A stretch of 64,000 bases of DNA from Myxococcales bacterium (GCA_047601445.1 JASGJH010000001.1:7168001-7232000), one strand, 5' to 3'. Positions 1 to 64,000 are shown, counted from the stretch's first letter. Program-made: numbers and translations. The notes: generated by a model from the letters alone, not told the origin.

Positions 1-281
1 TCCAGCGTGCGTGCCCCCCAGCGTTCGCGCCGCTCCCGACCGAGCAAGATCTCCACCTGCTGGGTGACCTGAAACAGCCCTTCCAGCCCGCCGCACCACG
101 CGATCCGGGCGGCCGCGTTCAAGTAGTCAGGCTGCGGCGGACCGAGCGGTGGTGTCTCGTAGAGCTGCGAACGTGCCACGACACGCAGGCCGGGCTGACC
201 CGCGAGGAGCTCCAACGCGCAGCGGAGCAGCGCGCGTCTCGCGCCGAGGTTGCTGCCGAAGCCGAGGACCGCCTGGGGCAC
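1..281 (-). CDS. folK: 2-amino-4-hydroxy-6-hydroxymethyldihydropteridine diphosphokinase (HPPK), 3' end runs off the window
   Basis: Not in the ORF track. Manual translation of the reverse strand from GTG at 281 gives VPQAVLGFGSNLG...SQLYETPPLGPPQPDYLNAA...LGRERRERWGARTL, containing the HPPK motifs GSNLG, YET.P, QPDYLNA and RWG.RTL. Confidence 0.9.
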   Translation of the reverse strand, partial: MPQAVLGFGSNLGARRALLRCALELLAGQPGLRVVARSQLYETPPLGPPQPDYLNAAARIAWCGGLEGLFQVTQQVEILLGRERRERWGARTL

Positions 282-381
282 GACGCAGGCGATAGCATGG
301 GCGACGCCTCGCGCGCCGGTGCGCGGTGCGAGCGTCCGAGATAGGCTCGGGCCGGCCGTGCGTTTTCGGGACGAAGAACAG

Positions 382-1794
382 ATGTTGACCGTGGGCGGGT
401 TGAACCGGGCCGTGCGCCTGCAGCTCGAGCACACCTGGGGCGACCTGCGCATCGTGGGCGAGATTGGAGACCTCTCGCGGCCCGCCTCCGGACACCTCTA
501 CTTCACGCTCAACGACGAGGTCGAAGCGGCGCAATTGCGCGTGGTGATGTTCAAGAGCGACGTCCGGCGCAGCCGCGCTGTGCTCGAGAACGGTGCCCGC
601 GTGGCCCTGCGCGGATCGCTGACGCTCTTCGAACCCCGCGGGACGTTCCAATTCCAGGCGCGTGCGGCCCTGCCCGCCGGGGCCGGCCAGCTCAGTGCGC
701 ATTTCAAGCGTTTGCTGGAGAAGCTCAAGGCCGAGGGCTTGCTGGACCCCGCGCGCAAGCGCCCCCTGCCGCTCCTTCCGCGCTGCATCGGCCTCGTCAC
801 CAGCGAGCAGGGCGCAGCCATGCACGACGTCATTCGCGTGGCCCACGAGCGCTGTCCGGTGCGCATCGTGGTGTCCCCTTGTCTGGTCCAGGGCAGCGAG
901 GCGCCGCGCTCCATCGTGGTGGCCCTGCGCGCGGTGCAGCGCGTCCCCGAAGTCGATGTGGTGATCCTCGCCCGTGGCGGCGGCGGCGCCGAAGACTTGT
1001 GGGCGTTCAACGACGAGAACGTGGCGCGCGCCATCGTGGCCGCGCGTGTGCCCGTGGTCACTGGCATCGGGCACGAGGTCGACACCACCATCGCGGACCT
1101 GGTCGCCGACGTGCGCGCCGCCACGCCCTCCAATGCCGCCGAAGTGACCGTCCCCCAGCATCGCGAGCTCGAGGACCAGCTGGCCCAGCGCCTGCGACGC
1201 CTCTCGCGCGGCTTCGAGACGCGCCTCGCGCGCGAGCGTCTGCTGCTGGCGCGACTCGGCGCCAAACTCAAGCATCCACGCGCGCTGCTAGGCCGCGGCG
1301 AGCAGCGCCTGGCCAGCCTCGAGGAGCGCCTGGCACGCGCCATCCAGCGCCGCCTCACGCGCAGCGAAGCCCTGCTCGACGCCCAGAAACGCCGGCTGGT
1401 CCCCTGCGATCCGCGCACCCGGCTCTCCCTCCAGCGCAGCGGCTTCGAGCGCGCCCGTACACGCCTCGCCCTGGTGCGCCTCGGCATGTTCGCCCGCCCG
1501 CGTCGCCACATCGAGCAGCGCCAGCGCACGCTCGAGCAAAACATCGAGAAGCGCGTGCTGCGCGATCAGCATCGGTTCGCCTTCCTGGTGGGCCGCATGC
1601 AAGCGCTCTCGCCTCTGAGTGTGCTCTCACGCGGCTACGCCATCGCTTTCTCGGAGCGCAGTGGCAAGGCCCTGCGCAGCGCCGAGGAGACCGCGCCCGG
1701 GGAGCATCTGAGGTTGCGCCTCGCGTCGGGCGAACTCACCGCCCAGGTCCTCACCACCGCTCCGGACGTCCCATTGCCGAAGGACGAGTCCTAG
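382..1794 (+). CDS. xseA: Exodeoxyribonuclease VII large subunit
   Basis: Motifs GEI...SGHLYFTL.D, LARGGGG.EDLWAFNDE, GIGHEVD.TIADLVAD.RAATPS.AAE and LSPL.VL.RGYA. Start is ATG 382 or GTG 358; the track's start at 250 overlaps folK. Confidence 0.95.
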   Translation: MLTVGGLNRAVRLQLEHTWGDLRIVGEIGDLSRPASGHLYFTLNDEVEAAQLRVVMFKSDVRRSRAVLENGARVALRGSLTLFEPRGTFQFQARAALPAGAGQLSAHFKRLLEKLKAEGLLDPARKRPLPLLPRCIGLVTSEQGAAMHDVIRVAHERCPVRIVVSPCLVQGSEAPRSIVVALRAVQRVPEVDVVILARGGGGAEDLWAFNDENVARAIVAARVPVVTGIGHEVDTTIADLVADVRAATPSNAAEVTVPQHRELEDQLAQRLRRLSRGFETRLARERLLLARLGAKLKHPRALLGRGEQRLASLEERLARAIQRRLTRSEALLDAQKRRLVPCDPRTRLSLQRSGFERARTRLALVRLGMFARPRRHIEQRQRTLEQNIEKRVLRDQHRFAFLVGRMQALSPLSVLSRGYAIAFSERSGKALRSAEETAPGEHLRLRLASGELTAQVLTTAPDVPLPKDES

Positions 1795-1810
1795 GGGAAA
1801 CTCGCGCTCG

Positions 1811-2659
1811 ATGAGCGCCACCTACGGCATCCTCGGCTGGCCCGTCGAGCATTCTCGTTCCCCAGCCATGCAGAACGCCGCGTTCGCGGCCCGTGGGCTG
1901 GACGCGACCTACGTGCGCTTTCCGGTGCACCCCGACGACGTGGCCCAGGCCATCGCGGGGCTGCGCGCGCTCGGTATCCGCGGGGCCAACGTCACCGTTC
2001 CCCACAAGGAGGCCGTCATCGATCTGCTCGACGAGGTCACGCCCGAGGCCCGCGCCATCGGCGCCGTGAACACCATCGTGCGCGATGGCGAGCGGCTGCT
2101 CGGTCACAACACGGACGCCGAGGGCCTCACGCGATCGCTCGAAGAGGCTGGCGTGAACGTGGTCGGCAGCAACGTGCTGGTGATCGGCGCGGGCGGCGCT
2201 GCGCGGGCAGCGGTCGCCGGGCTGGCCAAGCGAGGGGCCGCCCGGGTCTGCGTGGCTGCGCGCCGCTTCGAGCAGGCAGGACAGCTGGTGGAGGCCCTGA
2301 GCGACGTTTGCACACCTTGTCCCCTCGTGGCCTGCGATCTCTCACCGCTGACCCTCAGCGAGGCCATGGCCGAGAGCCACTTGCTCGTGCAGTCCACGAG
2401 CGCGACCCTGGCCACCTCGCCCGATGCCGCCGCGTTCGCTGCGCTGCTCCCCCTGGAGCTCATGCCCGCCAAGGCCAGCGTGGTGGATCTCGTGTACAAG
2501 CCGCGCGAGACCAGCGTGCTGGCCAAGGCACGCGAACTGGGACTGCGGGGGGTCGATGGGCTCGGCATGCTGCTGCACCAGGGCGCCCTGGCCTTCGAGC
2601 TCTGGACCCACCTGCCCGCTCCGGTCGCCCAGATGCGGGCTGCCCTCGAGGGGCCCTAG
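1811..2659 (+). CDS. aroE: Shikimate dehydrogenase
   Basis: Motifs G.PV.HSRSP, NVTVPHKE, GAVNT, GHNTD, GAGGAARA, DLVY.P and GLGML..QG. Confidence 0.95.
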   Translation: MSATYGILGWPVEHSRSPAMQNAAFAARGLDATYVRFPVHPDDVAQAIAGLRALGIRGANVTVPHKEAVIDLLDEVTPEARAIGAVNTIVRDGERLLGHNTDAEGLTRSLEEAGVNVVGSNVLVIGAGGAARAAVAGLAKRGAARVCVAARRFEQAGQLVEALSDVCTPCPLVACDLSPLTLSEAMAESHLLVQSTSATLATSPDAAAFAALLPLELMPAKASVVDLVYKPRETSVLAKARELGLRGVDGLGMLLHQGALAFELWTHLPAPVAQMRAALEGP

Positions 2660-2837
2660 GAAAGGGTTAACGAGCGCCTTGCCAGCTTGGCAGCGTCGAC
2701 TCGGCGGTCCGTAGTCGGCTTGTCAGTTTGTCATCGAGGGCAGGCGAGCTCACGCTTTGAGAGCACCAGGATCCACGAATTGATTGGGCAATTGCGGAAG
2801 GCCATGCCTGGCACGCACGCTGCAAACCCCGTCTGTC

Positions 2838-3278
2838 GTGCGACCCATTGGAACGACCCTTCTGATTGCCTTCCTCAGTTTGAGCGGCGTGGCCGTGGCG
2901 GCCGACGCCCTGGTCACGACCGAGCGCGAGGAGCTCGACGGCTTCCTCGACGACGTCACGTGCGACAAGCCGGAGGCCCGCATCGAGGGCGCACTCGGCT
3001 ACGTGAACCCGAGCGTCGCCTCGGTGAAGCTCTCGGCCGATGGTTCGCTGCAGGAGTTCGCGGCAGGGGATAGCGGCCAACTGGCGGACGCGGTGCGCGG
3101 CGCCCTTGGCGTGTTCGACTCGTCGGACCAGGACCTGCTCCAGCACTCGGTGCGAGTCGACGGCAGCCACGCCACCGTCACCACGCGCATGGGCGACTCT
3201 GGCTACGAGCAGACGGTGATCTACGACCTTGTGCGCAAGGACGAGCGCTGGCTGGTGCGCTCGATGCGCGTGCTTTGA
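2838..3278 (+). CDS. Small exported or membrane-anchored hypothetical protein, possibly NTF2/SnoaL-like fold
   Basis: Hydrophobic N-terminus, acidic body, and a C-terminal V.VDG..ATV...YDLVRKDERWLV pattern resembling NTF2-like folds. The GTG start is inferred. Confidence 0.6.
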   Translation: MRPIGTTLLIAFLSLSGVAVAADALVTTEREELDGFLDDVTCDKPEARIEGALGYVNPSVASVKLSADGSLQEFAAGDSGQLADAVRGALGVFDSSDQDLLQHSVRVDGSHATVTTRMGDSGYEQTVIYDLVRKDERWLVRSMRVL

Positions 3279-3549
3279 CCCCGTTCTGATCCCGCGAACA
3301 CTACCCGCGAGACTGCTCTCGGGAGCGAGGTCGGCCTTCAGTCTGCGCGCAGGTGCGTGCCACGCCTCCCCCGGCTCGACGTGAGCTGCATGACCTACTT
3401 GGACCCCCGCAGGTCAGCCGGTTGGGCGCTAAGGCCATTGCATCGCGGGCAAGCGAACGTGCGATAATGCGCAAAAGCGCCGGGGTTCCGCTTCCATGGC
3501 ACCTCGCTCGCCTCGACATTGGTCCACGTTATCGTCGCGCTGAGAACAG

Positions 3550-5505
3550 GTGACATCTTCTCGAAACTCGAGTGCATCGGATCCCACTCGCACCCAGACG
3601 GGTAGCGGGGTCGGACGCACTACGTCGGGCGGGAAGGTTCCGCTGCCACCTCCGCCCTCGTCGCAGAGCACGGCTCCGCACACCACGAGCGGCACGCAAA
3701 GCACCAGTGGGCAAAGCGTGAGCGGTCAGAGCGTGAGTGGTCAGAGCACGAGCGGTCACAACCGCAGCTCGGTTACTGGCAGCGGCCCGAATCGCACCTC
3801 CGTCACCGGCAGCGGGGCTTCGCAGAGCGGCGGCGGCGGTTCGCGCAGTGGCGGGCGCGGTAGTGGCACGGGCGCTCCGTTGCTCGCCATGTGGAAGGAC
3901 ATGCACGGGCGCACGCTCGGCAACTTCCGACTCATCAAGCCCATCGCGGCCGGCGGCATGGGCGCGGTGTTTTTCGCCCGCAAGGAAGCCTTCGGACGCT
4001 TCAGCCAGCCTGCCGCGGTGAAGCTCGTCCATCCGCACTTCGCCAACCAGAAAGACTTCGTCGACATGTTCCTCGACGAAGCCCGCATCGCCTCCTTCGT
4101 GCAGCACTCCAACGTGTGTCGCGTGCTCGATTTCGGCGTGGCCGAGGGCACGTACTACCTCGCCATGGAGTACGTGCACGGCGAGACCTGGGGCGAGCTT
4201 TTCGCGCGCGCCTCCAAGGATGAAGAGAGCAAGACCGTGCTGCCGGTGATCGCCGCCTACGTGGTCTCGCAGGCTTGTGAGGGCTTGCACGCGGCTCACA
4301 TCGCGACCGGCGAGGAGGGGCAGCCGCTGCAGATCGTGCACCGCGACGTATCGCCCCAGAACATCTTCGTGGCCTACGACGGCACGGTGCGCGTGCTGGA
4401 CTTCGGCGTGGCGCGCGCTTCCGAGCGCCTCACCACCACGCGGGCCGGCATCGTGAAGGGCAAGCTCGCCTATATGTCGCCCGAGCAGGTGAGCGGCGGC
4501 ACTCTGGACGCGCGCGTCGACGTCTGGGCGCTCGGCGTCATCTTGCGCGAGGCCCTCGAGGGCAAGCGGTTGTTCCGCCGCGACAGCGATACGGAGACCC
4601 TGCGCGCCGTGGTCGGCGAGCCGTTGCCGCCCTGGTCCGCCGACGTCCCCAAGGACCTCGCGGCCATCGTGGACCGCGCGCTCGAGAAAAACGTCAACGA
4701 GCGCTACGCGAGCGCGCGTGAGATGGGCCTCGCCCTCTCGCGCTACGTGTCGGCGCAGGTCGTGCCCATGGGCAGCCCCGAGCTGTCGAGCTGGATGCAC
4801 CGACTGTTCGCGGACCAGTACGAGCAAAAGCGCGCCATGCTGCTGGCCGACAACGCGCCCGAAGAAGAGGATGACGCGGGCGATAGTGCGCCCGAGCTCG
4901 ATCTCGACCTCGAAGAAGACGCCGAGCCCACGCGTGCTCCGCTGGCGCGCGAGCTGCGCCAGCAACAACCTCAGCCGCAGAGACGGGTGGTTCAACCCAC
5001 TCTCTCGCTACGCACGGCGCGCATTCAACGGCGCCTGGGCTCGGGGCTCGTCGTGATGGGAGCGCTGGTGCTCGGCCTCGCCGCGCTCGTGCTGTACAAG
5101 CGACTCGGGCGCGACGATCCGCATACCGTGACCTTGGTGCGGCCTCCGGTTCCGGCGGTCGCCCCGGTAGTGACTCGAATCGTGACGAGCCCGAGTGAGC
5201 CTGCTTTGGCAGTCCCACAGGCTGCGCAGCCCGCGCCCAGCGACCCCGCAGCGAGCGTCGTGTCGAGCAAGCCCGAGAAAGACGTGGGCGCCGAGCCCGC
5301 CGAGCGCAAGCGCGCCACGCTGTTGATCGCATCCCCCTCGGGTTGGGCCGAGGTGTACCTGGGCAGCCGCAAGCTCGGCACTACGCCGGGCAAGTTCAAG
5401 CTGCCCGAGGGCACCCACACGCTGCTCATCAAGCCCTTCGGCAAGTCCCCTGGCTACACCAAAAAGGTCACCGTGTCGGGCAGCAACAACAAGCTCATTC
5501 TGTGA
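3550..5505 (+). CDS. Membrane Hanks-type Ser/Thr protein kinase with Ser/Gly/Thr-rich N-terminus and C-terminal PEGA-like domain
   Basis: Motifs GGMGAV, AVK, HRDVSPQN, DFG and YMSPEQ. One TM segment (LVVMGALVLGLAALVLY). C-terminal WAEVYLG..KLGTTP...LPEGTHTL. Start codon uncertain. Confidence 0.93.
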   Translation: MTSSRNSSASDPTRTQTGSGVGRTTSGGKVPLPPPPSSQSTAPHTTSGTQSTSGQSVSGQSVSGQSTSGHNRSSVTGSGPNRTSVTGSGASQSGGGGSRSGGRGSGTGAPLLAMWKDMHGRTLGNFRLIKPIAAGGMGAVFFARKEAFGRFSQPAAVKLVHPHFANQKDFVDMFLDEARIASFVQHSNVCRVLDFGVAEGTYYLAMEYVHGETWGELFARASKDEESKTVLPVIAAYVVSQACEGLHAAHIATGEEGQPLQIVHRDVSPQNIFVAYDGTVRVLDFGVARASERLTTTRAGIVKGKLAYMSPEQVSGGTLDARVDVWALGVILREALEGKRLFRRDSDTETLRAVVGEPLPPWSADVPKDLAAIVDRALEKNVNERYASAREMGLALSRYVSAQVVPMGSPELSSWMHRLFADQYEQKRAMLLADNAPEEEDDAGDSAPELDLDLEEDAEPTRAPLARELRQQQPQPQRRVVQPTLSLRTARIQRRLGSGLVVMGALVLGLAALVLYKRLGRDDPHTVTLVRPPVPAVAPVVTRIVTSPSEPALAVPQAAQPAPSDPAASVVSSKPEKDVGAEPAERKRATLLIASPSGWAEVYLGSRKLGTTPGKFKLPEGTHTLLIKPFGKSPGYTKKVTVSGSNNKLIL

Positions 5506-5535
5506 GCTGACGGTCGGACTGGGCGGTCTCGACGA

Positions 5536-6744
5536 TCAGATCCCGTAGTTGATCGAGACGCAGCCAAGGATGCTGTGACCGTGGTACGTCCCTGCGCCGC
5601 TCGGGTTGACGTCCGCCGAGACCTTACCGACCGTACCCCCTGAGTACCCGAGTGCGAAGTCCAGCATCATGGTTTCCCGCAGCAGCATGCCCGCGCCGGC
5701 CGAGAAGCCGTACAACAGGTCGCTGGGACCGATCTGCAGCTGCGAAGCGCCACGGTCGCTGGTAGCCGAGTTGCCGAGGTAGAAACCGCCTCGCACGAAC
5801 ACGTCGTCACGCACGGCGTACTCTGCGCCCAGGGTGCCGCGCACGGCGTTTCTCCAGCTGCCTGGTCTGCCCTGCGCGTCGTTCGCCGGATGGGAGTCTC
5901 GGTAGAGCCACACCGCGAAATCGCTCGCGAGCACGAGGCGCTGCTGCATGAGCCGGAGTTCGCCGCCGAACTTGAAGGTGTGCGGCAAAGCATACTCGCC
6001 ACTCGCCGAGCTCTTCTGAGTCTGCCCTGCGACCTTGACCTTGGTGTCGCCGTCGAGGCCTACCGTGACCTTGTTGCGATAGCTGAAGCCGGCGCGGAAC
6101 ATGTCGTTGAAGCGATAGCGAATGCCGACGGACACGCCTGCGAAATTCCAACCGCCGAGCGTGGTGCTGCTCTCGGTGAAGGTGGTGGTGGTCGGTGGCA
6201 TCGGAGGCAAGGGCACGTCGGCACTGATGCGCGCGAAGGTCATGCGATAGCCCGCCGCCAGACTGAGGTTCTTGGTGATGTTCACGGCGATGGGCAGCTG
6301 AATCTCGCCCGCGAAGGCCTTCGTGGACAGATCCTGACCCGCGAACGCGTTGGTGAACTTGACGCTGTAGCCAGAGAACACGTAGGTGGTGAAGCCCAGC
6401 ACGATGCGCTCGTGCACGCGGTAGCCCGCCGCCACGTCGCCGAGACCGCCGAGCTGCCAGTCTCCTTTCACCCGCTCCGGCTGACCGGTGGCCAGATTTG
6501 GGAACGGTGAGTCGATGCGCAAGAGCAACGGTATCAGCGTGCCCGTGACGCTCAGTCGTTTGACCGAGGCGAGGCCCGCCGGGTTTTGCCAGACCGAAGA
6601 GGCATAGTCATTGGACGCGACACCGACACCACCGAGCGCCATGGAACGACCGTCCGATAGGTACGGTGTCTCCGGATTGGCGCGCGCCAGCTGGGTCGCG
6701 CCTAGCCACAGGCAGGCCGCGATGAGTCCGACATACGTCCGCAT
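5536..6744 (-). CDS. OmpP1/FadL-family outer-membrane beta-barrel transporter
   Basis: Signal peptide MRTYVGLIAACLWLGATQLARA, the FadL N-terminal signature GRSMALGG.GVA..D.ASS.WQNPAGL, amphipathic strands and an aromatic residue near the C-terminus. Confidence 0.85.
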   Translation of the reverse strand: MRTYVGLIAACLWLGATQLARANPETPYLSDGRSMALGGVGVASNDYASSVWQNPAGLASVKRLSVTGTLIPLLLRIDSPFPNLATGQPERVKGDWQLGGLGDVAAGYRVHERIVLGFTTYVFSGYSVKFTNAFAGQDLSTKAFAGEIQLPIAVNITKNLSLAAGYRMTFARISADVPLPPMPPTTTTFTESSTTLGGWNFAGVSVGIRYRFNDMFRAGFSYRNKVTVGLDGDTKVKVAGQTQKSSASGEYALPHTFKFGGELRLMQQRLVLASDFAVWLYRDSHPANDAQGRPGSWRNAVRGTLGAEYAVRDDVFVRGGFYLGNSATSDRGASQLQIGPSDLLYGFSAGAGMLLRETMMLDFALGYSGGTVGKVSADVNPSGAGTYHGHSILGCVSINYGI

Positions 6745-7026
6745 ACTGTCTGCAGATGACTTAGCAGCCAAGCGCACGCATCGCGAACGAACTTCACGTC
6801 TGCGCCGGATCCAAAGCGCTCGGCGGTGGGTCGACGCGCGGCTCGCGGCGCGGCGCAAGCGCGACTGCTCCGCGGCAGTTCGACCGCATGAACAGCGCTG
6901 CGCGCGGGCGCGCGCCTCCAAGCGAGGGATCTCGGTGTGGGCGTCTCCAAGGCTGGATAGCGGAGCAGTGCGTGATCTCCCGCCGTTCTTCGAGGTTGCA
7001 CGAAGGCTAACAAAGGGGCCGCATGC

Positions 7027-10000
7027 TCACTCGCCCGTGTCATCCTCTCCGTGCGACTCGCTGTCCGCGGAGAGCAGTTCGCGTACGCGAGCGCGTAGCG
7101 CATCCACGGCGAAAGGCTTCGGGAGCAGCACGGTGCCGTCATCGAGCGTGCCCTTCGCCGACACCATGTCCTCCGAATACCCGGAGACGAACAGTGCCTT
7201 CAACAATGGCCGCTCGCGCGTCAAGGCCCGGTACAGCTCCCGTCCATTCATGCCCGGCATGATGATGTCGCTGATCAAGAGGTCGAGTGTTTGCCCAAGT
7301 TGGTGCGCAAGCACCAATGCATCGCCGGGATCTCCAACCGCCAGCACGCGGTAGCCGTCGCATCGCAGGATATCGGCGACCACCGAGCGCACGGCCGAAT
7401 CGTCCTCCACGACGAGTACGGTTTCGCCCTTTCCCTTGGGCTTGTCGTCCATGGCCGAGGTCGCGGCGGTGATTTGCTCTCCAGGGTCGTCGACGCGCGG
7501 CAGAATCACCTCGAAGGTCGTTCCCTTGCCGATCTCGCTGTGCACCGAGAGCTCTCCTCCGTGTTGTGCCACGATGCCGTGCACGGTGGGTAACCCCAGG
7601 CCAGTTCCCTTGCCAGGGGCCTTGGTGGTGAAGAAGGGCTCGAAGATCCTGTCCAAGGTGTCCGCGTCCATGCCGTGACCGCTGTCGCGGACGCGCAGCA
7701 CCACGCACGCTCCCGATGGCCCGTGCTCCCGATGCGCGTCGGAGGTCGACCCTCGAATGACGCTCTCCGTCTCGAGAACGAGCTGGCCGCCGTCGGGCAT
7801 CGCATCCGCGCCGTTGATGGCGAGGTTCATGATCACGCGGCGGATCTGAGAAGGATCGGCGCTGATTCGACCCACGTTCTGACCCAACCGCAGATCGAAC
7901 GAGACGTTCTCGCGCACCAGCCTCCTGAGGATCTTCTCGAATCGGCGCACCTCCTCGTTGAGGTCGATCACCTGTGGCTCGATGGCTTGTTGGCGACCGA
8001 AGGCCAGGAGCTGCTTGGTCAAGTCCGCCGCCTGGGCAGCCGCATCGCGGATCTGGGTCACCTGCGCGCGGGCGGTGGAGCCGGGCGGCATGGCCCGCGC
8101 GAGCAGCTCGGAGTAGGCGAGGATGGGCGTGAGCAGGTTGTTGAAGTCGTGCGCCACGCCGCCCGCCAGCCGGCCGATGGACTCGAGGCGCTGGGCTTGA
8201 TGGAGCTGCGCCTCCAGGCTCGTGCGCGCCGTCTCGGCCGCGCGTTGTTCGCTGATGTCCTGGAACGCGAGGATGGCGTAGCGCACCGCACCTTGCTCGT
8301 CGCAGATCGGTGTGCCCCAGGCGGCCACCGGCACGGTGCGATCGGGGAGCCGAAACTCCGCGTCGTCGATCATGGAGGTCTCTCCCTGCAAGGCGCGCGC
8401 AAGCGGACTGCGCTCGACCGGATAGGTCTGATCCGTGCCGGCCAAATAGACCTGGTATGTCTCGGCCACTTCGGCCACCGAGAGGTTGAGGGACGGCTCG
8501 AAGGGCTTTCCGCTGATCTCCACCGCGCGCTTGTTGGTGACCACGGGCCGCCCTTTGGCGTCGACCACGTACACACCGACTGGCATGCCCTCGAAGAAGT
8601 CTCGCAGCATGGCCTCGCGCTGCTTGAGTGCGAGATTGAGGTGCTGCGTCGAGTCGTAGAGGCGGGCGTTCTCGAGCGAGATCGCGGCCTGGGAGAGCAA
8701 GAGGTGCAGGACCTCGAGGCGTTGCTCCGTGAACACCCCAGAGGAGAGGTCGTTCTCCAGGAATAGGACGCCCGCGATCTGGTCGCGATGACGTAGCGCC
8801 ATGCACAGGACGGACTTGGCATGGTGCGCGATCACGTAGGGATCCGAGGCGAAGTCGCCGCGCTGCGCCGCGTCCGAGAGCACGACGTCTTCGCCGGTGC
8901 GCAGCGTGTAGCGGACGATGGCCTCCGAGACCAGGTTCGCCATGTCCTCATCGGCATTGGCAGGGACCAGGCGTGCGCTGCGCTGTGCGTCTAGGTGAGC
9001 CTCGATGCGCAGGCTGCCGTCGTCCGCAGCCAACAGCACGCCGCGCGACGCGCCCGAGGTCTGGACGATCACGCGCATGATCTTCTCCAGCAGCGCGGCC
9101 AGCGCAATCTCGCTCGAGAGGGCCTGCGACGCGCGCACCACGCTGACTGTGTCGAGCGAAAGGGGGGGAGCGGCAGCTTCCGCTTCGCGCGCGAGCTCGG
9201 GATGATCGTCTTCCAGCTGACGAACCTTCCCGAGGGCGCCCCAGCGCAGGTACCCCGCGCGGGCCGATTCCAGGTAGGTTCGTGCTATCTGGGAGCGTGC
9301 ACGTCGCCGGTAGGCGCGCGCCGCGAGCTCGGCTGCCAGCGCGGCGTGGTGTGAGTATCCGTTCGCTTCGGCTCCCTGGATCGCCTCGTTGTAGAGGAAG
9401 GTAGCAGTCTCGACGCGCCCCTCGAACTCCGCCAGCTCGGCGAGCACCAGCTGGTATCGATGTTGGAAGTTCATCGGTGCGCTCTCCGCCCAGCGTGCGA
9501 GCAACCGCTTCTTCGAGCGCAGCATGCGCCGCACGGCGCGACGGTCGAGCTCGCGATCGCGCAGACCCTCCACCAGGGCGAGGCAAGCGAAGAAGCCGTA
9601 CTCGGTGAGTCGGATCAAGGCCACGTTGCTGGTTTCGATCATGCGGTCGTGCTCGAGGAGGATGCGGACGGCCTCCCGAGGTTGCCCGAAGAGCGTGTGC
9701 AAGATGGTCTTGATGATGAGCAGGAGGCCGCGTGTACCCTTCGCCGAGATCGCCTGCGCCTCCGCGAAGATGTCCGACTCGGCTCGGTCGCCCGTGCTGA
9801 GGCTGGCGGGGCCCTGGGTCTCACCGTGCAAGCAGCGCAAGCACTGCCGGAAGATGCTTTGTTCCAGCGTCACCTGTTCGGAGCGAAACGAGCGTATCGA
9901 GCGTTCGCGTAGCTCGAGGTCCTGCAGCAGGAGTCCGACTGGATCCCCGAGCCAGATGCGGAGCTCCGTGAGGGACTTCGACGCCTGGGCCGTGTAGAAG

Positions 10001-13000
10001 AGGTCTCCACTCTCGAGACCGACCTCCACCGCGCTCTCCAGGATCGGGATCGACGTCCTGAGGTGGTTCTCCGCGTAGGCGTTCATGAACAGGGCGAAGA
10101 GCGTGTAGGTGCTGCAGCGGAGCGCAAAGCCGTCATCGCGGTCTGCGAGCGAGAGCGCAAAGCGGCCGAACGCGAGAGCCTGGGCGAAATCTCGCCTGAA
10201 GCCGATCAAGAATGCCCCGTAGACCAGGCAGCCGATGGCGGACTCCGTGGTGACGCCATGCTTGATGGTGAGGCTGACGCTCTCGTGGACAGCCCAGATG
10301 CCCAGCATCTGATCCGCCGCGTTGGCCGAGTAGGTGATCTTGCCGAGGATCTTCGCCACCGCGATGAGACGCGGATCGGTCATCACGGGCAGCTTCGGGA
10401 GGTCTTCTGCGCGCTTGCCTGCCATCAAGATGGCGAGCTTGGCCGCCGCCATCGCCGCGGCGACGGGAGCCGGCACGCTCGGCACGGGATGGTCGAGCTC
10501 CGCCAGGGCCTCGCGCCCGAGCTGCAGGGTGCGCGTGTGCTCGCCGCGGCTGGTCGCGAGCTCGATGCGGACCAACTGCAGCTCCGCCTTCTCCGGCGCA
10601 CTGCGTACCTTGGGCAAGAAAGCGGTCGCGCACTCCTCGGCTTCCGCGAACAGTCCCGCGAGGTAGGCGCACTCTGCGTAGCCGAAATGCAGTCCATAGG
10701 CCACGGCGTAATGCTCGGTCCAGGCGTCCTCCGAGAGCAGGGCCATGCCGCGTTGGAAATAGGCGAGCCCTTCTCGGTAGGCCGTGGTGCGGCGCGCGCG
10801 CCGGCCTGCCTCGAGGTTCAACGCGGCGATCTCGTTGCGTTCGGCCTGATCGGTCACCAGTGAGATGCCGCGGTTGAGTTGCTCGGTCATCTCGAAGACA
10901 CGCTCGGTCCGCTCGGCGCCTCGTGCACTCGCGCGCAGAATCCTGCCGAGCCGCAAGTGAAGCTCCGGACGGTCGGCCTCGAGGGTGCTTTCGTAGGCAG
11001 CCTGCTGCACGCGGTCGTGCAAGAAGCGGTAGCGATGGTCGGACTGTTCGATCTCCTGGGCGCGCGTCGACCGGCGCGTGTCGGAGTCCTCGGCGACCTC
11101 GGAGGACTTCGCTCCCATGTCGCGGACGAGCTCGATGGAGTAGTTGGGGTCGAGCGGCACCAGCAGGCGCTCGCGGATCGCCGGCGCCAGGCGTGCGCGC
11201 ATCTCCACCGGGGGCACATCGAGGGCCTCCGCCAGAAAGCCCAGTTCGAAGCGGTTCCCGATACAGGCTCCGACTCGTAGTGCTTGCTGGGTCGCAGGCG
11301 GCAAGCGCTCGAGCTTGCGCACCATCAGGTCCACGACGTTGGGCGTGATGCCGAGGGCGCCGATGGCCGCCAAGTTCCAGACCCAACGGCGCTGCGAAGC
11401 GGAGAAGCTCAACAGCTTCTCTTCATCCAGCGTGCGCAGGAATTCCTCGACGAAGAAGGGGTTTCCGGAGGTCTTCTCGTACACCAGCTGCGCGAGTTCA
11501 CGGGCCTCGCTGGGCGTGGTGCGGACGGCGTCCGCGATCAGGGCCGTCACCTCTTTTTGCGACAGCCCTCCGAGATGCAGGACGCACACGTCCACGGATG
11601 CAAGGCGTAGCTCGTCCAGCGTGATCGCCAACGGATGCGACGCATCCACCTCGTTGTCTCGGTATGCGCCGATGATGAGCAAATGGCTCGGTTGCGACGC
11701 GCGCATGAGGGCGTCGATGGCGTGCAGCGACGCGGGGTCGGCCCACTGCAGGTCGTCCAGAAACAATACGAGCGGCTGGCCCTCGCGCGCGAACGCCGTC
11801 AAGAACGCGGCCAGCGTGAGGTCGAAGCGATGTTGCACTTCGAGCAGCCCCGTTTCGGGCACGCTGGGTTGCGGTCCGATGATGCGCTCCAGAATCGGCA
11901 CCAGCTCCACGATCAGCTGCGCGTTTCTCGGCACCTGCTTCAGGATCCGCTCGCGCCACTCGCCCAGCTCCTCCTCCGGCAAGCTGAGTAGACTCCGACA
12001 GAGCTGCGTGAGGGCCTGTCCGAGCGCGAAGTAGGGCTCGTGGCGGTGCAGCGGATCGAACTTGCCGGCTGCGAAGCGACCACGCCGTTCGACGATCGGC
12101 TTGTGGACTTCGTTGACCAAACAAGACTTGCCGATTCCAGAGTAGCCGCTCACCAGCAGCCAGAGCTTCTCGCCCTGCGCTGCGCGCGCGAATGCCTGCA
12201 AGAGCTCTTCGCGCTCGGCATCGCGTCCGTACAGCCGCTCCGGGATCTGAAATCGCTCGGGTGCATCGTATCTGCCGAGCGCGAACTCGGTCACGGAGCC
12301 GGTCTCACGGTACTGAGCGAGGCATTCTTCGAGGTCCTGGGTGATGCCGGCGGCGCTCTGGTAGCGGGCCTCGGCGTTCTTCTGCAGGAGCTTGCCGACG
12401 ACCTTGGAGACTTGCTTGGGGATGTGAGGATCGAGCTGCCAGAGGTCGCGCGGAGGAACGGCGAGGTGGGCATGGACCAACGCCAGCGGATCGGAGATCT
12501 CGAACGGCGGATGGCCCACCAAGACGTGATAGAGGGTGGCGCCCAACGAGTAGAAGTCGGTCCGATAGTCCACCGTGCGGTTCATGCGCCCGGTTTGCTC
12601 GGGAGAAATGTAAGGCAGGGGAATGGCGCGCTCGTTCAAGTGTCGGGCTGGATCCGGGCGGTGCGTGAGGAGCGAAGCCTCCGAGAAGTCGACGATCTTG
12701 GCGGTCCAGGTCGCGGTGTCCACGACGATGTTGCCCGGATGAATGCTGCGGTGCGTGACGCCCTGCGCATGGATGTCCACCAGGCCGGCCGCGATTTGCA
12801 GGCCGATCTGGAGTCCCTTCTCCAGCGGCAGCCGTCCGCGTGCGAGGAGATCCCTCAGGGACGTGTCACCGAACGCCTCTTGCACCAGCGCCGCGCGATT
12901 GTCGAACGGTTCCACGCCGAGGTAAGCGACCACGTGTCGCGAGTGGATGGGGGCCGCGATCTCGAACTCACGCCAGGCGCGCGCGCGCATGTCTGGCAAG

Positions 13001-13164
13001 GACTCCCCGGCACTCCACTTGAGCACGACGCGGTCTCCTGACGCTGCGCGCACGGCCCGCGCGACATTGGAGCGGCGTCCTCTGTGGACTTGCGCCTCGA
13101 GTCTGTACCCGGAAATCATGCTCCCATCCGCGGCATGAGCCTGCGCGACGTCGTTCAAAGGCAA
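7027..13164 (-). CDS. Giant hybrid sensor: STK-like domain, AAA ATPase, GAF, PAS, histidine kinase and receiver
   Basis: YISPEQTGRMNR..DYRTDFYSLG, Walker A GYSGIGKS, LDDLQWAD, GNPFF, GAF region LFLENDL, H-box VAHDFNNLL, FEPFFTTK..GKGTGLGL, and a C-terminal REC (VVEDD, SDIIMPGMNG). Confidence 0.93.
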   Translation of the reverse strand: MPLNDVAQAHAADGSMISGYRLEAQVHRGRRSNVARAVRAASGDRVVLKWSAGESLPDMRARAWREFEIAAPIHSRHVVAYLGVEPFDNRAALVQEAFGDTSLRDLLARGRLPLEKGLQIGLQIAAGLVDIHAQGVTHRSIHPGNIVVDTATWTAKIVDFSEASLLTHRPDPARHLNERAIPLPYISPEQTGRMNRTVDYRTDFYSLGATLYHVLVGHPPFEISDPLALVHAHLAVPPRDLWQLDPHIPKQVSKVVGKLLQKNAEARYQSAAGITQDLEECLAQYRETGSVTEFALGRYDAPERFQIPERLYGRDAEREELLQAFARAAQGEKLWLLVSGYSGIGKSCLVNEVHKPIVERRGRFAAGKFDPLHRHEPYFALGQALTQLCRSLLSLPEEELGEWRERILKQVPRNAQLIVELVPILERIIGPQPSVPETGLLEVQHRFDLTLAAFLTAFAREGQPLVLFLDDLQWADPASLHAIDALMRASQPSHLLIIGAYRDNEVDASHPLAITLDELRLASVDVCVLHLGGLSQKEVTALIADAVRTTPSEARELAQLVYEKTSGNPFFVEEFLRTLDEEKLLSFSASQRRWVWNLAAIGALGITPNVVDLMVRKLERLPPATQQALRVGACIGNRFELGFLAEALDVPPVEMRARLAPAIRERLLVPLDPNYSIELVRDMGAKSSEVAEDSDTRRSTRAQEIEQSDHRYRFLHDRVQQAAYESTLEADRPELHLRLGRILRASARGAERTERVFEMTEQLNRGISLVTDQAERNEIAALNLEAGRRARRTTAYREGLAYFQRGMALLSEDAWTEHYAVAYGLHFGYAECAYLAGLFAEAEECATAFLPKVRSAPEKAELQLVRIELATSRGEHTRTLQLGREALAELDHPVPSVPAPVAAAMAAAKLAILMAGKRAEDLPKLPVMTDPRLIAVAKILGKITYSANAADQMLGIWAVHESVSLTIKHGVTTESAIGCLVYGAFLIGFRRDFAQALAFGRFALSLADRDDGFALRCSTYTLFALFMNAYAENHLRTSIPILESAVEVGLESGDLFYTAQASKSLTELRIWLGDPVGLLLQDLELRERSIRSFRSEQVTLEQSIFRQCLRCLHGETQGPASLSTGDRAESDIFAEAQAISAKGTRGLLLIIKTILHTLFGQPREAVRILLEHDRMIETSNVALIRLTEYGFFACLALVEGLRDRELDRRAVRRMLRSKKRLLARWAESAPMNFQHRYQLVLAELAEFEGRVETATFLYNEAIQGAEANGYSHHAALAAELAARAYRRRARSQIARTYLESARAGYLRWGALGKVRQLEDDHPELAREAEAAAPPLSLDTVSVVRASQALSSEIALAALLEKIMRVIVQTSGASRGVLLAADDGSLRIEAHLDAQRSARLVPANADEDMANLVSEAIVRYTLRTGEDVVLSDAAQRGDFASDPYVIAHHAKSVLCMALRHRDQIAGVLFLENDLSSGVFTEQRLEVLHLLLSQAAISLENARLYDSTQHLNLALKQREAMLRDFFEGMPVGVYVVDAKGRPVVTNKRAVEISGKPFEPSLNLSVAEVAETYQVYLAGTDQTYPVERSPLARALQGETSMIDDAEFRLPDRTVPVAAWGTPICDEQGAVRYAILAFQDISEQRAAETARTSLEAQLHQAQRLESIGRLAGGVAHDFNNLLTPILAYSELLARAMPPGSTARAQVTQIRDAAAQAADLTKQLLAFGRQQAIEPQVIDLNEEVRRFEKILRRLVRENVSFDLRLGQNVGRISADPSQIRRVIMNLAINGADAMPDGGQLVLETESVIRGSTSDAHREHGPSGACVVLRVRDSGHGMDADTLDRIFEPFFTTKAPGKGTGLGLPTVHGIVAQHGGELSVHSEIGKGTTFEVILPRVDDPGEQITAATSAMDDKPKGKGETVLVVEDDSAVRSVVADILRCDGYRVLAVGDPGDALVLAHQLGQTLDLLISDIIMPGMNGRELYRALTRERPLLKALFVSGYSEDMVSAKGTLDDGTVLLPKPFAVDALRARVRELLSADSESHGEDDTGE

Positions 13165-13406
13165 GCGAGCGGCGCTCCATCCCCCGATGGATCCAGCCGT
13201 ATCTCAGATCAAGCTACCATGCGGCCTTTGGCTCCGCTCCGTGAGGGTCCAGGTAGTCGCTGGCGCCGTGCGGGACTGGAATATGCTTGGTTCGCCGCAA
13301 GTGTCAGACTGCGAGTTCGCTCACGAGCACGGTGCACAGTCGTGCGTGCTGCCACGATGGCATCGCCTGCCCGTCGAGCTGCCCAGGACGCTCCATCTCT
13401 TGCGGA

Positions 13407-14462
13407 CTAGAAGGTCTCGCACACGTAGGTCAGCGCGGCCGAACAAGCACTGTCATTCCAGGTGCCGTCAATACCGATGGTGGCGCAATCTTCGCCTTCC
13501 GGGCAGGGGCCCGACGGGTAGCAGAGTTCGTTGCTGAATGTGTTGTCGGGTTGGCCTGCCGCCCAGTTGACGTACTGGCCGGCGCCCGCCACGCACTGCT
13601 TGGAGTCGGTGTTGAGGTCGCACAGCGCGGGACCGCGCGCGTTGTTCGCCGGGCCGTCGATCCAGGTCCACTTGCCCTCGTCGCCTTGTTTGACGCAGGT
13701 GGTCTTGCAATCGAGGGCATACACCTTACCGTTGTCGCCCTTGTCGTTGGCGCCGATCCAGCGCGTCACGCCACCCAGCTTCGAGGCTACGTACGCGTTT
13801 TCGTCGGCCGAGTTGATCACCACCAGGTCCGTGCTGTGGGAGCGACAGCCCTTGCGAGCGTTGTCCCAGCTGGCTGCGGACGGGCACACCAGATACGTGT
13901 GGCCGTTGTATTCGCTGCAGGCGCAGTCGCCCTCGTCGACCTTGCAACCGCTCGGGCAGCCTTCCGGGGGACACTTTCCGGCATCTGCGGGCGGGTCGGG
14001 GATGACGACGACACCCGAGTCATCGACCGGGGTTACGCCGCCGTCGTCGATGCGGGGCAGGGAGCCATCCATCTCGGGCATCTGTAGGTCACAGGCGTCC
14101 GTGGTGAGCGTGAAGCTGAGGCTCTTGGCGGGTAGGGCCTGGGCGCGGCAGGCGGTTGCGACCGGCACCTGCATGGCGCTGTCCTCGAAGGCGGTGACTT
14201 CGAGGAAGTAGTCGCCCGGGGAGACGATCTCGTCAGGGCCGGCTTCGCCCCGCACGAGGGTCGCATCGTAGGCCGCATCGGTGCCGCCGCAGGCGTCCCG
14301 GAGGACGCGGACCCGCAGGGTCATGGTGCGCATGGCGTCGCTCGGGCACTTAAAGTCGATGGTCCAGCGCAGGTCTGCCGGACCGTCTCCGGGACAGGCG
14401 GTCAAGAACCAGGCGCTGGAGAGAACCAAGAGAAGCGACGATACGAAGCGAGCCAACCTCAT
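13407..14462 (-). CDS. Lipoprotein with C-terminal C-type lectin-like domain
   Basis: Lipobox FLTAC. C-type lectin motifs YNGHTY..C...SWD.A...C, LVVINS..EN, WIGAND, NWAAGQPDN, EDC and WND..C....YVCE. Confidence 0.85.
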   Translation of the reverse strand: MRLARFVSSLLLVLSSAWFLTACPGDGPADLRWTIDFKCPSDAMRTMTLRVRVLRDACGGTDAAYDATLVRGEAGPDEIVSPGDYFLEVTAFEDSAMQVPVATACRAQALPAKSLSFTLTTDACDLQMPEMDGSLPRIDDGGVTPVDDSGVVVIPDPPADAGKCPPEGCPSGCKVDEGDCACSEYNGHTYLVCPSAASWDNARKGCRSHSTDLVVINSADENAYVASKLGGVTRWIGANDKGDNGKVYALDCKTTCVKQGDEGKWTWIDGPANNARGPALCDLNTDSKQCVAGAGQYVNWAAGQPDNTFSNELCYPSGPCPEGEDCATIGIDGTWNDSACSAALTYVCETF

Positions 14463-14562
14463 CACTGTACAGCCAACCTCTCACCCGGCGTTCCGAATTG
14501 TTTGCCTTTCGTAGCGTTCCTGGGGCGGTCCTTGGTAGTAATTGTGATCGACTGGAGGCAGC

Positions 14563-15507
14563 TTGCGGAGTGGCTTAGGCGCAGATGTGCGTCGTGTAGG
14601 GACGTGGACCCTTCCGAGTCGGGCGAGGCAGCAGCCTTCCGACGGCTCGCGCGCTCCGACGCGGCGCCCGCGCTCCGGGGTGCTGTGGTTGATCCTGGGG
14701 CTACTCTTCGGGCTGGCTTTGCCGCTGCCGGCTTCGGCCAACCCCGACCTCGACAAAGCCATCCGCTTGAGCGGAGAGCTCGAGTTCAACCAGGCCCTTC
14801 GCGCGTTCCAAAAAGCCCTCGATTCCGGGAAGCTCTCGCGAAGCGAACTCGCCCAGCTCCTGGCCGAGCGGGCGCTGTTGCTGCACGCGCTGCGGCGCCA
14901 ACCCGAGGTGGTCTCCGATTTCCGTTGGCTGGCCGCCGTGGACCCCAGCTACAAGCTCGACAGCCGCGCGCCCCCCGACCTGACGGCGATCTGGGAATCC
15001 CTGCGACGGGAGGCGGGCGGTGCGGCCAAGATCGAGCTGCGCGACGAGAGCTCCCCGGGGCGCCTCCGCTTGCGTCCCTTGGTGAAGGGGGCGCATCCGG
15101 AAGGGCTCCGCATCGACGCTTACTTCCGGGTCGGGGGAGGTGCCTACGAGCCCCTCGATGAGGCCCTCGGCGTGGAGCGCAACTACCCCCAGGGAGCCGA
15201 CGTGCAGGCCTACGCCAGCTTGATCGGCCTCGGACAGGTACAGCTCTCCAGCGCGGGAAACCCCGAGAATCCGCTGGCCTTCGTGGTGCCGCCCGCAGGA
15301 AACGCGGCTGTCGCGGTGGCTGGGGGAGGCTTCGGGTCGGAGCCCGAGACGACCCCAGCTGACTCCAAGAAACGCATCGACCCCAAGTGGCTATGGATTG
15401 GCGGTGCGGCGGCCGTGGTGGTAGTGGTCGTGGTTACCGCGGCGGTGCTTGCCGGGGGCGGTGAGGATTCGAAGGACGTGCGGCTTACCCCGGTGGCGAA
15501 CTTCTGA
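14563..15507 (+). CDS. Exported protein with TPR-like N-terminal helices and C-terminal membrane anchor; true start probably further downstream
   Basis: Signal-like LWLILGLLFGLALPLPASA, helical region ELEFNQALRAFQKAL, and C-terminal KWLWIGGAAAVVVVVVVTAAVLA. Its stop abuts the start of the following kinase. Confidence 0.7.
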   Translation: MRSGLGADVRRVGTWTLPSRARQQPSDGSRAPTRRPRSGVLWLILGLLFGLALPLPASANPDLDKAIRLSGELEFNQALRAFQKALDSGKLSRSELAQLLAERALLLHALRRQPEVVSDFRWLAAVDPSYKLDSRAPPDLTAIWESLRREAGGAAKIELRDESSPGRLRLRPLVKGAHPEGLRIDAYFRVGGGAYEPLDEALGVERNYPQGADVQAYASLIGLGQVQLSSAGNPENPLAFVVPPAGNAAVAVAGGGFGSEPETTPADSKKRIDPKWLWIGGAAAVVVVVVVTAAVLAGGGEDSKDVRLTPVANF

Positions 15508-17286
15508 ATGAGTGGGGCGATGCCCGAAGGTGTTCCGATCGGAAGCTTCGAGGGACAGGTCCTCGGTAGCTATCGCATCCTGCGCCCGATCGCCGCCGGA
15601 GGCATGGCCACCGTGTACCTCGCGCGCAAGGCCGGGCCGCGCGGGTTCGCCCAAAACGCTGCCATCAAGGTGGTTCATCCGCACCTCGCGCTGCAGCCCG
15701 AGTTCGTGGAGATGTTCCTGGACGAAGCCCGGATCATCTCGCTGATCAACCACCCGAACGTCTGCCGTGTGCTCGACTTCGGCGCCTTCGGAGGCACCTA
15801 CTTCCTGGCCATGGAGTACGTGCGCGGGGAGACCTGGGGCGACGTGCTCGCCGCGCTGCATGCTCATCCCCAGGGCGCCAAGGCCGTCCCGTCGATTTCT
15901 GCCTGGGTCATGGCCCAGACCTGCGAAGGACTCCATGCCGCCCACGAGGCGCACGATGAGTCCGGAGCCCAGCTTCACATCGTGCATCGCGACGTCTCGC
16001 CGCAAAACCTGCTGGTGGGCTACGACGGCAGCCTGCGCATCGTGGACTTCGGCGTGGCCTACGCGGCCGAGCGCTCGCACGCCACGCGAGATGGCGCCGT
16101 CAAGGGGCGCTACGGCTACATGGCGCCGGAGCAGATGCGCGGCAACGCCGTGGATCGACGGGCGGACATCTGGTCGGTGGGCGTGATCCTGCGCGAGGCG
16201 CTCACGGGTGGACGCCTGTTCGCGCGCGAGAACGACGCCGCCACCATCTACGCGGTCACCGAGCAGCCGCTCCCGGTGTGGCCCGAGCACGTTCCGCTCG
16301 CGCTGCGCGCCGTGGCAGACCGGGCGTTGATTCGCGAAGCGGAGGGCCGCTACGCCACCGCGCGCGACATGGGGCGCGACTTGGTGCGTGCGCGTGACGC
16401 GGACGGCTCTGCGAGCGTCGACCTCTCCGAGTGGATGGCCAAGCTCTTCGCCGAGAACATCGAGCGCAAGAACGCGCTCATCCGCGAGCTCGCTCAGCTA
16501 CCCAACACGCTCTCGCCCGGCGATGGCGTGCGCCCGCCCGCGCCCAAGGCGCAGGTGCCACCGCCGCCGCCGCCTTCCATGAACTCCACCGGCGGCCATC
16601 GCGCGGTCGGGACGACGCCACGCTCGGGCACGCCCACCACCAGCACCGTGCGCGAGGTCAGCAAGGGCAAGCAGCCCGTGCCGCCGCCTGTCGAGGTGCT
16701 CGCGGCCGAGAAGCGTCCGCCCTGGGTCATCCCTGTGTTCGTGGCCGGTGGCGTGGGCTCGCTGGTGCTCTTGTTCTTGCTGTTCTCGGGCTCGCCGGAG
16801 GGGACACCCAGCGTGACGTTGCAGACCCAGCCCACGCTGCCTGCTCCGGTGGTGCAGCCCATGGTGCCCTCGGTGCTCTCTCCGCCCAGTCCTGCGGGCG
16901 CGACCGTGCAACAAGTGGCTCCTGCCGTTCCCGCAGAAGGCGCGAGTGGTAGGGCGACCGAGCCGGCCGACAAGCCCATCCCGACGGGTGAGCGCGGCGC
17001 AGGCCGCAGCGGTCGCGAAACGAACGGCTCGGAAGCGAGCTCGAGCTCGAGTCGGCGCTCGTCGAGCCGCGCCGAGAACGGCACTGTGGTGATTGGCGCC
17101 GTGGGAGGCTGGGCGGACGTGTTCCTCGGCGCGCGGCGCCTGGGCACCACGCCGGTGGTGGCCACGCTCCCGGCCGGCACGCATACGCTTACCGTCTATC
17201 CCTTCGGGAAGGGACCGGCGCAGCGCTCGCGCATCGAGATCAAAGCGGGCGAACAGCTGAAGCACAAGCTGACACTGGGTCGCTAG
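15508..17286 (+). CDS. Membrane Ser/Thr protein kinase with C-terminal PEGA-like domain; paralog of 3550..5505
   Basis: Motifs GGMATV, AIK, HRDVSPQN, DFG and YMAPEQ. One TM segment, then WADVFLG..RLGTTP...LPAGTHTL. Confidence 0.93.
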   Translation: MSGAMPEGVPIGSFEGQVLGSYRILRPIAAGGMATVYLARKAGPRGFAQNAAIKVVHPHLALQPEFVEMFLDEARIISLINHPNVCRVLDFGAFGGTYFLAMEYVRGETWGDVLAALHAHPQGAKAVPSISAWVMAQTCEGLHAAHEAHDESGAQLHIVHRDVSPQNLLVGYDGSLRIVDFGVAYAAERSHATRDGAVKGRYGYMAPEQMRGNAVDRRADIWSVGVILREALTGGRLFARENDAATIYAVTEQPLPVWPEHVPLALRAVADRALIREAEGRYATARDMGRDLVRARDADGSASVDLSEWMAKLFAENIERKNALIRELAQLPNTLSPGDGVRPPAPKAQVPPPPPPSMNSTGGHRAVGTTPRSGTPTTSTVREVSKGKQPVPPPVEVLAAEKRPPWVIPVFVAGGVGSLVLLFLLFSGSPEGTPSVTLQTQPTLPAPVVQPMVPSVLSPPSPAGATVQQVAPAVPAEGASGRATEPADKPIPTGERGAGRSGRETNGSEASSSSSRRSSSRAENGTVVIGAVGGWADVFLGARRLGTTPVVATLPAGTHTLTVYPFGKGPAQRSRIEIKAGEQLKHKLTLGR

Positions 17287-17573
17287 CTCTGGCTTGAACG
17301 CTCGCTGGGTGCGCGCGTGAGCTCCGCGCACGCGGCGGTGCCAGCGAGTGACGTGCGTCGGCATGCATGAGCACGCCGGTCTGCTCGATGTTTCCGGCCG
17401 ATTCTGCGCGTATCTCCGGTGTGTCGCGAGCGTTTCTGCTGCCTAACTTGCGGTAGAACCAAACGTGTGGAGTCGATCGATGGCTAGCTTCGGAGTGCGG
17501 TTGATCGTAGGTGGAGGTTGAGAGTCAGACTGCAGACATGGGATCGGCAGCGCACAGGACGGAGGGAGCTTGC

Positions 17574-18713
17574 ATGGTTCGTCGCATCGCGATCAACACG
17601 GGCGGCGGTGACGCACCGGGCCTCAATGCCGTGATCCGCGCGGTCGCGCTCAGCGCGCTCAATCGCGGCTGGGAGGTCATCGGCATCAGGCGCGGTTACG
17701 AAGGCTTGCTGGAGGACGATCCGGAGGGACTCATTCGCTTGGACCGGCGTGCGGTGCGCGGCATCGCCCACCTGGGCGGCACCATTCTGGGGACCACCAA
17801 CCGCGGCGACCCCTTCAGCTATCCGGCGCTGGTGCAGGGCAAGAAAGTCCCGACCGATGTGTCGGCGCGCCTGGTGGAGCGCTTCAAGAGCTTGTCCATC
17901 GACGCCCTCGTGGCGCTCGGGGGCGACGGCTCCATGAGCATCGCGCAGCGCCTGATGGAGCGCGGGCTCCCCCGTGTGATCGGCGTGCCCAAGACCATCG
18001 ACAATGATCTCAGAGGCACCAACGTGACCTTCGGCTTCGCTACCGCGGTGGCCACTACCACCGAGGCCCTCGACAAGCTTCACACCACGGCGCAAGCCCA
18101 TCGCCGCGTGATGGTGGTGGAGGTCATGGGGCGTCACGCGGGTTGGATCGCGCTCCACGCTGGCATTGCGGGCGGCGCCGACGTGATCTTGATGCCGGAG
18201 ATTCCCTTCTCGTTCGAGCGTGTCTGCGAGAAGCTGCGCGAGCGCTACGAGAACAAGAGTGAGTTCGCCATCGTGGTGGTCTCCGAGGGCGCCAAAGAAC
18301 TGGGCGGTGAAGCCATGTACAAGCTCGACAAGGATGCCTTCAAGGAGCACGCCGTGTTGGGCGGCATCGGCGAACGTCTGGCTCGCCAGATCGAGGCTGC
18401 CACCGGCTACGAGTCGCGCGCGGTGGTGCTCGGGCACCTGCAGCGCGGCGGGTCGCCCGTGAGCTTCGATCGCCTGCTGGCCCAGTGCATGGGGTCCGCT
18501 GCCGTGCGCTATCTGGCCGAGGGCAATGAGAGCGGGATGGTGGCGCAGGTGGCGGGCGAGATCCGTTTGGTGCCGTTCGACCTCGTGATTGGCGGGACCC
18601 GTGGTGTGGACGTGAAGGGCGACGCCGTGGCCACGGGCCGCGACCTCGGGATCTGCTTCGGTGACGAGCCGGAGGGATGGTTCCGGAGGCATTCGTACGT
18701 GGCTGCGCAATGA
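17574..18713 (+). CDS. pfkA: 6-phosphofructokinase (group III type)
   Basis: Motifs TGGGDAPGLNAVIR, GGTILGT, GGDGS, PKTIDND, EVMGRHAGWIA and LGHLQRGG. ATG 17574 is preceded by GGAGGGAG. Confidence 0.95.
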   Translation: MVRRIAINTGGGDAPGLNAVIRAVALSALNRGWEVIGIRRGYEGLLEDDPEGLIRLDRRAVRGIAHLGGTILGTTNRGDPFSYPALVQGKKVPTDVSARLVERFKSLSIDALVALGGDGSMSIAQRLMERGLPRVIGVPKTIDNDLRGTNVTFGFATAVATTTEALDKLHTTAQAHRRVMVVEVMGRHAGWIALHAGIAGGADVILMPEIPFSFERVCEKLRERYENKSEFAIVVVSEGAKELGGEAMYKLDKDAFKEHAVLGGIGERLARQIEAATGYESRAVVLGHLQRGGSPVSFDRLLAQCMGSAAVRYLAEGNESGMVAQVAGEIRLVPFDLVIGGTRGVDVKGDAVATGRDLGICFGDEPEGWFRRHSYVAAQ

Positions 18714-18779
18714 AGGGATGCCAGGCGCCCCGACCGCGATCCCTTGACGCTATCTCGGGGACGGTGCACATGCCCCGGC

Positions 18780-19622
18780 ATGGCCAAACGCAACGCGCGA
18801 CAGACGGTCTTGATCACGGGTGCAGCCAGCGGAATCGGGCGCGAGACAGCGCGCGCCTTCGCTGAACGCGGTGCAGCCCTGGAGCTCACGGACCTCAACT
18901 ATGACGGACTGCTCGAAACCAAGAGGCTGTGCGAGGCCGCCGGTGCGTCGTCGGTGCACGTGGAGCCGGTGGACGTGGCGGACCCAGCGGCCATGGAGCG
19001 CTACGGGCGCAGCGTGCACTCACGTGTGAACGCGGTGGACGTACTGATCAACAACGCGGGCATTGGGGCTGCTGGGCGCTTCCTCGAGGCGTCGCTCGAG
19101 ACGTGGCGCAAGACCCTCGACATCAACTTGATGGGCGTCGTGCACGGCTGTCGTGTCTTCGTGCCCGCCATGGTCGCGCGCGGGCAGGGCGGCAGCGTGG
19201 TCAACGTGGCCTCGGTGGCGGGGCTCGTCGGCATGCCCGACATGCCCGTGTACTGCACGAGCAAATACGCAGTCGTGGGGCTCTCGGAGAGCCTGCGAGG
19301 AGATTTGGCGCGCCACAAGATCCGCGTGAGCTGCATCTGCCCGGGCGTGGTGGACACCAACATCGTCCACAGCACGCTCTACGAAGGTAAGGACTTCACG
19401 CCCGAAGTTCGGCAAGGCATCCAGAAGTTCTACGCAGGCCGCAAGTACACGCCGCGCAAGGTGGCCGACGCCATCGTGAGCGCGGTGGATCGCGGGGCGG
19501 GACTCGTGCCGGTGACACCCGAGAGTTGGTTCATGTGGCTCACCCAGCGCGCGGCGCCCGGGCTCATCGCGAGCTTGGGCCGAGGCGACAAAGTGTTCGC
19601 CCAGTTGCAAAAGCGGGGGTGA
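18780..19622 (+). CDS. Short-chain dehydrogenase/reductase
   Basis: Motifs TGAASGIG, NNAG, NVAS, catalytic YCTSK and CPG.VDT. Confidence 0.93.
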   Translation: MAKRNARQTVLITGAASGIGRETARAFAERGAALELTDLNYDGLLETKRLCEAAGASSVHVEPVDVADPAAMERYGRSVHSRVNAVDVLINNAGIGAAGRFLEASLETWRKTLDINLMGVVHGCRVFVPAMVARGQGGSVVNVASVAGLVGMPDMPVYCTSKYAVVGLSESLRGDLARHKIRVSCICPGVVDTNIVHSTLYEGKDFTPEVRQGIQKFYAGRKYTPRKVADAIVSAVDRGAGLVPVTPESWFMWLTQRAAPGLIASLGRGDKVFAQLQKRG

Positions 19623-19712
19623 AAAACAGGCCTGTTTGGGGGATCAGGGGTGCGCTTGTCACTCATTTGAGCGTTGCGACGAAGTAGGTTCGCGCTTACA
19701 AGTCGTCTGCAT

Positions 19713-21611
19713 ATGCTTCGCTCTTCCTTGACCCTGCCACTCGCCCTGGCTCTGGGCTTCGCCGCCGCTTGTTCGTCCGACCCACCGCTGCAAGTCGATC
19801 GCGGCCCGATCGAACCTGGCGACGGCGATGGCGATCAGCACAACGACGAGGACGACCACCCGCGCGGTGATGGCGACGCGGAGGACGCGGGACAGGGCCA
19901 GCCCGATGCGGGTCCGGTGAAGCACGGGCCTACCCCGGTGACACTCGCGGAGTGCACGGCGGCCAGCGCAGGACTCAGTGCGGATCGCCTGAACAAGCTG
20001 CGTGCAGGCGGCGAGCTCGGCGACATGCGCTTCATCTATCCCTACGATGGGACAGTCTTCCCGCGCGGTCTCGCGGCGCCTGTGCTGATGTGGAAGAGCA
20101 GCGACACGGAGCAGGCCGACGCGGTGTACGTGCACATCAAGTCGAGCTGGTTCGAGTATTCGGGGTGTATGAAGCCCGATGCCAAGGGACGCATCGCGCT
20201 GCCGCAAGAAGTGTGGGAGCAGGCGGGCGCGCAGAGTCCAGGCAAGAGCGATCCATTCAGCGTCGAGCTCAGCGCCATTCGCGGCAGCATGGTGCGCGGT
20301 CCCCTCACGCAGTCCATCATCATCGCGCCGGCCAGCCTCAAGGGCTCGGTCTTCTACAACAGCTATAGCTCTCCGTTGGCTATGTCCAAGGGAGCGCCGG
20401 GTGGTGCGGTGCTGCGCATTCCATCGGGCGGCGAGGCCGAGGTGTTCCTGGGGCAAACCGGCTGCGTGGGTTGCCACTCGGTGTCGGCGCACGGCAATCG
20501 CCTGGTGGTGTCGGCCTCGGAAGTAGACGGCGTGTACAAGCTCGAGCCCAAGGGCGCGGTGAACCCGCCCGCCCTGCGCGGCAACAGCTACGGCAACGTG
20601 GGCCTCACGCCCGACGGAACCATCTTCGTGGCCGAGGGCTCGATGTTCGAGACCGACACCGGCGATATGATCGGCGACGCGGGGCTGCCGCTCTACGCCC
20701 ATGAAGGCAACTTCTCGCCCGACGGCAAGCAGCTCACCTTCGTCGACTACGATTCCGACGCCGGTGTCTCCGTGCTCGCAAGCATGAGTTGGGATCAAGG
20801 GGCGCGGAAGCTTGGGGACTACAAGAGCCTGATGAAGTCCACGGTGGACGCCCAGGGCATGATGCAACCCAACATCGAATGGCCCACGTTCCTGCCCGAC
20901 AGCAAGGCCGTTATCTTCGCCGACATCAACAAGAACGACCTCTTCATCACCGATGTGGCCACCGGCAAGGTCACGCTGCTCGCGCGCGCCGTGGGCTTCA
21001 AGTCGACGAGCGACGCCGCGCAGGACACCACGACGTATTTGCCGTTCGGCGCCGACGAGCTGCACCAGTCGTACTATCCGACCGTCGCGCCGGTGGCCGC
21101 GGGCGGCTACTTCTGGGTCTTCTTCGATACCAGCCGGCACTACGGTAACTTCGACACCACCAAGATCGATCCCGTGGCTCCGCAGCCACCCGTGGTCGTG
21201 CCCGTAGATCCGTTGTGCGCGGCGTTGCCCTTCCTGTGTCCTGATCCCGTGCCGGTGGATCCGGGGCCATCGACGCCTGCAGTCCAGTCGCGACAGCTCT
21301 GGGTCACGGCCATCGAGATCTCTCCCGACGGCAGCTACACGAGCGACCCGAGCGCGCCCGCGTTCTACCTGCCCGGACAGGAGATCGGCGCCAACAACCA
21401 TCGCGCGTTCGCGGCGCTCGATCCGTGCCTGCCGAACGGACAGAGCTGCGAGAGCGGCACGGAGTGCTGCGAGGGCTACTGCACGGAGGGCGTCTGTTCG
21501 GGGCCCACGGACAGCTGTTCCAAGACCGAAGAAGCCTGCGACACGAGCGCGGATTGCTGCGACGAACAGGACCGCTGTATCAATGGTTTCTGCAGCTTCG
21601 TGCTGTTGTGA
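19713..21611 (+). CDS. Lipoprotein with TolB/PD40-like propeller and Cys-rich C-terminus
   Basis: Lipobox FAAAC, IYPYDGTVFPRG, CVGCH, FSPDGKQL, PTFLPDSK, YFWVFF...R.YGN, and two C-terminal C..(x)..CC...C modules. Confidence 0.8.
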   Translation: MLRSSLTLPLALALGFAAACSSDPPLQVDRGPIEPGDGDGDQHNDEDDHPRGDGDAEDAGQGQPDAGPVKHGPTPVTLAECTAASAGLSADRLNKLRAGGELGDMRFIYPYDGTVFPRGLAAPVLMWKSSDTEQADAVYVHIKSSWFEYSGCMKPDAKGRIALPQEVWEQAGAQSPGKSDPFSVELSAIRGSMVRGPLTQSIIIAPASLKGSVFYNSYSSPLAMSKGAPGGAVLRIPSGGEAEVFLGQTGCVGCHSVSAHGNRLVVSASEVDGVYKLEPKGAVNPPALRGNSYGNVGLTPDGTIFVAEGSMFETDTGDMIGDAGLPLYAHEGNFSPDGKQLTFVDYDSDAGVSVLASMSWDQGARKLGDYKSLMKSTVDAQGMMQPNIEWPTFLPDSKAVIFADINKNDLFITDVATGKVTLLARAVGFKSTSDAAQDTTTYLPFGADELHQSYYPTVAPVAAGGYFWVFFDTSRHYGNFDTTKIDPVAPQPPVVVPVDPLCAALPFLCPDPVPVDPGPSTPAVQSRQLWVTAIEISPDGSYTSDPSAPAFYLPGQEIGANNHRAFAALDPCLPNGQSCESGTECCEGYCTEGVCSGPTDSCSKTEEACDTSADCCDEQDRCINGFCSFVLL

Positions 21612-21740
21612 CGCGGCGTAATCGGCATTGTTGCTACCAGCGCTTCGTCCCCGCGTGCCTGGTTGCGTGGCTTCCAAAACCTGTGAGCAGGCGCAAGCTG
21701 GTGTGCCTACCCGGCGAGCTCACGTGATAGGCTGCGCCTG

Positions 21741-22475
21741 ATGCTTGGTCTCTCGGGCGCCCGGCCCAGCTCTGTAGTGCGACTGTCCCTGCTGTTGTGG
21801 GCCAGCTCGCAAGCAGGCTGCTTTCTGCTGGGGTACGAGGGCATCGCCGGCAGCCTGGACGCGGGCATGACCTCCGATACGGGCACCACGGACGCCTCCG
21901 AGCTGCCAGTGAACGACGGCGCGATCGCCAGCGATGCCGGTGAGGGCGATCTCGATGCAGGTCATGGAGATGCCGGTACTGACGCGGGCCAGGTGGTCGA
22001 CGCGGGCGCAGACTCGGGGGCGCCGCCGCTGAGGGACGGCTGGTGGAAGGGCACGGAACCCACCACGTCTTGCTCGGGCTTGCCCGGAGCGGTCTGCACG
22101 CAGACTTGTCCGACCACCGCCACCGCGCCCTGCGTGTTTGAATGCAGCGCCATCGCGTCGTGTGCCTCTGCCTGCGAGTACGGTTCGCAGTGCTACTCGG
22201 AGTGCGGCACGATCGCCAACTGCAGCCACAACTGCAACGCAGGGGCTGAGTGCTGGTACGTGGCGAAGTCGAGCTACGCCAACGTCACCTGCGAGTACAA
22301 CTCCGTGTGCGACGTGACCTGTCCCGCCAACGTCGGCTGCAACGTGACCTGCGTCGTCGGCGCCTCGTGCCTCCTCGACTGTTCGGGCGGGCTCACTTGC
22401 AACATGGACTGCAAGAGTGGCATCAAGGCCAGCTGCCCTGATGGCACTGTAGTGTGTGATCACGCTTGTCCGTAG
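21741..22475 (+). CDS. Cys-rich probable lipoprotein
   Basis: Possible lipobox QAGC, a DAG-rich linker, then many tandem C-x3-C-x5-C repeats. Confidence 0.7.
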   Translation: MLGLSGARPSSVVRLSLLLWASSQAGCFLLGYEGIAGSLDAGMTSDTGTTDASELPVNDGAIASDAGEGDLDAGHGDAGTDAGQVVDAGADSGAPPLRDGWWKGTEPTTSCSGLPGAVCTQTCPTTATAPCVFECSAIASCASACEYGSQCYSECGTIANCSHNCNAGAECWYVAKSSYANVTCEYNSVCDVTCPANVGCNVTCVVGASCLLDCSGGLTCNMDCKSGIKASCPDGTVVCDHACP

Positions 22476-22543
22476 AGAGCCGCGAGCGGCTATCGGCCAT
22501 GGATGGCCGCACGCCGATTGCGGATAGCCGCACGCAGAGAGCC

Positions 22544-22570
22544 GCTGGCGGATGGCCGCCGGCTTTTTTT
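22544..22570 (+). terminator. Probable Rho-independent terminator
   Basis: Hairpin GCTGGCGG-ATGG-CCGCCGGC followed by a run of 7 T, downstream of 21741..22475 and between convergent genes. Confidence 0.7.
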
Positions 22571-24401
22571 ACCCGGGCTCGGGCTCCCGCCCGGCGCCTG
22601 ACAGCGCAGCAGCGGCTTCTTCGTTGAGGGCCTGGCCAGCGCGCTGGGGGGTGGTGAACGGCTGAGGTTTGGGGGCGTTGCCCAGGATGAGCGCAGAGCC
22701 TGCGGAAAGGCCCGCGGTGAGTTCCAGTGCCCTGCGCTCAGCGTCGCGCTTGCGCACTTGCGCCACCACTTCTTCGGCCTCGAGATCCGGCACTCCCAGC
22801 GCCTTCAACGCGGCCTCACCGAACGCCATGGCAGACTCGAAGGTCTCGCGGATCTGGAAATCCACCTCCTTGCCCAGCAGCTCCAGCGCATGCTCGCGAT
22901 CGAAGGAGCGCACCAGCAGCTTGGCCTGGCCGAACTCGGCTTTGGTCAGGTCGACGATCTTATTGATGGCGGCGCGATTGTCGATGCAGACGGCGATGGC
23001 GTTGGCCTTGCCGGCGCCCGAGGCGCGCAGCACGTCGAGGCGTGAGCCGTCGCCATAGTAGACCTTGAACCCGAACTCGGCCGCGCTGCGGATCATCTCC
23101 GTATCGGTGTCGATGATGGAGACGTCGAGTCCGCGCGCGAGGAAGGCCTGACTCACGACCTGACCGAAGCGACCGAAGCCGATCAAGAGCACGCTCCCGC
23201 CGAGTCCGTCGGCGAGCTCGATGCCCTCCATGGACTCCTCTTCTTTGGCAGCAAGCAAGCGCAGCGCGAACATGCCGAGCGGCGTGAGGGCCATCGACAC
23301 GATCACGATGGCGGCCAGCACCGCATTGGTGCGCGCGTCGAGCACCCCTCCAGCCAGCGCGGCTCCGTAGAGCACGAAGGCGAACTCGCCGCCCTGGGCC
23401 AACAGCGTCGACCGATACAGCGCCTCGTTGTGCGAGGCGTGGCCGAGCCGCGCCACCGTGTAGATACCGGCGGACTTGAGCACCCGCATGGCGAGCACGC
23501 CGCCCACGATCCAGGGCCAGTCGCGCGCGAAGACGGATAGATCGAGCGACATGCCCACGCCCAGGAAGAACAAGCCGAGCAGGATGCCGCGGAAGGGTTC
23601 GATGTCGGCCTCGAGTTGGTGGCGAAAGCTCGACTCGGACAGGAGCACGCCCGCCAGGAAGGCACCCATGGCCATGGAGAGCCCGCCTGCCTGCATCAAG
23701 AGCCCGGAGCCGAGCACCACCAACAGTGCGGCAGCAGTCATCACCTCGCGTGCTTCGGCGCGCGCCAGCAGGCGGAACATGGGGCTCAACAAGAAGCGCC
23801 CCGCGAAGACCAGGCCGAACACGGCGGCGAGGCCAATCAGGATGCCGAGCCAGCGCTGCTGATGGGTGACCTCTTCCTGTGGCGAGAGCCAGGCCACCAG
23901 CGCCAATAGCGGCACGATGGCGAGATCCTCGAACAGCAGGATAGAGACCACGCGTTGTCCACGCGGCGTGCCGGTCTCCCCGCGCTCCTCCATGACTTGC
24001 ATGGCGATGGCCGTGGACGACAGCACGAAGCCCATGCCACCGATGCACGCCACGGCGGGCGTCAGGCCCAGCGCGCAGCCCGCGCCCGTGATCAGCGCCC
24101 CGCACACGCCCACTTGCAGCGCGCCCAGGCCGAAAATCTCGCGTCGCATGCTCCACAGGCGCGCCGGCTCCATCTCGAGCCCGATCACGAACAGGAACAT
24201 CACCACGCCCAGCTCGGCCACGTGCAGGATGGAGTTGGGGTCCGTGAACAGCCGCAAACCGAACGGGCCGATCGCCAGACCCGCCGCCAGGTAACCCAGC
24301 ACCGAGCCGAGTCCCAGGCGCTTGAACACCGGCACCGCCACCACCCCCGCGCCGAGCAGGGCGACCACCTGGGCCAGATCATTTCCCGAGTGTGCCGACA
24401 T
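22569..24401 (-). CDS. CPA2-family K+/H+ antiporter (KefB/KefC-like) with TrkA-N domain
   Basis: LGSVLGYLAAG, AELGVVMFLF.IGLE, LLFEDLA, FRHQLEADIEPFRGILLGLFF, QGGEFAFV, GFGRFGQ and YYGDGSRLDVL. Confidence 0.93.
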   Translation of the reverse strand: MSAHSGNDLAQVVALLGAGVVAVPVFKRLGLGSVLGYLAAGLAIGPFGLRLFTDPNSILHVAELGVVMFLFVIGLEMEPARLWSMRREIFGLGALQVGVCGALITGAGCALGLTPAVACIGGMGFVLSSTAIAMQVMEERGETGTPRGQRVVSILLFEDLAIVPLLALVAWLSPQEEVTHQQRWLGILIGLAAVFGLVFAGRFLLSPMFRLLARAEAREVMTAAALLVVLGSGLLMQAGGLSMAMGAFLAGVLLSESSFRHQLEADIEPFRGILLGLFFLGVGMSLDLSVFARDWPWIVGGVLAMRVLKSAGIYTVARLGHASHNEALYRSTLLAQGGEFAFVLYGAALAGGVLDARTNAVLAAIVIVSMALTPLGMFALRLLAAKEEESMEGIELADGLGGSVLLIGFGRFGQVVSQAFLARGLDVSIIDTDTEMIRSAAEFGFKVYYGDGSRLDVLRASGAGKANAIAVCIDNRAAINKIVDLTKAEFGQAKLLVRSFDREHALELLGKEVDFQIRETFESAMAFGEAALKALGVPDLEAEEVVAQVRKRDAERRALELTAGLSAGSALILGNAPKPQPFTTPQRAGQALNEEAAAALSGAGREPEPG

Positions 24402-25846
24402 CAGCGCGCTCCGAATTCGCTGGCGATGCCCGCGAGCACGGCGGCCGGGGCGCGCACGCGAATGCGGGTGCCCTCGTCTTCGTAGTTCTCCTCGAGCACG
24501 CGGCAGCGCTCGTGCAGCATGGCCACGAAACGCTGCTCACTGTAGGGGATCAAGAACTCCTGCTCGCCCATGCTCTGTTCGAAGTGGGCCACGATCCGCT
24601 CGTGCAGGCGGCGCACGTCTTCGGGGTCTTTGGCCGACAGCATGAGGGCCTGGGGGAACTCCGCTTCCAGGGCCTTGCGGGTGGCCTCGTCGAGCTTGTC
24701 GGACTTGTTGAGCACGAGCAGTGACGCGTTGTCGCCAGCTGCGATTTCCGCCAGCACTTCGCGTGTCACCTGATACTGGTCGCGGAACGCCGGGTCCGAA
24801 CCGTCGACCAAATGCAGGAGCAAGCTGGCGTCGCGTGCCTCCTCGAGGGTGGAGCGGAAGGAGGCCACCAGGTCGTGAGGTAGCTTCTTGATGAAGCCGA
24901 CGGTATCGGAGACCAGGATGCGCGGGCGCGTCTCGGGCTTGAGGGCACGCACCGTGGTGTCGAGCGTGGCGAACAGCTGATCGGCCACGTAGACCTCGTC
25001 GCCGGTCAAGGCGCGCATGAGCGAGGATTTGCCCGCATTCGTGTAGCCCACGAGCGCCACCGTATGAGAATCGGTCTGCGTCCGGCGGCTGCGGCGCGTG
25101 TCGGCCTCGCGCTTCACATTCTCGAGCTCACGTCGCAGCTCGGCGATGCGATCGCGGACGCGCCGCCGATCGAGCTCGAGCGCGGACTCGCCAGCGCCGC
25201 GCCCACCGATGCCGCCCCGTTGACGGTCCTGGCCCGCGCTGGCCTCACGCATGCGCGGCGCCATGTAGTTGAGGCGCGCGATCTCCACCTGCATGCGGGC
25301 CTCGCGCGTGCGCGCATGGCGCTGGAAGATGGAGAGGATCACCATCGAGCGGTCGAGCACGTCGGCGCCGGTCGCCTTCTCCAGATTGCGCATCTGCGAA
25401 GGGGTGAGGTCGTGGTCCACCAAGACGAGCTCGGCTTGCTGTGAAGGACCGGGTGCGTCCGGGTCGAAGCCATCGTCGTCGTCATCGTGCTCGGAGCGCT
25501 CACGGGCAAGGGCGTCTTCGGCGCGGGCCTGGGCCAGCTCTTGCTCGGGGTCGGCCTCCTTGCGCTTCCCAGGTGGCGCGTAGGTCGGTACGAAGCCGGG
25601 CCCTCCCGTGTAGGCGGCGATCTGCCTCAGCTTGCCCGCACCCACCACGGCTGCGGCGGCGAGGGCGCCGCGGCGCTGCGTGACCTGGCCCACCACGGTG
25701 AGTCCGAGGGTATCGGCCAATCGCGCGAGTTCTTTGAGGGAGGCCTGGAACGCCTCGTCCGAGACATCGGGCAATTGCACGCCCACGATGAGCGCGGGAG
25801 GTCGGGGGCCTTCGGTGGTGCGGAGGGTAGAACCAGAACTGGACAT
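24401..25846 (-). CDS. hflX: Ribosome-splitting GTPase HflX
   Basis: IFQRHARTREA.MQVE.ARL.Y, G1 GYTNAGKSS, LFATLDTT, DTVGFI and NKSD. Its stop overlaps the antiporter start (TGATG). Confidence 0.95.
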   Translation of the reverse strand: MSSSGSTLRTTEGPRPPALIVGVQLPDVSDEAFQASLKELARLADTLGLTVVGQVTQRRGALAAAAVVGAGKLRQIAAYTGGPGFVPTYAPPGKRKEADPEQELAQARAEDALARERSEHDDDDDGFDPDAPGPSQQAELVLVDHDLTPSQMRNLEKATGADVLDRSMVILSIFQRHARTREARMQVEIARLNYMAPRMREASAGQDRQRGGIGGRGAGESALELDRRRVRDRIAELRRELENVKREADTRRSRRTQTDSHTVALVGYTNAGKSSLMRALTGDEVYVADQLFATLDTTVRALKPETRPRILVSDTVGFIKKLPHDLVASFRSTLEEARDASLLLHLVDGSDPAFRDQYQVTREVLAEIAAGDNASLLVLNKSDKLDEATRKALEAEFPQALMLSAKDPEDVRRLHERIVAHFEQSMGEQEFLIPYSEQRFVAMLHERCRVLEENYEDEGTRIRVRAPAAVLAGIASEFGAR

Positions 25847-25922
25847 CAGGCGGGCACGATGGCTATGCGGCGCGCTTTGCGCAAGCAGGAGCTCGGACCC
25901 TGCGGCATGCTTCAGCGATCCC

Positions 25923-26534
25923 ATGAGCGAGTTACCTGGCGTTTGCGCCTTCTTCCGCTCGCGCGCCCGAGAGCGCGCTTGGCCCCTCGGGCTGGGCCTC
26001 GCGGTGGCTTGCGGAGGGGCGCGCTACCGCCCGCCTGCGCCCGACGTTCCGCACGCGGACGTGCGTGTAGACGTGGTGTTCCACCGTGACTTCGAGTCCG
26101 AGTTGAGGCAGCGCGTGCGCATCGATGGGGGCGAGATTCAGTCGCCGCAGGGGGTGGCCGCCGTGCCGCGTTGGTCGCGTAGCCTCCGCGTGGAGCCCGG
26201 GGAGCACGAGCTCGCGTTTTGGTTACGTTTCGAACATGCCGACCTGGCCACCGAGTACATCAGGCCAGACCTCCCCGGCTGTCCCCCCGGTACCGCCACG
26301 GCCTACGTGATGAACGATTGCATCAACCAGGGGGCCCGCGCGCAGCCCACCTCGGTCTGGAACTGGATCCCCGATGCCGAGTGCGAACGCAAGCTCGCCT
26401 TCGTGGCGCGCGCGAACGACCAGCTCAGGGTCACGCTGCACTTCTACGGTCCGCCCAGCAGCGAGCGTCCTGCCTGCGAGGTCGTGTGCGAACGGCGCGG
26501 CAGCACGGAGCCCTGCCTCGGCGCTACTCGATAG
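25923..26534 (+). CDS. Hypothetical protein, possible lipoprotein
   Basis: LGLGLAVAC lipobox-like segment and protein-like composition (LRVEPGEHEL). Fills the gap between hflX and hppA. Confidence 0.6.
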   Translation: MSELPGVCAFFRSRARERAWPLGLGLAVACGGARYRPPAPDVPHADVRVDVVFHRDFESELRQRVRIDGGEIQSPQGVAAVPRWSRSLRVEPGEHELAFWLRFEHADLATEYIRPDLPGCPPGTATAYVMNDCINQGARAQPTSVWNWIPDAECERKLAFVARANDQLRVTLHFYGPPSSERPACEVVCERRGSTEPCLGATR

Positions 26535-26680
26535 GTCGAGGTCGAAGTGGCTCGCTTGGGAGAGAGGGCCCGCGTCAACCGCCAGCAGCAAGGCTCTTCG
26601 TGAGCGCGGCAGGCGGTGGGGACGCAGCCTTGCTGCGACGGGCGGGGAGGGCGCGTGCCCTCCCCGTCAAAAAGGCGCGA

Positions 26681-28759
<2,079 letters not shown>

Positions 28760-29037
28760 TCAGACACTCCTCGGCCCCAGGGACCGGAAGAAGCGCGCGG
28801 TCCAATCCGCGGCGCGAACCACATCCATCATCCCCTCGCTCCGCCGCGGTTTCCCCCGGCGCGGACGAGACAAATCGGCCGCCTACATCCCGCACTTCCC
28901 GGGCATGGTCAAGCGACCGGCGCGCCCGGGATAGCCTGATTTTGCACGTTGCGCTCGTGGCTTCGTGAGCTTTGCAGCCGGTATGCGTCGACCCAGGGCC
29001 CATGCTTCCTGGCGCGGATGGGCCTAAGCTGTGTCCG

Positions 29038-30705
29038 ATGGCGGTCAACCGTTCAGAGCTTCGCTGGAATGGCTGGGGGCGCGTGCGTGAATCGGTGGCC
29101 CTCTCCGAGCCCCAGCAGCTGGCCGTCGTGCAAGCCCTGGCCCAGCGCCTGGGGGTACCCCAGACCACCCGCAGGGCACCCGTGGCGATCGCCGACGTGG
29201 ATCTGCCGCCCTCTCGGCTCTCCCGGGGCATCCTGCTCGAGCTGGGTGAGGCCATCGGCCCCGATCTGGTTCGTACCAGTATGATCGAGCGGGCCCAGCA
29301 CGCCGCGGGCCGCAGCCTGCCCGATCTGTTGCGGCTCCGTTCCGGGAAGCTTGGCCGAGCGCCCGACGCGGTGCTCTACCCGGAGAACGCCCAGCAGATC
29401 GCCGCCATCCTGCGGCTGGCCAGGGAACACGCGCTCAGCGTCGTGCCCTTCGGCGGTGGCAGCAGCGTGGTCGGCGGCGTGGACCCGGTGTGTCCCCAGG
29501 GCAAGCGCGCCGTGTTGTCCCTCGATACCACGCGCCTGCACCGACTGATCGCGATCGACGACCAGAGCCTCACCGCCACCTTCGAGGCCGGCATCGATGG
29601 TCCCAGCCTGGAGGCCGAGCTCAACGCCCGCGGCTACACCCTGGGGCACTTTCCACAGTCATTCGAGCATTCCACCCTGGGCGGCTGGATCGCGGCGCGC
29701 TCCTCGGGGCAGCAGTCCGACGGCTACGGCGGCATCGATACGTTGCTGGTGAGTGCCAAGCTCGTGACTCCACGCGGAGAGCTCAGCACGCTCGGGGTCC
29801 CGCGCACGGCCACCGGACCCGACCTCAAGGAGTTCGTGCTCGGCTCCGAGGGCACCCTGGGCGTCATCGTGGAGGCCACCGTGCGCATCCGGCACCGGCC
29901 TGCCATCCACGACGTGCGCGGCATGCTGTTCCGGGACTTCGCCTCGGGCGTGCGCGCGATCCGGGCGCTGCAGGCAAGCGGCTTGCCCATGAGCATGATG
30001 CGGCTCTCCGACGCGCGTGAGACCGAGCTCTCGCTGCTGCTGCGCAGGGACCCCTCGCGCAGCTTCGATCTTACCGCGCATGTCATGCAAGGCGTGCGCG
30101 GGCTCGGCTACGGCGAGGGGCGCTGCGCGCTGCTGTTAAGCGTCGAGGGCGATGAGGCCGTGCGAGTCGAGGCCGAGATGTTGCGGGCGCAGGCCATCGG
30201 GGTGCGCCATGGGGGCTTGCCGCTGGGGAAGAAGCCTGGGGAGTCATGGAAGAAGGATCGCTTCCGGGCGCCCTACTTAAGAGATTTCTTGCTCGATCAC
30301 GGATTCGCCATCGACACCATGGAGACCGCCTTCAGCTGGTCCAAGCTCGAGGCCGGCCATGACCACGTGGTGCATGCCATGGCGGAGGCGGCGCGTGTGC
30401 ACGCTGGCGCGGGCTTCTCCATGGGCCACATCTCGCATAGCTACGCGGACGGCGCCTGCGTGTACTTCATCGTGCTGTATCCGCTCGCCGCCGAGGACGT
30501 GCTCGGGCAATGGCAAGCCATCAAGCGCGCCACCACGGACGCCATCGTGAAGAGCGGCGGCACCGTGTCCCATCATCACGGCGTGGGGCTCGATCACGTG
30601 CCCTGGATGGCGCAGGAGAAGGGCCAGCTGGGGCTCGCGGCCATCCGAGCGCTGCGCAATGCGTTCGATCCCGAGGGCATGATGAATCCGGGAAAGCTCG
30701 CGTGA
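29038..30705 (+). CDS. Alkyl-dihydroxyacetonephosphate synthase-like FAD oxidoreductase (VAO family)
   Basis: RWNGWG, PFGGGSSVVGG, TLGHFPQSFEHSTLGGWIA.RSSGQ, GSEGTLG, HISHSY..GAC.YF, SHHHGVG and MNPGK. Confidence 0.88.
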   Translation: MAVNRSELRWNGWGRVRESVALSEPQQLAVVQALAQRLGVPQTTRRAPVAIADVDLPPSRLSRGILLELGEAIGPDLVRTSMIERAQHAAGRSLPDLLRLRSGKLGRAPDAVLYPENAQQIAAILRLAREHALSVVPFGGGSSVVGGVDPVCPQGKRAVLSLDTTRLHRLIAIDDQSLTATFEAGIDGPSLEAELNARGYTLGHFPQSFEHSTLGGWIAARSSGQQSDGYGGIDTLLVSAKLVTPRGELSTLGVPRTATGPDLKEFVLGSEGTLGVIVEATVRIRHRPAIHDVRGMLFRDFASGVRAIRALQASGLPMSMMRLSDARETELSLLLRRDPSRSFDLTAHVMQGVRGLGYGEGRCALLLSVEGDEAVRVEAEMLRAQAIGVRHGGLPLGKKPGESWKKDRFRAPYLRDFLLDHGFAIDTMETAFSWSKLEAGHDHVVHAMAEAARVHAGAGFSMGHISHSYADGACVYFIVLYPLAAEDVLGQWQAIKRATTDAIVKSGGTVSHHHGVGLDHVPWMAQEKGQLGLAAIRALRNAFDPEGMMNPGKLA

Positions 30706-32336
30706 GCGACGCTTCCTGGACGCTCCGGGAGCGCCACACCGCCCTCGAGCGGCTCGCGCGCGAGGGGATCGAGCTCGCAGTGATCGGCGGTGGCATCACC
30801 GGAGCGGGCGTGTTGCGCGACGCCGCCTTGCGCGGGCTCTCGTGCGCGTTGTTCGAGCGCGAAGACTTCGCCTCGGGCACCTCGAGCCACACCTCCAAGA
30901 TGATCCACGGCGGGCTGCGCTACATCGCCGAGGGACAACTCGGCGTCACGCGCGAGTCGTGCCTGGAACGAGAGCTCCTGGCGCGCCTGAACCCAAACCT
31001 CGTGCACCCGCTGCCCTTCCTGTTCTGTGCCTTCGAGAACGGACTCAAGCCCTGGCAGGTGGTGGCGGGCATGAGCCTCTACAGCGCCCTGTCGGGCTTC
31101 AAGAGCGGCTTCTCTCTGCTCTCGGGAGACGACGTGGAGCGCCTCAGCCGCGACGTGCGCAAGGACATCCTGCGGCGCGCCGCGCTCTATCACGACCAGC
31201 AGGTCGACGACGCGCGCATCGTGCTCGAGACCGTGAAGGACGCTCGACGCGTGGGCGCCGAGGCCATTTCGCACGCGGACGTGGTGGGCTTCGACAAGCA
31301 AGGCGAGCGCATCACGGGCTTGAGGGTGCGCGACCGCCTGAGCGGTCGTGAGTTCTCGATCCGCGCGGGCAGCGTGGTGAATGCCGCGGGCCCCTCCGCT
31401 GACCGCGTGCGCGAGCTCGACGCGGCGCTGGCCGTACACGAGCTGAGGCCTGCCAAGGGCGTACATCTGGTGATCGAGCGCTCGCGCGTGCATGCGGAGG
31501 CGGCCGTGGCGTTCCAGGCGCCCGACAAGCGCCATATGTTCCTGTGCCCTTACCAGGACGTGCACTTGATCGGCACCACCGACACCTTCACCGACGAGAT
31601 CGACGAGCCCACCGTCACGCGCAAAGATCTGCACTACCTGCTGGCCGCTACCAATCGCATGTTCTCGAGTCCGCCGCTCGTCGAGCACGATGTGATCAGC
31701 GTCTTCGCCGGGGTGCGCCCGCTGGTGGCCGATGCCCATGCCGAAGTGCCCGCGTCCAGCGTGTCACGCGAGCACCGCATCACACTCGACCCGTCGGGGC
31801 TGCTCTCGGTGGCGGGCGGGAAGCTCACCACGCACCGGCACATGTCCGAGCAGATCGTGGATCGCGTGCTGGAGCAGCTCGGGCCCGAACGGCGCCGAAG
31901 CTTGAAGCCCTGCCAGACCAAGCTGCGCCCGCTGCGCGCGGACCGCTTCGAGTTCGGCGCACTCCAGGCCGAGCTCACGCAACGCTTCGAGCTCGATCCC
32001 GGGAGCAGCGCGCGCTTGATCGGGAGCTGGGGCGCGGACGCGGTCGCCATCTTTGCCAACGCTCCACCCGAGCAGCGCAGGCCGATCGGTTCGTCCCGCT
32101 ACTATCCCTGTGAGGTGGCGCGTGCGTTCAGCCACGAATGCGCCGCGAACCTGTGCGACGTGCTCGAGCGCCGCGTGCGTGTGGCCGTCTTCGCACGCGG
32201 GCAAGGGTTGCCCGAGCTCGCTGCGTTGGCCCAGGTGGCCGCCGAGGTGGCAGGCTGGGACGACGCGCGCACGCGCGACGAAATGCAGCGCTACCGCGAG
32301 CTCGTGCAGCGTCGTTATCGGGTGCAGGCATCGTGA
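30702..32336 (+). CDS. glpD: FAD-dependent glycerol-3-phosphate dehydrogenase/oxidase family protein
   Basis: IGGGITGAG, DFASGTSS.TSKMIHGGLRY, DDAR, VNAAGP, KGVHL, IGTTD, AGVRPL and GGKLTT.R. GTGA overlap with the upstream gene. Confidence 0.88.
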   Translation: MSDASWTLRERHTALERLAREGIELAVIGGGITGAGVLRDAALRGLSCALFEREDFASGTSSHTSKMIHGGLRYIAEGQLGVTRESCLERELLARLNPNLVHPLPFLFCAFENGLKPWQVVAGMSLYSALSGFKSGFSLLSGDDVERLSRDVRKDILRRAALYHDQQVDDARIVLETVKDARRVGAEAISHADVVGFDKQGERITGLRVRDRLSGREFSIRAGSVVNAAGPSADRVRELDAALAVHELRPAKGVHLVIERSRVHAEAAVAFQAPDKRHMFLCPYQDVHLIGTTDTFTDEIDEPTVTRKDLHYLLAATNRMFSSPPLVEHDVISVFAGVRPLVADAHAEVPASSVSREHRITLDPSGLLSVAGGKLTTHRHMSEQIVDRVLEQLGPERRRSLKPCQTKLRPLRADRFEFGALQAELTQRFELDPGSSARLIGSWGADAVAIFANAPPEQRRPIGSSRYYPCEVARAFSHECAANLCDVLERRVRVAVFARGQGLPELAALAQVAAEVAGWDDARTRDEMQRYRELVQRRYRVQAS

Positions 32337-33256
32337 GTCAAACCGTCGTCATCGTGAATCCCCACAGCCGCTCCGGTGAGATCGGTCGACGTCTGCCCGA
32401 GCTCGAACGACTCCTGCAGCGCCACGTCCCCGACCACCGCGTCGTGCTCACCGAACGTGAGGGCGACGGTCGGCGCCTGGCTCAGGTGGCGCTCGCGGCG
32501 GGTGCAAGTCGGGTAGCAGTGGCGGGCGGCGATGGAACCACGAGCGAAGTCGTGAGCGGCCTGTTCGCAGCCCACGAGCGACCGGCGGTAGAGCTAGCGA
32601 TCTTGCCCTGTGGCTCGGGGGGAGACTTCGGGCGCCTGCTCGGCTTGGGCCGCGATCTCGAAGTTGCCGTGGCCAGGCTCGCCTCGGGAAAGCGTCGCCA
32701 AGTCGACGTGGGCCGCGTCAGCTATCGAGGTGCGGACGATCGCCCCGAAGTGCGCTGGTTCCTCAACATCGCGAGCTTCGGCATGAGCGCAGACGCGGCG
32801 CACTGGCTGGCGGAGCAGGGGCGCCGTGGCAAGCGCGGTCCGCTTTCGTACATCGAGTCCGGTCTACGCGGGGTGTTCTCCTACGACCCGAAGCCTGTGC
32901 GTGTGAAGGTGGACGGAGAGCTCGTGCACACGGGAAAGCTCTTCCTTGGAGCTGCGGCCAATGGGCAGTACTTCGGCGCCGGCATGCAGATTGCGCCTCA
33001 CGCCCGTCCCGACGATGGAGTCTTCGACGTGGTGCTGGCGGGCCAGCTCGGCAAGGCGCAAGCGCTCTGGCTGTTTCCCAAGTTGCAGAACGGTCGCCAT
33101 CTGGGAGATTGCCACATCAAGGTATCGCGCGGCAAGTTGGTGGAGCTCGAGAGCGACGACGAGATCTGGCTCGAGGCCGACGGAGAACCACTCGGTCGTT
33201 TGCCCGCCCGGCTAGAGCTGTTGCCATTGGCTCTTACGCTTGGTGGTCTGCCTTAA
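32333..33256 (+). CDS. Diacylglycerol kinase-family (YegS/DgkB-like) lipid kinase
   Basis: IVNP.S, AGGDGT..EV, LPCGSGGDF, NG.YFG.GM..AP and EADGE. GTGA overlap with glpD. Confidence 0.9.
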   Translation: MSQTVVIVNPHSRSGEIGRRLPELERLLQRHVPDHRVVLTEREGDGRRLAQVALAAGASRVAVAGGDGTTSEVVSGLFAAHERPAVELAILPCGSGGDFGRLLGLGRDLEVAVARLASGKRRQVDVGRVSYRGADDRPEVRWFLNIASFGMSADAAHWLAEQGRRGKRGPLSYIESGLRGVFSYDPKPVRVKVDGELVHTGKLFLGAAANGQYFGAGMQIAPHARPDDGVFDVVLAGQLGKAQALWLFPKLQNGRHLGDCHIKVSRGKLVELESDDEIWLEADGEPLGRLPARLELLPLALTLGGLP

Positions 33257-33435
33257 AGAAACCGATCGAGGGTGCCACAGTGTGCTCGCTGCGCGCGCGT
33301 CGCGTGAGGGGCTGCCCACGTGAACCGATGCGATCCCTCGCGCGCTGTGGCTGGCGCACGCCTTGCTCTGGGGAGGCTCGTGCGCGCGCCTTTGCCCGCG
33401 GGCCACTCGTGCGCTTCGACCGAAGGGGTTCAGAC

Positions 33436-34161
33436 ATGGTGCATTCAACGCGGATTTTGCTGTCGTGCTGCGGTGTGTTGGCTGTCCTGAACGTGGGCTG
33501 CGGTGACAGCGGACCGAGCGGTGCCACGTCCGCCTCGGAGATGAGTAAGCCCGACGGCCACCAGCACGGCGGCGGAGATGCCGCTACCAACCAGGAAACG
33601 CCGAGCGACGCGGGCAGCACTCCTTCCCACAGCTTCCGCGAAGCTTGCCTCGCGGCTTGTCACGCCCAGAGTGCGTGCCTCGGCTTCTCGGACAGCGATT
33701 GCATGGATTCGTGCGAGGCGCAGGCGCAGGCGCAGGCGAGTAGCTGTCAGCCGGCAGCCACCGCCGAGCAAGATTGTCTGGCCGGTCTCACGTGTGAACA
33801 GGCCAAGGCGTACGGCACCCAGGGCCGTCGTCAGCACGCCCAGTGCGGAGCCCAGGCGCGCGCCTACTTCGCAGCCTGCACCCTCGATGGCGGAAGCACG
33901 CCCGCGGCCTGCAGCGCCCTGTGCGCGCGCTACGACGCCTGCGGCGCGTCGATGGTGAGCGTCCCCGCCTGCGAGGAGAAGTGCATCCTGCAGGTCAGCT
34001 CCTATCACGCCACCAGCGGCGGCTGCGGCGACGCTTTCCTCACGTTCATCGGCTGCGGTGCGCAAGCAAGCTGCGGCGAGGTCAAAGACCTCGCCGCAAC
34101 CAGCACCTCCCCCGCCGCATGCGATGAGAAGCTCACGGCGATGGAAAAGGCCTGCCAGTAA
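33436..34161 (+). CDS. Cys-rich lipoprotein with two internal repeats
   Basis: Lipobox NVGC and two helical C..C....C...C...C modules. Confidence 0.75.
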   Translation: MVHSTRILLSCCGVLAVLNVGCGDSGPSGATSASEMSKPDGHQHGGGDAATNQETPSDAGSTPSHSFREACLAACHAQSACLGFSDSDCMDSCEAQAQAQASSCQPAATAEQDCLAGLTCEQAKAYGTQGRRQHAQCGAQARAYFAACTLDGGSTPAACSALCARYDACGASMVSVPACEEKCILQVSSYHATSGGCGDAFLTFIGCGAQASCGEVKDLAATSTSPAACDEKLTAMEKACQ

Positions 34162-34315
34162 GAACGGAGGCGGAGGCGGAGGCGGTGGCCGTGGCGGCAC
34201 ACACGCCAGCGGCCGCCGAGGCAGCCGCGGATTTCGCCACTGCCACTGCCACGGATTGCGCCCCGGGTCACGGCTATGGGCGCATGGCTCTCGAGCGGAT
34301 TACACTCGGGCCGAC

Positions 34316-34897
34316 GTGACGAAAAAGAGGCTCAAGGTCGTCGAAGCCCGGAACGAGAAGCTCGGTCGCCCCAACATCATGGATCGCGCGCTAGCCCACC
34401 GTTACGGCACGCCGTACGTGTACCTGGTCGCGTTCGCCATTGACGTGGACCGCGTGCACGAGCTCGACCCGCAGGATGGTTCGCTGCCGTTCGGCTGGGA
34501 GGTCTGGTTGGTGGAGCGCTACCTCACCAATCTGTTCGTCGACTTCGCCCGCGGCGTGCTGCCGAGCGACCCGGTGCAGATGGTGGAGCACGCCTGCCTG
34601 GCCGTGATGGATTTGCCACGCGTGAAGCCCGGCCAGGCCGCCCCGTTCGGGAGCCAGCTGCCCTTTGCCGTGTATGCGGGCGTGGCGCGTAAGCATCTGC
34701 CGAACCGCCTGGGCGACTGCTTCCAGACCTGGAAGAAGCCGCCGGTCGATCTGCTCGACGATCTGCGCACCATCGACGTCCAGACTGGCGGGCCTGAGCG
34801 CCTGGTGCAGTTTTGCCTGGGCTCGAACGTGCAGCCTGGACTCATTCAACCCGTCCAGGACGCGCTCCGTAGCCTGCTCGAGGCGCAGCCCGAGTGA
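34316..34897 (+). CDS. Hypothetical protein
   Basis: Host-like codon usage from GTG 34316; no recognisable motif. Confidence 0.65.
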   Translation: MTKKRLKVVEARNEKLGRPNIMDRALAHRYGTPYVYLVAFAIDVDRVHELDPQDGSLPFGWEVWLVERYLTNLFVDFARGVLPSDPVQMVEHACLAVMDLPRVKPGQAAPFGSQLPFAVYAGVARKHLPNRLGDCFQTWKKPPVDLLDDLRTIDVQTGGPERLVQFCLGSNVQPGLIQPVQDALRSLLEAQPE

Positions 34898-34986
34898 CCG
34901 CTCCGCGCGTCTGGTCGAAGCGGTGAATACGCTGGATCGCAGGGAGAAGCGCGGGCTCCTGCGCTTCGAATGAGGAGCCGACGCGT

Positions 34987-36237
34987 TCACTTCTTGAGCG
35001 ATGTGATCCAGTCCTTCACTTGCTTGAGTCCCGTCTCGTCCGCTACTTCGGTCCCGATCGGTGGCATCTGCAGCGTGCCCTCGCCACGCTGGCTCGCGCG
35101 GATCACCATCTCACTCTTGTCCGGATAGCCGGGCTCGATGATGTGCAGGTCGGGCAGGACCGAGTTCGGTTGGAGCACCGTGGTGCTGTAGCCCAGCGTG
35201 TGTTCCAGGGTGTCGAGCTTGTCGGTGCGCTCCCAGAAGATGGGCCCACCCGTGCGCGGGCCCCGCTTGAGGATCTGCTCGTAGGCCGTGGTGCCCGGGC
35301 GGTGGCAATGGCCGCAGTTGGCGTGCAAGTAGCCGAGGGCGTTCTCGGCCAGGGTGCCGCCGGGGATCTTGAAATTGGCCGCGGGCGGCTTGCTGAGGCG
35401 CCCCTCGCGCGCGAGGGACATCAGGTTCCTGCCCGAAAGGTCGTGCGAGAGCTGCAGCGCGCTCACGCCGAGCAACACACCTTGACTGTTGTGGCAGCGC
35501 ACGCACTGGGTTTGGTCCGGGATATCGTGGGCGGTGCCCAGCGCGTTGGCTTGTCCCGCGGGCACGGCGTCGGCGTCGCGTTGGTCCGCGCGCCAGCGGT
35601 AGGCCACCATGACCCAGCGATCTTCGGCCGCCTTGTGCAGCATGCGAGTCTCCACGCGCACGCCATCGACGCGGAACTCCTTCCAGGCCTTGGTGCCCAC
35701 CGGGAAATTCCAGGCATCCATGTCGCTGGTGTCGATCTGCTTGCCGACCGGCAAACGCAGCCAACGGCGCTTGATCGCTCCGTCGGACCACAGCACGAAG
35801 TGCGGTTGGAAGCTCATCACGTCGCCGCGCACGACGTCGTATTGGATGCTTTGGTATAGCCCTGTCTGCGACAGCAGCTCCGGATAGCCGCCATCACTCA
35901 ACGGGCCTTCGACGTCCGCGTCCGAGCCGGCATCAGTCTGGGCATCCGCGTGCGCACCCGCGTCGCTTGGCGCCGCGTCCATTTCGTGCCCGGCGTCTCC
36001 TTCATGCCCTGCGTCGAGGATGAGCGCGGGCGAGGCGTCCTGACCGGCGTCCTCTGGCTCCTCCACCGGCATCTCGTCGACCCCGCGATCGAAGGAGCCG
36101 TCGAACCCTGCGTCCTCGAGCTCGGGCGCTCCGCGCCGCCCGGTGGCGTGCGTGTCCAGCGTGCACCCCGCGAGTGCCAGGCAAGCCGACAGGAGAAGCG
36201 ACGAGGCGCGCCGTCGCATGCGGTTGGGCTCAGTCAT
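34987..36237 (-). CDS. Diheme c-type cytochrome lipoprotein (SO2930-like)
   Basis: Lipobox LAGC, LSQTGLY, LWSDGA.KRRW, FPVGT..WKEF, VETR, two heme motifs (CVRCH, CGHCH) and QMPPIG. Confidence 0.85.
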
Positions 36238-37132
36238 TTTTCGCCCCCGCTCGGATCCAGCTGCGGAACACTTCGATCTGCGTGTCGCTCAAGGCCGGGT
36301 AGTTGTCTGGCATGCGCACGCCGCAGTCGGCGGTTCCTTCGAGCTTGTGGATGATCAAGCTCTTCGTCGGATCGCCGGGTTTGACGCGCACCTGGCCGGT
36401 TCCGCCGCAGTCGATGCCCGCCGCGGAGACGTTGACCAGGTTCTGATAGGCCTTGTCCTGCGAAGACATGTCGAGGTGTCCGAGCTGGAAGCCGATGTGG
36501 TCCGCCACGTGGCAGAACGCGCAGTGCTTCCAAATAATGGCGTAGACCTTGGTGAACGTGGTGGTGGGCGGCTTGGTGGTGCCCGCGTCGGTGGTGCCCG
36601 CATCGGGCTTGGTGCCCGCGTCGGTGGTGCCCGCATCGGGCTTGGTGCCCGCGTCGGTGGTGCCTGCATCGGGCTTGGTGCCCGCGTCGGTGGTGCCCGC
36701 ATCGGGCTTGGTGGTGCCTGCGTCGGTCGAGCCTGCATCAGGCTTGGTGGTGCCTGCGTCAGGCTTGGTGGTGCCCGCGTCGGTGGTGCCCGCATCCTTG
36801 GGCACGCTGGCGTCAGGCCGAGCTGTGCCTGCGTCACTCGTGCCTGCATCCGAGCCCACGGCCCGTGCCGGCGGCATGCTTGTCTGGGCATCGCTCGGTA
36901 CCGCAGCATCGCGCGGTCCCGCGTCGAGGCGCGGGCCGGGCAGAGCCATCGTGCCTGCATCCTCGGACTCCGGGTCGCTGTCCGAGTCGTGAGACCCCGT
37001 GTCCGGGGTGTCGGCGTCCAGCCACTCATGCTGGGTCAGTTGTTCGTGGTCCGCTTCCTCCGGTGCGCAGGCGGCGCCGAGAAGACAGCTCGCACCAAAA
37101 AGTCTCAGTAGCGTAAGGGAGTAATTGCGCAT
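36230..37132 (-). CDS. Monoheme c-type cytochrome lipoprotein on a long DAGT-repeat tether
   Basis: Lipobox GAAC, tandem PDAGTTDAGTK, CAFCH, VKPGDP.KSLI..KL, RMP and WI..GA. Confidence 0.8.
   Translation of the reverse strand: MRNYSLTLLRLFGASCLLGAACAPEEADHEQLTQHEWLDADTPDTGSHDSDSDPESEDAGTMALPGPRLDAGPRDAAVPSDAQTSMPPARAVGSDAGTSDAGTARPDASVPKDAGTTDAGTTKPDAGTTKPDAGSTDAGTTKPDAGTTDAGTKPDAGTTDAGTKPDAGTTDAGTKPDAGTTDAGTTKPPTTTFTKVYAIIWKHCAFCHVADHIGFQLGHLDMSSQDKAYQNLVNVSAAGIDCGGTGQVRVKPGDPTKSLIIHKLEGTADCGVRMPDNYPALSDTQIEVFRSWIRAGAKND
36571..36797. repeat. Coding tandem repeat with a 33-bp unit (PDAGTTDAGTK); about 4 near-perfect copies plus degenerate copies
   Basis: GGTGCCCGCGTCGGTGGTGCCCGCATCGGGCTT is repeated head-to-tail. 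Confidence 0.9.
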
Positions 37133-37444
37133 CGCGTCTCCATCCGTGACGACCCGAGGAGAACGCAGAGCAAGAGGTATTCCCCGCTCACTTGGCGAGG
37201 TTTGGAACAGGAATCGACAGGCGCGAATTCACGAGCGGATTCAGCGCGACGCACGCCTTCGAACGCGGCCGCGAAGCGCGTCCATGAGAGCGCGCACGGC
37301 GAAGCGTGCGAACACGAGCGAATGGCAACCAAACGGCCTCATTGCGCCCAGATCAGCTCGCGCGTGGACCACGATTGCGCAGCGATCTCGGCTTTGGCCA
37401 CGGTGCATCGCCACGTGCGATCGATGGCGCGCACGTGCGCGTGC

Positions 37445-38598
<1,154 letters not shown>

Positions 38599-38602
<4 letters not shown>

Positions 38603-39189
38603 GTTGTACTCCCAGCGACAGTCGAGACGATGAATGCGGTCAGCTCGCTGAGCGAGCCGGTAAACTGCGGTTGCGCGCGCGCGATGGCGGCCTCCGGCAT
38701 CAAGGGCATCTGCGCCGACTCGGGGCTCTGCACGGCGACCAGGCCGCCGTTCTCGCGCACGCACTGGGCGCCGCGCGCGCCATCCTCGTTGGCGCCCGTG
38801 AGCACCACGGCCAACAGGCTCGGACCGAATACCTGCGCGGCCGACTCGAACAACACATCGATGGAAGGACGCGAGTAGTGCTCCGGCGCGTCGATCGAGA
38901 GGGCCAGGGTGGTCTCGGACTCCACCAGCATGTGATAGTCCGGTGGTGCGAACCAGACGCTGCCCGCGCCGAACGACGCCTGATCGCTCGCTTCACGCAC
39001 GGAGAGGGGGCACAGAGACGAGAAAATCTCGCACAGCAAGCTCGGTTTGCGCGGCGGCAGATGAACCACCACGAACACAGGGGCTGCAAAGTTGGCCGGC
39101 AGAGCTGGCAAGACCACGCGCAGGGCTTCGATGGCCCCTGCAGAGGCGCCAACCACCACGGCTCGGATGGGGCTCGGGTGTTTCAGCAT
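38599..39189 (-). CDS. cheB: Stand-alone CheB methylesterase catalytic domain, no REC
   Basis: GASAGA (Ser), VVHL (His), APPDYH, RPSIDVLFESAA and LTGANEDGA (Asp). Confidence 0.92.
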
Positions 39190-39991
39190 CGCTGGTACCA
39201 GCCCGCCTTCTCGCTGCGCTCCCGGAACGCACCCGCGTGCGTCGAGAAGCGCAGCGACTCCTTGGAGCCGAGCCCAAGGAAGCCCTTGCGACACAGCGAC
39301 TCCCGAAAGAGGCCCACGGTGCGGTCCTGCAGCTGACGGTCGAAGTAGATGAGCACGTTGCGGCAGGACACCAGCTGCACCTCGGCGAACACGTTGTCCG
39401 TGGCCAGGCTGTGATCCGAGAACACCGCGCGCTGCACCAGACTGCGGTCGAACACGGCCGACCCGTAGGCAGCGGTGTAGTACTCCGAGAGGGAGCAGCG
39501 TGCGCCCGACTGCCGGTGGTTCTCGGTGAAGGTAGGGATCCGATCGATGCCGTAGACACCGGCCTCGGCTTTGCGCAGGGCATCCGGGTTGATGTCGGTG
39601 GCGTAGATCAGGCTGCGCTCGAGCAGGCCTTCCTCGCGCAGCACGATCGCGAGCGAGTAGACCTCTTCGCCGGAGCTACAGCCCGCCACCCAGACGCGAA
39701 TCGAAGGGTAGGTGTGGAGAATCGGCACGATATGCTCGCGCAGGGCGCGATAGTAGGCCGGGTCCCGGAACAAATCGCTCACCGGCACGGTCATCAATTG
39801 CAAGAGCCGCGTGAACTGCTCGGGCTGGAAGGCCAGGAGCTCGTCCAGCTCGGGCAAGCTCTCGCAGCGCAGGTCGCCCAGCGCGCGCGAGAGTCGGCGG
39901 CGCAGCGAGGCGCGGGCGTAGGAGCGGAAGTCGTAGTGGAAGCGTCGGTAGATCGACTCCAGAAAGGTATCCAGCTGTCGATCGTCGAAGT

Positions 39992-39995
<4 letters not shown>
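39183..39995 (-). CDS. cheR: CheR protein-glutamate methyltransferase
   Basis: YDFR.YA..SL.RR, FRDP, RVWVAGCSSGEEVYS, YATDI, CRNVLIYF and LGSKES. Confidence 0.95.
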
Positions 39996-43492
<3,497 letters not shown>

Positions 43493-43679
43493 GGCGGGCT
43501 TCGTGAGCGTACTGCTCCGCGCGAACCTTGCCCTTACTTACTTGTCCCAAGAATAGAAAAAGTCCGCACACAGGTTCTGCTGCCGACTAGGGCCGCGTGG
43601 AATCCGCCGACCAGGTTGCCCCAGTGGGGCAAAACTGCGATGGCTGCCGAACAATTGCCCTTAGCGCGTATGGGCTCCC

Positions 43680-44252
43680 TTACTCGGATGCGGACGCGCG
43701 GGCCCGGCTGCCGAACGCTTGCACCGCGGCGGCCGAAATCGTGCGTGACTCCGGCGGCGCTACCGTGCTGCCACTCGGAACGCTCTTCATGATCACGGTG
43801 TTGGCGCCGATTTTCACGTGATCTCCCACGCGTACCTTGCCGAGCACGCGCGCGCCGACGTAGATATCGACGTGGTCGCCGACCGTGGGGAACATGCCCT
43901 CGCTGTTGGCGTTCGTGCCGAGCGTGACCTCGTGGAAGATCAGGCAGTCTTCACCGATCACGCAGGAGCCGATGATCACGCTCCACGGGTGGATCAGGCA
44001 CAGGCCCGGGCCGATCTGGGCGTCCGGGCTGATGCGCAAGTTGAAGCCGACGCGCCAGACGGTGTCCATGGCCCGCTGCGGGACATGCACCAGCAGCCGG
44101 AGAGGGCGAGGGACCGCGCGCACCCAAACTCCGAGTCGATGCGTGGCGCCGGCCCAGAAGCCCAGGTTTCTGAGCGGCCCGCCGAAGCCGGCGTAGCGGC
44201 GCGCGTCCCGGCGCAGGTCGTGCACGAGTTTCTTGCTGGCCTGGTACATCAT
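43680..44252 (-). CDS. CysE/LbH-family hexapeptide-repeat acyltransferase
   Basis: ISPDAQIGPGLCLIHP...IGEDCLIFHEVTLG...PTVGDHVDIYVGARVLG.VRVGDHVKIGANTVI...VP. Confidence 0.88.
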   Translation of the reverse strand: MMYQASKKLVHDLRRDARRYAGFGGPLRNLGFWAGATHRLGVWVRAVPRPLRLLVHVPQRAMDTVWRVGFNLRISPDAQIGPGLCLIHPWSVIIGSCVIGEDCLIFHEVTLGTNANSEGMFPTVGDHVDIYVGARVLGKVRVGDHVKIGANTVIMKSVPSGSTVAPPESRTISAAAVQAFGSRARASASE

Positions 44253-44340
44253 GGGGGGATCTCCTGGGAAGAGGCCGCGAGACGCGCGGTCGCGCGTGAG
44301 CCCGGGCTCGCGCTCTCGTCGCGCACCGCCACAGCCGAAG

Positions 44341-45516
44341 TCATGCGTCGGCCGCGAGGACCAGCGCAGAGGTCGATCCCGTCCTCGAGCTCGCCGTGGT
44401 GAGCAGTGCTCCGCGCTCGATGCGCGCCGAGCGCTGCGTGTAGCGTGGCCCCGGCACGCGAGGGGTGGAGAGGCCCGCGATGGCGGGGGCCACGCCGCTG
44501 CGCAGCGCGGAGAGCCCGACCAGCACTTGCAACAGGCCGGCGGCGTCCATGCTCTCCCCGAGGTTGGCCTTGGGTGCGATCAGGGCAGGTGGCTTGGGCG
44601 ACGACGCGTAGAACATGGCGCACAGGGCGTGCGCGTGTGCCTCGTCGTCGCTCGGGAGACCGTTGGCTCCCGAGCTGATGAGCGCCACGTCGGCGGGGGA
44701 GAGCTCGGCGCGAGTCAACGCCCGCTGAGCGCTGTCGGCCAGGCTCATGCCGAGCGTCTCGGGCGACGGATGAAAGCCCGCCGCGTGCCCGAGCACCACG
44801 CCGTGAACATTGGCAGCGCGCTCGCGGGCGGCGGTCAAGGGTTCGACCACTAACGCGCAGGCGGCTTCGGCCAGCACCATGCCGCGGCTCTCGGCGTCGA
44901 ACACACGCGCTCCGTGGTGATCGCTGAGATTGGCGTCGCAGCCCAGACTGTGGCCCGCGAGCGGCGCGAAGGCCCCAACCACCAGGCAGGCTCGCAAGCG
45001 ACCGCTCTCCACCATGCGCGCTGCGAAGCCGAGCGCCTCGAGCCCGCCCGCAGCTCCCACGCTCAAGGTCACCGAGCAGCCGCGCATCCGAAACGCCAGG
45101 GCGCTCGCCGAGCCCGGGGCGCTGCCGATGGCGAGCGGCATCAACGCGGGGTTGGTGCGCTCCATGCCCTTGGTGACCAGTCCGAAGTCGTACTCCACCA
45201 GCGTATCCACATGACCATGGGTGGAGGCCATCACGAGCCCGAACTGCTCGCTCGGCACCTGATCGCTCCCGAGCCTGGCGTCCGAAAGCGCCAGCGTGGC
45301 GGCGCAGATGCCGAGCTGGGTGGTGCGGTTGTAGGCCCGCATGCCGCGCACGTTGGCGTAGCGCGACGCCTCGAAGTTCGGCACCATGAGGCTGCCCGCG
45401 CCCTGCTGCGTGAGCGCGCTCTGGCCCTCTCGCAAGCTCTCCATCAGCCGCGCCAGATCGTCGCCCAGCGGCGTGATCAAGCCCGCACCCGTGATCGCTG
45501 CGCGCGTGGACCTCAT
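44341..45516 (-). CDS. Catalytically inactive ketosynthase (chain-length-factor-like)
   Basis: KS fold (AITGAGLITPLG, AEAACALVVE) with the catalytic Cys position reading SVGAAGG and the His positions reading SSGANG and KANLGES. ATGA overlap with the KS gene. Confidence 0.85.
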   Translation of the reverse strand: MRSTRAAITGAGLITPLGDDLARLMESLREGQSALTQQGAGSLMVPNFEASRYANVRGMRAYNRTTQLGICAATLALSDARLGSDQVPSEQFGLVMASTHGHVDTLVEYDFGLVTKGMERTNPALMPLAIGSAPGSASALAFRMRGCSVTLSVGAAGGLEALGFAARMVESGRLRACLVVGAFAPLAGHSLGCDANLSDHHGARVFDAESRGMVLAEAACALVVEPLTAARERAANVHGVVLGHAAGFHPSPETLGMSLADSAQRALTRAELSPADVALISSGANGLPSDDEAHAHALCAMFYASSPKPPALIAPKANLGESMDAAGLLQVLVGLSALRSGVAPAIAGLSTPRVPGPRYTQRSARIERGALLTTASSRTGSTSALVLAADA

Positions 45517-46736
45517 GGCATCCTCCTGATCAGCGTACTCACGTTGAAGCCCCCGAAACCCGCCGCCATGTTCAGGCACGTGGTGAGCGCGGCCGGGCGC
45601 CCCTTGAGCGGCACGAAATCGAGGCCGAAGGCCGGGTCCGGGTCGGTCAGGCTCGCCGTGGGCAACACCGCCTGTCGCTCCAGCATCAGCACGCAAGCGA
45701 TGGCCTCGATGGCGCTCGCCGCGCCGTTGGTGTGCCCCAGCATCGACTTGATGGAGGACACCGGCACCTGCGTGCAGCGCGCCCCGAGTACGGCCTTGAG
45801 CGCCAGCACCTCGCCCGCGTCGTTGTACTGCGTGCCCGTGCCGTGCGCGCTCACATAGTCGATCTCGTCGGCCGACGCGCCGCTGGTGGCCAGTGCCTGC
45901 AGAGCAGCCCGTGCGAAGCCCTCGCCGGTGGGCTCGGGAGCCGTGAGATGGTACGCGTCGTTGCTGATGCCGAAGCCGAGTAGCTCGGCCCTGCAGCGCG
46001 CCCCCCGGCGCTCGGCGTGCTCGAAGCTCTCGAGCACCAGCACCGCCGCTCCCTCACCGAACGACACCCCGTCGCGCTCGCGGTGGAAGGGCTTGAGGAA
46101 GCTCTTGGAGAGCGCCCCCATCCGACGAAAGCCGCAGTAGGTGAGCCGCGTCAGCGTATCGACGCCACCCACCAGTACGAGCTCGGCGCCGCCAGACGCG
46201 ACCAGGTCGTAGCCCCATGCGATGGCGGCGTTGCCAGAGCTGCAGGCGGTGGCGTTCATCAGCACGGGCCCGGTTGCGCCCACGTCGCGCGCCACGGCCG
46301 CGGCGATCCGGTGATTGTCGGAGCATTCGAAGAGCTCTCCCCAGCTTGTCGCCTGCGCGTCCTGCGCACGCTGCTCATTGAACGCTCCGACTTGGCGTTC
46401 CTCCCCCAAGGTCGTGCCGAGCACCACACCTGCTCCGGTCAGCGCCGGGCTGGCCGCGGTAAGACCTGCGTCGCGCAGCGCACGCCGGCCTGCGCACACC
46501 GCAAGCCCGACGGCGCGGCGCGCCGGTGTTCCCCACTCCGCCCACGGATCTTCCGTGAGGTCCGCCTCGGCCCCCACGAGGCCCGGCAGCTCCGCGATGG
46601 CGAAGTGCTCGAGCGGCTTGATGAACGAGGTCCCCGTGTAGAGCGCGTCCCAAAAGCGCCCCAGATCTCCGCCCGCCGGGCTCACCAAACCGAGTCCAGT
46701 GATCGCAACACGTCGTTCGCGTCGGACGGATGTCAT
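45513..46736 (-). CDS. Type II beta-ketoacyl-ACP synthase (active KS)
   Basis: RVAITGLG, TACSSG (Cys), GEGAA, DAYHLTAP, SAHGTGT (His) and KSMLGHT (His). Confidence 0.95.
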   Translation of the reverse strand: MTSVRRERRVAITGLGLVSPAGGDLGRFWDALYTGTSFIKPLEHFAIAELPGLVGAEADLTEDPWAEWGTPARRAVGLAVCAGRRALRDAGLTAASPALTGAGVVLGTTLGEERQVGAFNEQRAQDAQATSWGELFECSDNHRIAAAVARDVGATGPVLMNATACSSGNAAIAWGYDLVASGGAELVLVGGVDTLTRLTYCGFRRMGALSKSFLKPFHRERDGVSFGEGAAVLVLESFEHAERRGARCRAELLGFGISNDAYHLTAPEPTGEGFARAALQALATSGASADEIDYVSAHGTGTQYNDAGEVLALKAVLGARCTQVPVSSIKSMLGHTNGAASAIEAIACVLMLERQAVLPTASLTDPDPAFGLDFVPLKGRPAALTTCLNMAAGFGGFNVSTLIRRMP

Positions 46737-46750
46737 GGGTTAGTTTTCCT

Positions 46751-46975
46751 TCACAGTCTCAGGGACTCGACCACGCGCACCAGGTCATCGAAGGTGCCGA
46801 CCTCGGCATAACGCTCCTCGGGAAACTTCACCGAGAAGGTCTGCTCGATCTCGAACATCAGCTCCATCACGCGCACCGAGTCCACCTTGAGCTCGTCCCG
46901 CAAGTGCGCTGACCTCGCGAAGTCGTCCTCAGTCTCCGCGATCTTTGCCACGATGGTTCGCAGTTCCTTTTCCAT
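46751..46975 (-). CDS. Acyl carrier protein
   Basis: 74-aa acidic protein with L.VDS.RVMEL..EIE..F (phosphopantetheinylation Ser) and a purine-rich RBS. Confidence 0.9.
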   Translation of the reverse strand: MEKELRTIVAKIAETEDDFARSAHLRDELKVDSVRVMELMFEIEQTFSVKFPEERYAEVGTFDDLVRVVESLRL

Positions 46976-47018
46976 ACCCCTGTTCTCCCCCTTTTACGAA
47001 TCCAATGCCGGTCAGCCT

Positions 47019-47279
47019 TTACGTACCCGCGCCCGAAAGCTTTCCCTTCACCAGGTTGGCCACCGCGCTCACGGTGCGGAACGAGTCGGTGCTCACGTCC
47101 GCCGGGTCGAGCTGCACCTCGAATTTCTCGTCCAGAAAGGCCACCAGGGCCAACGTCGAGAACGAGTCCAAGATGCCGCTTGCCTGGAGATCCGTCTGCT
47201 CCGTGAATCCCCGCGCGTCGCCGCTCAGCCAGGTTGTCACGATGTAGTCGATGATCTCGTCCATTACGCGCGTTTCCAC
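47019..47279 (-). CDS. Peptidyl/pyrrolyl carrier protein (PltL/RedO-like)
   Basis: TDL.ASGILDSFSTLALVAFLDEKF.V.L.PADV...SFRTV. AAGGAG RBS precedes the GTG start. Confidence 0.88.
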   Translation of the reverse strand: METRVMDEIIDYIVTTWLSGDARGFTEQTDLQASGILDSFSTLALVAFLDEKFEVQLDPADVSTDSFRTVSAVANLVKGKLSGAGT

Positions 47280-47292
47280 CTAGTTCTTCTCC

Positions 47293-48877
47293 TTATTTCG
47301 TCCCGCGCACCGCTGCGCGCGCATCCGTCGTCGCCGCCGCTCGAGCTTGCTGGCTCTCGAGCACGTCGTTCTTCACCTTCACGCGGTCGATCTTGCCGCT
47401 CGTGGTGCGAGGCATGGAGGGCACGGTGCGCACCTCCGAGGGGATCATGTAGCGAGGCAACTTGGACGCGCAGTGTTGCTTGATTTGCAGGATGGAGAGC
47501 TGCGGATCGCTCGCCACCAGCACGGTCACGAGCTCCTGACCCACCACCAGCGCGATCGCTTCCTGAATGCCGGGGTGCAAGAGTAGCGCGGACTCCACCT
47601 CGCCGAGCTCGATGCGATAGCCGTGGACCTTCACCATGTGGTCGCGGCGGCCGTGGTACATCACCGCGCCGTCGGGACGCTGCGAGACCATGTCTCCCGT
47701 GGCGTAGGGGCGCTTGGCGAGCAAGGGCGAGCCCGCGTTCCAATAGCCCACCATCACGGTCGGACCGTCGATGAACAGCTCGCCCACTTCGCCCGGCTTC
47801 ACGGGGCGCCCGTTCTCGTCGAGGATGGACATCACGTCGCCGCAGGACGGGTGTCCGATCGGAATCGCGTTGTCTTCCTCGGCGGGGATCTCGGGCAGCG
47901 CGTAGGCCAGGCAGACGTTGGTCTCGGTGGGCCCGAACAGATTCCAGAACTTGGCCTGCGGCAGTGCGCGCATGGCGCGTCGCAGGTGCTTCATGGGAAA
48001 CACTTCGCCCGCGAAGTACACGGCGCGCAGGGAGGGCGCGCCCTGTTCCTCGAGGTCAGCCTGGTCGAGCATCAGGATCAGCGCGGACGGCACCGAGTAC
48101 CAGACGCTGATGTTGCGCTGTCGAATACGCTCGAGCATGCGCGGACCGCTGACCACCGTGGTCTCGTCCACGATCACGATGGTGGCGCCTACCCAGAGTG
48201 CGGTCCACACGTCGAAGATCGAGAGGTCGAAGTGGAAAGGAGCCACGCTGGCCACGCGGTCGGAGTGGTTGAGCTCGATTCTGATTGCCGGCCCATTCGA
48301 TGAAGGCGAACGCATTGCGGTGGGAGAGCATCACGCCCTTGGGCACGCCGGTGGAGCCCGAGGTGTAGAGGATGTATGCGAGCTCGTCCGCGGCCTCGCT
48401 CGGCGGGTCCATGCGCTCGCCGCTCTCGTCTTGCACCTCGGCCCAGTGATGGATCACGGCGTCGTGCTGCACGGCGGGCAGCGGGCCGTCGGCGCTCAGC
48501 ACGAAGTGACGCACGGGCGACTGCACGCCGGATGCGAGCCAGCTCGAGAGCAGCACCGGCGAGATCACCACGTGACGAATCCCGCAGTCCCTGGCGATCA
48601 AAGCGATGCGCGCCGGCGGCGAGCCCGGATCGAGCGGCACGTAGACCGCTCCCGCACGCAGCGCGCCCAGCATGGCCGCCACGGTGCGACCGGAGCGTGG
48701 CATGTGCACACCCACGCGGTCGCCCTTCATCACGCCCATGCGCTGAAAGAGCCGGGCAAACCGGTTGGCGAGCTGGTCGAGCTCTCGGTAGGTGATCTTC
48801 TCGATCACACCCTCCACGGCGACGTGGTTGGGGTCGTAGTCTGCCCACGCACTCACGAACTGATCTAACCGCATCAT
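47293..48877 (-). pseudogene. Stand-alone L-proline adenylation enzyme (PltF/RedM-like), split by a 1-nt insertion (real or sequencing error)
   Basis: The 5' frame has TYRELD, YVPLDP and YILYTSGSTGVPKG. The 3' frame has FHFDLS, WYSVPS, FAGE, NLFGPTETNVC, YATGD, GRRD..VK..GYRIELGE and SGKIDR. The frames join if one A is removed at 48279-48280. Confidence 0.88.
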
Positions 48878-50022
48878 GGCAATCCCATCGCTTTCGCAAT
48901 AATCGCGCGCTGAATCTCCGACGTACCCGAGAAGATGCGCGACGGAATCGCGTCGCGCAGAAGAGCGTCCACGCCGGTCTCCGGCAAGATCCCGGCACCA
49001 CCGAAAATCTGCACCGCGTCGAGGCCAGACTGAACGGCGGCCTCCGCGATGTAGAGCTTGCTCATAGCTACGGCTTCCTCGCAGCGTTTACCCCGGCGAT
49101 GCAAATCGCCCGCATGCAGCAGGAGGAGCCGCGAGGCCTCGAGCCGCAGGCGCATGTCGACCAGCTTGTTCGAGACGCCCTGGAAGCTCCCCAAAGCCTG
49201 CCCGAACTGTCGACGGGTGCGCGCGTGCTCCACACACTCGTCGAGGCTTCTCGCCATGGCGCCGACGTAATATGCAAATAGGCAGCCACGCTCCCAGATC
49301 ATCGATTCACGGAACAGCATCGCCCCCGCGCCCTCGGGGCCCACCCGCATCTGTTCTGGGACGACACACTCTTCGAGGTACACGGTGCCCCACGGAGAGG
49401 TCCTGAGACCGCTCTTGGTCTCGCCGGGCGCGACCCTCAGACCCTTGGTGTCACGCGGCACCAAGAACGCGCTGATGCCGAGGAATCCGCGCTCCGGACT
49501 GGTCGACGCATAGACCAGGAATAGGTCGGCCACCGGCGCATTGGTGATAAAGAACTTGGTGCCCTCGAGTACATACTCACCCCCCACCCGGCGAGCGCTC
49601 GCCTTCAGCGAATACACGTCGGAGCCGGCGTTCGGCTCGGTGGTGGCGTTCGAGCAGATCAGGCGACCCGCCGCGATGTCTGTAAGGTAGCGTTCCTGGT
49701 GGTACTTGGAGCGTGAGCGCCAGATCGGCACGGCTGAGGCAAAAGTGTGCGCGCAGAGCGAGAACACCAGGCCTCCATCCTCCGAACCACGGCCCAGCGC
49801 CTCGACCAACAGCATGGTGTCGACCGCGTCGAAGCCGCCGCCGCCCCATTGCTCCGGGATGGGCAAACCGGTCAGACCGAACTCGGCCGCTTCGTTCCAC
49901 AGCTTGCGGTCGAAGGTGCCTGCTCGATCGCGCTCGCGCGCGCCAGGGGAAAGTCGATTGCGCGCAAACTCGAGGGTTGCCTCGATGCGCTCGCGTTGGC
50001 TCGCCGTGAGCTCCATGCTCAT
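48874..50022 (-). CDS. Acyl-CoA dehydrogenase family protein, probable L-prolyl-carrier-protein dehydrogenase (PltE/RedW-like)
   Basis: PEQWGG.G, D.GL.FS..AH....VPI, TEP.AGSD, GTK.FITNAP.AD, WER, R.QFG, QIFGG.G and IFSGTSEIQR. ATGA-coupled to the adenylation gene. Start 50022 or 50016. Confidence 0.85.
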   Translation of the reverse strand: MSMELTASQRERIEATLEFARNRLSPGARERDRAGTFDRKLWNEAAEFGLTGLPIPEQWGGGGFDAVDTMLLVEALGRGSEDGGLVFSLCAHTFASAVPIWRSRSKYHQERYLTDIAAGRLICSNATTEPNAGSDVYSLKASARRVGGEYVLEGTKFFITNAPVADLFLVYASTSPERGFLGISAFLVPRDTKGLRVAPGETKSGLRTSPWGTVYLEECVVPEQMRVGPEGAGAMLFRESMIWERGCLFAYYVGAMARSLDECVEHARTRRQFGQALGSFQGVSNKLVDMRLRLEASRLLLLHAGDLHRRGKRCEEAVAMSKLYIAEAAVQSGLDAVQIFGGAGILPETGVDALLRDAIPSRIFSGTSEIQRAIIAKAMGLP

Positions 50023-50141
50023 CAAAAGGACATGCGGATGCGGGCGATGCAAATCGGATCTGTGCGGCTCTTCCAATCTGGCACCGCTACACTCGACGCT
50101 CCGAATCACGCTGGCTTTTAGGCTCTATTCCATCACCGAAC

Positions 50142-51902
50142 ATGACGATCTTCAGCATCTACCTGCGCGTACTCAATCAGCTGGGCCCCGAGAAGCGCCT
50201 CGGAATTTGGCTCGCCGTCGCAAACCTCGCGCTGGCGACCGCGCAGTTCGCGGAGCCCGTCTTGTTCGGTCGCATCATCGACTCGCTGACGCGTCTTTCG
50301 CGCTCGGACGGACCGTTCGAAATTGCGCGGCTCGCTCCACTTTTGCTGGTCTGGATCGCTTTTGGGTTCTTCAGCATCGGCGCCGGGGTCCTGGTTGCGC
50401 TGCATGCCGACCGGCTTGCGCACCGCCGGCGCGTCTCGGTGATGGCGGACTACTTCGAGCACGCGCTCTCCTTACCCCTGTCTTTCCACCTCACTACGCA
50501 CTCCGGTCGTCTGCTCAAGGCCATGCTGGGCGGGGCCGACTCCATGAGCTGGCTCTGGCTCGGGTTCTTTCGCGAACAGTGCGCTACCGCAGTCGCCCTG
50601 CTGGTGCTCTTGCCCCTTACGGTCTTCCTCAACCCATGGCTAGGCGGATTGCTGGTGGTGCTGGTGCTGTTCTTCTGCGCGCTGACCATGAAAGTGGCGC
50701 GTCGCACTCAGACCCTTCAGGCCCAGGTCACGCAGCACCATACCAAACTCGCCGAGCACACCAGCGACGCCCTCGCGAACGTTCCCGTAATCCAGAGCTT
50801 CACGCGGGTGGAAGCCGAGTTGCGCGCGCTTCAGGCCATCGGGCGCCGCTTGCTCGAGGCGCAAATTCCCGTGCTCTCGTGGTGGGCGGTGGCGGCCGTC
50901 GCCACGCGCGCTGCGGCCACCTTGACCGTGACCGGCATTCTCGTGCTTGGGGCCTGGCTGATCACGCAGCACAAGGCCAGCGTCGGCGAGCTCGTCACCT
51001 TCATGAGCCTCGCCACCATGTTGATCGGCCGGCTCGACGCCACGGTGGGCTTCGTGGGCACGCTGTTCATCGAGGCCCCCAAGATGCGCGAGCTCTTCAC
51101 ACTGCTCGATACTACCCCCAGCGTGCGCGACCGGCCCGACGCCCGCGACGTGCAGCGACTCTCCGGCGCCATCGAGTTCGACGACATCCATTTCTCCTAC
51201 GATCCCAAGCGTAAGATCCTCGATGGCCTTACTTTTCAGGTGAACCCAGGTGAAACCGTCGCCTTGGTGGGAGCCTCGGGCTCTGGCAAGACCACCACGC
51301 TCTCCCTGCTGTATCGCGCCTTCGATCCCGAGCGCGGACGCATCCTGGCGGATGGCCTCGAACTCGGCGCCTACACGCTGCACTCGCTGCGCCGCAATAT
51401 CGCGGTGGTGTTCCAGGAGCCCATGTTGTTCGCGCGCTCTATCCGAGAGAATCTGCTGGTGGGCAAGCCCGACGCCAGCGACGCCGAGATCCGTCGTGCG
51501 CTCGAGCGGGCGCAGGCGTGGGAGCTGGTGGAGCAGCAGCCCGAGGGACTCGACACGGTGCTCGGTGAGCGTGGTCGCTCTCTCTCCGGTGGTGAGCGCC
51601 AGCGCCTGTCCATCGCGCGTGCGCTGCTCAAGAATCCGCCCATTCTGATTCTCGACGAGGCCACCGCTGCGCTCGACGCCGACACCGAGCGCAAAGTGAA
51701 GCTGGCCCTCGACGAGGTCATGCGCGAGCGCACTACATTCGTGATCGCGCATCGCCTGTCCACGGTGCGGGACGCCAGCCGGATCCTGGTGTTCGAGCAG
51801 GGCCGCATCGTGGAGAGCGGGACCTTCGGCGCGCTGGCGGAACGGGGAGGGCGCTTTTCGGAGCTCGTGCGTGCCCAGGTGCTCGACGTACCCAAGAGCT
51901 AA
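50142..51902 (+). CDS. ABC exporter (fused TMD-NBD) resembling cyclic beta-1,2-glucan exporters NdvA/ChvA
   Basis: N-terminus Y.RVL..LG.E.RLG..LA.ANL.LA.AQFAEPVLFGRIID and ADRLAHRRR recall NdvA/ChvA. Walker A GASGSGKT, LSGGERQR and ILDEAT. Confidence 0.85.
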   Translation: MTIFSIYLRVLNQLGPEKRLGIWLAVANLALATAQFAEPVLFGRIIDSLTRLSRSDGPFEIARLAPLLLVWIAFGFFSIGAGVLVALHADRLAHRRRVSVMADYFEHALSLPLSFHLTTHSGRLLKAMLGGADSMSWLWLGFFREQCATAVALLVLLPLTVFLNPWLGGLLVVLVLFFCALTMKVARRTQTLQAQVTQHHTKLAEHTSDALANVPVIQSFTRVEAELRALQAIGRRLLEAQIPVLSWWAVAAVATRAAATLTVTGILVLGAWLITQHKASVGELVTFMSLATMLIGRLDATVGFVGTLFIEAPKMRELFTLLDTTPSVRDRPDARDVQRLSGAIEFDDIHFSYDPKRKILDGLTFQVNPGETVALVGASGSGKTTTLSLLYRAFDPERGRILADGLELGAYTLHSLRRNIAVVFQEPMLFARSIRENLLVGKPDASDAEIRRALERAQAWELVEQQPEGLDTVLGERGRSLSGGERQRLSIARALLKNPPILILDEATAALDADTERKVKLALDEVMRERTTFVIAHRLSTVRDASRILVFEQGRIVESGTFGALAERGGRFSELVRAQVLDVPKS

Positions 51903-52079
51903 TCCAGGATGGGGACACTTTCGATAGAGCGTTCGTCTCAATGGCTCGGGTATTCTCGTGAAATCGTTCGATTTGGACTCTCAAGACGACGGCCCACACA
52001 ACGTGGTTTGGTGTTCGCGAACGGGAGCATCGGCACCCGTCGTCTTACGCGTCATGCAAACAGTTCGCTTGTCATCGAT

Positions 52080-52466
52080 TCATGCGAGTTTACGCTTCGT
52101 TCGCATTTCAGAAATCACACCGGCGCATGCTGTGTTGATGGCTCGCTCGGCGGGTAACGCGGGCGTGATAGGCGTCGAAACAGAGCTGTTGAACCCGGCC
52201 GCTTCGGCGCGGCCTCTCAAGGAGTGATGGTCCATGGCGAATGATAAGAGCCTTGTCGAGAAGTCCCCTTCAGGCGATCCCTTGGTGATGGGCGTCAGCG
52301 TTCCGCTGATGATGACCAAAACCAAAGCCACCGAGATCGCTTCCGCCTGGCGCGAGTGCTTCGTGGAGCTCTTCAGCGTCGCAAAGACCAAGTACATGCC
52401 CGAGAAGAGCGCCACCAACGGCGCTGTTGCTCCGACCATCAGCGCCTGACACTCAGGCGATTGCAT
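52080..52466 (-). CDS. Possible small membrane protein; strand ambiguous
   Basis: Two hydrophobic segments. A competing + strand ORF (52234..52449) has an AAGGAG RBS, and I cannot decide between them. Confidence 0.3.
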   Translation of the reverse strand: MQSPECQALMVGATAPLVALFSGMYLVFATLKSSTKHSRQAEAISVALVLVIISGTLTPITKGSPEGDFSTRLLSFAMDHHSLRGRAEAAGFNSSVSTPITPALPAERAINTACAGVISEMRTKRKLA

Positions 52467-52576
52467 CGGCCCAAGCGCGCGCCAGGGAGACCCGGCGCGC
52501 GCTTCGTGTTTTCACCGCAATTTCTGCGCTGCTACATGACCGGATGGGCAACCCGAACGCCCGATTCGACCCGCCA

Positions 52577-54568
52577 TCACAAGCAGTCGAAGCGATAGAC
52601 CACGCCGGCAGCCGACGCGGTCTCGCCTGGCTCGCGCCAGGAGTCGAGGTTCGAGTCCAGCTTGGAGAACGAGTTGGGCGCGGAGACCAGCACTGCGCGG
52701 GGGGTAGCGAGGATGTTGATCAAGGCCGGCTCCAACACGACGACCACCGCGGGAAACCTGCCGGGGTTCGCGTCTTGCCCGGTAAGCGCGTAGGCGTCGA
52801 TGCTGCGCGTAAGTCCCCAGTTCTCCAAGGACAGCTCCTCCACGCGAATCGGTTGTCCGCTGAACGACGGCTCGAAGCCCACACTCAACCAGCGGCCCCC
52901 TGACTGGATGGCGTCCGTGATCACGGTGGTCAGTGTGATGGCGTCCCCGAGCGCTCGCGAGATGCCGGAAGCGTGGGAAACCTCGAAGCGTACGAGCTCC
53001 GTCTGGTAAGGCTGTGTGGTGTGCGTGCGCCGCAGCAAGAACTCTGAGTGATCCGCGCGGCAGTCCACTTCTCCCATGCTCAGCCCATAGGCGCCCGGCA
53101 GCGCCGGATAGGTGCCGACTTCTTCCAGTAGTCCACCACCGAGCTTGCGACGCTCTAGCACACCGTGTTCGCCGGTTTGGGCGTGGGCTAGCAGCCATTC
53201 GCTGCGGCAGGGCACGGGCTCCAGCGCTCCTTCTGACGACGGGCCGAACTGAACGGTGCCTACGGGAGTGGGGTAGAGCGACACGACCTGTCCCATGCTC
53301 AGCGAGCCGTTCCTGAGCTCGAGGTTGATCAGATAGAGCCCGCCCTCCTTGACCTCGCAGAAACCCGGGCCGCCCGCGGCGGTGTTGGCGTGCCCGATTT
53401 CATGGCCGAAGGTCACGCCGATCTGCAGCTTGCCCGAGTTATCTTCGAAGGCCGCCACGTCGGAAGCCCAGAGTCGGTTGCAGTCATCTTCATCGAGGGT
53501 GCCCGGGTTGAGGTCCTCGTCCGCAGCGATGGCGATGTCCGTGCTGGCGAGCAGCTTGAGGTCATCCGCGCGTCGCACCTGGAGCACGAGGCTGTGACCG
53601 GCATTGGCGAGCTGGATGCCTGCCGAGTTGCGGCGTGAGTGAATCAGCAGAACCACATACTCGCCGTCTGAGGCCACGCGGAACGTCTTGGCACCCTGGG
53701 CGAGTGGCTGCGACATTTCTGAACCGGGGACGCCCTTGGCGTTTATGGCGCGGGCACGAACGGCCGAGCCATCGGACCCCGTACCCACCTTGTAGAGCAG
53801 CCAGCTGTTGTCGCCGCGTCCACGCGCGAGCTTGGTCAATGCACTCGGCGTTTGGCCCGCCTCCGGGCTGCGCGCGAACACGGATTGCGCGGCTCGCCCG
53901 AGCAAATCCTGGTCGACCACCCCATCGCAGTCGTCGTCGCGCCAGTTGCAAGTCTCCGTGGGCGGTGCGCAGGCGGCATCCACCGGGAGCGTGCAGCTGT
54001 CGGAGCAGGTGCCAGTGCCCTGAGATCCGCAGCTCGTGACGCAGGCCACTTGGCGGGCACCGCGCGCACAGGCGAAGCCGTTCTCGACCTGACCGTCACA
54101 GTCGTCGTCGATCCCGTTGCAGAGTTCGCTGACGCCTTCGTCGAGGGCGGAGTCGCAATCGTTGTCTCGGCCGTCGCCGCATGCCTCGGGAGCCTCGGGG
54201 TTCGACGTCTGGTCTCCATCATTGCAGTCGCCGGGCTGTAGATTGCCCTGGGCGCCCGCCCGCGCGCATTCTGTGGCCGACCCCGGGCCTCCAAAGTGAT
54301 CGCCGTCGCGATCTACCAGGCATTCTTGGGCGATTTCATCGATTATCGCGCCCGGCGGCCCGGCGTCCGGCGCCACGTTTCCAGCAGGCTCGTCGTCGTC
54401 TCGCCCACCCGCGTCCGACGTTCCCTCGTCTGCGATGGCACTCGCATCGGCCGCGGTGGCTTCGCAGCGCGAACCGGTTTTCACATAGTTGGTGGGACAT
54501 GGCGTTTGCGCGCAACCGACGCCCGCCGCCAGGCACACCACAACTCCCAGACCAGAAATCATCCGCAT
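52577..54568 (-). CDS. Lipoprotein with MopE-like Cys/Asp repeats and large beta-rich C-terminal domain
   Basis: Lipobox GVGC, then DRDGD.FG, DCND.....P.A.E.C.DG.DNDCD, E.CNG.DDDCDG and ETCN..DDDCDG. Confidence 0.85.
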   Translation of the reverse strand: MRMISGLGVVVCLAAGVGCAQTPCPTNYVKTGSRCEATAADASAIADEGTSDAGGRDDDEPAGNVAPDAGPPGAIIDEIAQECLVDRDGDHFGGPGSATECARAGAQGNLQPGDCNDGDQTSNPEAPEACGDGRDNDCDSALDEGVSELCNGIDDDCDGQVENGFACARGARQVACVTSCGSQGTGTCSDSCTLPVDAACAPPTETCNWRDDDCDGVVDQDLLGRAAQSVFARSPEAGQTPSALTKLARGRGDNSWLLYKVGTGSDGSAVRARAINAKGVPGSEMSQPLAQGAKTFRVASDGEYVVLLIHSRRNSAGIQLANAGHSLVLQVRRADDLKLLASTDIAIAADEDLNPGTLDEDDCNRLWASDVAAFEDNSGKLQIGVTFGHEIGHANTAAGGPGFCEVKEGGLYLINLELRNGSLSMGQVVSLYPTPVGTVQFGPSSEGALEPVPCRSEWLLAHAQTGEHGVLERRKLGGGLLEEVGTYPALPGAYGLSMGEVDCRADHSEFLLRRTHTTQPYQTELVRFEVSHASGISRALGDAITLTTVITDAIQSGGRWLSVGFEPSFSGQPIRVEELSLENWGLTRSIDAYALTGQDANPGRFPAVVVVLEPALINILATPRAVLVSAPNSFSKLDSNLDSWREPGETASAAGVVYRFDCL

Positions 54569-54631
54569 TGGCTTCGCTCCTGTGGGTCCTATCGGTCCCG
54601 GAGCGAAGCGGTTGCGTAAAAACGTCGGGCC

Positions 54632-55375
54632 CTACTCGTCGGTGTCGCCGTCGCAGTCGTTGTCGAGTCCACCCTGGGCCAGCTCGACCCCTGGGGATAC
54701 GTACTCGGCGTCGCACTGCAGGCTCGTTGGGCCCGTGCACTGATACACGCCCGTGCGCGCGCAGGCCCCGAGCAAATGATTCGAGCAGCTGGCACCAGGC
54801 TGATAGCCACCTTCGAACGCGCGACAGTCACCGCCACAGGCGTTGTGGACCCCGTCGTTGACCTCGCCGTTGCAATCGTTGTCGCACTCGTCGCAAATCT
54901 CGACGGCGCCCGGCTTGGAGGCGAGGCCGCAGCGGGGACTCTCATCGCAGTCACCGAAGCTCTCCACGTAGCCCGCGGGCAGCGCGTCGCCCACGCAGAT
55001 GTAGATGGCCCCCTCCTTGGTGCCGATTCCATCGCCGTCGACATCGCGATAGATCTGGGCCTTCAGACCGGCGCACTGCAGCGGCGCCGGCTCGGGCGAA
55101 AGATTGCTGCAGACCGGGTCACGCAGGGCCGGAGCTAGCGCGGGGTCGCAGTTGGGCGCGTGCACCTGGGCGTCGGAGCCGGAGTCGCCCGCGTCCGAGC
55201 CCGAGTCCACTGGGCTATCCGCGTCGCCATCTCCCGCGGTAGCACCCGAGTCATTGACGGTGAGCGGATTGCACTCGGCGCCGTGACACGTGGAGTCATC
55301 ACCGCAGCCGCCGACCGCCGCCCCCGCGAGACCGATGATCAGGGACAGGAAGCCGAAGTTGGCAAACGGGCGCAT
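54632..55375 (-). CDS. Lipoprotein with MopE-like Cys/Asp repeats
   Basis: Lipobox VGGC, YRDVDGDG.G, GDCD, PGAVEICD.CDNDCNG, ending in LDNDCDGDTDE. Confidence 0.8.
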   Translation of the reverse strand: MRPFANFGFLSLIIGLAGAAVGGCGDDSTCHGAECNPLTVNDSGATAGDGDADSPVDSGSDAGDSGSDAQVHAPNCDPALAPALRDPVCSNLSPEPAPLQCAGLKAQIYRDVDGDGIGTKEGAIYICVGDALPAGYVESFGDCDESPRCGLASKPGAVEICDECDNDCNGEVNDGVHNACGGDCRAFEGGYQPGASCSNHLLGACARTGVYQCTGPTSLQCDAEYVSPGVELAQGGLDNDCDGDTDE

Positions 55376-55561
55376 GGCAAAGGCTCCAGGCAAGGCAGTG
55401 GGGGGCGAGGACCTCGAGAGACAATCCGAGGGCAAACGCACACGCGGTGTGCGAGCCCCTACTTGGTCGATGCACTAGACGCTGGCAAGGCAGATCGCGC
55501 GGCGTAACCCCAGGTCAGAACCTTGCGTGCACGGAGCCACGGGGTTGCGCGCTGGAATTGT

Positions 55562-55952
55562 TCAGAACCCGCAGCGCGAATCCGCGGCCGGTACAGGTGC
55601 CTGCGGCAAGCGGACAGTCGCCGCTGTTGGGCGGCAAGCACGAAGTTGTGCAGCGGTACTGCGTGCGCGCGGCATTCCAAGGCAAAAAACCGTCGTCGTG
55701 ATCCGCGGCACCGCACGAAGCATCGTTCCCGAGCGCTGCCTTGTCCTGCTCCGCGTCTCCGAGCACGGTCTGCCGCTCGCACTGCTTGCCGAAATCATGG
55801 TGCGCCTGGCAGCTGGTCTGCGAGTACCCGCCGCACACGTGGCTGCCCTGCCCGTCGATGCTGTCCGGCTTGGCCGGGGCCGAAGCGAGGCTCGAAGAGT
55901 AGACACTACGGGCGCGGAGAGCGGTCAGCACTCGAGGGAAGAGTAGCATCAA
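55562..55952 (-). pseudogene. Degraded orphan C-terminal cassette homologous to the two upstream Cys-rich lipoproteins
   Basis: SIDG....VC....TSCQAH.DF...C...GN.ASCG....DDGF......RCTTSC.....DCP aligns with the paralog C-termini. There is no signal peptide, and the paralog-like ending (AADSRCGF-stop) lies in a shifted frame. Confidence 0.7.
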
Positions 55953-55991
55953 GGTATTCGTGCTCTTCCTAGTGATAGGCGGCCCGGAGCG

Positions 55992-57158
55992 CTATTTGGA
56001 GCAGACGCTTTGCGAGACGCCGTCGGCGTCCTTTACCGACTGACATGTTGGATCCGCACCACTGGTATCGGGACAATCCTTGTCGATGCCACAGGGAACC
56101 GTGCAAAGCCAGCCCTGCGCGGCTCCGGCGTTGACGCAATATCCATCATCGACGTCAGCGACGCCGCACTTGGCGTTGCTCCCGTGGGTGGCATCTGTCG
56201 CACAGGAAGTTCGGTAAAAGTCGCTGTGCGAGGAGCAGGTCGAAAGCTGGAGCAGACAGGCATCGACGCTGCTTCCTTCGATAGTCGTCGCGCTGGCCTT
56301 CTCCTTGATGAAGGGTCTCCCGCACTTGATGTCATTCGTGTACAGGGGCATGCAGTACCAGTTCGCCAGTAGCGTGTTTCCAAAATTCTCCGGCAAGCAC
56401 GCATGGCCCTCGGCGCATTCGTCATCGCTCACGCACGTGCATCGCGTCGCGTTCTCCGGGCACTTCCCGCACAAGGGTGCTGAACCCTCTTTCGCCCCGT
56501 CCATGCACGCGTGGGTAAGTGCGTTGCAAACGTCCTTGTTGTTGGCAGGGCCGTCGCAATCGTCGCGAGCCTCGCGGGTGCACTCGACGCAGTAGTTGCC
56601 TGGGCGTCCGTTGGCGCCGGCCGATAGGCACACGTGCTTGCCGTCGACGAAGCCGCACTCGTTGTCTCCAGCCGGATCGCAGGGCTCGCAGGTGTGAGCT
56701 TCGGAGCAGTGCGACGCCTCGGCCGTCTTGCAATCCGAGTCGGAGTTGCATTGCACGCAGATGTTGCTGCTGGTCTTGCAGACTTTGTTGGCCCCCGTGC
56801 ACGCATCGGAATGGTCCGCCGTGCACTCCACGCAGACGTTGTTGCCTTCGTCGCACACGCCCTTGGGGGCTGCGCAAGGTCCGCCGCACGGCGGTACGAC
56901 AGCACTATCCGAGCCGTCCGTCATGGACGCGTCGAGGTCGCCATCTCCATCCCCATCGCCATCCCCCGGCGTGGTGCTGTCCATGCTTGCGTCGCCGTGG
57001 TTCGCGTCGTTGGGCATGGCGTCGCCGTCGAGGGGGATGCAGAGTGACCCTACACGGCGGGCGCCAGTTGCACACGTCGCGTCGGCGCACGAGCAAAGCA
57101 CCAAGAGAGCCGTTGCCACGGCTCGGCTCAGCATTGGCGCTAGTGGGGAGGTATCCAT
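55992..57158 (-). CDS. Cys-rich lipoprotein (paralog B)
   Basis: Lipobox LCSC, Asp/Gly linker, and repeated VC......CVEC.....C modules. Start 57158 or 57134. Confidence 0.85.
   Translation of the reverse strand: MDTSPLAPMLSRAVATALLVLCSCADATCATGARRVGSLCIPLDGDAMPNDANHGDASMDSTTPGDGDGDGDGDLDASMTDGSDSAVVPPCGGPCAAPKGVCDEGNNVCVECTADHSDACTGANKVCKTSSNICVQCNSDSDCKTAEASHCSEAHTCEPCDPAGDNECGFVDGKHVCLSAGANGRPGNYCVECTREARDDCDGPANNKDVCNALTHACMDGAKEGSAPLCGKCPENATRCTCVSDDECAEGHACLPENFGNTLLANWYCMPLYTNDIKCGRPFIKEKASATTIEGSSVDACLLQLSTCSSHSDFYRTSCATDATHGSNAKCGVADVDDGYCVNAGAAQGWLCTVPCGIDKDCPDTSGADPTCQSVKDADGVSQSVCSK
56938..57028. repeat. Exact 91-bp direct repeat, copy 1
   Basis: Identical base-for-base to 58230..58320; encodes GDAMPNDANHGDASMDSTTPGDGDGDGDGD on the minus strand. 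Confidence 0.95.
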
Positions 57159-57187
57159 TGGTGGGCGATCGCTAGCGCCGAAACTCG

Positions 57188-58414
57188 CTAGAGCTTGCAC
57201 ACCCCAAACTCAAAGCTGTTGTCCGAGTAGCACCCGCTGGGTGCACTGCCCGAGCCGGCTGGGCAATCGGCTACGTCATTGCTGCATGGCACGGTGCAGC
57301 GGAAGTCGAGATCGCCGGCGAAGTAAACACAGTATCCATCGTTGAGATTTTCGACGCCACAGAGGTCTTTGTTTCCCCTCTTCTGCCCTAGATTGTCAGG
57401 GTCGTCCTCTGCGCATGAAGTGTTCTTGTAGTTCGCGTGAGCCTTGCAGGTAGTAATCTCTACGCTGAACGCGCAAACAGGGGTCTTGGGGCCATCGGCG
57501 GTTGCGACCGCATCTGTAACGCGCTTCCTTGGCCGAGCACACGGCTTCGAGCCATCGAATTTTTGCAGGCATACCTTGTGAGAAGGAACCGCTGGCTCCG
57601 CGACGCACACGTAGTCGTCACCGCATTCCGCGTTGCTGATGCATTCGGCGCAGGCTTGAGCCGACTTGGTCTTGCGTGTTGCGCTGCAGGAATGATTGGA
57701 CGGGTCGCAAACAAACTGCTGATCGCCAACCTTGCACTTAGCGAGAGCGGTGGGTGAACATGCCATGCACGTTCCACCGACACAGGCGGGAGTGTCCGCT
57801 AGATGCGAGCAGTCGCCATCAATCCCATCCGCGTTGGGCGCCACGTCGGCAGTGCATTTCGTGCATGTTCCGTTGTCGCAGACGCTCGCATCCGCCGGGC
57901 AATCGAGGTTCGACCTGCAGGCGAGACATGTGCCATTGACGCAATACGGGGCGGAGGCAACGAGCGCGCAGCCATCGTTCACCTCACTGGTGCAGGCAAC
58001 GCACTCGCCGAGCTTGGTGTCGCAGACGCTCTTCGCAGGGTTCCCAGAGCAATGACTTTGGTCGCTACAAGCGACACATTTGCCGGCAGCGCAAAGGACC
58101 TTGCCGTCGCTATGGGCGCTGCAGTCTGCGGGGCCTCCGCACTCGACACACTTGCCGTCGACACACACGAGGGAGTCTTGGCAGACCTTTTCAGCGCTGC
58201 AGTCCGGGCAGCCAATACACAGGCCTGAATCGCCATCTCCATCCCCATCGCCATCCCCCGGCGTGGTGCTGTCCATGCTTGCGTCGCCGTGGTTCGCGTC
58301 GTTGGGCATGGCGTCGCCGTGTTGGCCCGCGTCTGTGTAGCGGTGCTCGACGGGGATGCTCATGCAGGCACCCAGGAGTGCTGCGGACAGGCCAAGCCAG
58401 GTGGTGGTGCGCAT
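57188..58414 (-). CDS. Cys-rich lipoprotein (paralog A)
   Basis: Signal and lipobox MRTTTWLGLSAALLGAC, TAATG-coupled to the upstream gene, with repeated C..G.CV.C.....C modules. Confidence 0.87.
   Translation of the reverse strand: MRTTTWLGLSAALLGACMSIPVEHRYTDAGQHGDAMPNDANHGDASMDSTTPGDGDGDGDGDSGLCIGCPDCSAEKVCQDSLVCVDGKCVECGGPADCSAHSDGKVLCAAGKCVACSDQSHCSGNPAKSVCDTKLGECVACTSEVNDGCALVASAPYCVNGTCLACRSNLDCPADASVCDNGTCTKCTADVAPNADGIDGDCSHLADTPACVGGTCMACSPTALAKCKVGDQQFVCDPSNHSCSATRKTKSAQACAECISNAECGDDYVCVAEPAVPSHKVCLQKFDGSKPCARPRKRVTDAVATADGPKTPVCAFSVEITTCKAHANYKNTSCAEDDPDNLGQKRGNKDLCGVENLNDGYCVYFAGDLDFRCTVPCSNDVADCPAGSGSAPSGCYSDNSFEFGVCKL
58230..58320. repeat. Exact 91-bp direct repeat, copy 2
   Basis: Identical to 56938..57028. 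Confidence 0.95.
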
Positions 58415-59448
58415 TAGAAGCTCCCTCGGTACTGAAGCGAGGCTCCGGTCGGTGCTGTTCCGTGCTCGCGAATGATTCCGACGCCCATGAAGAGCCCGCC
58501 GCCGACCACGATGCCGGCGATGCCGAGGCCCAAAGATGCTTTGCTGTTGCCGTTCACGACGTTGCAGGTCTGCTCGCCGGGCGGGCCCTGAACGCAGTTG
58601 CCCTTTTCCGTGTAGTGGATGATGCCCGTGATCGTGTAGGCGAGGCCGAGCGCTGCGAGCGGGGCTCCAATGATGTAGTTCCACTTGCTGCGCTTGCGGG
58701 ACCAGAAGCTGTCGTCGCGCTGATTCGGCACTTCGGTGGCGATGGCACCGGAGTCGATGGCTTGAGGAGCTTTGTTCTCGATCTGCAGCTGCTCGTAGTG
58801 CGCAGGGTCGTCCGGAAGCGTGATGGTTCCGTCGTAGAGCAGGCTACCGGCCGGGCTCTCGACGACGATGCGGTGCAAGCCAGGCTCGGTCTTCTCCATA
58901 TAAGGCACCGCCTGGGGTACGCGGCCGTCCACGCGCACGCGGCTCCCATCGGGGCCGTCGACCTTGAGCCATGGACCCGGTCCGCGCGAGAGACGCTCGT
59001 AGGCGAGCTGGGCCGCGCGGATGGCCGCGGCGTGCACGCCCGCATCGCCGATATCCACGTTGCCGCTGTAGGCCGCGCCATCGGGCGTGACCAGGGCGCA
59101 GCTCAAGCTGGCAGGACCGTTACGGCGATCGGGCGCGAACAATCGCAGCACTACCGCGAAGTCCACGTCGAGTTTGATGGCGAAGGCTTGGGCGCAGCTC
59201 GCGTCGCCGCAGCTGCGAAATTCGGGGCCCGCACGCCGGATGGACTCGTCCGGAGGCGTGATGGGAATCGCGTCGGGGAATTGTGCGAAATAGGAGATGA
59301 CGGCTTGCTGCGCGGTCAGACTGTCTTGGTCGGACACGTTGGCTTCGGTGATCGGCTTGAGCAGTGCTCCCGCCTCGGCCCGAGCGCTGCCTACGAACAT
59401 CGCGAGTGCAATTACTGCGATGCCCATGCGGGCAAGACTTCTCACCAT
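58414..59448 (-). CDS. Exported PEGA-like protein with hydrophobic hairpin and C-terminal beta-strand signal
   Basis: Signal peptide (ARA), C.DA.CA module, L.VDGP.GS.V.VDG...PGLHRI.V, two Gly-rich hydrophobic segments, ending ASLQYRGSF. Confidence 0.8.
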   Translation of the reverse strand: MVRSLARMGIAVIALAMFVGSARAEAGALLKPITEANVSDQDSLTAQQAVISYFAQFPDAIPITPPDESIRRAGPEFRSCGDASCAQAFAIKLDVDFAVVLRLFAPDRRNGPASLSCALVTPDGAAYSGNVDIGDAGVHAAAIRAAQLAYERLSRGPGPWLKVDGPDGSRVRVDGRVPQAVPYMEKTEPGLHRIVVESPAGSLLYDGTITLPDDPAHYEQLQIENKAPQAIDSGAIATEVPNQRDDSFWSRKRSKWNYIIGAPLAALGLAYTITGIIHYTEKGNCVQGPPGEQTCNVVNGNSKASLGLGIAGIVVGGGLFMGVGIIREHGTAPTGASLQYRGSF

Positions 59449-61274
59449 GTACGGATCTCCTTGCGCACCACCAGCTGGATGCTCGTGCTGGTGGGGGCCA
59501 CGTAGGCTTGCGTGTTCGATTCGTTCTTCGTCAGTCCCCACTCGAGCAGATGAGCGATGGGGAAGGTCAGGAGCGGAGCCGCCGCTGCCAGAGCCAGGGC
59601 GCCTCGACCCAGTGTGTCGTGGTGCTTGATGCAACCGTCATCCAAGTAGAGCTCGCACTGACCGTTCTTGGTGAGGTCGACCGCACCCCAGGCCGCCAGG
59701 CCCACGCCGCCCGCGCCGATGGCGTAGCTCCACCAGGGCACGCCGTTCTTTACGTCGATGCGCATGAGCGGCACCGCGGCAGACATCAGCGCTCCGCCTG
59801 CCACCCCAATCCAACGCAAGTCGGCGGCCTTGCTGTAGTCGTCATTGAGCTTCTCCAGCTTGGCCTGGTCCTTACCGGGGGCGGAGGCCTCGTCCGAGAT
59901 GTCCACGTCGATGCGCTCGCGCTTCATCTCTTCGGCGATGCCCACTGCCATCAAGCCCACGCCCACGCCTGCCAGCACGCCCGAGACGATGCGCAGCTTG
60001 CGCGTCCGTGCCTTCGGATCGTCGGCCTTTTGGGCGTGCGGGCTCGGACCGACCGAGAGCTCGGCTTGCACGTGCTCTTCGACGCCCGCCGGCTGTTCGG
60101 CGGTCGCCACGTCGCCTTCGGAAACCGTGCCGGTCGCGGCTACGGCGGCAGGGGCGGTAGACGCAGGGTCCATGCGACCTTCGAACAAAGCGTCCAGTGC
60201 GGCCTCGAGTGCGGGGGACTCGTTGCCCTCGGCGCTGAGCCAGGCAAAGCGCGCGCGGCCCAGCACGCGCCCATCACTCGCCGACACACGCGTGAGATAG
60301 GCGTCGCCACCGTCCACGCTCACGAGGATGGCTTCGTCCGCGCGCACCGATTTGGCGAGCTGTCCACCGTGCGCGTCCACCAGCCGTTTGCGATCCTTGT
60401 CGGACTCGTAAATCAGGGCCAAGCGTGAGCCGCTGCGCAGGGCGCGGTCGTATTCGGCGTCGACCAGGAGATCCACGGCGTCGTCGCCGAGCTGCACGAT
60501 GTGCACGCGTCCCTGGGCTCGTCCGCACTCCACCTGCACGCGGTACTCACCAGCGGCAGCGCGGTCCAAGCGGAAGGGCGTGACGCCGAGGTGGCGGCCG
60601 TTCACATAGGTGGCGCAGCCGGAGTCGGGCTTGCTCTCCACCGTCAGGCGTCCGATGCGCATGCGGCGCAGTTGGTCGTCAGCTTCGGCCAGTACACCGA
60701 TGACGCTCGCCGGATGCAGCATTTCGCTCGGGGACACGTCGGGCACCAGGCGGCGGCAGCGCATGGCCTCGGCCAGGGCGTCGCGTCGCTCGTCGCGGGC
60801 CAGGGCGTTGCGCACCAGGGCCAGGCACGCATCGAGTACGTGGCGGGCCGTCTTGGTTTCGCGGTTGAGGTTCTCGAGAGCACGCTCGGCGCGGCTCAAC
60901 ACCTCCTGCACGCTGCGCTGGGCGGCCGCGCTGCGTCCGAAAGCCACGTGCTCCAGAGCGGCGTGAGCCTCGCGCGCGAGCACGTCGAGGTCGGAGTTGT
61001 CGGGGGAGGCCGGGGGCCGCGACTGCGCCTGGGCACGGTCGCGCGCTTCGTGCATGGAGACGATGCGAATGCGCCGGGCCGTGAGCCCTGACTCCAGCGA
61101 GTCAGCCGTCCGCTGCTCCGCCTCGGTGAGCTCGTGCACCGAGTGCGGGACCACCACCAGGCGGCCGAGGGCCTGCGCCTGTACCCGGGCATGGGGAGCC
61201 AGGAAGCCGAGCGCCACGAACGCACCGGTGAGCAGGACTACAAAAAGGGACCGTCGGGAGCGGAGATGGTTCAT
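59442..61274 (-). CDS. Exported helical plus PEGA-domain protein with hydrophobic C-terminal region
   Basis: Signal peptide, helical repeat region, GRLTVESKP..C..YVNGR..GVTP......GEYRV.V, and several Gly-rich hydrophobic segments. Overlaps the start of the next gene. Confidence 0.8.
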   Translation of the reverse strand: MNHLRSRRSLFVVLLTGAFVALGFLAPHARVQAQALGRLVVVPHSVHELTEAEQRTADSLESGLTARRIRIVSMHEARDRAQAQSRPPASPDNSDLDVLAREAHAALEHVAFGRSAAAQRSVQEVLSRAERALENLNRETKTARHVLDACLALVRNALARDERRDALAEAMRCRRLVPDVSPSEMLHPASVIGVLAEADDQLRRMRIGRLTVESKPDSGCATYVNGRHLGVTPFRLDRAAAGEYRVQVECGRAQGRVHIVQLGDDAVDLLVDAEYDRALRSGSRLALIYESDKDRKRLVDAHGGQLAKSVRADEAILVSVDGGDAYLTRVSASDGRVLGRARFAWLSAEGNESPALEAALDALFEGRMDPASTAPAAVAATGTVSEGDVATAEQPAGVEEHVQAELSVGPSPHAQKADDPKARTRKLRIVSGVLAGVGVGLMAVGIAEEMKRERIDVDISDEASAPGKDQAKLEKLNDDYSKAADLRWIGVAGGALMSAAVPLMRIDVKNGVPWWSYAIGAGGVGLAAWGAVDLTKNGQCELYLDDGCIKHHDTLGRGALALAAAAPLLTFPIAHLLEWGLTKNESNTQAYVAPTSTSIQLVVRKEIRTW

Positions 61275-61591
61275 AGGTCAGCCGGGCTATCGGCCGAATC
61301 TCTTTAGAGTTGCGTGGATTTTTCGCGCGAGAAGCGACTTATCAGTTTGGGGCACATTGCGCCAGGGGGACTCCCCAGGCGTTCACTGTAGGGGGTCGGA
61401 GGCTAGCCAGGAAAGGTTTGCGCCAATGTAGGTGTTCCGATAGTCCCGGCGAGCTTCGGGACGCAAGATTTGGGCGGGCTCCCCCTGCCTGGGTCGCGAG
61501 CAGCAGGCGGAGGCTGGACGCGGAGGCTGAAGTGGGGCCTGGCGAGGATCGCGCTAGGTCTGATGGGCTGCGTTCGCCCGTGGCAAGCGGC

Positions 61592-62062
61592 TCAAGGACC
61601 CATCGTCTTCAACACCTCGTGCCAGGCCCCCTGGCGCTCGAGGGCTTCACGGCGAGCTCGCAATAGGCGGCGCGCGTCGTCCACGAGCGGGGTCTTCGCT
61701 TGCATGAGCTGGTCAGCCAGAAGGTCGCCTTCAGACAGGCGGATCAGGTGCTGCTTGACCAGCCAGGCCACGAAGGCATGCAGGACCTCGTAGTGGGCGA
61801 GCACTAGGGCCGGGTTGGGGAAGTACGCCTGGTCGATCGAGAGTCGTCGAAAGATGGCGTGGATGGGTAAAGCCGCCCAGCTCGGTGCACCCGGGCGCAG
61901 CTCCCACAGCGCCGAGGCGCTCTCGAGCAACACCAGCTCGGCATGCGCATCCTGAGCCACCACGGGATGCCGCTCGAGAAAGCGCACGATGTCCGCGGAG
62001 GAACGCTCCGCCCAGGCGAGCTCACCGGGCTGATAGCTGCGCTGAGAGGAGAATTTCGTCAT
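61592..62062 (-). CDS. Hypothetical protein
   Basis: ATG-initiated ORF with protein-like helical composition; no motif recognised. Confidence 0.6.
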   Translation of the reverse strand: MTKFSSQRSYQPGELAWAERSSADIVRFLERHPVVAQDAHAELVLLESASALWELRPGAPSWAALPIHAIFRRLSIDQAYFPNPALVLAHYEVLHAFVAWLVKQHLIRLSEGDLLADQLMQAKTPLVDDARRLLRARREALERQGAWHEVLKTMGP

Positions 62063-62253
62063 GCATTAGGTATCGGACGAAGAAGCCACGAGTTGCGTGA
62101 AGAGATCGGAGGCGGAGGCTGTGGCGGGAGACGACTGCGGGAAACTCAGGCCGTTGCGGGAGGGCCCGAGGCAACCTCGGCCACGACCACGGTCTCCGCC
62201 ACGGCCACGGTCTCCGCCACGGCCCGAGCCACCGCGCCCGGCTCCCGTCCCCG

Positions 62254-63543
62254 TCAGTTCCGCGGCGGCCTGACTCGAACGCTGCGAATCACTCGCGGAT
62301 TCGCCTCCAGAATCTCGAGCACGCTGCCGTCTTCTGCCTTCAGCAGGGTGCCGGTTTCCGGGATTCTTCCGGCTAGCTCGAGGCACAGGCCTGCCAGCGT
62401 GGACCACTCTTCGCCTTCGGGCAGGTCCAGTCCATGGTCGCGGTTGAGTTCGCGGACCGGGGTGTCGGCGCGCACGATCATGCTGCCGCTCGCTTCCACG
62501 ACGATGCCCGCGGGGGGCGGCACGCTGTCGTCGTTGACCTCGCCCACCAGCTCTTCGAGGAGGTCTTCCAGGTCCACCAACCCCTTGGTGCCACCCGCTT
62601 CGTCGAGCACCACCGCGAGCGGCGCGCGCTCCTTCTGCATGCGCGAGAGCAACTTCACGGCCGGCAGCGCGGGCGGCACGTAGATCACGGGGCGCAGCAG
62701 CTTCTTGAGCGCGAGTGGCTTGCCGTCGAGGCACTGCCGCGCGAGTTCCTTCACCGCCACGTAGCCCGCGAGATTGTCGATGGTGCCTTCGTACAAGGGC
62801 AGACGATCCGGCAGTTCACGCGAGAGCACGTCGGAGACCTGGGAACGCGTGGCATTGAGGGGTAGGGCCGAGACCTGCGTGCGCGCCTTCATCACGTCTT
62901 CGGCGGTGAGGTCTCGCAAGTCGAGCGCGCGACTCGCGATGTCGGCCGTGCCGTCGTCGAGCTCACCGGAGCGAGCGGCTTCCTCCACCAATTCCTGGAG
63001 CTCGTCGGGGGAGAGGCGGGCCTCGGTGAAGCTCGTCTTGTCGCCGAACAGCTTGAGGATGAGGTTGGAGCTCGCGGTCAACAACCACACGATGGGCCGT
63101 GCCAGGCTCGACAGCCACAGCAGGGCAGGGCTCAAGGTGAGCGCCACGGGTTCCGGCGCGCGCAGCGCCAACGACTTGGGTACCAACTCGCCGATCACCA
63201 CGGACAGGAACGTGATGCTGAAGATGGTGGTGGCGAACGCGATGGGAGACGCCCAGGCACTCATGCCCGGGATGGAGCTCAAGAGCGCCGCGAAGCGCTC
63301 ACCCAGCGAATCCTCGCCGTACACCGCGGCCGCCGCGCCGACGGCGGTGATGCCCACCTGCACCGTGGCCAGGAAACGCTCGGTCTGCTCACGCAGGAGC
63401 TGCGCCGCGCGCGCGCCACGCCGCTTCTCTTCCACGAGCTGCGAGACGCGCGTCTTGCGCAGCGCGATGACGGCAATCTCGGTGGCGGAGAACAGACCGT
63501 TCAACACGATGAGGCTGAGCACGAGCAGGACGTCGGAGAACAA
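62254..63543 (-). CDS. TlyC/CNNM-family protein (DUF21, CBS pair, CorC domain)
   Basis: NGLFSATEIA, FLATVQVGIT, GELVPKSLA, VLDEAGGT.GLV.LEDLLEELVGE and TLAG......GRIP. Confidence 0.93.
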   Translation of the reverse strand: MFSDVLLVLSLIVLNGLFSATEIAVIALRKTRVSQLVEEKRRGARAAQLLREQTERFLATVQVGITAVGAAAAVYGEDSLGERFAALLSSIPGMSAWASPIAFATTIFSITFLSVVIGELVPKSLALRAPEPVALTLSPALLWLSSLARPIVWLLTASSNLILKLFGDKTSFTEARLSPDELQELVEEAARSGELDDGTADIASRALDLRDLTAEDVMKARTQVSALPLNATRSQVSDVLSRELPDRLPLYEGTIDNLAGYVAVKELARQCLDGKPLALKKLLRPVIYVPPALPAVKLLSRMQKERAPLAVVLDEAGGTKGLVDLEDLLEELVGEVNDDSVPPPAGIVVEASGSMIVRADTPVRELNRDHGLDLPEGEEWSTLAGLCLELAGRIPETGTLLKAEDGSVLEILEANPRVIRSVRVRPPRN

Positions 63544-63546
63544 GCA

Positions 63547-64000
63547 TTACCTCGTGGGTGCGCTCGCGCTGCCGGAGCTCTCACTGCCGAGACCGCCGTC
63601 GTAGCTTCGAGCCGAGTCGAGGGGGCTGCCCATTTCGCGGATCAACGAGGCCAGGGTTTCCACGTTCAACGTGCTGCCGGCATCGCTACCCTCGAGCAGA
63701 CGGTCGGCGAGCTCGCGCTTCTCGTCGTGCAGCGCCAGGATCTTCTCCTCGATGCTGCCCTCCATCACCATGCGATAGATGGTCACGGGGCGCGTTTGTC
63801 CGATGCGATGGGCGCGGTCGCTGGCCTGATCTTCCACGGCCGGGTTCCACCAGGGGTCGAGGTGGATCACGTAGTCGGCCGCGGTCAGGTTCAGACCGAA
63901 TCCGCCGGCGCGCAGACTGATCAAGAAGATGTCGCCGCTGCCGCCCTGGAAGGCGCGCACGCTCTCGGCGCGCTGGGCGGGAGGCGTGCTTCCATCCAGG
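63547..64000 (-). CDS. SNF2-family helicase, C-terminal fragment; 5' part lies outside the window
   Basis: LDGSTP, FLISLRAGG.GLNLTAADYVIHLDPWWNPAVEDQASDRAHRIGQ and IEEKI. Confidence 0.95.
   Translation of the reverse strand, partial: LDGSTPPAQRAESVRAFQGGSGDIFLISLRAGGFGLNLTAADYVIHLDPWWNPAVEDQASDRAHRIGQTRPVTIYRMVMEGSIEEKILALHDEKRELADRLLEGSDAGSTLNVETLASLIREMGSPLDSARSYDGGLGSESSGSASAPTR

Follow-up and report, generated by a model that had tools for sequence, protein, structure and literature searches.

What would a myxobacterial operon build if it joined an apparent proline-derived pyrrolyl starter pathway to a dissociated ketosynthase pair, and to what would the product be passed? The question is raised by the 64,000-nucleotide stretch of a Myxococcales bacterium genome analysed here (hereafter the window). 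On its minus strand, between positions 43680 and 50022, coordinates and domain models (Pfam and NCBIfam for each domain) bear out the seven co-oriented genes of the initial annotation, in the order acyl-CoA-dehydrogenase-like enzyme (ACAD), adenylase, PCP, ACP, active KS, inactive KS and left-handed beta-helix acyltransferase (LbH) (Table 1). The intergenic spacings in gene order are -4, 28, 43, 14, -4 and 88 bases, both -4 junctions being ATGA overlaps. Genes for a halogenase, thioesterase, KR, DH, cyclase or PPTase are absent between 43680 and 50022.

Table 1. Genes of the operon, with the features on which each assignment is based
Gene product	Position	Strand	Remarks
Prolyl-carrier dehydrogenase, PigA/PltE/RedW type	48874..50016	-	380 aa from ATG 50016; alternative upstream ATG 50022
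Stand-alone adenylation enzyme, proline-type code DLFYYALVCK	47293..48877	-	AMP-binding in both halves of split gene
PCP, motif GILDSFS, likely prolyl/pyrrolyl carrier	47019..47264	-	PP-binding
ACP, motif LKVDSVR, likely malonyl/product carrier	46751..46975	-	PP-binding; ACP models
Active FabF-like KS, Cys165/His298/His335, family-specific Glu113 and Asn337	45513..46736	-	FabF model, own clade, pocket residues
Catalytically dead KS paralogue, chain-length-factor-like	44341..45516	-	KS domains; catalytic Cys replaced
CysE/EpsC-like left-handed beta-helix acyltransferase (LbH)	43680..44252	-	Hexapep

The first three genes likely encode a proline-to-pyrrolyl starter triad of the type II NRPS kind, as their sequences suggest and as had initially been proposed. 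The ACAD exceeds the equivalog cut-off of the NCBIfam PigA model NF053553 (556.1 bits for a cut-off of 500), falls under that of the RedW model (418.6 for 650) and is 57.5% like its counterpart in a Methylocystis pig-type cluster. The PCP, a discrete protein encoded beside the adenylase, is 28-32% like PigG-type carriers, and its phosphopantetheine Ser motif is kept in 45/45 aligned copies. For an intact orthologue of the adenylase, the best PDB match is an L-proline--[L-prolyl-carrier protein] ligase (6O6E/7THQ, E 1.9e-114 for 6O6E); 6O6E is presumably PltF. All 33 copies of the adenylase carry a proline-type code, DLFY[F24/Y7/L2]ALVCK, and the window code LFYYALVC agrees at 7 of 8 variable positions with the stand-alone proline consensus L(L/F)YLALVC given in the accessible text of PMC3874040. 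The departure lies at position 299, which is Phe, Tyr or Leu in the family and differs from this consensus in 31/33 copies; the same text reports Cys there in the proline-specific CcbC.

Loading such a starter on a KS and extending it on an ACP is not new chemistry, because PigJ and PigH do it. Indeed, in prodigiosin synthesis, as described in the accessible text of PMC6667630, the pyrrolyl group moves to a KS Cys and condenses with malonyl on an ACP to give pyrrolyl-beta-ketoacyl-S-ACP. The prodiginine MBC branch (PigI/PigG/PigA, then PigJ (RedX, TamF) and PigH) and the window operon have the starter triad in common. However, PigJ is a single protein of 735-870 aa, 27-32% like the window KS, whereas KS, partner and ACP are separate here, and in most loci of the family a KR follows. 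The identification of the window KS as PigJ was rejected on its score with the NCBIfam PigJ model (80.8 for a cut-off of 900), on the presence of two separate genes and on the rejection of a joint clade by the AU test (p-AU 0.022). In the host genome, tblastn (E 1e-8) found no PigH serine-transferase fusion and no match to PigC, PigD or PigM, PigH matches being confined to the PLP domain. The KS clade seems to have arrived at PigJ chemistry on its own.

The same stand-alone proline adenylase, carrier and dehydrogenase occur in pyoluteorin synthesis (PltF/PltL/PltE), from which the window operon differs by its lack of a halogenase, and such triads are also present in the DKxanthene and aminocoumarin clusters. 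These pathways pass the pyrrolyl unit either to a modular type I PKS or to an acyltransferase that acylates an aminocoumarin. Among myxobacteria, aurachin AuaB-E is a type II PKS whose primer is an adenylated nitrogen-containing aromatic acid. In the cispentacin/coronafacic acid system AmcH-AmcB-AmcF/AmcG, according to the accessible part of PMC10698177, an adenylating enzyme primes a carrier, a KS heterodimer performs a single C2 extension and host FAS enzymes are borrowed; its 2-oxoglutarate starter and its small cyclisation factor as partner are unlike the window operon, and the AmcF model gave 251.8 bits, under the cut-off of 325.

The active KS scores under the cut-off of the FabF model (311.6 for 493.75). 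The phylogeny called for by the initial annotation places the family in its own clade (SH-aLRT 100), apart from ApeO/ApeR and KS-alpha, in a quick tree that left out IgaA. AU tests gave p 0.068 for a grouping with ApeO (long branch) and p 0.052 for one with KS-alpha (two references only). Glu113 and Asn337 are present in 28/28 family KSs versus 0/19 reference KSs. Both positions border the acyl tunnel in the amxFabF2 structure, and Leu or Met occupies position 110 (the back gate, I108 in FabF) in 27/28. These pocket residues, taken from alignments rather than from a liganded model, point to short substrates.

The best PDB matches of the active and inactive KS are chains B and C of 9S5H (E 2.5e-85 and 1.4e-30, respectively). 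By residue numbers matched by hand to the accessible text of a preprint (bioRxiv 10.64898/2026.05.19.726425), 9S5H/9S5I is probably the anammox amxFabF2/amxFabFmut heterodimer, which would make this pair the closest solved sequences for both window subunits. That text describes a FabF-like active/dead pair which has its own ACP and prefers short C6-C8 probes; no amino-acid starter is involved there, and the tunnel Ile and Met of the anammox pair correspond to Glu113 and Asn337 here. From their translational coupling and their likeness to these two chains, we infer that the two window KSs pair physically as a heterodimer. In the inactive KS of the window, Ala stands in for the catalytic Cys and neither His is retained. 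Across 37 aligned copies this position is Gly, Ala, Glu or Asp, with neither Cys nor Gln among the listed motif variants. In aromatic type II PKSs, the CLF carries Gln where the KS has its catalytic Cys; neither this Gln nor, among the recurrent or Pfam-scanned neighbours, the cyclase/aromatase genes of such systems were found in the window family. The ACP retains an invariant DS in 38/38 aligned copies.

The order ACAD-A-PCP-ACP-KS-CLF recurs in dozens of loci, wherever contigs reach, so its occurrence in the window is not due to chance. This conserved synteny answers the initial call for co-occurrence in other genomes, and the proposed wiring of a pyrrolyl triad to a dissociated KS/inactive-KS/ACP set is supported. 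The family is patchy, with matches only from uncultured bacteria, those with names being myxobacteria. A KR closes the core in 29/32 loci; the absence of KR first noted thus holds for 43680-50022 but not for the family, where a KR is the usual seventh gene. The KR-less state belongs only to a derived three-member subclade (window, L030, L001), and the host genome contains an intact family KR 1.2 Mb from the window operon, next to another LbH and a CurA-like ene-reductase, as well as a second six-gene copy (4.13 Mb). A CurA/PTGR-like reductase adjoins 17/58 loci, one of them a duplicate. No dehydratase was found among the recurrent neighbours of the 58 loci or in 134 Pfam-scanned proteins (nearly all neighbours), and no cyclase/aromatase among the recurrent neighbours or the subset of neighbours scanned with Pfam.

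The chemistry that follows is proposed on the strength of directly observed gene content, synteny, motifs, phylogeny and selection. Very probably, the adenylase would load L-proline on the PCP and the dehydrogenase would oxidise it to pyrrole-2-carbonyl-S-PCP, as expected from family membership. The pyrrolyl group would then, with good probability, pass to KS Cys165, and the KS/inactive-KS pair would form 3-oxo-3-(pyrrol-2-yl)propanoyl-S-ACP from it and malonyl-ACP, the host supplying FabD and PPTase in trans. Somewhat less securely, one or very few extensions would follow, single extension having precedents in the Amc KS heterodimer and in PigJ, and the distant family KR would reduce the ketone. 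The last step is tentative: the LbH may take the unit off the ACP and place it on an acceptor hydroxyl or amine. In other family members, a GT2-LbH fusion, an alpha/beta hydrolase or an NRPS condensation domain fills this slot. The best reading of these gene contents would be a short pyrrolyl-acyl-ACP donor offered to swappable acceptor enzymes. For the operon as a whole we tentatively favour, at rather less than even confidence, a short pyrrole-capped acyl made on its own ACP and passed by the LbH to an acceptor, for which a sugar or glycan is the likeliest candidate.

The LbH has a CysE-type fold (predicted model pLDDT 94.9), nearest to acetyl-CoA-dependent serine acetyltransferases and not to the ACP-dependent LpxA/LpxD, which counts against the favoured transfer from the ACP, and its catalytic His88 is invariant (98/98). 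In CysE, the Asp before the catalytic His binds serine and an Arg precedes the PKI motif. We rejected a serine O-acetyltransferase CysE/EpsC, since the protein scores under both cut-offs (EpsC 94.7 for 150; CysE 93.2 for 210.65), the Asp position is Ile, Val or Met in 98/98 and the Arg loop is lost. It belongs to a pathway-linked clade (support 97) and, although present in the window operon as first described, is accessory to the invariant core, its clade occurring in 9/29 loci. More broadly, and in favour of the hand-over to an acceptor, 14/29 loci have a CysE/EpsC-like LbH no more than 3.5 kb downstream, versus 0.1 expected (background, own genome), but 15/29 have none there. GT2/GT4 genes lie within 5 kb in 8/29 loci versus 1.2 expected (maximum 7 in 5000 draws), one of these resembling glycogen synthase by its sequence start; 21/29 loci, among them the window locus, L001, L002, L003, L004 and L020, have no glycosyltransferase within 5 kb. 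Kinship among the loci and a background drawn from a single genome inflate both enrichments. A GT2-LbH fusion directly follows the KR in L032 and L044, and sister LbHs are encoded in loci of polysaccharide type, in two cases immediately behind an AMP-ligase gene. In Microvirga VF16, a KS-free proline adenylase (DLFYLALVCK) and a dehydrogenase lie inside a polysaccharide locus.

An unlikely alternative is that the LbH uses acetyl-CoA to acetylate the KR-made hydroxyl of the ACP-bound chain, acetate then leaving in place of a dehydratase step and the CurA-like enzyme reducing the alkene, to release a small pyrrolyl-alkenoate or -alkanoate. O-acetylserine, activated by CysE, offers an analogy. 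The fold with its conserved His, the lack of DH at the loci, the adjoining reductases and the position of an LbH clade member directly after the KR in seven loci (L002, L003, L004, L022, L043, L063, L092) are consistent with this reading, but the window subclade retains the LbH without a KR in cis, half of the family has no such LbH and no release enzyme is evident.

It is quite improbable that the KR-less subclade is instead a duplicate with a new function which leaves its chain unreduced, as pyrrolyl-beta-ketoacyl-ACP, a triketide-derived pyrrolyl-pyrone or 2-acetylpyrrole formed by decarboxylation. Long stems set the subclade off in the KS and LbH trees (0.52 and 0.43, respectively), and the distant KR may serve the second six-gene copy. 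Yet the KS pocket residues are those of the family, and the genome G007 (though only 94% complete) has the window-type core alone (1 ACAD match, 1 clade KS) while keeping a KR-LbH-reductase locus, which suggests KR use in trans.

Less probable again is the iterative extension to a long pyrrole-capped polyene pigment, with dehydration in trans or spontaneous beside the pyrrole. In aryl polyene (ApeO/ApeC) and ishigamide (IgaA/IgaB) synthesis, a KS/CLF pair, a discrete ACP and a KR form the highly reducing type II skeleton, as in the family; in the host genome the KR lies in trans. A stand-alone FabA/FabZ-family gene exists in the host genome, pyrrolyl carbinols and their vinylogues lose water easily, and the AU test leaves the ApeO grouping unrejected. 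However, the dehydratase pair of highly reducing systems was not seen in the family, none of the loci examined having a dedicated DH like that of the E. coli aryl polyene cluster, the pocket residues are polar and bulky, an ene-reductase-like gene stands beside many loci and the tree sets the family apart. A long polyene is therefore unlikely; of the pyrrole-capped polyketide or polyene first suggested, the starter-to-KS wiring is supported and the long polyene disfavoured.

Compared with L030 and L001, one additional base at 48279-48280, a single A doubled, interrupts the adenylase gene. An assembly error is the probable cause, because close relatives are intact and both halves are under purifying selection (dN/dS 0.14, and about 0.16 (0.157) downstream of the break). 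The least probable reading, a fresh pseudogene whose operon is silent or complemented by the 4.13 Mb copy, would fit the frameshift in the assembly, the paralogous copy and the lost KR, but private amino-acid changes number 11 versus 14 in L030, frame changes affect 3/124 other genes compared with G007 (4/125 with the adenylase, about one per 46 kb of coding DNA) and every other operon gene is intact.

Each part of the operon has a known counterpart, and the combination was not found described. The open-literature search gave no account in which a pyrrole starter made from proline feeds a dissociated KS/CLF/ACP/KR set and no described product, and a term count in a 2025 type II PKS review (PMC12664062) gave 0 occurrences of "pyrrol" or "proline". 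The novelty first claimed thus stands for the gene combination in the open literature but not for the chemistry, whose PigJ/PigH precedent had been missed. A bolder and rather unlikely view is of a type II NRPS-type II PKS line in which a FabF-derived KS/CLF of independent origin, with a polar pocket shaped to a pyrrole starter, provides pyrrolyl-acyl-ACP as the group donor for CysE-like enzymes, some fused to GT2; these would put pyrrole-capped acyls on cell-surface polysaccharide, as glycan decoration and not as a secreted antibiotic. So far the line would be limited to uncultured bacteria of soil and sediment. With six or seven small genes, the system could be rebuilt in vitro from intact orthologues, and the two invariant polar residues of the KS pocket offer a direct test of heteroaromatic starter selection by type II ketosynthases. 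Should the acceptor prove to be a glycan, both the surface modification and the type of donor used by CysE-like acyltransferases would be new.

Gene calling recovered the seven minus-strand genes in the order proposed by the initial annotation, with the ATGA overlaps located at the ACAD/adenylase and KS/inactive KS junctions and other gaps of 14-88 bases. The acyl-CoA-dehydrogenase-like enzyme (ACAD) lies above the NCBIfam PigA equivalog cut-off (556.1 versus 500), the active KS contains its catalytic residues (Cys165, His298 and His335), its neighbour lacks the Cys and both His and is an inactive KS (CLF), and the last gene encodes a CysE/EpsC-like hexapeptide protein (LbH) that scores under both family cut-offs. 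A promoter and terminator scan gave no signal exceeding that of shuffled sequences. The genome is assembled as a single 9.5-Mb contig, and its closest relatives with record titles are Myxococcales and Polyangiales metagenome-assembled genomes (MAGs). A search by KS profile detected at least 46 metagenome loci, together with 4 genome loci and several other genomes, and the ACAD-adenylase-PCP-ACP-KS-CLF order is common to all of them wherever contigs reach, which bears out the expected co-occurrence in other genomes; in one locus (L002), a ketoreductase (KR) and an LbH are inserted ahead of the KS. The distribution is patchy: 4/10 genomes of the genus, 6/61 relatives (matches at ≥55%), 2/15 in another family and at least 2/401 in a phylum sample, the latter being a lower bound as four candidates were scored per genome. 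The best 120 KS homologues include few with NCBI names, and every named one is a MAG of Polyangiaceae or Anaeromyxobacteraceae; a plasmid search gave no KS exceeding 40.3% identity. The operon is real, conserved and under selection. It is apparently undescribed in print, since our search, which covered open literature only (MIBiG and subscription journals lying outside it), returned no paper describing this architecture.

The adenylase code is DLFY[F/Y/L]ALVCK in 33/33 copies (24 F, 7 Y, 2 L; Y in the window). Stand-alone proline adenylases have the published consensus L(L/F)YLALVC; at the variable code position, the proline-specific CcbC carries a Cys (PMC3874040). Because the code is of proline type and the best solved relative of an intact adenylase orthologue is a prolyl-carrier ligase, the starter is likely to be pyrrolyl-S-PCP, in line with the initial proposal and with the PigA-type dehydrogenase score. 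By analogy, the core would work as the PigI/G/A-PigJ-PigH entry of prodiginine synthesis does, with the difference that a FabF-type heterodimer is used here and that reduction comes next, whereas serine condensation follows there. As PigJ performs a single extension on PigH (PMC6667630), the starter-to-KS hand-off is not new chemistry, and there is a close precedent for what the core does. The operon belongs with the pyrrolyl starter triads. It does not fit the prodiginine or aromatic type II systems or, as no dehydratase (DH) was seen in the loci, those of the highly reducing type II kind. A quick ML tree of 47 KSs groups the 28 family KSs in a single clade (SH-aLRT 100, stem 0.84) separate from PigJ, aromatic KS-alpha, ApeO/ApeR and FabF; within it, the window and the loci L030 and L001 constitute a fast-evolving subclade. 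AU tests on a 22-row subset rejected a joint clade with PigJ (p-AU 0.022) and did not reject one with aromatic KS (0.052) or ApeO (0.068). A prodigiosin pathway was rejected on the strength of the PigJ result and of pathway-gene searches. Prodiginine-type clusters were also noted on alphaproteobacterial plasmids of Methylocystis iwaonis (L077) and Thioclava (L120).

The gene following the core varies between loci. The window's LbH clade follows it in 9/29 loci, so that the LbH is not the fixed end of the cluster initially described, and a second LbH pair is found in 5/29, with the LbH fused to a GT2 in L032 and L044. Elsewhere, this gene is an NRPS condensation-adenylation gene (L060), an exosortase-type hydrolase fusion (L048 and L051; a search for exosortase domains in the window's own genome gave none) or a PPTase (6 loci). 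B12-binding radical SAM genes adjoin the core in L045, L047, L060 and L071, which suggests a tailored sub-family. A CysE-like LbH lies within 3.5 kb downstream in 14/29 loci against 0.1 expected (profile made from the window's LbH clade) and GT2/GT4 genes within 5 kb in 8/29 against 1.2 expected (own-genome profiles; one match is probably a glycogen synthase), both enrichments being inflated because the loci are kin; duplicates (L001/L029, L002/L026, L043/L076 and L041/L042) were counted once in the KR/GT and LbH tallies. L033 additionally contains Wzc/Wza and L045 a WecG gene. The window LbH falls in a clade of 13 rows (support 97); of these, 11 lie next to the core or to the KR split off from it. 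The sister rows come from polysaccharide-type loci without KS: L089 has Wzy, Wzz and a sugar transferase, L091 has AsnB, NadE and a carrier, and in L090 and L091 the LbH immediately follows an AMP-ligase. The AMP-ligases of L089, L090 and L091 have non-proline codes, and the AsnB- and NadE-like genes of L089 and L091 lie beside the LbH. On the other side, no glycosyltransferase was found within 5 kb in the window or its five nearest flanked loci, 15/29 loci have no such LbH, and the LbH fold is closest to acetyl-CoA enzymes. Weighing the varying last gene, the enrichments and the polysaccharide-type sister loci against this counter-evidence, we tentatively favour a swappable hand-over, in which the ACP-bound unit would be passed to interchangeable acceptor enzymes. 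Its main rival, O-acetylation of the KR product by the LbH, would agree with that fold, and we regard it as less likely. The predicted complex of the LbH trimer with the ACP, which scored 0.06 where the mark is 0.32 and lacked folded controls, is given no weight in this comparison.

A FabG-like KR accompanies 29/32 loci having a complete CLF and is missing in L030, L001 and L020 (the second core copy of the own genome); the window, also KR-less, stands outside this list, and the KR-bearing L004 was dropped for its fragmented CLF. The earlier statement that there is no KR therefore holds for the window copy and not for the family, and the window's lack of KR is a derived state. Besides its second ACAD-to-CLF copy (4.131-4.136 Mb), the own genome contains, at 6.028-6.030 Mb, a KR-LbH pair that is intact and accompanied by a divergent CurA/PTGR-like reductase. 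A related genome, G007 (94% complete), has a single core, of window type, and yet the same KR-LbH-reductase locus, a combination suggesting that the KR may act in trans on window-type cores and making it improbable that the product is left unreduced in the KR-less window subclade.

The KS and inactive KS find their best PDB matches in chains B and C of 9S5H, which, by matching residue numbers, we infer to be the anammox amxFabF2/amxFabFmut heterodimer, reported to prefer C6-C8 probes (bioRxiv 10.64898/2026.05.19.726425). The tunnel Ile and Met of amxFabF2 are replaced by Glu113 and Asn337 in 28/28 family KSs and 0/19 references, the back-gate position (I108 in FabF; PMC9006962) is Leu or Met in 27/28, and at the position of FabF Gly198 all 28 have Ile, Thr, Leu or Val. 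Read from these alignments, the pocket would be short, polar and suited to the pyrrole NH; the predicted KS model is poor (pLDDT 61.8, from 7 sequences), and its fold search, which had no power to rank, gave FabF-type folds. For cispentacin, a primed KS pair is described as carrying out a single extension (PMC10698177). No dehydratase, cyclase or halogenase recurs in the 58 loci (597 called proteins), nor was any seen in 134 Pfam-scanned proteins, nearly all neighbours (38 + 76 + 20, the 76 coming from 111 listed within 5 kb around 21 loci). A long version of the polyene suggested initially is disfavoured by the dehydratase result and by the pocket residues, and we give it slightly less credence than an unreduced product.

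The adenylase differs by one doubled base (48279-48280) from L030 and L001, both intact, and is one of 4/125 genes showing a frame change in this assembly on comparison with G007 (151 proteins tried, 26 without close match). Both halves have a dN/dS of 0.14-0.16 against L030, and the part 3' of the break shows 11 amino-acid changes private to the window and 14 private to L030, a pattern that fits either an error in the assembly or a mutation that arose very recently and does not fit decay, so that a dead operon copy is the least credible of the alternatives.

Coordinates of features in the window, its own genome (G000) and other compared loci
Location	Strand	Feature	Remarks
window:36230-37132	-	Secreted-looking protein	Tandem TTDAGTKPDAG-type repeats
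window:37445-43492	-	Hybrid histidine kinase with CheR-like, CheB-like and response-regulator kinase genes	Immediately downstream; syntenic in L001; ordinary signalling set
window:50142-51902	+	NdvA/ChvA glucan-exporter-type ABC transporter	Divergent; PRK13657 833 > 733
G000:C1:214000-219200		Aryl-polyene-like genes (ApeR-like KS, FabG2-like, ApeP-like dehydratase)	Adjoining a flavin halogenase match
G000:C1:3207866-3214012 (L118:7867-14013)		Other KS/inactive-KS pair, then BioF/serine-palmitoyltransferase-like gene	Divergent from a fatty acyl-AMP ligase with two ACPs; most relatives of the order have similar KSs; KS group sister of the pyrrolyl KS clade (quick tree); possibly an amino-lipid or sphingolipid pathway
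G000:C1:4130715-4136405 (L020:9904-16481)		Paralogous ACAD-A-PCP-ACP-KS-CLF operon	42-70% identity; GNAT-like gene ahead; without KR or LbH
G000:C1:6027720-6030477 (L022:9720-12477)		Split-off KR-LbH pair with CurA/PTGR-like reductase	G007 counterpart is L092, whose KR is broken by an N gap
L119:7564-11741		Carrier-dehydrogenase-methyltransferase-adenylase set	Pseudohalocynthiibacter plasmid; code DIFFIGSMCK, not proline; adjoins YjbH/YjbF and polysaccharide export genes
L121:7423-10119		Proline-code adenylase and PigA-like dehydrogenase	Microvirga sp. VF16 plasmid; within exopolysaccharide locus

The NdvA/ChvA-like exporter was rejected as a part of the system: it adjoins the core in the window and L001 only and is common in the genus, occurring in 6/9 other genomes, including 3 that do not carry the cluster, and cyclic-glucan synthase domains (GH94 or glycoamylase; PF06165, PF10091) were not found in the own genome. 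Finally, the adenylase and dehydrogenase of Microvirga sp. VF16 lie amid GT2, GT4, sugar-transferase and Wzc genes, with no KS-sized ORF among those listed. As this strain is cultured, its plasmid locus is a tractable site for seeking a pyrrolyl-glycan.
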